Assembly (NCBI RefSeq): GCF_004010195.1
Contig: NC_057718.1
Location: 58,060,182-58,124,181 of the forward strand
Source of the DNA: Chiloscyllium plagiosum
Lineage: Eukaryota
DNA: 64,000 nucleotides
Direction: 5' to 3'
Shown here: positions 1-64,000 of the stretch, one piece after another
Numbering within the stretch: the stretch's first letter is position 1
Layout: each line of letters opens with the position of its first letter
The notes under the pieces: model-generated
The model's input: only the letters and a program-made list of their open reading frames with translations
Databases searched by the model: none
What the model was told of the DNA's origin: nothing
Program-made: the position numbers and the translations under genes

Positions 1-89
1 CATGCCTGTTATGATTTTATAAACCTCTGGGTCTCCCCAAGGTCACCTGTGAATTTCACTGTTTGTTTGATCTGGAATTCATGCATGAG

Positions 90-378
90 GAGTCATAGAG
101 TCATAAAGATGTACAGCATGGAAACAGACCCTTCGGTCCAACCCGTCCATGCCGACCAGATATCCCAACCCAATCTAGTCCCACCTGCCAGCACCCGGCC
201 CATATCCCTCCAAACCCTTCCTATTCATATACCTATCCAAATGCCTCTTAAATGTTGCAATTGTACCAGCCTCCACCACATGTTCTGGCAGCTCATTCCA
301 TACACGTACCACCCTCTGCATGAAAAAATTGCCCCTTAGGTCTATTTTGTATCTTTCCCCTCTCACCCTAAACCTATG
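90..378 (-). mobile_element. CR1/HER1 LINE 3' fragment
   Basis: Minus strand encodes HRFRVRGERYKIDLRGNFFMQRVVRVWNELP (CR1 ORF2 C-terminus) followed by the 3' UTR and catagagt tail repeat. Confidence 0.85.
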
Positions 379-837
379 AAATCTCCAACTTTTGCTGTCC
401 TGCAGCCTTCTGAAGTCATTCACCATTTAAATAATATTCAGCTCCTCTATTCTTCCTGCAAAATTTCATAAGCTCATATTTTATGACATTATATTTCATC
501 TGACAAGTTTTAGCCCACTTACTTAACCCGTCTACATTCCTTTAGATACTCAGTGGTTAATCATCACCATTTGGCTTCCCACTTATCCATAACCTGCAAA
601 CTTAGCAGTAGTACATTCACTTTCCTTATCCAAATCATTTGGGTCGAGTATTGATCTCTATGTCACTACACTAGGCACAGGACAGTATTGTGAAAATGCC
701 TGCTTTATTCCACCTCTGTCTTCTGTTACTTAAATCATTCTCTATCGATGTTAATATGTTACCTCCAACACCATAGGCTCTTTTTGTGTAAAAGATTTTC
801 TTATGCGTATGAAATAACTGCATAGAGGCCAGTATCC

Positions 838-1266
838 TGTCATAGAGTCATAGAGATGTACAGCATGGAAACAGACCCTTTGGTCCAACCCGTCCATGCC
901 GACCAGATATCCCAACCCAATCTAGTCCCACCTGCCAGCACCCAGCCCATATCCCTTCAAACCCTTCCTATTCATATACCCATCCAAATGCCTCTTAAAT
1001 GTTGCAATTGTACCAGTCTCCACTTCCTCTGGCAGTTCATTCTATACCCGTACACCCTCTGTCTGAAAAGGTTGCCCCTTAGGTCTCTTTTATATCTTTC
1101 CCCTCTCACCCTAAACCTATGCCTTCTAGTTCTGGATTCCTTGACCCCAGGGAAAATACTTTGCCTATTTACCCTATCAATGCCCCTCATAATTTTGTCA
1201 ATCTCTATAAGGTCACCCCTCAGCCTCCGACGCTCCAGGGAAAACAGCCCCAGGCTGTTCAGCCTC
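838..1266 (-). mobile_element. CR1/HER1 LINE 3' fragment
   Basis: MRGIDRVNRQSIFPGVKESRTRRHRFRVRGERYKRDLRGN. Near-identical to 90-378. Confidence 0.85.
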
Positions 1267-2800
1267 TGTCATCAAGTTACCCGTTATTTATTTGTACACA
1301 GTGTACTGGCTGTGACCAGCCAGCTCGAAGCCAGTCCCCTGAACTGAGGAGATTCTAAATCTCTGGGGTCAGCCAGCCTTTCTGATTTGCCCAAGTTAGC
1401 AATCCTAATCAAGGATCTCATAATCAACGAGATCCATCTGGTGCCAATCACTACATAGCCCTCCCCTCAAGTCTGAGGATGTAGACCTGGTCTTTCTCTT
1501 GTGGCTTACCTGCGACATTTTTGCCACAGGTCCAGTTACTCTGACACGGGTAATCTGTACCAGACAGTAGCCCACTTTTTGTGTTTGGAGCATCTCAGGA
1601 GAGTTTCCTCCTCTTCTTCCGGCAGTAACAGTATCAAGGCAGTAACAGTATCCATCTCAGACTCTGAGAATTCCTTGACTCTAGATGGAGGGAAAGGAAC
1701 CCACGTTTCTGACAAGCCTTCTGGCTGTTCTGAGGGGCCGGGTATGTTTGGCTCCTGCCCTGTTTGCAAGGTAACTGCCTTTAGGTGATCCATGTGTTTG
1801 TTTTGGACTATATCACTGACTCGCACTTTGTAAGTCACTGGATTTGACCTCATGTCAACCTTGCCTTGTACCCATACAGGGCCATTTCCATGGTTCCAGC
1901 ACCAAACTTCATCCCCCGAATTGAACTGTCTCTCTTGCTTAGAGGAGGCATGTCACCAACATTGGTGTTCCTGCTGCCGTTTCACCCTTCCCCTCCCAGA
2001 TCTGAGAATATCAGGTTTAACCTGGTGTGGAGTCTTCTCTCCATCAGCAACTCTGCTGGAGCTACCCCTGTAGTTGTGTGAGGGGTGGTCCTATAATCAA
2101 ACAGGAAGCTAGACAGTTTGGTATCTAGTGATGCTGTAGACTGCTTCTTTAAACTTGTCTTCAATTGTTGGACCACTCTTTCTGCCATACCATTGGACAA
2201 TAAAGATGTCCTGATGTGCTGAATGCCATTTGATGTTAGGAAACTCCCTGCTGGTAAATGAAGTCCCATTGTTCATGACCAATATTTCCAGGAGTCCATG
2301 TATCGCAAACGATGCTCCCACAGCTTCTCAATTGTTATCCCTGAGTTTGGCCGAATAAACTTTATGCCACTTTGAATGGGCATCCACAAAGACCAGGATC
2401 ATTGAGCCCATGAAAGGGCTGGCATGGTTGGCATGCAACTGAGTCCAGGGTTTACCTAGCCATTCCCACGAATGTTTGCAGACTGGGCACTGCTGCACCA
2501 ACACAGCTAAGTCAGCATCCAACCCTGGCCATCAGTTATAGCTTCTTGCTAGCATCTTCATTTTGGAAACCCCTGGATGACCCTGGACTTTAGCCAGTAT
2601 CTGGCAGTGACCTTTACTCAAAACAATCACCTTTGCTCCCCAAAATAATATGCCGTCCTCTATGGTGATCTGATCTCACCAGGTCCAGAACGGTTGTGAT
2701 GGCCCTTCTGTTTCCCCCATTACCACCAGCTGTTTTAGTTTGGCTAGGACAGGATCTTTTTGAATTCATGATCAGATATTGTCAGTGGTGAGTGGAAGGG
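1267..2800 (-). mobile_element. Gypsy/Ty3 LTR retrotransposon remnant (integrase, PPT, partial 3' LTR)
   Basis: Frameshifted integrase motifs (PFMGSMILVFVDAHSKW; SNGMAERVVQQLK; YRTTPHTTTGVAPAELLM). Purine tract on the minus strand at 1459-1468 is followed by TGTAGTGA from 1455. Confidence 0.8.
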
Positions 2801-2804
2801 TCAA

Positions 2805-3270
2805 TTGACTCGTCTGTGAGACAGCTCTCCCAATTTTGGCATGAGCCCCTACATGTTAGTGAGGAGGACTTTGCAGGGTCGGCAGGGCAGTTTCTGCCAT
2901 TGTCTTATCCAGTGTCTAGGTTGATGCCAGGTATTCCACCTCGTTTCATTTCTTCGAGATTTTGCAGCAATTGGTACAACTGCATTGCTTGTTAGGCCAT
3001 TTCAGGGAGCAATTGAGCTTTCCTGTGGATCTGGAGTCATAAATAGGCCAGACCAGGTGAGGATGGCAGATTTCCTTCCTTGAAAGATATTAGTAAACCA
3101 GATTGGGTTTTCTGACAATTGGCAATGCTCTTATGGTCATCAGTAGATACTTAATTCTAGATTTTTTAAAATGCATTCAAATTCCATGGCAGGATTCAAA
3201 CCCGGGTCCCCAGAACATTAGCTGAGTTTCTGGATTAATAGTCTAGCAATAACAGTAGGCCATCACTTAC
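2805..3270 (-). mobile_element. 5' end of APE-type LINE with tRNA-like head
   Basis: Minus strand has a B-box-like GGTTTGAATCC (3192-3202) and runs into KVLLTNM*GLMPKLGELSHR (APE N-terminus). Homologous to 8820-9005. Confidence 0.6.
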
Positions 3271-5889
3271 CCTCTTCATTTTTGCCTCCTCAAAAAATTA
3301 TAAGAAATTTGTCAGACACAATTTATCTTTCATGAAGCTATTCTGACTTTTCTTTATTATATTGTGTATTTCTAAGTGTTGTGCTATTACATCCTTAACA
3401 ATAGACCCTAAGCTCATAAAATAATAGAACAAGCTTAGGCCATTTGGCCCATGGAATCTGATTCATCATTCAATCATGGCTCATATGTTGCTCAATCCCA
3501 TTCTCCTGCCTTCACCTCATAACCCTTGGTCCCCTTACAGATTAAGGACTTATCTATCTCTGTCTTAAAAACATTCAACTTTTTTCCATTCTAAGTTTTA
3601 TCACTGAACACTACGAGCACTATTGTATTTGGAGCAAATGCTACTGCCACACGGTGCAGGTACTAGAGTGATGCAGCACACTGATTGTAACATGATATGT
3701 TTGAAAGACCTATTTGTCTGTCTGCACTAGTCTGACTGCACTGTCAACATCTCTGTAATACCTCACACCATCTCTATCTCTGCAGCTGAATCCACCACTC
3801 ACCAAGGCTCATGATCTGCAACTATCACTATTTCCAACAACATCTTCCCTTAATTGTTATCATCCAGCCTAACCTCTGACACCACTACCCCTACATTCCC
3901 TCTGCACTATCCACCTACCGTCGCAGGCCATCTCCCCATCTGTACCAAAAATAACGACTGTGTCACCCATTCTCATATCTGTTAATATCTGCCTCTGATA
4001 TGGAAAGGTGGTGTTCTATTGTGATTGGTGTATTTTTCCACTCAGTTAGAGGAGCTGTTAGGGGAAGTTTGCAAAATGTGCTGCAGAGTATCTAATAGGT
4101 GGCACGTACTGCAAACATTTTTCATTGGTGGTGGAGGGAGTGAGTGTTTAAGATGGTAGATAGGGTACAAATCAAGTAATCTGCCTTGTTCGAGATGGTT
4201 TGAGCTTCTTGAGTGTTGTTGGAGGCAAGTAAAACATATTCCATCAGATAACTAACCCGTGCTTTGTAGATGGTAGACTGTTTTTAGGGAGTGAGTTGCT
4301 GCAAACACTTATCCTCTGGACTGATCTGGTAGCCACAGTATTTATCTTCATGAATGCGAACAGGAGAAAATGTTCTTTCTGAAGAATGCTGTTCATACTG
4401 TAATTAATAATTCAATAGGAACAATAATAGTCATGAGTTTTTAAAGTGTACATGTGATTCTGCATATTAATAATTTGCAGAATTTGAAGGTCACCAACGA
4501 TTCCTAAAACCACTCTCCAAATTAAAACAGAACATCTTATGGACAGATTCCAGAGTTCTCACTTAATGAAGCAATCAAATTGGAGATTACATGTACTTCT
4601 CTGTGGTCAGGAGTAATGGGTCACCATTGCTGAATCACCCTTTGTCAACGACAAAAACTTTAACACAGATATTTTAGGAGCTTGAATATTTTTAGAAAAT
4701 GTTCCCCGTGATTTCACATGGTAAAACATGAATATTAAACCAATCCTCTATATTGTAAGCTCCTACTTCTATGGTTGACTTAAGTTGAATTATTCTGTGG
4801 TTATTACGGGTGACTTCATTGCCCTATGATGTGAGAATTCGCTGTGAAAAAGATAAGTTTTCATTAACAAAGAATTATTACTCGAATGTCATATCTGCTA
4901 TATTTTAGAATGTTTTTGAAAACATCACTTTTTTTTCAGTTGAAGCAAACATTGCACTGGTGATGTCGCCCCTTTGCATTGTGACGAGACTATCAGTATA
5001 ATTGGGAATTTCATACATTCTACAAAAAAACAATTTGACCACAATTAAATCAAGGCCTTGTATATATCGGGTTTGAAAGTGAAGGGCAACAACTCAATTA
5101 AAAATGTATTAGGATAATCAAAGGGACACTGTAATCACACTGTTGTCCTGCAACACAGTTTGCTATGTTCAAAGACAGGGGGATATACAAAATCACAATT
5201 GATGATTTAATGAATTAATTTGGCCCTTAGTTTAATTGGTTTAATCTTTTAATTCTTAAAAGATCAAAATATGAGACAATGATATTGTAAATGTATGCTA
5301 CAACAGTGAGGATCCAGGTTAGATTTTCTCAATGGATTTATTTTCATCTGTTCTTGATTGTTTAAGAATTAAACTTACCTTGAGACACACTGACAGGTAA
5401 TAATAGCTGCCTGTCCTCCCGTCTTCACAGCTTGACTTCCTGTTGTCACACTTTTAAAAATATTTTTGTATTAATGCTTCTTCCCTATTGCAAATTCCTA
5501 CTTTCACATTCATAAGGGGTTCGGCCTATGCAAATTCACCACTTTGGCACAATATCACCAATTGGTCCAACAAATCCCTCAAAATGCCTTCTAAAAGTGT
5601 GTAATTTGTAATTTTATTTTTGCAGTAAATTTAACCTCCAAAGTTCAAAATGGTGCATTAAAAAATGTGCATATTTCACAATAATGGCATTAAGCGTATT
5701 CGCTGAATTGTCTTTGATTTCTTTTATGCCATTATTTAAATCTTTACTTAAAGATCTCTCTCTATCCCAAAAGCCTGAGCTTTCTTTTGATTTTTTTTTC
5801 CCAGAGTCTGGGCTCTGTGACTTGAATTAGAAATGTTCAGCCTGAGTATATAGGAGTAAGAATGGGCCGTTCAATCAATGGAACCTGAA

Positions 5890-5971
5890 TTAGAGTGGTG
5901 CTGGAAAAACACAGCAGGTCAGGCAGCATCCGAGGAGCAGGAAAATCGATGTTTCGGGCAAAAGCCCTTCT
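5890..5971 (-). mobile_element. Penelope-like pLTR fragment with partial hammerhead
   Basis: gtgctggaaaaacacagcaggtcaggcagcatcc...tcgatgtttcgggcaaaagcccttc matches the 22226 arm. The CTGA box is lost at the truncation. Confidence 0.7.
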
Positions 5972-6064
5972 TGAGGGAGCCTGTTCATTGATCCACACTT
6001 AAACTCCATTGACCTGCTTTGGTCTGGTAACTGTAATACTTTTGCCAAACCAAAACATTTTTAA

Positions 6065-9005
6065 AAATTTCTTTCAGGGGATGTGAGCTTTGCTGGCTGG
6101 GCAAGGTTTTCTTGTCCATCCTTGTCTGCCCTTGAGAGAGTGGTGCTGAATTTTTTTCTTGATCTGCTCCCTCCATTGGATGCAGGTACAATACTGTTAG
6201 GGAGTAAATTCTGGGATTTTGACACAGCGACATTGAAGGAACAATGATATAGTTCCAAGTCAGAGGTTTGATGGGGGTGAGGTGCAGGGGGACACCTGAG
6301 TCATAGAATCATACAGCATGGAAACAGACCCTTTGGTACAACTTGTTCACGCTGATTAGACATCCCAATCTGACCTGGTTCTATTTGCCTGCATTTAGCC
6401 CATTCACCTCTGAGCCCTTCCTATTAATATACCCATTCAGATGCCTTTTAAATGTTGTAATTGTACCAGCCTCCACTACTTTCTCCAGCAGCTTGTTCCA
6501 TACATGCACCAGTCTATGTTGAAAAGTTGTCCCTTAGGTCCTTTTTAATTCTTCCCTCCCTCACCTTAAACCTATGCTCTCCCGGTTTCGGACTCCCTCA
6601 CCCTAGGAAAAAGACATTGACTATTCAGTCTACCCACGCCCCTCATGATTTTATAAACCTCTATAAGGTCACCCTTCAGCCTCCAATGCATTGTCATAAA
6701 GGCTCACAACATTGAAAAAGGCCTTTAAACCCATCGAGTTTGCGCTGGTCAAAAACTGCTAGCTAACTATTCTAGTCCCATTTTCAGCACTTGGTTCATA
6801 GCCTTGTATTTGTTGGGGTGGTGCATCTGTTATCTTTGTCCATCTAATGGTCATCTAATGGTCATGGTCCTGGGTTTGGAAGGTGCTGACAAAGGACCTT
6901 TGGGTGAACTTCTGATGTACATCTTGCAGATGATACACACTGTTCTTACTGTGCATTAGTGATGGAAGGGATTAAATGTTTGTGGAGATTGTGCCTATCA
7001 AGTTGGCTGCTTTGTTCTGGATGGTGCCAAGCTTCTTGACTGCTCTTATAACTACAGTCTTCCAGATAATTGTGGAGTATTCCATCAAACTCCTGAATTG
7101 TGCTGAGGCAGTGAACAGGATTTTTGGGGTCAGGAGGTAGGTGAATTAGTGTATATTCCTAGCCTCTGACCTTCTCATGTAGCCAAAGTTTTATATAGGG
7201 TTAGTCCAGTTCAGTTTCTGGTCCTTTTAAGATGTTGATAGTGGAAGGTTTTGGTGATAGTAATGCCATTGAATGTCAAGGGACAATGGTTTGATCCTTT
7301 CGTATTGGAGATCATTACTGCCTGACCCTTGTGTGGCATGAATGTTACTTGCCACTTATCATCCCAAACTGGGATATTGCCTAAGTGTTGCTGCATTTGG
7401 ACATGAACTGCTTCAGTATCTGAGGAGTCAGGCATGGTGCTGAATATTGTACAATCATCAGTGACTTAATGGGGGAGTGACGGTCACCGATGAAGCTGCT
7501 GAAGATGGTTTGGGCTAAATCACTATGCTGAGGAACTCCTGCAGTTTTGTCCTGCACTTGAGATGACTGATTTCCAACATCCATTACACGCTTGATACAA
7601 TTCTAACCAGTGAAGATTTCTCCCTTAGATTCCCATTGACTTTATTTTTACTGGGGCTCCTTCTCGGAGCATGTGAGGCCTTGATATCAAGGGTAGTAAA
7701 CCTGACCTTCACTCTGCAGTTCTGGTCTTTTCTCCATGTTGAATGGAAGTTTATCTTTTGCACAGATGTGCTGGGCATTCCATCATTGTGGTTGGGGATA
7801 TTGGTGGAGTTTCCTCCTCCATTGAGTTGTCCAATTGTCCATCACAATTCATGACTGGACGTGGCAGGACTGCAGAGCTTATATCTAATCTGCAGGCAGT
7901 AGGATCACTTAACTCTATCTATCACTTGCTGCTAATACTGCTTAGTACACATGTAGTTCAGTTTTTCAGCTTCACCACCTAGACACCTCATTTTTAGGTA
8001 TGCCTAGTGCTGTTCTGACATTCCTTCCTGCAAACTGTATGGAACCAAGATTGATTCTTAACGTGATGATAGAGTGGGGGGAATATGCTGAGCTATGGTA
8101 TTGCAGATTGTGCTGCAATATGATTCTGCTGCTGCTGATGGTCCACAGTATCTTCTGAAGATACCCAGTCTTGAGTTGGTAGCTCTGTTTGAAATTTATT
8201 CCATTTAGTGTGCTGGTAAAGCCATGCAACATAATTTAAGTTATCCTCAATGTGAAGACTGGACTTAGTCTCCACATGAACTGTGTGGTGGTCACTCTTA
8301 CAGATACTATCATTGACAGATGCATCTGCAGCAGGCAGATTGGTGAGGATGGGGTCAAGTATGTTTTTTACCCTCCCATTGGTTCCCTCACCACCTGCCG
8401 TGACCTGTCGAGAAGCTATATCCTTTAGGACTCAATTAGCTCAGTCAGTGGTGTTGTTGTCTTGGCAATGGACATTGAAGTTAACCTCCAGAGTGCATTC
8501 TGCACCCTTGCTACCCTCAGTGTTTCCTCCAAATGGTGTTTAACATGGAGGAATGCTGATTGATCAGCTGAGCAGTTGGGGGGTGCAGGTGGGCAAGAGG
8601 TTTCCTTGCCCATGCTTGATCAGATGTCATGAGTGTTTATGGGGTCCAGAGTTAGTGTTGAAGATTCCCCAGGCAACTGCCTCATGACTGTGGTGACACC
8701 TTTGTTGGATTGGCCTTGCTGGTGTGGCAGGATATAGCCAGGGATGGTGATGGTAGTAATGACACATTATCTGGAAGGTATTGTTCCATGTGCGTGACTA
8801 TGTCAAGTTGTTGTTTGAGCCTTTGAGACAACTCTACCCATATGGCACTGGCCCCCATATGTTGGTAAGGAGCACTTTGCAGTTTGCCATTGTCGTTTCT
8901 GATGTTTAGAGTGAAGTGAGGTGAACTGTATAACTTAATTCCTTCGGAACATTTAGCTCTTTGATATGACGAGTTTGCTTGGCAATTCCAGAGGGCAGTT
9001 AAAAG
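6065..9005 (-). mobile_element. Decayed APE-RT non-LTR retrotransposon (CR1/L2 superclade), interrupted by younger inserts
   Basis: APE fragments (KVLLTNIWG; SADQSAFLHVKHHLEETLRVAR) and RT fragments (TTLDIKA; TAGVPQHSDLAQTIFS; WDDKWQVTFMPHKGQ). The 3' UTR at about 6065-6270 matches 10230-10465. Confidence 0.7.
6298..6685 (-). mobile_element. CR1/HER1 LINE 3' fragment nested in the older LINE
   Basis: Same tail and ORF2 end as 838-1266. Confidence 0.8.
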
Positions 9006-9023
9006 TCAACAATAGTGCTTTTA

Positions 9024-9104
9024 TGGATTAGTGGTGCTGGAAGAGCACAGCAATTCAGGCAGCATCCGAGGACAGGCAAAATCGACGTTTCATTGTTTTT
9101 ACCT
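9024..9104 (-). mobile_element. Tiny Penelope-like fragment with 14-bp TSD
   Basis: caatagtgctttta at 9010-9023 and 9105-9118. The insert matches the pLTR end (gtgctggaagagcacagc...gcagcatccgagg...tcgacgtttc). Confidence 0.7.
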
Positions 9105-9229
9105 CAATAGTGCTTTTAGTCTGTTGCCACTGGACAGAAGAAAGTTGTTGCATAATGAATGGGATTGTTTATATTCCCTATCATATCCAGGTTAACTAAT
9201 TTTCTTATTTTCTGTAAGCTTGCAGTTAT

Positions 9230-9690
9230 CCAAAATTCTACTCTTTCTGTCCTGACTTGCAGCAAATCCTGTTCACTCATTATCCTGTGCTTCCTGACCT
9301 ACTTTGGCTCCCAGCAATCCAAAGCCTCAAATTAAAAACTCTCAATCATTCCAAATCCCTCCATGGACTTGACCCTCCCTATCTCTGAAATCGCCCCCAG
9401 CCTCACTGTCATCTGGGAGCTACTTGAATTCTATTTTCTTTCAGCAACCCTAATTTTAACAGCTTCCCTATTATTGGCCATACACACAGTTATATGGGGG
9501 CTCTATGGTCTAGAATTCCCTCTCTACTCCTCTCCACTCTGTTTCCCCTGTCAAACTTGTCTCCTTGTCTGAACTTTCCGTCATCTGTCCTAACATCTGT
9601 TTATATGGCCTGGTATATAACACTTAGTTTTTAAATTCTCCATGATGTGTTTTGAGACATTATATATAATGCTAGAAGAGTGAGATATTT
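9230..9690 (+). mobile_element. L2-like LINE 3' remnant
   Basis: ctgacctactttggctccc...ttccaaatccctccatgg motif (LHWLP region). Homologous to 39220-39690. Confidence 0.5.
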
Positions 9691-10069
9691 AAAGGTATTC
9701 TACACGTTGTAAAATTACTGGGTTGTTTTATACTGTATAGAATCTGGATTATTTAATACTGTACTCTGTTCATGGACTAGGTTATTTTATATTCAATATG
9801 GTGACTACCCTAGAAAGGACTGCCTCATTAGTGAGTTTGCCTTTCAATTATAATGCCAAGAATATTATGTAAACACTGAAAATAAATGTTTTTGAGCCTT
9901 CTTTTGGGTTGTCCAGACTTCACTGCTGTATCACAATGTGTCGAGTGTACCATTCATGAGGACAAGCATCTTGGGCCTACCGGTCAGTTTGTTATCTCAC
10001 AAGCCTATTTTGTTAGTTGGCTAAGGTTTGTGGCTGCTCTTCCTATGTATGTGCTGAGTCACATGCCAC

Positions 10070-10465
10070 GTCCGCAATAATTCACTCCTTCCACCACCAA
10101 CACTTAGTAGCATCAGTGCGAGTACTATGCACAAGATGCAGAGCAGAAATTTACCAAAGGTCTTTAGCACATTCAAAACCCACAAGCACTTCTGTCTAGA
10201 AAGACAAAGACAGGGGACGTATGGGATAATCACCAACTGCAAGTTCCCCTCCAAGCCACTGACTCGGAAATATATCATGGTTCCTTCACTGTTGCTGGGT
10301 CAAAAACCTAGAATTCCCTCCCTAAGGGCATTGTGAGTCTACTGACAATACATGAACTGCAGCAGTTGAATAAGGCAGCTCACCACCACATTCTCAAGGG
10401 CAACTAGGGACGGGCAATAAATGTTGGTCCAGCCAGGGGCATCCACGTCCCATGAGTGTAAAAAA
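10070..10465 (+). mobile_element. 3' end of the APE-RT LINE family seen at 6065-9005
   Basis: gcagctcaccaccacattctcaagggcaactagggacgggcaataaatg...cccatgag then A-run. Reverse complement of 6065-6270. Confidence 0.65.
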
Positions 10466-10584
10466 GATCTGTTCTTCAAGAGATAGATTATCTGCCACTT
10501 TACACACAAGTCTGCTTCCAGTGATGTGTTCTTAAGTCTGATCACAGATGGAGACACAGCTGCTGTCCTACAATGACATAGGAA

Positions 10585-11370
10585 GGATGATATTGCACTG
10601 GAAGGGTTCAAAGGAGATCCACCAGGATGTTGCTTGGGTTGGAGAAGATTATCCTATGAAGAGACGCTGGATATGTTTGGATTATTTTCCTTAGAGCAAT
10701 GAATGTTGAGATGGGACCTGTACTTATTTTTTTAGATTAGATTACTTACAGTGTGGCCCAACCCGCCGAAGCGTAACCCACCCATACCGCTACATTTACC
10801 CCTTTACCTAACACTACGGGCAATTTAGCATGGCCAATTCACCTGACTTGCACATCTTTGGACTGTGGGAGGAAACCGGAGCCCCCGGAGGAAACCCACG
10901 CAGACACGGGGAGAACGTGCAAACTCACACAGTCAGTCGCCTGAGTCGGGAATTGAACCCGGGTCTCTGGCGCTGCGAGGCAGCAGTGCTAACCACTGTG
11001 CCACCGTGCCGCCCATTGAGAGATATAAGATTATAAGAGGCATGGACAGGATGGACAGGAAGCAACTATTCCACACTGTTAAAGGATCAATAACAATGGG
11101 GAATAACTTTAAGGTGAAGGGCAGGAAGTTAGGAGGGGATTTGAAGAAAACATTTTTCACCCAGAGGGTGATGGGGATCTGAAGTGGGCTACTTAGGAGA
11201 GTAGTAGAGGTGGGAAACCTCACAACATTTAGAAGGATGTGGATGCGCACTTTAAATGTCATAATATTCAAGGCTATCGGCTAAATGCTGAAAAGTGGGA
11301 TTAGTACAAATAAGTTGGCACAAACGTCATGGGTCAAAAGGCCCCTTCTGTATTGTATAACTCTGTGACA
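10585..11370 (+). mobile_element. CR1 LINE 3' fragment split by a SINE
   Basis: YKIIRGMDRMDRKQLF...FFTQRVMGI. Continuity gggacctg|attgag is interrupted at 10720-11014. Confidence 0.75.
10732..11014 (-). mobile_element. HE1-type tRNA-derived SINE
   Basis: Head GGGCGGCACGGTGGCACAGTGGTTAGCACTGCTGCC (A box), GGTTCAATTCC (B box), central core and (tctaa)n tail. CpGs are retained, so it is young. Confidence 0.85.
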
Positions 11371-11404
11371 AGATAAGAACAGCAGAATGCTCTCCGCAAG
11401 TGGC

Positions 11405-11605
11405 AGTAGTGAACCAGGTGGGTTTTTCAGGCAATCAGCAATAGTTTCATGGTCAATGTCGAATTTTCATGCCCACCTTTATTTAAAAATTGAATTCAAA
11501 TTCCATTATCTGCTATGATGGTACTCAAACCCAGGTTCGCAGAGCATTAGGAACTAATCCTCTGAAGGATTAGTTTTGTGACAATACCATTACACCATTG
11601 CATTC
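11405..11605 (-). mobile_element. tRNA-like head repeat, second copy of the 3090-3270 sequence
   Basis: Aligns by eye to 3090-3266. Minus strand TGGTGTAATGG is A-box-like. Confidence 0.55.
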
Positions 11606-14524
11606 ACCAGTAGAGATCTCAGATTTGAATTTTTCAATTTACCAAGTGATAGTTATTTTTCGGAGAGTGAGTTTTAGGTTTTGACTGTAGATTGTGTGAA
11701 GAGATGCTTCCTGACATCACTGTCAATGTGTCAGCTCTAATTTTAATTTTATCTTGTTTTGCATTCTCCCTTGAGAGGAAATAGTTTCTCTTCATCTACC
11801 TTATCAAGTAATTTAATCATGTTAAACTCTGCTTTATTTCTTAATTTTACATACACAAGGGAATGTAAGCCTAGTCTATATGCAACCTATTCTCATAATG
11901 TAATCCATTTAGTGTGAGTTTGGGAAATCTACACAGTAGATTCTCTTCAAAACCAAAGCTGCTTTATCCTGAACTCTACACTCAATGGGGTCTAACTTTA
12001 TATAACAGTGACATAACATCACTCATTTGGATTCCAGACTTCTTGAGATAAGGCCATCATTTCATTTAACCTTTTTAATTATATTTTGTGCTTGTCCATT
12101 GGATTTTAATGATTTCTGTGCAAGGAGTCCTAAATACCTCTATTCCATGAAAATTATATTTCCAATAATTAATTCACATCACACAGTTACCTGCCCCATT
12201 ATAATAGAATATCTATTGCCTTAAGCACATTTTACCTCTCTCTTCTTATGTAGTTTAAGAAAAGATTGTATTTAAATTACAAAATCCTTTATGAGTTAAA
12301 AGATGGATTGAAAGTCTTTTTTCAGCAATAAGTGTTTTGCATGTGTTTATACATGCGTGCTTACATAAATGCAAGGAAAACTGGTCCTGATTAAACAACA
12401 ATTATTGTTTTTCTTATGTATTCTATGAATTGCAGAAATTGTACAAAGCTGAGAAAAAGAAAACACCAGTTAATATCTTTATTCAGCTTACTGCTCAAAC
12501 ATAAGCTGCATATCAAAGTTAACTATCACTAGCTCATCTGATTCTGTGCAGTCACTAAGGGCTGCATCGTGCCATGTTTTGGATGAAACTTGAAACAACA
12601 GTGCTATTTACCCACTATGTAAACGTGGAAAATACCATGACGCTACTTGGTGAAGAGCAGGGATGTGCTGGCAAAAAGCTAGTTCAGAAGGTTTGCTTCA
12701 CCCAATATCTAAAATTAATAATCCGGTCTTTGTTTATTTGCTATTTGTTGGACATTTCTATGTGCTCATTAACTGTTACAATTCAGTGCTGATTCTTCAA
12801 AGGTGCTTCATTTGTGATACACTGACCAAATCATGAATGATGCTATATAAGCCTGTCGTGCTATAGTGATACCCTCTCCCCACTGGAGGCACTCCAGTGC
12901 CCTCATTAGCAGGCAGATATAATTGTAAGTCACCAAGTTTACACAGGTAATTTCCATTAAGAATCTAAAAATACTGACAATATCTGAAAAAAAAAACAGA
13001 CGGAATGCAGTATATTACATTGAGCACTGAAATAATACAGGCACGATCAATCTATTATATCTTACCTCAAATTCTGCTTCACCTGCACACTAGATTTTGT
13101 CTTGATTCTAATGAATAGCATGATATAAGAGTAACAAGTTTTCTTCAAAAATGACTTTAAATAAGGACTGAATTATGTATGAATATGTGGTCAACCTAAT
13201 TCCATCATCAACTCCATGCTTCAGCTGAAGACTATACTGATCTTAAATTCCTTTACGCAATGCACTTGCTTCTGGTGTTAATGATCATAAAAACACATAC
13301 ATAACTGCTTGCAGCGTACAATTAAGTCAATCAGACATGAGCTCATTAACACAAGCCTAAAGCAATCAAAGGTCTAAACACAAATCAATCTGTTCTTCAT
13401 ATTTCCATTCAAAAATCAATTTCCATATTGTACCCTTAAGTTCTTCTTTATTTGACCAGAACACATTTAGATCATGTAATTATTCTGAAAGCTGGTTTTA
13501 AAAGAGAAGTTTCTCAAAGTAACTTTTTGCTTTTATTTCATTCTCACCTTCTTCCATTAGAATAAGATTTCTCATCTCTATCTCATCTTCTCCCTTTGCT
13601 TCTCAGATTCAGTTTCAATCCTTTATTAATGTAGACTTGATTTACCTAATGATTCTGTAGTTAGCTCCTATCATTTTACATTTCAAAAACTCCCCTGAAA
13701 GACATGTTCTTATTCTAGGTGAAGTTCCCTTATCCAAATGTTTGATGAATTCCACTAACTCCCAAATCCTCCATGAATTAAGTTCAAGACTCAAATATCT
13801 CAAAAATAATGCAATGATCTCCTTGATCCCAAAGCTCCATCTCTCATCCTTTGACATAGATACACTGAATTCCTTTACGCGATCTCTGTGGAGGTTGGCA
13901 CGAGAACATACAGTTAATGGCTAAAAGGATGACACATCATTTCACTTTTTAAGATTTTATCAAGAACGAAAGGTTAAACAGCATTTCCAATTTAAAACAA
14001 TTGTTTGGCAACTTATACTTTCGACCATGAAGCAGAACACTCCCCTTTCTCTTTTAGCACAACTGAAAATGTGTTTTACAAATGCATTTTACTTTTTCTT
14101 TGGAGAAGGCATTCAATTATCCTGGAGCCAGTCTTAGTTCTTGAAGATTTCTTCCTGTTCGCTTCCTTCCTTTGACTAAGAGCTATTAATCTCAGAACAA
14201 TCATACTTTTCTTTTCCCTCAGAGATTGTTCCTCAAGCAAAAGCTAAGCAAATTTTCCAGACGTTTTAACTCCTCTCATGAATGTTATCTTTTTAATTCT
14301 AGCATGAAGTTCCACCCATGTCTTTGAATGGTGGACTACAGAGCTTGCTGCCTTTTGTGCTCTTCCCCCTCCTGAAACCTGGCAGATTCATTTTTTGAAT
14401 TTTCAAGAATATTTTAGACCTTTCTCCTCTCATAGCCTGTTGCCATGGCAATGTGAATCCCAAAAGCTAAGTATCCAGGTAGAAATTCTGGTGAGCTATT
14501 CTTCTTTTCAGCTTAGAATTAGGT

Positions 14525-15210
14525 TTTATGAGAATTAGAATTACGGTTTATTGTCACATGTACTCAAGTACAGGGATACAGGAGAGCAGTGAAAAGTGTA
14601 CAATGTCGCCATTATCTAGCGCCATCTTAGGTACAAAAGTACTAGGTAGAAAATCTTAGGTATAAAGTAGGAAATAAAGAAATAAGTTAAAAAGATTAGC
14701 ATTACTGTCCTTTTTAAGTGCTTAGCCATGGGTCTGGATCCAGGCTTTTTCACCCCGACGCTGAGACATTCACCAGCATGAGTCCCGTCACTGCACCACT
14801 GCTACAGAACCATGACGCCATTCTTTGGTGTCATCTTGCCTCTACCAATGACATCAGCGCCATGAGACCATGTTGGGATGAAGTCAGCAATGCAGCCGCT
14901 GCTGAAGCTCCCTACAAAGGTAAGTAAGATTAAGTAAAAAAGCAGGGAAAAAAAAAGTAAAAGCGGACGGAGCAGATGAATCTACAATCAGCTCTGACTC
15001 AGGTCTGTGCTGGGCTTCAACTCAAGTCTGTGCTGGGCTTTGACTCAGGTCTGTGCTGGGCTTTGACTCAGGTCTGTGCTGGGCTTCCTATTGAGTCCAC
15101 ACTGGTTCAGCTCATCACCATCAATGCAGTCCAAGGATAAGAGATAAGTAGAGGAAAGGGGAAAAAAAATCATGAAAGTCAAAAAAGAAATGGATGGAGC
15201 AGATGAGCTT
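14525..15210 (-). mobile_element. Non-autonomous retroelement, possibly Rex1-related
   Basis: Shares tttattgtcac...cagtgaaaagt and A-rich...gatggag..gatgagc blocks with 53738-55411. No ORF. Confidence 0.45.
14995..15086. repeat. 23-bp tandem repeat x4
   Basis: tgactcaggtctgtgctgggctt units start at 14995, 15018, 15041 and 15064. Confidence 0.9.
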
Positions 15211-16599
15211 GGAAGTAAATGGACAATTTAAAGCACAATTATTTACTCAGTTTTCTGGGCATTTAGAGACTCCTGGGATATCCTCTGTTAGCATATAGGC
15301 TGCTGCTATTGTCTGCAGGAATAAATATCTTGAACCTTCTTCTCAGCCTCCTTTAATTTCTAACAATCAAACCAGCCAGGCTTGCTGTCAGGCACACATT
15401 AGAATGAGTCACGTGATTCCCTTAATTTTAACTTAACTGAAAGACACAGTTCTCCAGCATAGCAATCTTATAAATCTGACCATTTTCATTGTTTTTTTTG
15501 TCACCTTTTTTCCACCTTTGATTGCTGCTCCTGACCTTGTGTACTTTAATATATTTTCCTCCTGCTTGGCTTTCTTTCATTTTCTGATCTGTGGTGAATT
15601 CTGGGACGTCTTTTGGAAATGACAAAGCTTATGTGGGTGCATGTTTTTTCTTAAGAGTACAAAACGTAACAACGTAATTATACCAATTGTAACCCTCAAT
15701 ATATAAATATTTTTAAAAATATCTCCAATCCTTGTACAAGAGCATTGGGAAACTGAAGGATGCTGCTAATTCTCAGGAAAGATTGCCATTTTCAATTGGG
15801 CCACCTGAGAACACTGTGGCAGTGCATTCCTGCCTTTATAACACATTGACACGGTTTCTTTGGCAGCACAAGTGCACTTGATGTGTAAGAGGCTATCAAA
15901 TGCTGACAAATTATGGGGGATAGCTAGAACAATTGAAAATGCCTATTTTGAAAGTGCTGGAAACTAACTGTAACCAAAAAAAAGAGATGTATTAGTAAAA
16001 GATCCTCTGTAGGTGCTAAAATGAGAAGTGCTAATCTTCAGTGAATATGCATTGATGTTGATGAGCTGAGCCAGTGTGGACTCAAACAGGAAGCCCTGCA
16101 CAAACCAAAGAATCATAGGAATTACGGCACAGAACGTCACTGTCACAATGCTACTTTTTTTTCAATTGCCCACCTTCCATCAAACCAACATTTTTACATA
16201 TTTGCAAGTTTATTTATAAATGTTTCTAAAAATAATAATTTAGTCAAGACTAAAAATAAATGAATGAAGATGGAAGAGTTTTGTATGTTAATTAATCCCA
16301 GAAATAGTGCAACCTTAAATAGTTTCAAATTGATTTCTAAACTATTATATTTTATTGCTTACATATATGCTAGCTGGCTATTATTTAACACTTTTTTAAA
16401 CACTGTGTTGAATCTTGCACTTCTTTGAATGTGTTGGTTTTGTCGAGTTTCTTGGAGGGTTCCTCTATTAAACTTTCTCACGACATCTTACCAAACTCGC
16501 CTCACTAACTACTTACCCTGACCATATGGTGTTCCTCTCATCTAATTCTAGCAGCTGTCTATAACTCACTGGACCCAGAATAATACCTGGAATGGACCA

Positions 16600-17480
16600 G
16601 CATCCTTGATGCTTGCACTACCTTTTAAAGGTTTTTGGTCATCCAGACAAGCAATGTCAGTCAGGAGCTGTCCCACATAGTTCCAAGCAGTTGCCCAGCC
16701 ACAGTGGAAAAGGGAAAATTGGCACCCTGGAGCTCCCAGTGGCAGCGCTAGTGCAGAGGTGGGACATCCGATTTCTCAGGCACTTGCTGAGGAGGTGACA
16801 ACACCAGCCCATGTCAGTCTGGTCTGCGGTTGCTATTTGGGTCACAGAGTCATAGAAGTGTACAGCACAGAAACAAACCTTTCAGTCCAAGTCCATGCCA
16901 ATCAGATAACTGGTCAGTTTAGTTTCAGCTATCTGGAGAGGAATGCACAGCATTGAAGAAAGAAAGTCACTGATTTTCTCTACTCCATTGGTGTAAGTGC
17001 CACCAGCTTCAATAGCTCATGCTCACTCTATCTCTACTACTGTACTCACCTCCTACCAAGGCTCATGTTCTACCACTCTCACTATTGTGTGCAACAGCTT
17101 TCCACACATGTTGTTACCACCCCACCTCCCAACACTATTAACCCTACATGCCCTCTGCATTGCCCACACACTAATTTGGGGTACCTCCCCACCTGCACCA
17201 AAAGTACCACCTACTTCCATATCCCTTCTGCCTCTACTTCATTCCAGGAGGAAAACAGACAACAGGGCAAAAAGAGTCAAAATAGTTAGTGGGCTGCCTG
17301 ACATTCAGCTCTTATGAGGAAAGGATCCTGATTCTGACTGTCCTGAGTGACTGACTGTGCCAAAGTCCTGGGACGAGTATTAGAGGCTTCCCTTGTCTTA
17401 CCATACTGGACCCCTGAAGTAAAGTCTATCTTCCTTGATTTGACTGAGGACTGCTGATAACAACAGCAAGCATCTTAGCT
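16600..17480 (+). mobile_element. Harbinger-type Myb/SANT gene fossil (copy 1)
   Basis: Homologous to 41600-42360. Carries GKGKLAP..., RNAQH*RKKVTDF, donor gtaagt at about 16993 and acceptor ttccag|gaggaaaacag at about 17247. Confidence 0.55.
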
Positions 17481-17499
17481 TTGTGTCTGTGTGAAATAA

Positions 17500-17975
17500 C
17501 ATGGTTCGGAAAAGATTTACAAGGATGTTGCCAGGGTTAGAGCGTTTGAGCTGTAGGGAGAGGTTGAATAGGCTGGGGCTGTTTTCCCTGGAGCATTGGA
17601 GACTGAAAGATGACCTTATAGAGGTTTATAAAATCATGAGGGCCATGGATAGGGTAAATAGACAAGGTCTTTTCCCTGGGCTGGGGGAGTCCAGAAATAG
17701 AGAGGATACATTTAAGGTGAGAGAGGAAAGATTTAAAAGGGATCTAAGAGGCAACTTTTTCTCGCAAAGTGTGGTGTGTGTATGAAATGAGTTGCCAGAG
17801 GAAGTGGTAGAGGCTGATACAATTACAACATTTAAAAGACATCTGAATGGGTGGATGAATGGGTAGGATTTAGAGGGATATGGGCCAAGTGCTGGCAAAT
17901 GGGACTAGCTTAATTTAGGATATCTGGTCAGCATGGACGAGTTGTTTCCATGCTATACATCTTTATGACTCTACA
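17500..17975 (+). mobile_element. CR1/HER1 LINE 3' fragment
   Basis: VRKRFTRMLPGLERLSCRERLNRLGLFSLEHWRLKDDLIEVYKIM. Confidence 0.88.
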
Positions 17976-18694
17976 GCACTGCAGTACTTGGAGTCTGGTA
18001 TCTCTGGCTGGAAAGTAGGGTGTGAAAAGGCAAGGTAAGGATGTTGTGAACATCCAGCAGACTTAAAATGAGGGAGCGCTAAGGGAAGCAGCCTAGTCCC
18101 ACACATGAACTGGGTGTGTGTGCCTGAGTGCTAAGTGTCCTTGCTACAGCATTACAATGTCAGTGCAATGCAAGTTCAGCTTCAGACTGCAGAAGTTTCT
18201 TATAAGTGGATCAAAGGTCTGCTATAAGGGTTCTTAGAGGCTGGAACATGTCTTTGGACATGGGTTGCATGTGGCTGGTGATCATGGATATGCCCTGAGG
18301 TGTCGGTTCCTGATATTGAAGATAGGTATCCTCTGGAGAAAGCAATGAGCTGGAGTAGTCAAGGTGCCTGCTCTGACTTCCATGTGAAGAATTCTGGATG
18401 AAGGGTTTGCCCAGCCCAGTGGTAGGCCTCACTGGATTTCTCACTCGATTATCAGATTCCTACCAGGTTTCTCAGGTGGAAATCATTTAGGTCCCTACAA
18501 AGTTCAGCCCTGTCCATTTTTTTTAGTTAGTAGTGAATTTTAACAGAAATGCAGCAGAAAGTGGCACAAAGCCTGGAACACAGCTAAATCAAAATCAGAA
18601 AATCTTTGAAATGCGTTGATGTTTCATCAGCAGCTGTTAAGTGAAAAGATAGATATCATACATTATGGGTGCGATCACTTGTTTCTTTTGGAAA

Positions 18695-20230
18695 CTGAGG
18701 GACAAGTGTATCACTAAAGAGAACATGCTGGGGAAGCTGAAAAATCTGAATGTGGAAAAAAAACACCATAACTAGATGGACGACACCCAGAATTCTGATT
18801 GACATTACTGAGGATATTGTGGAGGCATTGGTGGTGATCTTTCAGGAATCATTGAATTCAGGGTGGGTCCCAGAGGACTGGAAAATGACTGATATAATAA
18901 CCTTGTTTCATAAAGGAGTGAGACAGAGACAGGAAATTATAGGCTACTTAGCTTGACCCCTCAGTCTCTTTAAGTCCATTATTAAGGCTGAGATTGCAGA
19001 GTAGTTGGAAATGCATGGTAAAGTAGGGCTGAGTCAGTGTGACTTTGTCAAGGGGAGGTCATGCCTGACAAATCTGTTAGAATTCTTGAAAGAGATAATG
19101 ATTAACTTAAGCAAAGCAGAGCTGGTGGACGTAATTTATTTGGATTTCTGGAAGGCCTTTGATAAGGTGCTGTGCAGGATGCTGCTAAATAGGATAAGAG
19201 CCCATGGTGGTCAGGAAAGGCACTGGGATGGATAAAGGATTGGCTGACTGGCAGAAGGCAGATAGTGGGGATAAAGGTGTCTTCTTCAGATGGCATCCAG
19301 AGACTAATGGAGTTTTGTATGGCTCAATGCTGGGACCACAACTGTTCATGTTAAACATTAATGAACTGGGTGAAGGAACTGGAGGCATTGTTGCTAAGTT
19401 TGTAGATGACACAGGCTAGGAGATTGGGCAAAGTAACAGATGAAATACAGTGTGGGGATGTGCGAATAGAGATGTGGAAGAATAGAGATGTAGGCTATTT
19501 TCTAAATGGGAAAGAGCTTTGGAAATCTGAAGCACAAAGGGATTTAGGAGTCCAAGTTCAAGGTTCTCTTAAGGTTAGCTTGCAAGTTCAGTGGCAGTTA
19601 GAAAGGCAAATGCATGTTTGCACTGATTTTGAGAGGGCTAGAACATAGTGCAGTAATGTACTGCTGAAGCTGTATGAGGCTCTGGTGACACTGCATTTGG
19701 AATATTATGAGCAGTTTTGGGCCCATACACAAGGCAGGATGTGCTAGCCTTGGAGGGGATCCACAGGAAGTTCACAAGAATGATTCCAGGATTGAAGGGC
19801 GTGCCATATGAGGAGAGGTTGAGGACTCTACACTCGGTGGAGCTTAGAAGGATGAGGTGGGATCTGACTGAAACTTACAGAATATTGAGATGCCTTAATA
19901 GAATGGATGTGGAGAAGATGTTTCCACTAGTAGGAGAGGCTAGGACTTGAGGGCACAGCCTCAAAGTGAAGGAACGATGCTTTTGACCTGAAACGAGTAA
20001 GAATTTCTTCAGCTAGAGTGTGCTGAATTGGGGCAACACTGGTACAGGAGGCTGTTGAGGCCAAAATCATTGAATATCTTTAAGAGAAAGACTGAAAGAT
20101 CCCTGATTAGTAGGAGAATCAAAGGTTAAGGAGACAAGGCAGGAGAATGGGGTTGAGAAACATGACTGAATGGTAGAGCAGATGCAATGGGCTGAATGGC
20201 CTAATATTGCTTTTATAAGTCTTATGGTCT
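18695..20230 (+). mobile_element. CR1 LINE ORF2 (RT) remnant with 3' UTR
   Basis: GWVPEDWK; FVKGRSCLTNLLEF; VDVIYLDFWKAFDKV; GSMLGPQLF; KFVDDT; KFTRMIPG. Frameshifted. Confidence 0.88.
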
Positions 20231-20749
20231 AATGAGCAAATAAGTACCAAAATAGAACTGATTAAACTGAATAGTTGACAGAGAACAGAAATACATGAAG
20301 ACATTGTAACTCAGCAATTTATATTCCTGTCCAGGAAACAGGCTTTAGAAAAATTGGTGAGATAAAATATGGTCAATGATATTTTAAGATGCTTTCAACA
20401 AGACAGTGGAAACTCAGTTAAAGAACAAAAGTGTGCATGTAATGAATAGTACAATCATGCTGAAAATGTAAGAGGACGTCTTCTCTTTTAGTGCAAGATG
20501 GACAGGTGCACTGCTTGATTCTCCTGGGTCCTTTGCAGTTAATAGAAAATCCAAAAAAATTATTGTATGAGTCATGTTAAGGCCTGTCACCTGTTGGACT
20601 GATGTGTCCAGCATCCAACCATTACAGCTCCACCCTAGCACTACACCATACAAGTGTACCGGGAGACAGAATCTCGAGCATCTCTCCAATAGATAAACTA
20701 GTATGTGGAAAACAGATGAAAATTGTGAATTTTGTAAATTCTGAATTTA

Positions 20750-20952
20750 AATCATAGAATCCCTACAGAGTGGAAGCGGGTCATTCAGACCATCGAGTCC
20801 ACACCAATCCTCTGAAGAGCATCCCACCCAGACCTATCCCTCACACTATCCCTGTAATCCTGCATTTCCTATGACTAATCCACTTAATCCGTACATCCAT
20901 GGAATCTATGGGCAATTTAGCATGACCAATCCACCTAACCTGCACATCTTTG
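20750..20952 (-). mobile_element. HE1 SINE 3' half
   Basis: gggcaatttagcatgaccaatccacctaacctgcacatcttt core plus tail. Confidence 0.75.
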
Positions 20953-20970
20953 TACTGATTTTATGATGTA

Positions 20971-21155
20971 ATAGAGTTGAAAAATGTGGCACTGCAAAAG
21001 TACAGCGGGTCAAGCAGCATCCGAGGAGCAAGAGAATCGACATTTTGGATGTAAGCCCTTCATCAGGAATGTGAAGGGGGAAGAGAGCTGAGAGATAAAT
21101 AGGGGGCCACACCTTTTGACTCTGTCTCTCTAGCATCTGCACTCCTACCTTCTCC
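20971..21155 (-). mobile_element. Short Penelope-like pLTR fragment with decayed hammerhead and inverted tail
   Basis: Similar to the 22226 arm (gcagcatccgaggagcaagagaatcgac...gcccttcatcaggaat). Reverse complement reads CTGATGAAGGGCTTACATCCAAAATGTC. Plus-strand tail agcatctgcactcctaccttctcc. Near-TSD tttatgatgta / tttataatgta. Confidence 0.7.
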
Positions 21156-22283
21156 TTTATAATGTAGCAGCCTATGTTGTATTAGAACACAACAGAGAAC
21201 ACCAACTTGTATATTTGTAGTGCTTTTAACACAGTAAAATAAGGTGAGGAGTTTCACTAAAGTATTATAAAAGAAATTTGACACTGAGCCACCTATGAGA
21301 TACTGTAATCGATGGTTAAGTGCTTGGTACATACCCCATAAATATTCTTTTCCAGTGTCTTGGGTAGGGTGTTTAATGTCTGTCTCATGCCTGGGTCAAA
21401 GTTGAATATAGCCCCCTGCATGTCAAGAGTATATAGTTGTTTGGATATTCCTCATGAGTTGAAAAAAATAATAATTTTGTTGCACATTTGATACTGACTG
21501 GATTATATGTTTTGTCAAATTAGTACCCATACTAATGCAAATTCACACAACTGCAATGTTGTGCAAACAGCCATTTCTATCAATCATGTCTTGGTAATAG
21601 AATTGTTTTCAAACTTAAATATCCATATTGTTATGTTAATGCTCCCACTCTAGACCTGTGAATCTTGGATGCTGCACACGAGCATGTCAGGTGGCTTAAA
21701 CATTCCATGAGCTATGAGATAGCAGGACAAAACTCTCAACTGTAACGCCTTGTCCAGAGCAAATTGAGGCTATGTCATTAAGAGAACACATTGAATTAGC
21801 CAAATTATAAAGATTATATCATGTGATTTATTCACACAATTTACAGCTATCTTTAACTGGATACTTACAGGTAAAGGCATAAAACAGTCTAGTGGTGAGC
21901 CTCTGAATCAAAAACACTTTGAATCAGAATCCCTGGAAAATCACAGTTAAGGTATGGTGAATATGATGGAGAATGTAGACAATTCCAGATCTTGGTAATA
22001 CATAGAAATGGTGAGATCTCAGAACTAATAACTAGATGAAATAAATATAAATTGTGAATGGCCAACAATATCAGAGGGAATTTGATGCTGCAATTCAACA
22101 AGAGAACAAGAGAAATGGAAAATGTGCAATCTTCCTGAATGGTATTGAAATGTTTAAACATGAAGTGGAAAGAGACTTAGGATTCTCACTCCATGCTCAG
22201 TTGTGTTCAGTTTTGGGAACTAATAGTTGAAACTTTATTGCTGGAACAGCACAGCAGGTCAGGCAGCATCCAGGGAACAGGAG

Positions 22284-22319
22284 ATTCGACGTTTCGGGCA
22301 CAGGCCCTTCCTCAGGAAT
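22284..22319 (-). ncRNA. Minimal type I hammerhead ribozyme motif (mirror copy)
   Basis: Reverse complement reads ATTC-CTGAGGA-A-GGGC-ctgt-GCCC-GAAA-CGTC-GAAT. It differs from the + copy only in loop II. Confidence 0.75.
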
Positions 22320-22888
22320 GAGCAGAGAGTATTCAGCAGGAGAAGATAAAAGGTAGGGAAGAGGGACTTGGAGGAGGGGCGTTGGAAATGTGATAGGTGG
22401 AAAGAGGTCAAGGTGAGGGTGATAGGTCGGAGTAGGAGGGAGGCGGAGAGGTCAAGAAGAAGACTGCAGGACAGGAAGGCGGTGCCGGGCTGGAAGGATC
22501 CGGCTGAGACAAGGTGGGGGGAGGGGGGATGAAGAAACTGGTGAAGTCCAAGTTCATCCCCTGCGGATGGAGGGTTCCCAGTCGGAAGATAAGACGCTCA
22601 TCCTCCGACCGTCGCGTTGTTGTGGTATCTTCGACTGTGTTTATCTTCGACTGTGTTCATGCTGGTGCTGACAGTGTCTGTCACAGAATGTGTTCTTCCT
22701 GGTGCTGACAGTGTCTATCTCAGACTGTGTTCTTCCTCCTGCAGTCTTCTTCTTGTCCTCTCCGCCTCCATCCTACTCCGACCTATCACCCTCACCTTGT
22801 CCTCTTTCCACCTATCACATTTCCAACGCCCCTCCTCCAAGTCCCTCCTCCCTACCTTTTATCTTCTCCTGCTGAACACTCTCTACTC

Positions 22889-22924
22889 ATTCCTGAGGAA
22901 GGGCCTGAGCCCGAAACGTCGAAT
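22889..22924 (+). ncRNA. Minimal type I hammerhead ribozyme motif
   Basis: ATTC-CTGAGGA-A-GGGC-ctga-GCCC-GAAA-CG-TC/GAAT. Both core boxes are present, helix II is GGGC/GCCC, helix I is ATTC/GAAT, helix III is the palindromic ACGT mini-helix. Predicted cleavage after GUC at 22920. Confidence 0.75.
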
Positions 22925-23979
22925 CTCCTGTTCCCTGGATGCTGCCTGACCTGCTGTGCTGTTCCAGCAATAAAGTTTCAACTTTGATTCTCAGCATCTG
23001 CAGACCTCACTTTCTCCTTTGGGAACTAATAAACAAGTATGGCAGAGATAACACTTAGGAACATAAGAACATGAGAAATAGGAGCAGGATTAGGCCATCT
23101 GACCTGTCGAGCCTGCTCCATCGAGTCTGCTCCATCATGTATTAAGACCATGGCTAAACTTTTCGTGGACTCAGCTCCACCTACCTGCTTGCTCACCACT
23201 CACTGCTGCATAATGTATTTAGTACCTGAAAGAGTTAACTGACATCACTAAATAAATACTCGAGGTATAAATGATTATGGTTCTTTGATGCAGTGATAGC
23301 ATTCCTACCTCTAAGCCAGACCTGTTCCAGAGGTCCAACCTGTTCCAGAGGTTGAAGCGATTGATTGAAAATAACCATAAAGGGCTGTTCTTCAGAGGAG
23401 CTAGAGAATTGCAAAGGGTTCTCCTTGTACCAGTTGTGTGTTCTTAGATTGAGTCTGCTTTTCACAAGAAATAATAATGTAAGATGAAACTATCTCTTAT
23501 GTAATAAACCATTATTATTGAATGCAAACATGGCTAAGCTTCTGCGTAAGACATTATGCGGGTGACCTCCCACAATGGTACCAAGAAGTATTTGTGCTGG
23601 TGAATCTACTCCAGATGGTTCTGGCAACAGCATTCATTTCTCATATGCTAGCAACCCGTGACATTGAAGTTTACAAAACTTACTCTCAGGTTTTTGACTT
23701 ATTAGGAAAGACCAGAGCAACTTTGGCTGATATGTCTGGAAAAAGTGGGAAATCAAAGTCGCAGGCATTAAATGCTGTGCAAAATACGAATGCACAGTGC
23801 ATATTTCAGCAGTGGGACAGCAGGCAAGGGTTGATACTGTTAACAAGAAAATGTTCTGACTGCTTGTAGGGAGGTTTTTCGATCAGAAGGTCATGTGCTC
23901 GAAATGGAGTGATGGAACACTGTCATCACATGAGAAGCCGCTAGTTGCGGCAGTGGAAGAAGGATGAATTGAAATGAAG

Positions 23980-25418
<1,439 letters not shown>

Positions 25419-28400
25419 TGAATTACCTTGCGGGTTTAATGCATAGATTTCAGTGCGTTAATAGAGTGCGTTGCCTGACCACATGCAACAATAACGCATG
25501 TGTTCAATTATGACATGAAAACTTACTGATGCATGTTCGCTTGCTGTGCATCATGCCTATCTTTCACGGTACTGCCCATACCTATAAATTATTAATTGTA
25601 AAATTAGTCAGGAGACCAATTTGCAGGTCTTTTACTATGACGCTACAATTTCTGCATGAAATCAATGCATTTACATCACCATATATAAAACACAATACTT
25701 AGTTCAGAGCAAACGTATTTCACATAGAAGCTAACCTCCAAAAGAGTAGTGTATTTTGTTTGTGAAATTTCAGGAGATCCTACTTAAAATTCAGCTGCAC
25801 AGATTATTTAATGCACTGTTAATAAATTGCAACTCTTTTCTCCACCAAGAGAAATAATTTTCATTGCACGATAAATTGATGCCCTTCATGTGGCACCTTA
25901 TATCAGTCTGACAGGGTGTATATTGTGTAAATGTGTTTATGTACTCGTTAATCTGATAAAATGCATTTAAAATCTTTTCCATGTGAACATAATAGGCAAA
26001 TAGTGTACAGCTTGTCTTGAGTAGAAATATTTAAGTATGACCCTAATGGTGGGTTTTTAGGCTTTTGGTGCTGTGTATATAATTAAAGCCCATTAGGATT
26101 AAAGCCTTTGTATTGCTTTTGTAATAATGAAAGCTACTTATTAGATTAATTGCAATTAGTTTAATTGCACATGGTTTCGGAAAATAGAATTTATTCTTTG
26201 AAGTGCTTTGTGCCTATTTGCATAAAAGAATTAAGTCCCCATCGTATTGACATTTATATCTGAATTTCATATTTGAGACTTATTCACTCATACATTAAGT
26301 TATATAAAACTCTTCCCAGTTGTAAATGCTATTTCTAATCTTAAACTCAAGCTAGGGTTAGTAGTGAATTTGAAGTTAGTGGGAAAAGCCTAAAATTTTA
26401 ACAGTAGTCTTACAATCAAATTAATTTTAATGAATTTACTTGCACAGTGTTAAGGCTCGAATCAAGCTCTGTATTTCATGCTGAATGATGTACTATTTTA
26501 AAAAGATGATACCTGGGTTTCAGTGATATGCTTTTTTTCATTTTGTTAATTAATCTTAACATAAGGTATTCTAATTATCTGTAATTTTCCAGAACTTTTG
26601 TTCCTATTACAGTCATTGTTTATGTGACTATGATCTTGAGGGAAGGTATTACAAGAGCAGCAAGATCTAATTCCCAAGGTACAATAAGATGATCATGATC
26701 ACCAAGCAGTCAGAGAGATCTGAAATCAAGAATTTGGTGACTGCTGAGCTGCACTAACTGGAATCATCAAACTAATTTTTGCTTCAGTTCAATTCATGTT
26801 GGGTTCAGGGTCAAGTCATAGATTGTTGATTTAGTTCAAAATCTCTAATATTTGATACCTGAAGCAGGATCTTGAGCATTCTTAGATTTCATTTCTGCTG
26901 TTGCCTAACATTGGATTAGGTAGCAACATTGCCCTCTCATTGCCAAGATGTAGGTCAGAAGCCACCCCAAACTTCAACAGCTAAAAGCCTTCCAAGTGAA
27001 ATGGAAATAGTTTCAGTTCATTTCAACATGTGAGTCTGTCCCCAACTTAAATTAAATTTTATAATATCGACAATTTTATCATATTACTAAGCAAAGCTAC
27101 AACTGTATACTTGTCTGAGGTCAGAATTAAGGCATGTTATTGGGAGTATTATTGTAGAATCTTTACTCTATATGTATTCTGCACTGTCAGTGGTTTGTCT
27201 TGCTGCTAATTCTGTGCAATAGCAAAAACATTTTCAAATCCTAATTAAACACAAAACAATTAACTTGTTTGCTCCAGTTAAGGAAATGAATACCAAGAAT
27301 AAATCAAATCTGAAACAACCAGTGAATACAGTAATCAGAGGTAACAATAGGGAGTCTCTTTGCAATTTAAACCGGTACGTGTTTGTCCTTTATGCCCAAA
27401 TCACATGTGTCCAGGAAAAGTCACTCAGAGCTGAGTGCCATGGGAATGGGGGCAGCACTGACCATTGTTCTAAAAGCTTTGGCATGATGGATCTGACTAG
27501 TAGTACATTTATGGCAAGGCATAAATGAAAGAAGATTCACTTAAGAAGACTGAGAATTGGACACTGCAAATCAAAAAGGTCACTGGGACAGAACTGAGAC
27601 CAGAAGAAATTACAATGTAGCATCTTACAGCGCAGAAAAAGTCCATTTAGCCTATTGTATCGTTACCAGTGTTTTGAAAGAACTATTGAACAAACCCTAC
27701 ATCCCTACTTGTTCACTGTAGTTGTTCTTTTAAAAACTATTTCAGATATATCCTTCATTTTGGATAGCTGTTAAATCTGCCTTTGCATACTCTAAGGTAG
27801 TGCATTCCAGATCATCACAACCTGCAGAATAAAAACAAACTCACTGCCGGTAGTATTTAAGATATAAAAGTATGCATTTGTAGGTAGTGAAGGCTCAAAA
27901 ACTCCTTTTTAAATTATTGCAAGCCAGGCAGTTTTACCATGATGTTTACAGATCAATGCCCAAACTTTATTAGAGCACTGATCTAAATCTAGGCGTTTGT
28001 TTGCTACAAAGCCTGATACCTGCTGTGAGATTTAAACTTGGAGACAAGTACCTTTGATCAGTAGAGAAACATGGCATGGTTTTTAAATTTAATTTCAAGT
28101 TCTGATAGTGTTTTTCAAAACTTTTAAAAAAGAACATGTCTTGTGAGAATTACAAATATTGGTAAAAATATGTACCCAAAACAAAAGCAGTCATATCCAG
28201 AAATGATTCAGGAATTATACTGACTCTACCATCTCTGGTTTTACCATGGCAAGTGATGGCAAGTGTTAAAGTTTTATTGTTGTAATTTATAAAGCTGGAT
28301 ACCTGTTTCCCACTTTGACAAATTGATAAATATTATCTTTCAAATTTTAAGACTTTTGGAACCATACAGGACAACAGATATTCTTATAGAAACTGTTAAT

Positions 28401-31400
28401 TCCTGTTGCTTCAATGCCTAGATTTTGTGACTTTTTATATTTGTGTTCTTCTCTAAGCTACAGACAAACTTTGTTAATGCAAACTGTTAGACAATGTTTT
28501 TGTCATACAGATCTTGTGCATTCTAAATCATTTACAAGTGTCCAAAGAGTAAAAAGTATTCAATACTCCACATATTTCCATTTTTATTTTTCTGTATTTT
28601 GTTTAGGATGGTAGTGGTTAAGTAAACAAAAAGACTCTTCATTTTTATGGAAATAACAATTCCTATTTACTCAATGGCCTCCAAGCTAGGTAGAAGTGCA
28701 GGTACAGTAAACATTTAATTGCAAGAGGTGCTGCTATTCTGGGATGCTAATGATAGATGGGATCCACTTTAGAACTTCTTGGTGTGTTTTCTTGAGTTTG
28801 TATTGATGAGTTTTGTCTGTATAAATGGTCAATGGTTGTCTAAACGCTGTATCATATTGTTCACTACAACAGAGTCACCAAATATATTTCTGTCCAGTGT
28901 TAAATGTAAGTAAACATCAGTATCTTATTACCAGCATGGTGGTGTGTTGACTGCAGTTATTCTGGTTAAGATTAATTCTCTGTATTCTTCTGACCTTAAG
29001 TACTTTATCTAATTCTTTGTTTCTCATGACTTTTAAATCATTACGCTACTTATTTTAATATTCATATCAAAAGTTTTGAACTGAGGCCAAATATTTAAGT
29101 TGTGTTTCTTCTTACTTTATCTGGCCTTAAGTGTAATGAATCTTCTTCCGTGTCTGTTTTCAGCCACACGACCATTCTCCATGTGTACGTTATAGCATTG
29201 ATTATTGACAGACAAGTCTTAAGTGTGGTATTCATATTAGTTTGAATATGTTATCACTTAAGGCCACAACGTGTACTGTCCAGGAGGGGTCACTGCAGAT
29301 ACATCAGGCCTGTGAACCTTGGGTTAATAATTGTTTTACCTTCCCATACCTGAGCACTGAGCTTCATTGGTATGATTATCATTTGGTGGAAATAAGGTGA
29401 CTTAACATAGGATCAGGATTAATCCTGAAATCCCTTTGGTTTTAATAACTTATTACAACATTAATAAATGCATTAATCACTGAACCATTAGAGGAAGTAT
29501 GTCAGAACACTCCCTTGTTTATGTCTTTTAAAAATTAAACTTTTTTTACTATCATTATTAATTACGTTATTTGTAAGTGAGTTTCATTTGTATGTTGCTT
29601 GGCCAGTGTAAGAACCACTGAAGTAGATTTCCCAGTAAAGTGGATACTTCCTTCTCTTGGTCTTATTTTTCTCCTTTCCTCCAGGAAGAAAGAAGCCACT
29701 GATCGGGGCATGATTTTATAAGTATTTGTACTTTACTTCCATTAGCATACATCATGTCGGAGCTTATACTTGATAGTGAACAGTCACTTATATCACAGTG
29801 CATCAACAGTGAACTCTGACCTGATCTCAGCTGATATCCAGAAAACATACTTCAAGCAGAATCCAAACTGATATTCATCACTAATGAAGTTAATTCTGGT
29901 ACCTTTAAGTCCTGATCAAAACTAGCTAAGCTGATAGCGAAGTGTATGAATTAGGTGTTCGCTGGTTCATTGGAGAAGTTAGGAATTAATTTTAGTCCAA
30001 AAGTGTAGATTCCTGTAAAATGTTTTTTCAATAAAAATCAAAAACTAAATTTGACAAAGTTACACAATGTCCTGGTGGAATTCATTTCCGTTAATTGCTT
30101 CCATTTTCTTAATTGAAAAAAAAGTCGATGAGTCAAGGACTGTGAGGCAGAACACTATCAAGGTTGAAAACAGGAAAACAAAGATACAAAGTAGTGATTA
30201 GACTACCAAGCGTGGGCTTTAATGTCATTGGACATTTCATAGGGAGGAAGGACAGATATTCATTTGGAATTCTGAGAGAAATTCCCTTAGTGTAAGAGAC
30301 TATGAGATGTGGGTATAGGATTTTTGTTTACTACTTAGAGCAAATGAGCAGGGCATACATTAACTATACTGGATAAAATTAACAAGGGAAGTTGCTATGA
30401 AAAGCAGGCTGACTAGAAGTGAGCGACACATTACCTGTCATGTGACAGCTCTATCTTGTTTCTAGTTGAGCGTTCAGAAGAGTTTCCAGATATTACAGGG
30501 ACATTCAAAGTTTGGATAGATTTGGAGTTTCTGTTAAGTTCATAATGAGACTAAAATGAGTATTCCTTGGTGGTTTGAACACAAGCATTTTCTTTATTGT
30601 TAATGTGATAGGGAGGAAGGGCCAAAGTTGGTACTAGATTAATAAAGATGCAAAACTAATAATGGTTGGTATCTATATAATTAGGTAATCAAAAGAGAAG
30701 AAAAATCTGTCTTTGAACTGAAATAAACAAAATATTTGCTGTTCTACCAAAGGAGATATTGGTGAAGCAGTAATCAACCATTAGGTTTCAGTAATATAAC
30801 CCCTGACTGTTTTGAATAAGAATGGTACCTCGTGACATGTAAAGCTGTCTAATTAAACTGTACCCACCTCCAACATACAAATGAGTAAGTAACTGAGTAG
30901 AAATATTACAATTTATTGACACAAACAGCTTTTGAACAGAAAAGAAATAAAACCAATTTTAAAACTAAAGGCCATATTGAAAAGAAAACAAATTGACATA
31001 ATCACAATATAATGACAATTAACAATGATATCCATTTATACAACCTTTGTTGAATTTTATGAGTAGCTTTCACAAGGCTAAAAAGAGAAAAAAAATGCTC
31101 GGCTACAGGGAAACTGTGGTGAAGTGGAATGAGTGAAGTTGAGAGACCTGGCAGGACATAATTGGTCAAATGTGCAATAAGTCTCTGACTCTCTTCTATA
31201 TGCTAGTGGCATGACCTGAAGTATAGCAAGAAGGAAAAAGTAGTTTACATTCAGATTATTTCATCTGAAATGAACAAGGTGGTGATGGCAAAGGTGATGT
31301 TTACATTTTCCTGTTAATAGGACCCAGTCATAGGAAATCCCGAGGGGCAACACAGACTGGAAAATTGGAATTGGAGGAAAATTGCACTCTGATAAAGGAA

Positions 31401-32129
31401 ATCACCTGTACACCTGTATCTGTTGCACTCAAGAAGAGAAAAATCTTTCCTTGAATTTATAAATGCCTTTCTACTTCAAACTGCTGCTTTTCTGGTCCAG
31501 AAACATCAGTTTGGCATGTAGTTGTTACTAACCTTCTCACCTCAGTACAAAGAACATTAAAAAGACGAACATGCTGTATTGAATATAATCAATACCAATG
31601 CAGTGAGGTAATTATAGTGTTGAGGAGTCAATACCTGAGGTTGAAGTTGTTGCAATTCAATTCATCACAAAATGTTGCACTGTCAACCAGTGAGGAATTT
31701 TTGATAATCACCTGCATATTAATACGCAGGTTCATCTCAATTTTGTAGATTAATGTCAATACTATATTCAGCAATATTGGTAGGATTGGGATTCCAGTTA
31801 GATGTATAGTGTCAGTATTCATTAAAATTTCAGCTTCAGTTTCTCATTTATTTTCCTTGCTGACAGATGCAGTGATGAAAGGTTGCTCACTGCTCTGCTG
31901 CTGGGCACTTTTCCTGAGACACCAGCTCTCAACTCCCTGCTCCAAAGAAGACTGAATTCTAAGAAACTATTGTGCATAGCTCTTCGTCACAAATGGGGTA
32001 TTTCACTGATATTCTGCAAAGCAAACAGAATCAAGAAACTATTGTGCACAGCTTTTTAAAATAGCTTGTTATGCAAACATACATGAAATACTATTTGTAA
32101 TTCTTAGATGAGGATCACTCATAAACTGC

Positions 32130-32203
32130 TTACTCTTTGGAGGGTCGGGGTGGACTGGTTGGGCCGAACGGCCTGTTTCCACACTGTAGGGAATCTAATC
32201 TAA
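32130..32203 (+). mobile_element. HE1/HER1 3' tail fragment
   Basis: gggccgaacggcctgtttccacactgtagggaatctaatctaa. Confidence 0.7.
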
Positions 32204-33259
32204 CAAAAAAAGGTGTTTTTGGTGCATTTTTAAAGAAATTACTACGTTAACTTTGTTATACCAAATGAAATTATGGTGATTAACAAAGGAGTTGGAGGGG
32301 TCCAATTTAATAGGCAGCTTAGGTCAAAAGGTTTCTGAAAAAGGTTTCTGTTTTTGGAGAATCCTGAAGTTGAAGATTCTCATCTGAGGGAGTGACATGA
32401 GAATGCCAACTGTCTGTGTGTCAAGTAAGTAGAATGACAAGTCTGAGTGACTAGTGGTTTAATGGTAAAAGATGCACAGAAGAATGCAGATAACTGTGAG
32501 TTAGAAGTAGCAAGTCAGAAAGGGTCAATGATGAAATGGATGAAAGCCCAGAAATGGATTAGGTCTTGGTTAAAAATTTCAGGGGATAGTGATGAAGGTG
32601 ATTGCACAACTGGTTTCTGGTGAGTATGTTTTTTTGGAAATAAAAGATTTTTTTTACATTTTCAATTATTGGTCATTTTTCAGACATTTTGACAACAGAA
32701 TTGTTGGGAATTGTGCAGTTTAAAACTTCATTAATGTAGGCCCTAAGGATTTAAGAGCTTATCCAGGACAGTTAATATATGTTCCTGTTATGCTCCCTGA
32801 TATGGATTCTTGCTGGGGAAAATATTTTGTGCATATTAAAATATTTTCTTGTGTAAATTTATTTAAGTTACTAACTGGAGGATAAAGGTGAAGTCTAGTT
32901 AAATGGATATTTGTGATTTAAGTTATGGAACCATGCATTGAAAATAAATGAGAAACAAGATTTGAAAATAAATTTTAAATAGCCTGAAGAACTGTGCCAT
33001 GAAAATAAATCATAATCTATCATGTCATCTTTTGTACTTTGGAAGAAATCCTCTTAAAACATTAGTGTGTTTATAGTGCTGCCCACCTCTGTGACATTGC
33101 ACATGAAACATGCGATGGGCCCAGAAATCAGAGTAGGATTGAGAAAAAAACTTGGTCAGAAAAATAAAGAAGAATTGGGTAAGGTCTGTTTGCTCCTTGC
33201 CTTAATTATCTTCTTGCTTTTAATATGTGCACTGTACAGCAGCAGGTTTAATCAATTTC

Positions 33260-33546
33260 GGGTGGCATGGTGGTTCAGTGGTCAGCACTGCTACCTCGCA
33301 ATGCGAGGGACCCATGTTAATTCAGCCTTCGGGCAATTGTCTGTGTGGAGTTTGCACATTCTCTCTGTATGGTTTTCCTCCAGGTGCTTCGGTTTCCTCC
33401 CATAGTCCAGAAATGTGCAGGATAGGTGGATTAGCCATGGGGACTGCAGAGTTTCAAGGATGGGGTGTGGGTTTGGGTGGGATGCTGTTTGTAGGGACTC
33501 GAGGGGCCGAATGGCCTGCTTCCACATTGTAGGAATTCTATGATTC
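33260..33546 (+). mobile_element. HE1 SINE (diverged)
   Basis: gggtggcatggtggttcagtggtcagcactgc head, gtgtggagtttgcacattct core and tail. Confidence 0.8.
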
Positions 33547-36500
33547 ATTAGAAATATAGCCCTATTAAAGAAAGTTTAATGTATGATCTGTATTACTGAA
33601 ACTCCCTTAGTCTACTTCTAGCCTTTGCAGGTACTGCAGCTTCTCACTGTAAATATTAATTGTTTTATTACGACACAACACAATCTGTGCATCATAAATG
33701 GTTTATGCTTTCTGCATCAATTGCAGTTTCAGGAAATGCTTGTTTCTACTATGTGCACTCACAGTAATGGTCAGCAGGCTAAGACTCCCAAAAATAACAG
33801 TTTGGAAAATTATATTGTGATAATTATCATTTATTTAAATAGAACCAAGATTTCCTACACAGCGGTTACAGCTGTAAAACAAAATGACCTGTGAATTTTT
33901 TTTAATGGAGGAGATAACATTGAAACAGACTCTGAACATATAGTAAATCAAAAGATGGAACTTTAAATAGAAAATTGGTTTGCCGCTATCAGGGTTGTGT
34001 GTTACTTTATCAGTTTGTAGGGAGATTGATCAGAATTGTAGCAATTTGAGTGACTGTGATGATGACACTTTCTGACCAGTTTAATATCCTCATCAATAGC
34101 CATTGCATTTTCAGCTTAAAACCTCTTTAGTCATAGTAAGCCCTTGATACTATTCCAAGTTATTCAACATCTTCAAACATGTATTTAAATGATTTATTTG
34201 AGGTATTCTGATATACAATTCATGTTGGGCTGTCAGGTGGTTAAAAAAGTCATTTACACTTGTGACTACTATTCTTGTGAGCCACAAGAAACAAATAAAA
34301 ATGTTTCTTGCAAGTCCCAAGCTCAGCTCTGTAAAAACTTGAGGAAACAAGTTGAAAAGCCATAAAATGTAGTGAAGTTGTTTGCATTTACTTTATTAGT
34401 TCAATTTACACTTGTAAATTTCTGACCTGATTTACACAGAACCTGACGTCGAGAAAGTTAATAGGTAATCAGTTATGCACAATAGAAGTACCTCTATAGC
34501 CCAGGATCGAGAAGTTGATGAATTAAAGTCTAAAAATTTGGAATCGTCAGTTGCTTTAATCTAACCTCTGAACATTTTTTTACATTAGTGTTTTAATTGT
34601 TATTTTGTCAAAGCTCACAGTTACAAGTTAACTGAAAGTGGCAAAAAAAAACTAGCTTTTTAAATATTACTGTTTACAATCAACCACTCTTAAATTGCTA
34701 CCTAGGTGCAAACCGGTTTCTATAGTCAGTTTCTTTCCAGAATCCTGCTTAATAGTGGCTCCACCTTTACAGTATACAAATAGAAATTTTGTCACACAGA
34801 TGGCAAACTTGTAATGCAAGTGTGCTTTATTCCATTATTTCTAAGGGGATTCTCATGATCACCCTAACTACAGTGAAAGATCCACAAAATCAATGATCAG
34901 GAGAATACTATGGAAATTCTGTCACTTCGAGCTTTGCCACAAGGATATAAAAGTGGGAAGAGTATTGGAAAAAGGAAAATAATAACTGTCTAAGTAATAA
35001 CTTTAGTGATATGATGCTTTCTTTTTTTTATCAGATAATGTTTATATACTTAGTCCATGTTACCTAAATGAGTTGTAAAGTATGTTTTTATTGGGCCTGT
35101 AGTGGAGGAGACCTTTGTTTGTCCTTAATATGAAATTTGTACCAGCCAAGAATGATGTTAGACTTGTTTATTCGTCAGAGAAAGAAAGAACTTTGTATGG
35201 TTATACAAAGTACTGTATTGTTTCAAATCTTTGCTGCGCATTCTGACTTTGCCACATTTCAGACAATCACTCATTCTTCAGTAAGATCTGCATGGATTTT
35301 CTTTTTCAAGGAGTTGGTATCATTTTAATGCACTGTAGTTAGAATACACTCAGACTACTGCGCACAGTCTAGTGTCTGTATTCTTTAAAGAATATAGGTA
35401 AAGGTAATGTTGCTAAAGTCTCTGAGAACCATAGGGCTGTTTCATTAGAGAGAGTGAGACACAACTGGTGGTGGTTTAACCTGGGGGTGAACACACCTCA
35501 GGCAAGCAGAGAGGTTGAAATGGAGAATCCTTAAAAGGATATAGAATGACTATAAGACTTGCAAAGAAGTTTACAAGGATGATACCATAACTGAAAAGTT
35601 GTATCTCTCACTAAAGACTGGATCAGCTTGGTGTCTTTTCTCAGGGCAAGTCTGAGGGGGTCACTATTAAGGATCTTTTTTTAAGATTATGGAAGTGTGA
35701 TAGAATAGATATGGTAAAGATATTTCTGCTTGTGGATGGGCCCAGAACCATGCACTAAAAAGAGAAGATTCTCATCATTAAATCCAATAGGAAATTCAGG
35801 AGGGAACTCACTGCTACAAAGAATACTTGAGGCAAATGTTATTCACGTGTTAAGAAGTTGCTGTGAAACAGAAGAGGTAGAAAGGAATGGGTGATGCCGA
35901 TAGGATGAGATGAATATGGGGAGGAGGAGAATGATGTCAATGAGCGGGCTCAGTTGGCTGTTTTTATGAATTATTATGATAAAAATCTATGCCTTTATTT
36001 GCATATTACATCATGTTTTATAAATTTGTGCCTCTTCAGCTGGCTGGTCTCTGTTTAGCACTACTAATCCAGATAAACTTCTGACAAAGTAGAGAGGAAC
36101 TGTTGTTAACTATGGTAGCTACACTGAGAAGTAATGTTTTTGTGCAGCCAGTGGTTCGGGCCTGAAATATACCACTGGATGTGTGTTGGAGGACGATTCA
36201 ATTGAGGCATGCCAGACAGCATTGGTTGATTATTTAAACAGAAATGACATGCAAGATTATGGGAAATAGGCAGGAGTTTGGCACTAAATCATAGTATTCA
36301 GCAGTTACGACATGATGCATAAAATGGCCTCCTTCTACACTGTAATGAACCTACGATTGCTGATCTACCATATCAGCTGTGGGAGTTTTGATTTCCCCTC
36401 TGCCAGGTACATCACTTCCTCCCATGACTTTTCAGGTCGGAACTATTCCATTAGATGACTGCCAGTCTTGTTCACAAGGATTGCAAAATATAAATCAATT

Positions 36501-36764
36501 TTGTCTATAGTATGCACTTTTGTGACTGTGGTGGGAATAGTGATTTGGAAATTAAGATCACTATTCCATGAGTCATTAGAAGTGGGAAATAAAACCATTA
36601 TAATTTCTATGATGGTTAATGTCTGACTGCAAGACCTTTTAAGATAAAAGAAACTCACACGAGGTCTCAGCAATAAACAAAGAATAAACAAAGATATCTA
36701 TTATAACAAACTTATCCTCTAATGCAAAAAGAACAAATGACTAATTATAAATGCAAACTTAAAA

Positions 36765-37770
36765 TACATTGGATAGAGGATTAGTTGCCCAGAACAAAAT
36801 AGAGAATAGGGTTAAACAGGGTGTTTGTGGGTTGGCAAACTGTTGTTCATGGAATGCCACAAGTGTCAGTGCTGGGACCCCTGTTTACAATTTGATCAAT
36901 GACTCGGGTGAAGGATCAGAAGATATGATAACTAAGTTTGCTGATGACACAAAGATAGGTGGGAAGTAGGTTGTGAAGAGGACATTGAGTGTACAGAAAG
37001 ATTTAGATAATTAGGTGAATGTGCACAATTTTTTCAGATGCAGTGTAATGGGGGAAAAGTAAGATTGTTCACTTTGACAGAAAGAATTAGACGTCAGAGC
37101 ATTATTTAAATTGAGAAAGCTTGCAGGATATTATGGTACAAAGGAATCACAGTACATGCATCATGAAATGTCAGCATGCAAAAATAGTTAGTAATTAAGA
37201 AAGCAAATGTAGTGTTTGCCTTGATTAGAGTACAAAACGAGGAAAGTCTTGCGACAGTTGTACAGGGCATTGTTAAGACCACACCAAGAGCAATTTTAGC
37301 CATCTTACTTAAGGAGCGACATTATTTCATTGGAGGCAGTTCAGTGAAGATTACCCATATCCATAAAATGGAAAGAGTGGCTTTTGAAGAAAGATTAAGC
37401 AGGTTGGTTATTGGAGTTAGAAGAATAAAAGCTGATTTTACTGAAACAAATAAGATTCTGAAGACCTCGACAAGGTGAATGCTGAGAGGATGCTCCCCTC
37501 TTCAGGGAATCTACAACTAGTTTCAAAATAAGGGCAATCCCATTTAAGGTGGAGAAAGGAAGTCATTTGTTCTCTCACAGAGTTGTATGTGTTTGGAATT
37601 ATTTCTTTCAACAAGCAATATAATTGAGATGGCATTAGACAATGTTTTGATTGACTCAGGTCAAGATTATGGGGAAAAAATAGGAAAGATGAGAAAAAAA
37701 CAAATGAAAAATGGCATCATTTTGTTGACTGTATAGCAGGCTTGAAGGGTCAAATGGCCTGCTTCTATTT
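36765..37770 (+). mobile_element. Old CR1 LINE RT/3' remnant
   Basis: INDSGEGSEDMITKFADDTKIGG; FEERLSRL. Further CR1 tails follow at 37790-38045 and 38235-38410. Confidence 0.75.
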
Positions 37771-38559
37771 CTTATGTTGGTAGGAATAATGCAGAGAGAG
37801 AAGGCGAGTTTTGTTTTCTCTCTGGAAGTTGTTTCCTCTGTAGAATTCTCTTCCCCACAGAGCAGTGGAGGCGAGATCATTGAATATGTTCAATGCTGAG
37901 TCTGTTAAATTTTGGATCAACAAAAGAGCTGAGAACTATGGGGGCAGACAGGAAAAGGAGACTCGATCAGATCAGCCATCGAATGGTGAAACAGGCTTGA
38001 GGGGCAGAGTGGCCTGCTCCTCCCAGTCCTTGTATTCTTGTGCCTGAAGTGACAGAATTTAAAAGTCCTACTTGTTGACAACATAGTTTACTTGTTTTAT
38101 TTATTTCTGATTTGATTCCATATTATTTTTGTTTATAATAAATTTTGTAAAAGAATGTGTCCAGTAGGCAATCTGTTTGTTCCATTAAAAAGGATTATAT
38201 CAGCTTTCTAGGTCTGACGATTTGGTGTTGTGACAGAAGAAGAGATTAAAGTGTAGATGTAGATACATTCTTAGGACTGAAAGCATCAAAGGATATGGGG
38301 AGAACCAGGAATAGTACTGAGTTGGATAATCAGTCCTGATCATATTGAATGCCAGAACAGGCTTTGAAGGGCTGAATGGCCTACTCCTGCTCCTACATTC
38401 TGTGTTCTATATTTAATCAGCTTAATCATTTTGAACTAAAAATGGGAGAGATCAGTTAGGACTGCCACTTCTGATCCTCACCTAGTGATTTCTCTATGAG
38501 TATATATGAAGAAAGGAATGATACTGGAGGCTAGTAGTCATCTTTGGAATTGTGCAGAG

Positions 38560-39690
38560 GTAAACTTTCAAATCTTTCTTGATCTACTGCTTCCTCTGAC
38601 CTGGCTGACTGCACAATTTTCCTCCAGTGTTCTTCTCTGCTCTCAAGTTGGGTTGGACTACTCTCACCCTGTATCATTCTCAGTTATCTAACAATGGCCT
38701 GTGTATCACTTGCAGTGGCTTCTCTTCCTTCTACTATGCTGTTGCCTTTAGTATACCCCATGGATCCTCCCCTCTCATCAACATACTGCCTACGGTGGCA
38801 TCATATGTATACTGGGAACATCCAGATCTATCTCATCTCTTTCAATTCCTCCTCAATTGCTACATTATCAGTTTGATTATTTGCAGTTCAGTTCTGGATG
38901 AATGGAAATTTCCTCCATCTCAAGAACACTGAAGCTATTGTTTACAGTCCTTGCTTCAAACTGTTTTCTGGCACCCTTGATCTAAAAACATTCTGAGATT
39001 CAGTCTGTCTTCACATAAGCCTGGTATCATATTGAAGCCTGAGATGAGTTTCTGACCTCCAATACATTATCACTATGGTAATCTATTTCCACATCCATAG
39101 TAACACTTAGCTTCTCCCCTATTTCAGCTCATCCCCCGAAACTTTCAGTCAAGCCTGTGTTACTTGCTGACTCAAGTGCACTCTAGGCTGGCCTCCCCAC
39201 ATTCTAACTGCTATAAATATCAGTCCATTCAAAACTCTGCTACCAGTGTCTTGATCCACACAAAGTCCAGTCACCTCTTAACCTGTGTTTGCTGACATAC
39301 AATAGCTTCTGGCTAAGCAATGTCTTGATATTAAAATTCCCATCTTTATTTTCAAATTCCTGCATGGCCTTGATCCTTTATCTTTCATCTCTTCTAGTCG
39401 CATTCCTTCAAAGATTTGTTTGCTGTACTCCTGGCTTCATGACATGTACCATTTTAATGACTCTGCCATTGGTGGCTGTGCCTTCTGTTGTCCAGGCCCT
39501 AAATTTTGGAACATCTTCCTTATAGCTCTGTTTCACTTTTCTCCTTTAAGATGCTATTAAAAATCTACCACATTGACCGCAATTTTGACCATCTAATTTA
39601 ATTTCTCCTTATGTGGTTCAGAGATGTCTTCCTTTGAAATGCTTCTGAAATAGCATTGAACATTTAATTGTGTTAAAATACACAATATAA
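38560..39690 (+). mobile_element. L2-like LINE remnant
   Basis: Degenerate PQGS-like segment (ccccatggatcc), cattcaaaactctgct and an LHWL-like region. Homologous to 9230-9690. Confidence 0.55.
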
Positions 39691-41599
39691 ATATTTGTGG
39701 TAGTATCAAATGTGAGAAAGGACTGTCAGAAAAGGTGGTGAAAGACCTGAATAGGAGAGAAAAAAAGACATTAATTCCTAATGAAGAATTTTTCAAGTTT
39801 ATTACTCAAGTGTGCAATGGCAGAATCAATAATGCAGTAAGATGATTCCATCAGCTGTAGTGGCTAATGTTGTTTGCAATCAATCATACCAAAAAAAAAT
39901 CAAAATCCATTGCAGACATTTGGTTAGGATCTACAATGGCAGAATTTTGTCATTGTAGCACACGGATGGCATGGTGGCTCAATGGGTAGCACTGCTGCCT
40001 GACAGTACAGGTACCCAGGTTTGACTTTACCATTGGGTGACCATTTCTAGGATTTCTATTTTAAAACAAAATAGAGAAACACTCTCTTCCCCAACACAAT
40101 GGAGAAGACTAGGAGACAGTGACCTGTGCATTAGTGTCGGGATAGGGCATAAAGTTCTCTAGTAGTGAAGTGACCTTGGATGATCTCCAGGTTGGACCTT
40201 CTAATGTTTGTCATAATGTAAGACAGGTGATATTGCCCTTTTGAGTTTCCCACCTGATTTCTTTCTCCTTGTTCACTGACCAGGAAAGTCAGCTTAGGTG
40301 TGTAGCCAGTAGCTAATCCAGTATTGCTCAGTTTACATTCCCTATCCTGATTGGCAGTTCTGACAAGAATGATTTCTGGATAGCTGCACAGTTTCAAACA
40401 AAGAGCAGAATTCTGCAAGCATTGTGATACATATGCTTTTCTCAACAGATTTTTAGAAGGATATAATTTTGAGAATTGCAGGACATGACGTAGAAACTTT
40501 GCTGAATGCCTCAAGAATATTTCATGTTCTATCTTGCTTGTATCTTGATATGTGATGTGATCATGACATTCAATGCGCCGAATATGGCGAATGTTTCTGA
40601 GTGAAAGTAATTCAGTTTGAGTAGATCATATTCTCTACAAAAAGTTTAATAGATTCAGCATCAGAAAAATAATGTCACAACAGCCAGTAAATGGTGGTAC
40701 ACACAGGAAATGAGGTATGCTTTAGGACCTCATTAAAACTAACAGTTCATTCTTAAGTATTTTGTCAGACCTCTTGATAGCATTAATCATGCAGCTCAGA
40801 ATAAATTACTGAGAATTATTAGGGAGGAGAATCCAGCTGTTGATACACTCGAGTTGTGCTATGTTTTATTCTCATTTATAAATGTGATCTTAATTTTATC
40901 TGTTTGATGCTGTGCTGAGAAACTTTCTGGTAATGAAGTATAGAGGTGAGAGAATGCAAATTGTTTTAATGTTTTTTTCTCTGCAAAAGACTTAATAGTC
41001 ATTATTTATCTTCTCCAAAGTGAAGATCCTTGATAAGGTTCTTGAAGTGTATAATGCACCTGAATAAACACTGGACTTGAATTGACACCTATGTACAGAA
41101 TGTTTTATTTCTGTTAACATTGTGATTGTTTTCTGGAATGTAATCAGAAACTAGATAGTGCTGTTTTCTAACTGCAAGAGGATTTAGATGAGGATTCTAC
41201 CCCATTTAAGATATTGCTCAATTGCACATTAATTTCAGTGTTTGTTCCAACAGCATCAGTGTGTTTTTGAACTGTGCTGCTCTACAAATTTCCAATGAGG
41301 ATTTTTTTTTAACTGAATTTATGGAGCAGATTTATGATGGGCAGCCCAAAGCATATTATATTTGAACAGTATTCAGACAGCACATTGCCTTCATAAATAG
41401 TTTGTAAGAATTATTGCAAAAGAATGTGAAGCAGGCCAGGAGGAATATGCAGCAGGTTGGTATTACTATGAATCTCTGTGGTACCCCTCTCACCCAATTT
41501 CTATTCCCATTTTATTCCTTGCCATTCCCAAACAACTTGCCAGTGTTGGGATAGCCCAAAACCCCTGTTGCTGGTATCATTTGTAAAGGGCCATTGCGC

Positions 41600-42770
41600 A
41601 CCTGGACAAGTAATGTTAGTCTGGAATGGCATACAATTTTCCTGATGTTTGCCTTGGATGTGGCAGACAAGGGAAAATTGGTGCTCTGCTTTGCAGACAG
41701 CATCCTGGAGGGAGATGGCGAGGTTCAGAGGTGAGGCACTGCCTTCCCCCAGGAGCAGCAATGACACCAGATCACGCTGGCCTGGTCCACAGTTGATACC
41801 TCGGTTTATGCAAATATAGCTATCTGAAGGAAAATGCAGCGATAGAGGAAGAAGGTCAATGACCTTCTGTACTCTGCCACCATCTCTCTGATACCTCACA
41901 CTCACTACCTCTGACACTGTATACACCTCCCACCAACGCTCATGCCCGACAATTCTCAAGGTTACCCACAATGTCTTCCACACTCAATGTCACTCACCCC
42001 GACCCCTGATACTACTAACCCTACATGCCCTCTGCACTGCCTACTCACTTGCTTGGGGCATCTCCCCACCTGCATCAACCATAACAGCTGTGCCACCCAC
42101 TTGCATCTCTCTCAATTCCTGGCTATCTTTCAATCCAGGAGGAAAACAGCCCCCAGTAGGGCAGGAAGAGTCAAGACGGGTGGGCTGTGCTATCTCACAT
42201 TCAGCTCCTTCCCGATGAGAGGATGCTGACACTCATCAGCCCAAGCGGTTGAACTGACGGACCATGACAAAGCCCTCGGACTATAATGAGAACTCCACTG
42301 GAACCTCCTGACCAAGGATTACCTTCCTTGTGTGAGGACTGCTGTCAACTGTGACAAGCTTCCAGGACTAAATAGTTTAACAATACAGATGTACTGTGAG
42401 GCTGGCGTTTCTGGTAGAGAGGCAGAGTGCAGAAAGGTGATGCAGAGCAGGGCTGCTATGAGCATCCAGTTAGGCACAAAATGATTGAGTGCCAAGCCAG
42501 CCCAGTAATGGAGCTTGGTCTACTCACTGAGCTGGGTGTATGGTTCTGAGCGCAAAGTGTCTTTTGTAGTAGCGTTGCAATTATAGTTGCCATTGCACCC
42601 TGAGTGCAGAAGCATACTGTTAATGGATCGGCGATGTAACATGAGGGGTCTTAGAGTCTGGCACATGCCAGAGGCCAGTGTCCATAGACTTGCGGTGTGT
42701 GTGGCCAGTGCCCATGGAGAGTGCACTGAAGTGTTAGTGTGTGACGTGAAGATCCTTTGGACCAAGTAGC
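41600..42770 (+). mobile_element. Harbinger-type Myb/SANT gene fossil (copy 2)
   Basis: ADKGKLVLCFAD; AWSTVDTSVYAN..RKMQR*RKKVNDLL (Myb/SANT-like). Acceptor tccag|gaggaaaacag at about 42138. Downstream similarity to 17300-18200. Confidence 0.55.
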
Positions 42771-43259
42771 GAGCTGAAGTTGCCAGTACCCAATCTGTCT
42801 TCTATGTCGAGAATTATTAGGGTCTAGTTTTCTATTGTTGCATGGTAGGACATTAAGCTTCATATTGCTGAGAAAGATGTGCAATTAATAAGGCTGTTAA
42901 CAAGTTGTGATCTCTCTTAATAGGCAACTCATCACTCCCTAATGACAATTTTGCCTTGAAACCCGAACTTCTGAGGAGAAATTTCTTGAGCCAGAGAATG
43001 GTTAATCTCGAGAATTCATTGCCACAAAGGGTTGTGGAGGCCAAGTCATTAAGAATATTTAAGACTGAGATAGTTTTTTGATTGGTAAAAGGATCAAGGG
43101 TTACAGGAAGAAGTCAGAATGGGGTTGAGAAACATTTCAGCCATGATTGAATGGTGGACCTGGAGCAATGGGCCAAATAGCCCAATTCTGGTCCTATCTC
43201 TTAAGATCATATGGTCTTAAAAGAGACAGTGAGTTGTTCCCTCAATGAGACAGGAAAAT

Positions 43260-45250
43260 TACAAGGGAAAGATAGGGCAAATAAACCTAATAAACCTTGG
43301 ATAACAAAATAAGTAGAAATTAAGTTGAAACAGGAAAAATGTGCTTATGACAGATAACAGGTGGATATTTCGGTTGAGAATCAAGCCAAATTGAGAAGAT
43401 TCAGAAGGGAATAGAAAAATAATTAGACAGGCAGGGAGCTTTTCAAGAAAGTCTGGCATCTAATATAAAAGAAAATCTATCAGTCTTCTATCAGCATGTA
43501 AATAGTAAAATCATTGTATGAGGAGCAATGGGACCATTTACTCAATGGCTAAAAAAGGAGATTGCTATGTTACTAAATGAACAAGTTGCATTTTTTTTTA
43601 CTGAGGAAGATGCTGCTCAGGTCATGGTGAAAGTGGAGGTGGTTCAGACATTGCGTTTAAAATGGATAAAAAGGAAAGAAGCATTACATTGACACTCTGT
43701 ATTTAAAATTGACAAAGCAACAGGACTGGATGAGATGCCTCCAAGGATATTAAGAGAAGTGAGAGTGGAAATTGCAAAGGCACTGGTCCTTATTTTTAAA
43801 AATCGCTTTTAGACTTGGAGGCGTGCCAGACGTCTGGAGAATTGCAAATGGACCACTCGAGTTTAAAAAGGGATACATATAAATGCAGCATCTACAGACA
43901 GATAAATTTAACTTCAGTGGTGGGGAATCTTTAAGAAAGGATAATTCAGAGTAAAGTTAATGGAAACTAGGCAAATACAGGCTACTTAAGGGACGTCAGT
44001 ACAAAAGTCAAATTAACAAATGTTAAGAATAACTTTTACATGGCTTACTTCAGTCTTCTGATGAGGTTTTAGAGAGTTAATGAGGGTAATGCTGTTGATA
44101 CAATGTACACAGATATCAAATGCATCTGATAAAGTGTTGCAGAGTAGACTTATGGGCAAAATAAAGAGCTCAGGAATAAAAAGAACAGTTATAACATGGA
44201 TATAGAAGTGGCTGAGCGACAGGAAACAAAAGAGAGTGGTGTATGCTTGTTTTTTTGGACTGTCTGAGGATTTATCATGGAGTTCCTCAGGAATTCGTGT
44301 TAGGACCCTTACTTTTCCTTATAGTAATGACCTGTAACCTAGCATTTAAGAAACATCTTCAAAGTGTGCAGACATACAAAACATGGACGCATTCTGAACC
44401 ATGAGGGTGAGAATGTACAGATTCAAAAGGGCAGAAACAGGTGGGTGGAATAGTTGAAAAGGAGTGTATGAAATCTAATGCAGAGAACTGTGAAGAGATT
44501 AATTTCCATCGGAAAAATTCAGAGAGACAATCTTGAACAAAGGGTAGAATTTAAAGGGGATGTGAGAGCAGAGTCACTTGTGTGTGTGTGTACATAAAGC
44601 AATGAAGATGGCAGGATAAGTTGAGGGAGCAGTTAATAAAGCATCAGGCATTCTGGGGATTATCAGTGAAGCGCACAGAATACGAAAGCAATAAGGTTCT
44701 GATACAACTGTATAACTCCTTGCTCAGTTGAAATGAGTATTGTATCCACTTGTGGGCATCACACTTTTGGAAGGATCTCAGTGCATTAAGGTGCAGAAAA
44801 AGAAGAAAATTATTCCAGAGATGAGGAACATCAGATATGAAAATTGACTGGAGAAGTTGAGACTTTTTTTCATAGAGGAGACTGAAAGGGGATTGGATAG
44901 AAGTATGAAAACCATTAGTCTGGACAAAATCGATAGGGAAAAGTTATTTTTGTTCATGAAAGGATCAAGAATGAGAGGAGACAAATTTAATGTAATTGAC
45001 AAAAGAAGAAATGGATTCATGAAAATTATTTTCTGGTGGTTAGGATCTGGAATGCACTGACAAAAAGTGTTGTGGAGACAGGGTCAAAGTGGGGATTGAA
45101 AAGGAAATTGGATGATTATCTAAAAGTGAACCATCTGCAAGGCTGTGGAGAAAAAGGTCGTGGAGTGAAACTAAGTGAACTGCTCTTCCAATCTGTCAGT
45201 TTTGGCAGGACAGGTCAAAGGACCTCTTTCGGTATTATAACTATGATTCA
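43260..45250 (+). mobile_element. Old CR1 LINE ORF2 remnant
   Basis: Degenerate KATGLDEMPPRILREV, WRIAN, GVPQEFVLGPLLF and ORF2 C-terminus. A separate CR1 tail lies at 42955-43220. Confidence 0.75.
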
Positions 45251-45890
45251 ATTTGTCAGTTTTTTAAAAATCTGCACGTTTTATGATTATTATTATAAAC
45301 TTTTTTCCTACTTTGGTGTACTTGCAGAGATAAAAGTGGCCCTTAAATGCATCTGACTTGAGAGAGATAACTATATGTGGTCTGAGCGTTCAAATGACTC
45401 AGTTAGGAAATGCACTTCTAAGGGAGAACCATGCTGCCCTAGGTTCAATTTCTACTTTGCCCTGAATTAGTAATAGAGGTGAAATAATGGGAGTCATTGG
45501 AAAACTGAAGTGATTAGTGCTGGAGAATGGTGAACTTCTAAGTATAGCTTCAGCCTTAGCTATTAGCTAGTGCCTTCAGGGGAGGACATAATTAGTTATT
45601 TTTAAAGATGCACTTATTGACACAGATTTGTCCATATTTATAATCAATTATATTTCAGTGTTTAATAACTAGTTTAAAATCTAGCAAGTTGTTCCCACTT
45701 CTTGTCTTTCATTCTGCTATACTATGGTGTAGTTTAATCAATTTCATGTAATCCTGCTACCGATTTGTAACAATTTCCTTACAGATCAGTGATTGCGATG
45801 ACTTTTTGTTCTCCTCAGATAAGTATTTAATTTATTAGTAACATGCTATAGTTTTTTGGATATTTTAATTATGTATTCATCTTTCAATGA

Positions 45891-46074
45891 AAAGAAAACT
45901 ACTGTGGATGCTGGAACTCTAAAATGAAAACGTAAAGTGTTAGAGAATCTCCTCAGTCTGTAGAGAGAAAACAGAGTTATTGCTTTGAATCTAAAATGGA
46001 TAGGGAACATTAACCTGTTTCTCTATCCACAGATATTGCCAGCCTTGTAGCGTTACTTTGAATCTTTATTCTTG
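45891..46074. mobile_element. Old hairpin-shaped repeat, probably Penelope-derived
   Basis: tcaatga duplicated at 45884-45890 and 46075-46081. Internal inverted arms at 45957-45979 and 46011-46033. Starts with gatgctggaa, complementary to the PLE tail motif. Confidence 0.45.
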
Positions 46075-47259
46075 TCAATGATGTACAACTCAAAATATAC
46101 CATATCCTCTGATATTCTATAAAAGAAGATTAACTGTCTGGTCTTCAGCTTTTTGGTGGTTATGCTTACCGGTTGAAATGAATTTGGATGATCTTGATCC
46201 AGATTCTAATCGAAAATAACTGCTGAAAACTCAGACTAAAGTTTGACGGAATGGGACTGCAGGACAGTGCCAATGCAGCATATTATAAATAACTTCACAT
46301 TATAAAGAGCCAAAACAAGTGGCTCAATTGAAATACTAAGCAGCGAATATAATACTTCAATGACCAGATTAGTAATGCCAGCCCAATCTATCCATTGACT
46401 CCATAAACATGACAGTGTTCATCTGGAAATTCAGATTGATTAGAAAGTGTTTTATATGCCTTTTGAGGCACTGACTTTGTAGAAAGGTGTTGAAAAGAAA
46501 TCTAGCAACTTTAAGCTTCTTTTAAATTAATAAACCAGTGATTGATTATTGAGCATGCTGGAGCAGGAGTCAACAATGTAGCTCCCTCAACATGTGTTGT
46601 AATTCTATTAGATCATGGTGGATCTGTATTTTAACTCTGTTTACATGCTTTGATCCAGTCACGCTTAAGACCTGAGCCTGGGAGAAAGCTAACAGTCTCC
46701 ATTCTGAAATCCTCAATTGACCTAATCTCAGCATTTTTCTAGTGAAGATTAAGTTGTGATCAGAAAAGGGTTGAACTGAAGGAAAATTGTGTTGAACATG
46801 TCATGTTTAATGATTAAAGCATTGAAAACTTCTAGCTTCTGTCTAGCAAAGGAATAATATGGAGAATAATGTGTAGGAAAAAAACCTTTGAGGCGAAAAG
46901 TTATTAGAAAATTAAAATCAATCTATGACTATGAATAACTTAATAGGAATGTTTAAATAAGGGAAGTGAACTTTAGTATTGAAGTTTATATTTTAATAAA
47001 TACACAGTAACCCACATTTGGCAGAATGCCACTTTGAACATTTATGTAAATCCAGAATTTGAAATTAAATTTGGATTCAGTGGGCTGGCAGTTCAAGATT
47101 TTCTGTATTCTAGATGTGTTCTGAGATTAGAAAGTTCAAGCCTTAGTACTCTAAAGTGATGTCAGCTCCTAACTTTACTTGTAAAGGTCAGAGTGTAGGT
47201 TGAGAACTAGACTTTATATCATGCATTAATGCAATTAAGCTGCTGTAATAGAGAAGTCT

Positions 47260-48640
47260 TGCTTTTGAAGAGCATCTTGAAGAACAAAATATGTTCATAT
47301 CGTAATGAAAAGCAACAAGCAATTCTTCTGACAGCCTGTGGAGCTGCAGCTTTTTCTGTTATAAGAAACCCAACTTGCCGTTAGGCATCAGATATTAAAA
47401 CCTTTCAAGAATTGGCAGACATAGTTAAGGAAAAATTATGACCCCAAGCCTCTTCTAATTCTGAGTCGCTATCGTTTTTTACTCAGCAATTGGAGAACCA
47501 GGGCAATCCATTTTGGGATTTTTGATGAGGTTAATATAACTGGCAAAAGCATGTAACTTCGGTTTAACCTTTAAGGAGATGCTTAGAGATCATTTGGTAT
47601 GTGGGATTAATGATGTAATGATGCAAAAGTGCCTTTCAGCTGAAGCATATAGGCATTACAATTGGCTTTATCATGAGAAAATGTGGGCAGTGGAACATAT
47701 GAGTTGCAGGGTATTCCAATGAAAGTGAACACATTCGCCAGTGCAACTGAGCTTGGGGAACACGACTTGAGTGCAGGCAATTGCATAGCCTCACTCAGGA
47801 CATATCCTGATCAGAGGGACTCTAGGACAGCCCACAGCAAAACCCCAGGACAAAGCTCAGACTTGGCCACATAGAGAAATGATGTGGAGGTGCCGGTGTT
47901 GGACTGGAGTGGACAAAGTTAAAAATGGCACAACACCAGGTCATAGTGCAACAAGTTATAGACCATAGAGAAAGAAGGATTGGCGGTCATATTTGGAGTC
48001 AGAAAGTTCCACCAGTATCTTTATCGATGAAAGTTTGTGATAATCATGGACCACAAACCTCTACTTGGTCTGCTCAAAGATGAAAAGGCAGTACCGCCCA
48101 TAGCTTCAGGCCCATTCAGCGGTGGGCTCTAATAAAGGGTACACAAGAATCTGCCAAATGAGAGAGACAGTTTGACATAGGGGACAAAGTTTGTGTAAGA
48201 ATCACGGAAATGGCCCCACAGGGTAAGAGGCATGGTCAGTGCAAAGTCAAGGCCAGTGCAGTATGAAGTTTGGGGAGGTGTGATGGTCCTGCATGGGCAC
48301 GTGGGCCATATGAAAACCACAAATTCACAAATGGTACGGGAGCAAATTGTGCTCTGCCCCTCAGCGCAATCAGAGAGGCTGCCAGAACCTCTGGGTTCAC
48401 CCTATCTGCAAAGGGTTATGAGTCCTCAGAATAGAAGATGGATGTAGTCACCTTAACGCCTTTGCCACTGGAAGAAAAAAGTGAAATTCTATCGAGGCTG
48501 TCCTGGTGCAAGAGATGAGCTCCCATGCATTACACACCGCCCATATCGTATGCCGAGATGGAGGAACCTCACCTGGTGCTAAAACATACCAAGAGGTGAT
48601 ACAACATAAAGGATTGGCCTTATTTCAGTGTGTATTAAGA
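47260..48640 (+). mobile_element. Internally deleted Gypsy element (gag, RNase H and post-integrase fragments)
   Basis: LRDHLVCGIND (gag); IEKEGLAVIFGVRKFHQYLY...DHKPLLGLL (RNase H). 48180-48600 resembles 1480-1930 in reverse. Confidence 0.75.
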
Positions 48641-49009
48641 TGGGGTGAATATTAGGAAAGAGGGTATTGGAGGAGGAGGTAGATAGTTAATGTGGCAAGT
48701 TTGGAAAGTTATGGCAAGAAACCTCACTCGGTCTTGCAGTGGAAACCCCTCCAGAAAACTGAAAGCACCCTGGATTTAGCCAAAACAAATGCAGTTTAGA
48801 CTTATGTGTTTAATCAAAATGGCTTATTTTTACTTTTTAAACAACTTAGGTGATCTGGTTTATAGTATAGGTAGATTAAATCAGTTGTTTACCTGTATAT
48901 TTAATTCCCCATGTCTCTCTATGTGCTGTGACATGGATTTTCTTTTCCCTTAAGTGCTGTTTACCAATTTACAAAGAGCGTTAGCACTGCTCTGAGCCTT
49001 ACCATCTCT

Positions 49010-50230
49010 GGCCACTCCACCCCCAATTTTTCCCTCATTGACTATTACAGTCCCAGTCTCTCCCTCATTGACTGTTTCACTCACAGTATCTCCCTCATTG
49101 ACCGCTCCACTCCCAGGCTCTCCCTCATTGATTCCTCCACTCCTAGTCTTTCCCTCATTGACCGCTCCACTCCCAGCCTCTCCCTCATTGACTGCACCAC
49201 TCCCAGTTTCTCCCTCATTGACCGCTCCACTCCCAATCTCTCTCTCAATGACTGCTCCACTCCCAGTCTCTCCCTCATTAACTCCTCCACTTCCAGTCTC
49301 TCCCTTATTGATCGCTCCACTCCTAGTCTTTCCCTCATTGACCGCTCCACTCCCAGCCTCTCCCTCATTGACCAATCCACTCCCAGTTTCTACCTTATTG
49401 ACTGCACCACTCCCAGTTTCTACCTCATTGACTGCACCACTCCCAGTTTCTACCTTATTCGCTGCTCTACTCCCAGTTTCTCCCTCATTGACCGCTCCAC
49501 TCCCAGTCTCTCTCTCATTGACTGCTCCACTCCCAGTTTCTCCCTCATTGACTGCTTCACTCACAGTATCTCCCCATTTATTGCTTCACTCCCAGTCTCT
49601 CCCTCATTAATCGCTCCACTCCCAGTCTCTCTCTCAATGACTCCTCCACTTCCAGTCTCTCCTTCATTGACTGCTTCACTCACAGTATCTCCCTCATTGA
49701 CCGCTCCACTCCCAGCCTCTCCCTCATTGCTATACTCCCAGTCTCTCCTTCATTGACTGCTCCACTCCCAGTCTCTCCCTCATTGACTGCTTCACTCCCA
49801 GTCTCTCCCTCATTGACTGCTCCACTCCCAGTCTCTCCCTCATTGACCGCTCCACTCCCAGTCTCTCCCTCACTGAGAGCTCTCCACTTCCAGTCTCTCT
49901 CTCAATGACTGCTCCACTCCCAGTTTCTCCCTCATTGACCACTTCACTTTCAGTCTCTCCCCATTTATTGCTTCACTCCCAGTCTCTCCCTCATTGACTG
50001 CTCCACTCCTAGTCTCTCTCTCAATGACTGCTCCACTCCCAGTCTCTCCCTCATTGACCGCTCCATTCCCAGTTTCTCCCTCAATGACCGCTCCACTCCC
50101 AGTCTCTTCCTCAATGACCGCTCTACTCCCACTCTGTCCCTCATTGACTGCTCCACTCCCAGTCTCTCCCTCATTGACTGCACCACTCCCAGTCTCTCCC
50201 TCATTGACTGCGTCACTCTCAGTCTCTCTC
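49010..50230. repeat. 30-bp minisatellite, about 40 diverged units
   Basis: Consensus actcccagtctctccctcattgactgctcc. Gives periodic pseudo-ORFs such as GETGSGAVNE. Confidence 0.92.
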
Positions 50231-50479
50231 TCTCGGTCTCTCTCATTGATCACTCTGCTGTCAATATTACCGTCTCTGATTACTCTACTCTCATCCTAGA
50301 CTCTATTGCTGCTCCATGTATAGCCTCAGGCTCTCTGACCTCTCTCCTCTCTACTATCTCGCTGCTCTGTTATTGGTTTCATTTCCTTTCCAGTTGCTTT
50401 GCCTGCAATAGTTTTTGAACTAATAGTCAACAATCAATGTCAACACAAATATTTTGACAAGTATCTTCGATGTATCTCC

Positions 50480-53390
50480 ATTGTGCAAAGACTCCGTGCT
50501 AGTCTCCAGTTACTGCTCATCATTGGTGGAGTTTGTGACTGTCAGATGCAGGCCATTTTATTTGCCATGGGAATTCACTGCTGTCCTTATAGTCGGGGTG
50601 TATATTCCTCCCAGAGCTAATGCTAAGAAGGCACTCTGTGAACTGTATGGGGCTATTAGTGGACTGTTTATTGTTGATGCCTGGATGCCTGGTGGGAATT
50701 ATTGTCCCTTCAAATTCCTTTTTAATTTATTCTTTCCTTTGTCAAACATGTGAATCTCCAGACTGTGCATCAGCAGGTGGACTTGGTGAAGAGAGGGGAG
50801 AACGCGCTGAATCTGTTTATACAAACATTCCCAACGCATACAGGGTAGAGCCCCAGCCCCACCTCAGCTCCTCAGACCACATCTCTGTTATGCTAATCCC
50901 AGCATACAGACCACTCGTCAGACATGTCAAACTGGTTCGGAAGCAGGAGAAAACCTGGCCAGCCGGAGCGATTCTGCTTTTCAAGACCGTTTTGAGCGCA
51001 CTGATTGGCATGTGTTCAGGGAGATGGCAACCGATGGCACTGCGAGGAGTATATGGTGTCGATGATTTGCTACATTAGCAAGTGTACTGACGACGTTACT
51101 GTGTCCAGGACCATCACTTCACACCCCAACCCGAAGCTGTGGATGACTGCAAAGATCCACTGCTGAGGTCCCATGATTCCGCCTTCAGGGCAGATGACGA
51201 TGCAGCCCTAACAACAATGAGGGCCGACCTGACCCGGGCCATCAAAGAGGCAAAGTGTACACGCACACAGAGAGACTGCTCAGCCTCTTTCAGGACAGCA
51301 GCGATAGGCCGAGCATGTGGAAGGGCATCCAGGCCATCACCAACCACAGAACAGCAACATCTGCTTGTGCTGGTGATGCCTCCCTCCCGGGTGAGTTGAA
51401 CAGCCTTTATGCAGGGTTTGAGGCATGAACCGACGTGGCACAGAGGAGGTCTACCACCCCCCAGTGACCAAGTGCTGTGTCTTATCACGGCCGACATGAG
51501 GAAAGCCCTATGCACAGTCAACCCATGTAAGGCTGCTAGACCAGGTAGCATCCCTGGCAGAGTGCTCACAGGATGCTCTGACGTACTGGTGGATATTCTC
51601 ACGGACATGTTCAACATCTCCCTGAGCTGCTCCATAGTTCCAATGTGTTTTAAGGCCACTACCATTGTCCTCATGCTGAAGAAGTCTTCAGCGTCCTGTC
51701 TCAACAACTACTGCCCATTGTGCTAACACCCATCATCATGAAGGTTTTGAGAGGCTTTTGATGAGGCATATTAAGAGCCTGCTGCTCCCCTCAATGGACA
51801 CCCTGCAGTTCGTGTATTGACCCAACTGCTCAACAGATGATGCCATTTGCACCACCCTCCATCTGGGCCCCACCCACCTCCAGAAGAAGGACACCTACGT
51901 CAGGCTACTGTTCATAGACATCAGTTCTGCATTTAATTTTTTTTTCGAATCTTTATTCAATTTCCACCACCAGCGAAATAGGAAAACACCCAAGTGGCCA
52001 GTGACAAGCAGCGCCCTTCTCATCAAAGGGCAATGCTGTGTGAACTCCTGTTCTTTTTATTTAGAGAGCCCTTCACTGGGGATCCCCACCACCCGATGGC
52101 AAATGGGTACGTCAGGGCATGTCCCACTCCTGTTTATATTTCTTTTTTTGTTCTTTTTTTTTTCCTTTTATTAAAAATTTAACCCCCACACTACCACCTA
52201 ACTGCGGTAGTGCTTATTTTTTCCCCAGCACCCATGGTGTGTGTGAGACACAGTGAAAGACACAAAGTGCACGAATCTTTATTCAATTTCCAAGTTCTGC
52301 ATTTAACACTGTCGTTTCCCAGCACCTGATTGGAAAGCTGGGTCTGCTGGACCTAAATACATCCCGGTGTAACTGGGTCATGGACTTTCTGACTGGGAGA
52401 CCTCAGTCAGTCCGGATCGGGAACAGCATCTCCAACACCATCACCCTGAGCACGGGGGCCCCCCAGGGCTGTGTGCTCAGTCCACTGCTGCTCACCCTGC
52501 TGACACACGACTGTGCAGCAATGCACAGGTTGAATCACATCATCAAGTTCACTGATGGTACCACTGTAGTGAGTCTCATCAGCAGGAACGACAAATCAGC
52601 ATACAGAGAGGAGATGCGGTGTCTAATGCACTGGTGCATAGCCAACAACCTGTCTCTGAACGTGGACAAAACAAAAGAGATGGTTGTTGACTTCAGGAGG
52701 GAACGAAGTGACCACTCTCTGCTGGACATCGACGGCGCCCCCACGGAGATCATGAAGAGCAACAAGTTTCTTGGCGTTCACCTGGGAGAATCTCACCTGG
52801 TCTGTCAACACCAACTCCATAGCCAAGAAAACCCAGTAGCATCTTTACTTTCTGCACAGCCTGAGGAAAGCCCACCTCCCACCCTCCCATCCTCACCACA
52901 TTCTACAGACGGTTCATTGAGAGTACCCTGAGCTGCTGCATCACTACCTTGTTCAGGAATTGTACCATCTCGGATCATAAGTCTCTACAACGGATAGTGA
53001 GGACAGCTGAGAAGATCATCAGGGTCTCTCCTCTGTATTACAGACACTTACACCACACGCTGCATCCAAAAGGCTAAGAGCATTGTGGAAGACTCCACAC
53101 ACCCCTCTCTTAAATGCTTCTCCTTCCTGCCATCTGGCAGAAGATACCAGAGCATTCGGTCTCTCATGGCCAGATTGTGCAACAGTTTCTTCCCCCCAGT
53201 TATCAGGCTCCTTAACACTGTATAATCTTTTCCATCTGAAATTCTTTGCACAACTTTGAATTGCTGCTAAAACAATGTTTATTATTTGTCATTCTTCTAT
53301 TACACTGTAACTTGCATGTTTTGCACTTTTTATGCTGCCGTCCATGCAGCACCTTGGTCTGGAGGAACACGGTCTCATTTTGTATCGAAA
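50480..53390 (+). mobile_element. Rex1/Babar non-LTR retrotransposon, decayed
   Basis: APE motifs ([29 protein letters not shown]) and RT motifs ([60 protein letters not shown]), plus LPSGRRY near the end. Multiple stops and frameshifts. Confidence 0.85.
51937..52292 (-). mobile_element. Poly(A)-tailed retro-insertion nested in the Rex1 RT
   Basis: 14-bp TSD agttctgcatttaa at 51923-51936 and 52293-52306. T9 run at the left end. Confidence 0.8.
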
Positions 53391-53737
53391 GGAACCCTTA
53401 TTTAGAAGGAGGTGGCCACCTGGTTGCCTGGTGGGAATTATTGTCCCTTCAAATTCCTTTTTAATTTATTCTTTCCTTTATCTCTACCTTCTCTTTTGTC
53501 ATTGTTGTGCTGAGCTTTGTGGGCAGTGCTTGTAAATAACCATTTTAATAACTGATTTAGTGGTCATTTATAAAAACATAATAAGAAAGAGCCCCTTTGT
53601 ACGTTGACATTTACCAGTCAGTGTTTTATGGTGACAATTCAAAATACTAACCTAGTAAACATTCTACTTTTACTTGGAATTATTTCAAACAGCACTAAAT
53701 TCCTATTTCCTCATGAGCATTTTGGAGGTAAAATAGT

Positions 53738-55411
53738 CATTTATTGTCACTTGTATTTTTTACAAAAAAAAAATCAGTGAAAAGTTTTGATACCACAGCA
53801 TAAATAAGGAAACCATTCTTAAAAACTTAAGATAAAGCCACTCCTGACTCCTGGGTTTGGGAAAAGACAGTACCGCAGCAAGACTGATGTGTCAAGCCTT
53901 TGAAATATTGGGCTGGAAGACTCTGCAGAAGCTGCCCCAAGAACCAGTTTTCTCGCAGATTCTGGGAAGGAAGACATTGCAAAAGCGACCTGAAGGATTT
54001 GGCACCACTGGATGCTGGGGCAAAACTATCTCAGCGCTGAATTTGCCGTGAACCTTTGCTGGTGCAGCAGCTGGTACTAGGTCCTTGTGCTCACCCTCCT
54101 GCCAGTTTCCTCCTTGATGATTGCAGGGTCCCACTCCGGACTCACCAACCACCTTACCGCCATCCCCCCAGTACCACCCTGGACTCACCAACCACCTTAC
54201 CGCCATCCCCCTATTACCACCCTGGACTCACCAACCACCTCACCGCCATCCCCCTATTACCACCCTGGACTCACCAACCACCTCACCGCCATCCCCCTAT
54301 TACCACCCTGGACTCACCAACCACCTCACCGCCATCCCCCTATTACCACCCTGGACTCACCAACCACCTCACCGCCATCCCCCTATTACCACCCTGGACT
54401 CACCAACCACCTCACCGCCATCCCCCTATTACCACCCTGGACTCACCAACCACCTCACCGCCATCCCCCTATTACCACCCTGGACTCACCAACCACCTCA
54501 CCGCCATCCCCCTATTACCACCCTGGACTCACCAACCACCTCACCGCCATCCCCCTATTACCACCCTGGACTCACCAACCACCTCACCGCCATCCCCCTA
54601 TTACCACCCTGGACTCACCAACCACCTCACCGCCATCCCCCTATTACCACCCTGGACTCACCAACCACCTCACCGCCATCCCCCTATTACCACCCTGGAC
54701 TCACCAACCACCTCACCGCCATCCCCCTATTACCACCCTGGACTCACCAACCACCTCACCGCCATCCCCCTATTACCACCCTGGACTCACCAACCACCTC
54801 ACCGCCATCCCCCTATTACCACCCTGGACTCACCAACCACCTCACCGCCATCCCCCTATTACCACCCTGGACTCACCAACCACCTCACCGCCATCCCCCT
54901 ATTACCACCCTGGACTCACCAACCACCTCACCGCCATCCCCCTATTACCACCCTGGACTCACCAACCACCTCACCGCCATCCCCCTATTACCACCCTGGA
55001 CTCACCAACCACCTCACCGCCATCCCCCTATTACCACCCTGGACTCACCAACCACCTCACCGCCATCCCCCTATTACCACCCTGGACTCACCAACCACCT
55101 CACCGCCATCCCCCTATTACCACCCTGGACTCACCACCTCACCCCCATCCCCCTCACCCCGGACTCACCAACCACCTCACTGCCATCCCCTAGGTCCTGC
55201 TCTGGGCTCAACAGCTGCTGCGACACTTCAGGCCCTAATGAAGCTGCCTCCGTACAGCCTTCTGACAAAGATAAACTATAAAATGGAGAAAAGATTTAAA
55301 AATTTTAAAAAAGAGAAAATATTTGAAAAGAAAGAAAAGAAAAGCCGATGGAGTGGATGAGCCCTGGCCACAGGAACCTGGAAAGTGCCTATTCCACCAC
55401 CACCATCTTAG
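53738..55411 (-). mobile_element. Non-autonomous retroelement hosting the 43-bp array
   Basis: Ends are similar to 14525-15210. Minus strand begins AAGATGGTGG and ends GACAATAAA. Confidence 0.45.
54138..55191. repeat. 43-bp minisatellite, 23 full and 2 degenerate units
   Basis: ggactcaccaaccacctcaccgccatccccctattaccaccct at an exact 43-bp period from 54138. Internal units appear identical. Confidence 0.95.
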
Positions 55412-55509
55412 ATAACAATGTCAGAACAGCAACTCTTTTTGTTAAGGTTTTAAATCCCTGTGCCAAAATAAGCTTTGCTTTTTATGCTTGATATGAAATA
55501 GTTGTAAAA

Positions 55510-55720
55510 GGTAAAGTCATCATTTTCTTACCCGACCATCGAGCTGCCCTGTCAATAGAGAGAAATCTGGTGGCGGTTTAACCTGAGGGTCACCACAACT
55601 CACTCAAGTGAAAAACGTTGAGGAGAAGAGTCCTTCATTGTAACCTCAGCTGGTGCAGGAATTGAACCGACATTTTCTGCATTACAAAGCAGCCCTTCAG
55701 CCAACTGAGTGAACTGTCTC
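55510..55720 (-). mobile_element. tRNA-headed SINE-like repeat (second partial copy at 35410-35530)
   Basis: GGTTCAATTCC B box on the minus strand at about 55658-55668. Body ctggtgg(c/t)ggtttaacctg is shared with about 35465-35485. Confidence 0.5.
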
Positions 55721-55756
55721 CAATTAAGTTGCAGTAAAACATGTTTCTGTGACAAT

Positions 55757-56035
55757 TAGATTCCCTACAGTGTGAAAACAGACCCATTAAGTCCACACTG
55801 ACCCTCTGAAGAATAACCCACCCAGACCCATCTCCCTCTGACTAATGCACCTAACACTATGGGTAATTTAGCATGGCCAATCCACCTAACCTACACATCT
55901 TTAAACTGTGGGAAGAAACCCACACAGACACTGGGAGATTGTGCAAACTCTACACAGACAGTCACCTGAGGCTGGAATCGAATCCCCTTGCACTGTGAGG
56001 CAGCAGTGCTAACCACTGAGCCACCGTGCTGCCCC
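55757..56035 (-). mobile_element. HE1 SINE
   Basis: gcagcagtgctaaccactgagccaccgtgctgccc head, core and tail. Confidence 0.82.
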
Positions 56036-57159
56036 GGTACAAGGAGTGTGTTGTAAATATTATTTACAATGTAACAGTAAATTGAACTGAAGATTTGCAA
56101 ATATCATAATTAGATTGGGCCATGCATATAAGAAATAAAGTTGAATCACAATTGTATTTAGGTCTTACATAAGCTGAGTTGTTTGACATTGAGTACAGAT
56201 CTCAACTTGCAGTGTACTGCATCTGAGAGGACTGCACTTTGAAGGACTAAGCATCTGTCATTATATTATGGTCAAATATGAAACAGTGATGTTAAAGCAC
56301 ATGGAATGCAGGAAGAGAAGGAAGGATTTGTAGATAGGAAATCTGGAAGTAAAGATTCCCCACTGATGTTTTTAAATTTTAATGGCAGTGTTCCTTATGA
56401 ATGGTCTCAACAGGCTTCACTCCCAACAGCCAGGGAGCTTCATAAGTTAGATCGCTATCAGGTTAGAAAACAGACAGGGAGCAGATGGCAGGTAATTCTA
56501 GATGGAACAGGCAGGATGGATGTTGGATACTGCTAGGGTGGGGATGCAGGCATGGAATATTCAACACTGGAGAGAGGGATCAGGTGTTGTGGGGGAACTT
56601 GTCCCCTCAGTGCCTGTTATTCAGAAAATTGAAGAACAATTCCAAAAACTCATGTAATTTCGATCATGAAGTGCCACCAATGACAATGGTATCTTCGACA
56701 GCTGATAGTAAGTTTATTGAATTCGGACATTGCATTGCATTTGCTTGGGGAGCAGCTGGTGCCTTAGCACTAGAATTTGAAACATGCCATGAAGATTGTT
56801 TCGGAAATTGCAATTACATTTAACACCACATATTGAATCTCAACTCATTCGAAAATTCTGATCCAAGAACCCTGGGACCAAACACTCCATTCAGATCTGA
56901 GAAATACATTTTCACTTCCAGGACTGCGTGTGTTAGGGATGGAAGGGATGCGAGGTTAAAATGGGAAAAATCATCAGTGTGTTGGGAAACTAGTTTCCCA
57001 TCACTCACCCACACCCTGTGAGTTTCTGTACTTGACTGCAACTTCCACAGAAGAATGTTTTTGCATGTTGTAATTGTATGGACCTCTACCATTTCCTCTG
57101 GCAGCTCCTTCCATATACTTATCACCCTCTGCATGCTAATTGCTCAATTCAAGAGACAG

Positions 57160-57945
57160 TAATGTAACGTCTGTAATTTAACAGTTGATGCATGGGTTTC
57201 CCATGCTTACTGCAACTAACCATGTGTGATTGAACAGAGGGGCCAAGGTGTGTACGTTTATAGAGTAGTTCATTGAAAGTGGTGTCACATGTAGGTAAGC
57301 TTGTGAAGAAGGCGTTTGGCAAGCTTGTCTTCATTGGTCAGAGCGTTAAGTGGAGGAGTTGAGACATCATTTTGCTGCTGTTCAGGTCTTTGGTGAAGCC
57401 ACTTTTAGAATACTGTGTAGCATTCTGGTCGCCACGCTGTAGGAAGGATGTTGTTAAACCAGAAAGAGTACAGAAAAGAATTTACAAGGATGTTGCTGGG
57501 ACTGAAGGATTTGAGTTATAAGGAGAAGCTGAATAGGCTGGGATTTTTTTCCCTGGAGTGTAGGAGGCTCAGGCATGACCTTATAACAATTTATAAAATC
57601 CTGAGCAGCATGCATAGGGGTGAATAATCAAGGACTTTTCCCCAAGGGAGGGGAGTCCAAAACTAGAGCACATAGGTTTAAAGTGAGAGGGGAAAGATAT
57701 AAAAGGGACCTAAGGGGTAGCTTTTTCACACAGAGGGTTGTGTGTGTATGGAAGGAGCTGCCAGAGGAAATGATAGAGGTGTGTACAATTGCAACATTTC
57801 AAGGCATTTTGACAGGTACATGATTGGGTAAGATTGCGAGGGATATGAGCCAAACACAGGCAATGGGACTGTTTCACTTTCAAATGCCTGGTTGGCATGG
57901 ATGAATTGGATCGAAGGATCTGTTTCTGTGCCCTATGACTCTGTG
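57160..57945 (+). mobile_element. CR1/HER1 LINE 3' fragment
   Basis: ESKTRAHRFKVRGERYKRDLRGSFFTQRVVCVWKELP. A short inverted piece lies at 57055-57135. Confidence 0.85.
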
Positions 57946-58289
57946 AGAACAAACAGCTACATTCTTGTTTGTTTGTGCGAAAGGCTTTGTTCATAATGCT
58001 TGCACTGAGAAGTTGTATGTCAGAACGCCACCTTGGAGTTCAGTGTTCGTGTGTGTTCCACTGGGTCTCAGATGACGACCAAGATGACCAGCACCAAAAA
58101 CAGCAAAAACAGCAGCAGAAAAACACTAGCAGGAGCAGCAGCAGCAGTAACAAATTGAGCAACAGTCTGCTCCTCACAGAAATGTCACTCCATGTGAGAC
58201 AGAGAGATGGAGAGAGAGGAATGGGCAGAGAGAGAGGTGCAGCTCAGAGGACACCAGACCCTCAAGTGGCAACTTCTAATGGGCAAAGC

Positions 58290-58540
58290 TCCCTCACATT
58301 TTGGTCCAGCAGTTTCTCATGAGGCTCAGTGTGCAAGGCCAGGTGCTGCCTGCCTGCACTGGCTCTACTCCTGAAAATCCTGAAGATCACCCTGCTTTGC
58401 ATAGCAACATCACAATTGCTCTGAATTTTATTGCATCAGGCTCTTTCTAGAGCTCTGCTAGAAACATTTGAACATCTCTGAGTCATCAGTCAACAAACAC
58501 ACAAGACTAGTGAGCGATAGCTTTTTTCACCAGAGCTTGG
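58290..58540 (+). mobile_element. Harbinger (HARBI1-like) transposase fossil
   Basis: About 58409-58530 translates, with a stop and a frameshift, to ITIALNFIASGSF*SSARNI...ISESSVNKHTRLVSDSFF, resembling the Harbinger transposase HTH region. Confidence 0.6.
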
Positions 58541-60329
58541 TAGTTCTTTCAGAACTGTGATGCCAATCGGCATGCAGCTCTGGCTGACTTGCCTTGTGTT
58601 ATTACAACCAGACCCGAGGTTCCCTCATTCATAGCAGCTCCAGACAGGATATCCCAACCTATTCAGCTCCAGCGTGAGGACCGATGAATTAACTTCCCTT
58701 CTGTATTCACTACTTGGTTTGTTGCAACAAATTAATTTTAAAAGGAGCCTTTTTTTTTAGTGGATACCTTTCTCCCTCGACGCAAATGAACTTTTGTTTT
58801 AAAAGGAGCAAATTTAACCATGCTTTCTTGAATTAACAAAAAGCAAATTTATTAATTACTAAGCATGAGAAGAATTACTTATGTTACATAAAGGTTATAG
58901 AGACACAGTCTCTGAATGATTTGTAAGGAGAAGGTAGTTGAACATTGTGGCCATTGTAGTGAAGGGTGCCAGTAGGGTTTGTGCTGGTAGATGAACAGTT
59001 GGCATCACAGTCTTATTCTTGCAGATTGGCTGTGATTCTGTCATTCTGATGCCTTTCTACCATGTTTGAATTCCAGCATTTCCAAGTGAAAGAGAGAGAG
59101 AGATGTCTTTGTTGCCTTACTTTGTTTCTAACTGGTTTTCAACACTCAGGGTTAGAGTTAGTCATTATCTGTGTCACAAGGGTAACTGGGGAATAGTTCT
59201 TCAAGTGTGATCTTCAATCACACTTGCATAAGCCCAGCAGGCACACATGAGAGTGTTCAGTCCCACTAGTCCACTCCAGTAGAATTGAAGTTGAGTTTTT
59301 AACCCTTCTCCTTATGTAGTCCTGGGGGATAGAACTGATATGTCCATAAGAGGTAGCTTACTGCTGAGAGGGGAGAAATGTCAGCCCCCTTGTTATCTCA
59401 TGTTAGGTCACTCCCTGTTTGAAGTTTCCCTGGCAATTAACACGTGGGAAACAAATTTATATTCAAACAATGCAGCAGTGCTTTGCAATCTCGTGGAGTA
59501 TCAGATTTATCTGGATCTCTGATCCACCAGTTTCCAACATAAAGGCAAGGGTATCACCAACTAAGCCATGGCTGACACCATAAAGTATAAGTATAGCTGC
59601 AAGTTAAGTGATGTGAGGGATGATGAGCTGAATTAGCTTTGAAAAGGCATTGATAGGGTTGGGGTCAATGCCACAAATATATGGGGGCATAGGAGTAAGG
59701 GACATGAGAGTGAGGAGGTATGGACCAGGAGCTGGAGGCTGAGCTCTGGGAGCTGGGAATTGGCTGAGAGCTGTGGTTTTGGTGCAAGGCTCCAAAATTC
59801 GAGGTCCAGAAGCAGGTGAGTAAAGCCAAGGAGGGGGGCGAGAAATGTGATTTAAGGAGTGGATGCCCAAACATTTTGCCAAGACTGGGTGTCAGCTAAG
59901 GCTGGAAGAGTTTATTTGCCAATCCTGGGAAGGGATGTGGCCAGCTGCCCATTTGGTCTGGGGTAATTGTGGGCTAAAGGAAGCTGCAAGGGGCCTGAGG
60001 GAAGACAGCAAGGCCACAAGCAGCCAACACAGGGAAAAGGAGTCTACAGTAGGATTGTGAGGTAATGACAAGGGCTGGGTGTAGACTGAGGGGAGGCAAA
60101 TGAACTTGGGTGAGACAGGCAGGCTGCAAGTGGCTGGGAGAAGTTGAGGAGGCTGCAGAGAAGAGAGACCATTTTCAAACCTGTCAATAATGTTGCAGGT
60201 AGCTAACTGGGAGTGAGGAAAACTTCAAACCACTGAGGTAAGGAATTATTTACAGGTGAATGTGGCATCTTTAGCTTAAGGTTGCAGATATTCAGATGGA
60301 GAAATATAATGAATGCTGTAGTAATACAC

Positions 60330-60455
60330 ACATAGAACATAGAACATAGAACAATACAGCACAGAACAGGCCCTTCGGCCCATGATGTTGTGCCGAACAC
60401 TTATCCTAGCTTAAGCACCTATCCATGTACCTATCCAATTGCCGCTTAAAGGTCA
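60330..60455 (-). mobile_element. CR1-type 3' tail
   Basis: (catagaa)3 followed by caatacagcacagaacaggcccttcggccc. Confidence 0.65.
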
Positions 60456-60795
60456 CACAGTGTGAATTATTCAATTTAAATCTGAAATTAAGATCTGAGA
60501 TGCAGTAAAAAGGGTCCTAACTGGTTAAAATATTCTAACTTCATGAATATGCATTGGAAACACATTTGTTATGGCCTGACCTGTCTGTGGAAAATATGTT
60601 TAAGGAGATGAACTATTGCGTGCAGAAGTATGTGAGAGTTATTTTGACAACAAAAAAAAGTTGCTAACTCATTTATGTTGTTTTGTGCTTATTTAAGTAC
60701 TGTGGTAGCTAGGAAATTAATAATCTCTGTGTGTGTGGTTTTAAATTTAATGAATTTGATCATTTTTGAGGATATTGATGAATTTACATAACTCT

Positions 60796-60903
60796 GGGCG
60801 GCACGGTGGCACAGTGGTTAGCACTGCTGCCTCACAGCGCTGTGGACTTGTTGGGCCGAAGGGCCTGTTTCCACACTGTAAGTAATCTAATCTAATCTAA
60901 TCT
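60796..60903 (+). mobile_element. Internally deleted HE1 SINE (head fused to tail)
   Basis: Head 60796-60840 is joined directly to the tail 60841-60903, which ends in (aatct)4. Confidence 0.8.
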
Positions 60904-61044
60904 GCTTCAATATTATTCCGAGTAATTTTTCCTGTCAACACAAATAATAAGTAACTGTGCTATGTAATAGAGGACTGAGTAAGAATGAGAATGTAACACC
61001 TGAAAATCAAAAGTAGCCCTCATGAGACATTTTGAAAAATATAC

Positions 61045-61165
61045 GGTAAATGTTTTAGTGTATTTACATGGTGAAGGTGAATGTTTTAGTGTACTTGCTT
61101 GGTTAGGATGAATGTTTTAGTGTATTTGTCTGGTCAAGGTGAATGTTTTAGTGTATTTGCCTGGT
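61045..61165. repeat. 31-bp tandem repeat x4
   Basis: aatgttttagtgta at 61049, 61080, 61111 and 61142. Confidence 0.88.
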
Positions 61166-62439
61166 TCATTGAACCCATTTCATTCACTTATTGCTTTTGC
61201 TCTCTTAGGATTCACGAGGATTCCTCTCTTTTTCAGTGATACGGCCCATAATTTAATTCTTGTCCTTCCAATTCACAATTCTTATTCAACTTAAGGCCTG
61301 ATTTCAGTAATGCTATCAGATCTACATTATGTGTGATCAGCTCCAACTTTGTAGTGCTGTGTATATTACTCCTTGTTTTCTTTCTAGGATTTGAAACATT
61401 TCACTTTCAAATATTTTTGGGGCTGATGATATTCCAAAAGTTAGGCAATTAAAAAGCAAAACATCCCAAAAAGTGTGAAGAATGTGATTAACAGTTTTAA
61501 TTCATAGTCTAAGAGTATATTGCCAAAAACTCAGTATTCATTTCATTGTCTCAGTGGTTTTCAACCAGGCCATCTGAGTTTCACTGTCAGATTCTTCCTT
61601 TCATTGGCAGAAGTTGTATTTCCCTGTGGCCCCTTATAGCATCACATTCAAGGAGACCTCACTAATGTATGAAAATAAGATTGCATATATATTAATAACA
61701 TGGCAATCTATAATGTATCACTGATATCAGCAGTCACATGCTATTGAGTGTTTGAGAAGAGAGGATGGAATAATCTGTGCCAGAGAGTTGTATTACAGAG
61801 GTCCAAATCATGCTTGATGAGTAAATAAAAAAGTTGCTGGAACTTCCAAAAGTCAAACAGTAGTTACTCCTTGCGAAGGCAGAGTCCTAGAGGCATCATA
61901 ATAGGGGTAGAGGCAGTCTGAGCTAAGGGATCAGTCTCTCTCAGCTGTGTGGGCTAAAACCTCAAGTTCCAAATCTCATGGCAATTTAGCCATGAGGTCT
62001 AATCAACTAAGGGTTGTATTAGTAAAGGCCAATTAAAAACGAAAACAATGATGGAGTTTTAAATGTAATCATAAGTTGGATTTACAGACCAGAATCTATG
62101 AGAATAAAGTCAACAGCAAGCTTCAGGGGAGGCATTGGAAGAGTAACTGAAGTCAGAGGTGTACTGAAGCGCATGTGATGATAGCCCCAAATGAGCACCA
62201 GTTGAGTCACAGCTCCTGCCACTGCAGAAGGTCAAATGAGGGGTCAAAGTTGGGAATTGTAGAGGGAAGCAGTTGCAATGAATTAAACAGATACGTGGAA
62301 AAGCAGAAGCATGGAATTGGTATGTTCCTTGGGTCTATAACTAGTGATGTATTCATGTGGCAGAAGGGAGAGGCCACTGCAGATATCAGGATGGCAGCAC
62401 ACTCGTGCTTGAAGGAAGTTAAAACATGGAAGTGAAATA

Positions 62440-64000
62440 ATAACACCCATCAAAGAGCTAACACAGAGTGGTGTTCAGGGCTTGCCATGGTTCCCAAGCT
62501 GAATGGTGAGTTCAGGCTATGTGTACACCACAGACAATCAAATAAAGCAATCTATCTGGAATTCTACCCAGTTCATCCACCTCAGGCAGATAGGCTGGTG
62601 AAACTAGCCAATGGCAAACCCTTCACAAAGTTGGAGACTGACAGCAGTTTATGGAAAATACCCATGGACTACGAATCGAGGTTGTTAATCACCTTCACAT
62701 CTTTTGGGAGAGATTGCTTTAATTGCCTAACTTTTGGAATATCATCAGCCTCATAAATATTTCAATGTGCAATATATCAAATCCTAGGAAGAAAACAAGG
62801 AGTGATATACATGACACAATGGAGCAGGAGCTGATCACAGATAATGTAGCCCTGAAAACATTAGCATCCTGATATCTACAGTGATCTCATAAGTACGTCA
62901 TTGAAAGCAAGCTTGATATTGGAATGAGAATTGTGAATTTACAAGGAAGCTACTTAGATTTTGGGCCAGGTCTCTGAACAATCGCAATCGTAAATTTCCA
63001 CAACCAAAGACCGTCAACAAAATCCAGCAGTTTCTAGGAATGTTCAGCCACATTGTGAAATTCATGCTAAATTTGGCTATGATCACACAGTCTTTTGGGA
63101 TCAGTTGAGAAAAGGTCAACAGTGGTTTTGGAGTCCAGTGCAGATGACAACGTTTTGGAAAACAAAAGATAGCTGACTTTCTTCAGATGTGCTTGTTCAC
63201 AGTGGTGGCTGTAAATGTGTTTTCAATAGGATTAAGCACATAACTCATTTAGGTACAGGATAATAGTGTAAGAATGCCATACCACTTTACATCGAGAGTA
63301 TATTGAAATAAAACAAAATTATGTAACCACAGAGAAGGACGTTTTGGCAGTAACATGGGGTTGTGAATATTTGCCATAGATTTGATAGGATTGAAGTTTC
63401 AAACTGAGACAGATCACAAACCATTGGCTACATATTAGGTTCCAAAGAGATAGTCAAAATACTATTACATTTCCAGATGTTCAGACTTGGGTTAATGCAT
63501 TACAATTACAGCAGTCTATGGAAAAGTGAAGACTTTGACCACAGCTAACATACTTTTGAGAGCTACATTGGATCAATATGAAGCAAATGATTTAGTCCTC
63601 ATTGAGGAAGTACAAACATTTTCTTTCCGAACTTCTGAGAGGAAGTTCCAGGAAACTCAAGAAGCACAAAAAGCAGATAGAGAATGCATCTAGACCACGA
63701 AATTCTGCCCAGGAGGTCGATCAAAAATCAGTTCAGTGAACAAGCACTTACACAGATATAAGGAACAAATGAAACATTTGATCATAGTAATTTTCAAGGT
63801 TTCAATCAGAGACTTGAAGCACAAAAACCTAAGAGGGAAAAAATTGTTAGCAAAATTGTTAAGTGTAGAGCTTGTGCACAGCAGTCTGTCCAATGGCTGT
63901 AATACGTGCATCATCAATAGTTAAACACCACTAGAGTCCATATTATCTTCCAGTCTCCCAGGAAGGTCTTTATAAAGATTGGGGCAAGACACACTCGACA
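62440..64000 (+). mobile_element. Gypsy pol remnant (RT, RNase H, start of integrase)
   Basis: VPKLNGEFRLCV; TFGISSAS; IQQFLGMF; TEKDVLAVTWGCE; TDHKPL. Heavily disrupted. Confidence 0.75.

Follow-up and report, generated by a model that had tools for sequence, protein, structure and literature searches.

The locus

The DNA analysed here, called the window throughout, is a 64-kb stretch of the Chiloscyllium plagiosum genome. Between positions 22212 and 23031 it carries what is almost certainly an insertion, dead on arrival, of a Neptune-type Penelope-like retrotransposon that bears an endonuclease. The features of the insertion and its nearest gene are as follows.

22212..22225 (+): left copy of the target site duplication (TSD), 14 bp, identical to 23018-23031 and found as a single copy in a related-species contig
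22226..22626 (-): left half, a 5'-truncated Penelope-like copy of 401 nt whose tail-less 3' end abuts the left TSD; complementary to the right arm over 22226-22471
22284..22319 (-): putative minimal type I hammerhead motif, left copy, with C3 at 22315 and C17 at 22288 (descriptor scan)
22411..22626 (-): remnant of a reading frame, the GIY-YIG endonuclease C-terminus of a likely Neptune-type ORF; conserved part 22513-22626 (translation)
22627..22736 (no strand): 110-bp filler, a 16-bp duplicated piece followed by about 2.6 diverged 37-bp units (Tandem Repeats Finder)
22737..22983 (+): right arm, a 5'-truncated copy of the element end (pLTR region), with 7 differences from the left arm
22889..22924 (+): putative minimal type I hammerhead motif, right copy, with C3 at 22893 and C17 at 22920 (descriptor scan and folds)
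22984..23017 (+): one-sided tail of 34 nt, the distal 3' end of the family, left unpaired by the repeat finder
23018..23031 (+): right TSD copy, 14 bp (repeat finder, related-species contig)
24399..25352 (+): first coding stretch of CCDC85A, in a CpG island 1.37 kb downstream; context, not part of the element (Pfam PF10226)

Insertion anatomy

The repeat finder returned two inverted arms (22225-22471 and 22737-22983) of 247 nt each, 97% complementary, which form the sole inverted repeat of such length and identity among the 15 pairs listed for the window. They differ at exactly seven positions and so are about 2.8% apart. A preliminary description of the locus, made from its sequence, had counted about seven mismatches over 247 bp, and it had also given the perfect 14-bp TSD and a 34-bp unpaired tail; these values hold. 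The TSD is the direct repeat 22212-22225 = 23018-23031, found once in the related species, and the tail, present at the right end only, measures 34-35 nt (22983/4-23017). Since the left TSD ends with base 22225, the first base of the left arm, the element itself begins at 22226. The arms are separated by 265 nt, foreign filler included, and the target surroundings are 63% AT.

The right half consists of 281 copied nt, tail included, and stands head to head with the left half; the element 3' ends point outward in both halves and each is joined to target DNA. The truncation point of the left half is given by contigs of the family, which match to 22626 and then go on differently. On the right, 42 RNA reads of the family cease to match the stretch beyond 23018, where they continue in dissimilar sequence.

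For endonuclease-bearing (EN+) Penelope insertions, the relevant passages of Craig et al. (2021, PMC8557442) and Arkhipova et al. (2013, PMC3846280) describe an inverted 5'-truncated copy and a one-sided tail. The insertion has 5'-truncated copies with an adjacent inverted copy, a one-sided tail (34-35 nt) within the 30-40 bp typical of the group, and a TSD whose empty site is single-copy in the related-species contig.

Three details of the arms may be added. A canonical poly(A) hexamer lies near the outer end of each, at 22969-22974 (+) and 22239-22234 (-). Most copies of the family part from the window copy at exactly 22969/22239, so the hexamer marks a subfamily. The arm difference at 22408/22800 places a stop codon in the endonuclease frame of the left copy, with a sense codon in the right copy.

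Element family

The minus-strand peptide read from 22626 matches the C-terminus of shark proteins that contain reverse transcriptase (RT) and GIY-YIG (tblastn, 67% over 36 aa, E 4e-10). Its nearest proteins are P0131 (whale shark) and P0132 (zebra shark), reached from the peptide through short relatives and then P0126; identity is 63-67% over the last 35-36 conserved residues, and in tblastn searches of the window with both proteins this stretch gave the only matches. The GIY-YIG-like C-terminal peptide first noticed on the minus strand is thereby confirmed, and the identification of a young Penelope-like element with an inverted end copy is supported, the anatomy and the empty site in the related species also speaking for it. 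When longer proteins were sought with the 46-aa peptide itself, neither of 2 candidates passed. Ten proteins matched the peptide: four short ones and P0125 (GIY-YIG) were kept, and five (P0121, P0122, P0123, P0129 and P0130) were dropped as unrelated repetitive proteins.

P0131 and P0132 carry Pfam matches to RVT_1 and GIY-YIG; the window peptide alone has no Pfam match. It is in these two proteins that the ORF of a Penelope-type RT with a C-terminal GIY-YIG is found, and the window holds its endonuclease end only. The architecture of P0131 is RT, Cys-rich linker and GIY-YIG domain, and the window fragment stops short of the linker. A Zn-finger linker is the mark of the Neptune and Nematis clades in the clade descriptions of PMC8557442, and the portion of a recent survey that covers vertebrates (10.64898/2026.07.22.740005) found only Neptune and Poseidon there; the element is therefore likely of Neptune type, as assigned through its relatives. 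It resembles Neptune-clade elements in its identity to the nearest proteins and differs from them in having neither RT nor linker. In P0132 the reading frame continues at its C-terminus into a hammerhead-like coding stretch.

Contig depth on the family arms is about 3.4 million, as against 17.5 on the flank; this difference of some five orders is not a copy number but shows that the family is very abundant in this genome. Metagenome and prokaryote collections, scanned by pattern for copies of the family, gave 0 loci. In the window the element end is also found in three shorter and older copies, at 5899-5976, 9035-9091 and 20992-21071 (78-85% identical), none of which passes the hammerhead descriptor.

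Hammerhead motifs

A descriptor for the minimal type I hammerhead matched twice in the 64 kb, both strands included, and never in 20 shuffles. One match lies in each arm (2/2), in agreement with the earlier claim of an intact hammerhead per arm with a predicted cut at 22920, the position of C17 in the right motif. This motif has a 4-bp helix I, the core, an extra A before helix II, a 4-bp helix II and a loop-less palindromic helix III; cleavage is predicted at 22920/22921. The combination of core, helices I and II, extra nucleotide at 9/10.1 and palindromic helix III by which such motifs are recognized is thus found. The Rfam search suggested as a check gave no hammerhead match (E<=1 over 20000-26000; E<=10 over 22860-22960), and the putative hammerheads are called from the motif rather than from Rfam. 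The sole Rfam match was a snoRNA (E 4), taken as chance.

Any transcript, of either strand, contains one sense hammerhead. Since helix III is a loop-less 4-nt palindrome, a second molecule would be needed for cleavage. The whole-element fold has an energy of -614.8 kcal/mol, and within it the pair probability of helices I and II is 0.000 on either strand, so the preliminary picture of one ribozyme per transcript masked by a hairpin is reproduced in the fold model. Even in a 76-nt fragment the pair probability of helix I is <0.07, and the dimeric hammerhead fold (-13.5 kcal/mol) is much less stable than the best co-fold (-28.2 kcal/mol). Dimer cleavage was reportedly addressed by Lunse et al. 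in 2017. In the sections of Cervera and de la Pena (2014, PMC4209133) on minimal hammerheads, cleavage is absent for monomers and low for dimers, and the anole ribozyme cleaves only with its protein (PMC11167929). The 4-bp helix I, the extra A before helix II and the loop-less palindromic helix III seen in each window motif are among the traits that PMC4209133 ascribes to minimal Penelope hammerheads. The hammerheads are most likely silent at this locus.

The mirror-image arrangement of the two ribozymes, noted at the outset, does exist but is an automatic result of the inverted duplication; opposite-strand pairs 100-700 bp apart are already described in the 2014 text (PMC4209133). The hammerheads shown in the same portions of that paper include helices II of 7-8 bp in Schistosoma families, as compared with 4 bp here, and the window motif differs from them in having G at core position 7. 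A non-LTR retrozyme, as defined in the corresponding passage of 10.64898/2026.07.22.740005, has at least two consecutive tandem units with a complete hammerhead in each; this class was ruled out, the two motifs here being on opposite strands and not in tandem.

Filled and empty sites

Of the 24 runs listed, four were aligned to the interval 21500-24300; they include the same species (organism A) and a related species (organism B). In the related species the site is empty. One contig of 1116 nt places letters 902-1116 on 21989-22211 and letters 32-901 on 23018-23884, with the 14-mer once and the element absent. Over the two contigs counted, the related-species flanks show 59 differences from the window in 1559 letters (3.8%).

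Two same-species runs bear on the insertion. In S2 the left junction is filled: a contig of 1138 nt contains the left flank and 24 nt of element, a reach short of the 31-letter bridging rule, in a sample other than the one in which the stretch is best represented. In S3 a contig of 219 nt follows the left flank to 22210, one base before the break in the related species, and departs with its remaining 71 letters. The predicted length of an empty allele that extends to 23087 is exactly 219 nt, and in the S3 run repeat contigs join at 23058, which is where a 31-mer contig of the empty allele should break. From this length, the second piece of the contig not being among the pieces listed, S3 very probably carries the empty allele. 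Across the six listed flank pieces, S3 and the window disagree at 2 of 1583 letters (about 0.1%). The insertion is real and recent, and it is probably polymorphic within the species.

Could the inverted structure be an artefact of assembly? Among the contig pieces listed, none crosses the interior or the right junction, and the interior is known from the assembly itself. The TSD is nevertheless perfect and its empty site is single-copy in the related species, the left junction recurs 24 nt into the element in the S2 contig, the arms are non-identical and the tail is of canonical length. We consider an artefact very improbable.

Divergence of the arms

If S3 carries the empty allele, the upper 95% bound on its flank divergence allows 1.1 arm mismatches to arise after insertion, and the probability of seven or more is 1.7e-4. 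Four of the seven mismatches are transversions. Each arm has six CpG sites, all intact in both arms, and none of the seven mismatches touches one, although avoidance of CpG is by itself a weak test (P 0.06-0.20). Because the arms differ by 2.8% and the filled and apparently empty haplotypes by about 0.1%, most arm mismatches are probably older than the insertion. The count of about seven given in the preliminary description stands as a count but is probably no measure of age, most of the differences seeming to predate the event.

Mismatches that predate the insertion favour dual-nick priming on two templates over fold-back of one cDNA. We take dual-nick priming to be the best explanation of the locus, with a probability of roughly 0.55. 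One point against it is that seven mismatches need no second template if the insertion is fixed and old, since a fixed insertion dating from soon after the split from the related species is expected to have 9.3. All seven also fall within the inner 172 nt of the arms, a clustering that gene conversion of one arm could have caused instead.

The published model for head-to-head Penelope structures is one of fold-back or self-priming on a single template (Arkhipova et al. 2013, PMC3846280). In the passages that set it out it is drawn from palindromes at inverted junctions, and it makes the arms identical at birth. Applied here, the inverted half would come from the first cDNA or from antisense RNA, and the seven differences would be later, through mutation or through gene conversion from other family copies. 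The mismatch count fits an insertion soon after the species split, and in a family as extremely abundant as this one conversion donors are plentiful. Working against the model are the probable empty allele on a near-identical haplotype, the lack of CpG decay in either arm, and a junction with no palindrome in which 265 nt, including foreign filler, part the arms. As a joint account, one template followed by later change is possible but doubtful.

The junction filler

At the inner junction there is a filler in place of a palindrome. Its first two 37-bp units differ at 7 of 37 positions. It begins with a perfect 16-bp duplication and contains small internal hairpins as well. No source was found within the 64-kb window, where the best alignment score was 29, compared with 23-40 in 25 shuffles; local capture was rejected, as 91 of 100 shuffles reached or exceeded the best score within about 5 kb. 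A resemblance of 13/14 to the element near 22590, seen by eye, was set aside as within chance. All three contig sets give a depth over 22628-22721 that lies well beyond single copy (14116, 2859 and 524). Depth on the filler is higher in organism A than in organism B, and spill-over from neighbouring family contigs may contribute.

These properties bring in another way to obtain diverged arms: an older fold-back elsewhere, already containing the filler and the diverged arms, could have been transcribed and re-inserted here as a whole. This would explain the diverged arms, the diverged filler units and the young insertion together, and the parts of PMC3846280 on pLTRs report capture of sequence and its movement between them. 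The depth over 22628-22721 is as it would predict, though spill-over may account for it. The copied unit would, however, need to stop precisely at the tail-less end, 34 nt short of the distal end, and bring no donor flank with it, and the polymerase would have to traverse a 247-bp hairpin (-615 kcal/mol). Re-insertion of an existing unit is accordingly an improbable origin.

Proposed mechanism

Under dual-nick priming on two templates the steps would run as follows. The GIY-YIG endonuclease would nick both target strands, 14 bp apart, and each nick would prime reverse transcription on an element RNA. On the right, synthesis would begin at the distal start and copy 281 nt, including the tail; on the left it would begin at the proximal start and copy 401 nt with no tail. 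The two templates, about 2.8% apart, would be separate members of the family or pLTRs that differ. The truncated cDNAs would then be joined head to head, with 110 bp of minisatellite-like sequence captured between them, and the TSD would result from gap filling. The hammerheads would be part of the copied end, passengers at this locus, single on each strand and buried in the hairpin.

The outward 3' ends, each joined to target, fit the prediction of priming at both nicks. Purified Poseidon protein of the anole, a predicted dimer, cuts and extends both strands and uses two adjacent RT starts between which the tail lies (Frangieh et al. 2024, PMC11167929); this in vitro support is from another clade than the window element. 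We give even odds to the broader proposal in which a dimeric enzyme, using both nicks and two RNA templates, generates the inverted repeats of Penelope elements, with the present arms already 2.8% apart at insertion, which would exclude fold-back of a single cDNA here.

Comparison with known systems

The element is ordinary in kind: the layout of an inverted copy with a tail and the pairs of opposite-strand hammerheads are already published. Its likeness to the insertions treated in the examined passages of PMC8557442 and PMC3846280 includes head-to-head copies, a tail of 30-40 bp, a TSD around the whole unit, a hammerhead in the terminal repeat and, in some cases, unrelated sequence captured between terminal repeats. 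It differs in that copying was confined to the last 281 and 401 nt, in a TSD of 14 bp compared with 8-10 bp in the rotifer examples of those passages, and in a minisatellite-like filler where the inverted junctions presented in PMC3846280 have a palindrome. What the present analysis adds is that the arms appear to be older than the insertion. They apparently come from two templates, a topic absent from the passages of PMC8557442 and PMC3846280 concerned. A search of the openly available literature by title and start of abstract gave no account in which Penelope inversions arise from two templates, although such a negative is only weak evidence.

The anole Poseidon element (PMC11167929) is similar in its two RT starts bounding the tail, its cutting and extension of both target strands and its AT-rich target; it belongs to another clade, and the paper contains neither inverted insertions nor a test for two templates. 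The likeness extends to L1 only in part. Twin priming of L1 also uses both nicks to prime cDNA and leaves an inverted, truncated insertion within a TSD. There a single RNA supplies two pieces that do not overlap, whereas here both halves copy the same 247 nt.

Self-priming was proposed for Penelope inverted ends in 2013 and cleavage with extension of two strands was obtained in vitro in 2024, and the present insertion is a test case between them. The comparison of arm divergence with insertion age can be run genome-wide. If the two-template account is true, polymorphic insertions in this shark would decide between self-priming and dual priming, through arm differences set against allele age at thousands of loci.

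The CCDC85A promoter

The preliminary description had rightly placed the insertion beside CCDC85A, about 1 kb from a CpG island: the gene has a PF10226 match, its protein is 100% identical over 318 aa to one named from Chiloscyllium punctatum, and CpG-rich DNA begins near 23800-24000. A probably polymorphic hairpin of 250 bp at 1 kb from a CpG-island promoter permits a test of allele-specific expression; no effect is suggested. Cruciform extrusion in duplex DNA is unlikely with a spacer of 265 nt.

It had further been proposed that transcripts diverging from the promoter pass through the element, and that the resulting dsRNA, edited RNA or ribozyme-cut ends have consequences for CCDC85A. The island is near, the hairpin is very stable, and the first canonical poly(A) hexamer on the minus strand below 24100 is that of the left arm, at 22239. 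The insertion is nevertheless missing from the related species, and probably from a conspecific too, and hence does not belong to a conserved promoter. The link to CCDC85A, dsRNA, editing and a cruciform find no support here. Nor do the self-cleaved ends, as judged from the models: each transcript has a single sense motif that would need a second molecule, its stems are at 0.000 in the full fold, and the dimer fold is unfavoured. Minimal hammerheads are besides weak cleavers or need the protein of the element, according to the parts of PMC4209133 that report cleavage and to PMC11167929. A regulatory role of this kind is thus highly improbable.

A scan with bacterial promoter and terminator models, of no relevance to a shark, gave nothing, and no RNA data set was listed as containing the stretch. 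In RNA run X21, for which about 2/100 of the reads were taken, 861 family reads aligned, 816 of them only partly. None fell on the filler or the unique flanks and no ends piled up; the CpG island also had none, hence there is no positive control, and X21 speaks neither for nor against expression, cleavage or editing.

Other repeats in the window

A second, unrelated high-copy repeat occupies 23045-23190, starting 14 bp right of the TSD; within it 23107-23136 is a 14-bp tandem duplication that the related species lacks. Two minisatellites lie in the gene region, at 49015-50232 (30-bp unit, 41 copies, 83% matches) and at 54131-55190 (43-bp unit, 25 copies, 97% matches), the latter very homogeneous. 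Older inverted pairs are found at 61308-62863 (146-nt arms, 84%, 1264 nt between) and at 57054-57808 (78-nt arms, 81%, 599 nt between). A small DNA transposon could have its ends at 15091-15128 and 16048-16085, which form a 38-nt inverted repeat (95%) with a spacing of 919 nt; a 23-bp tandem array (14996-15087) lies next to it.
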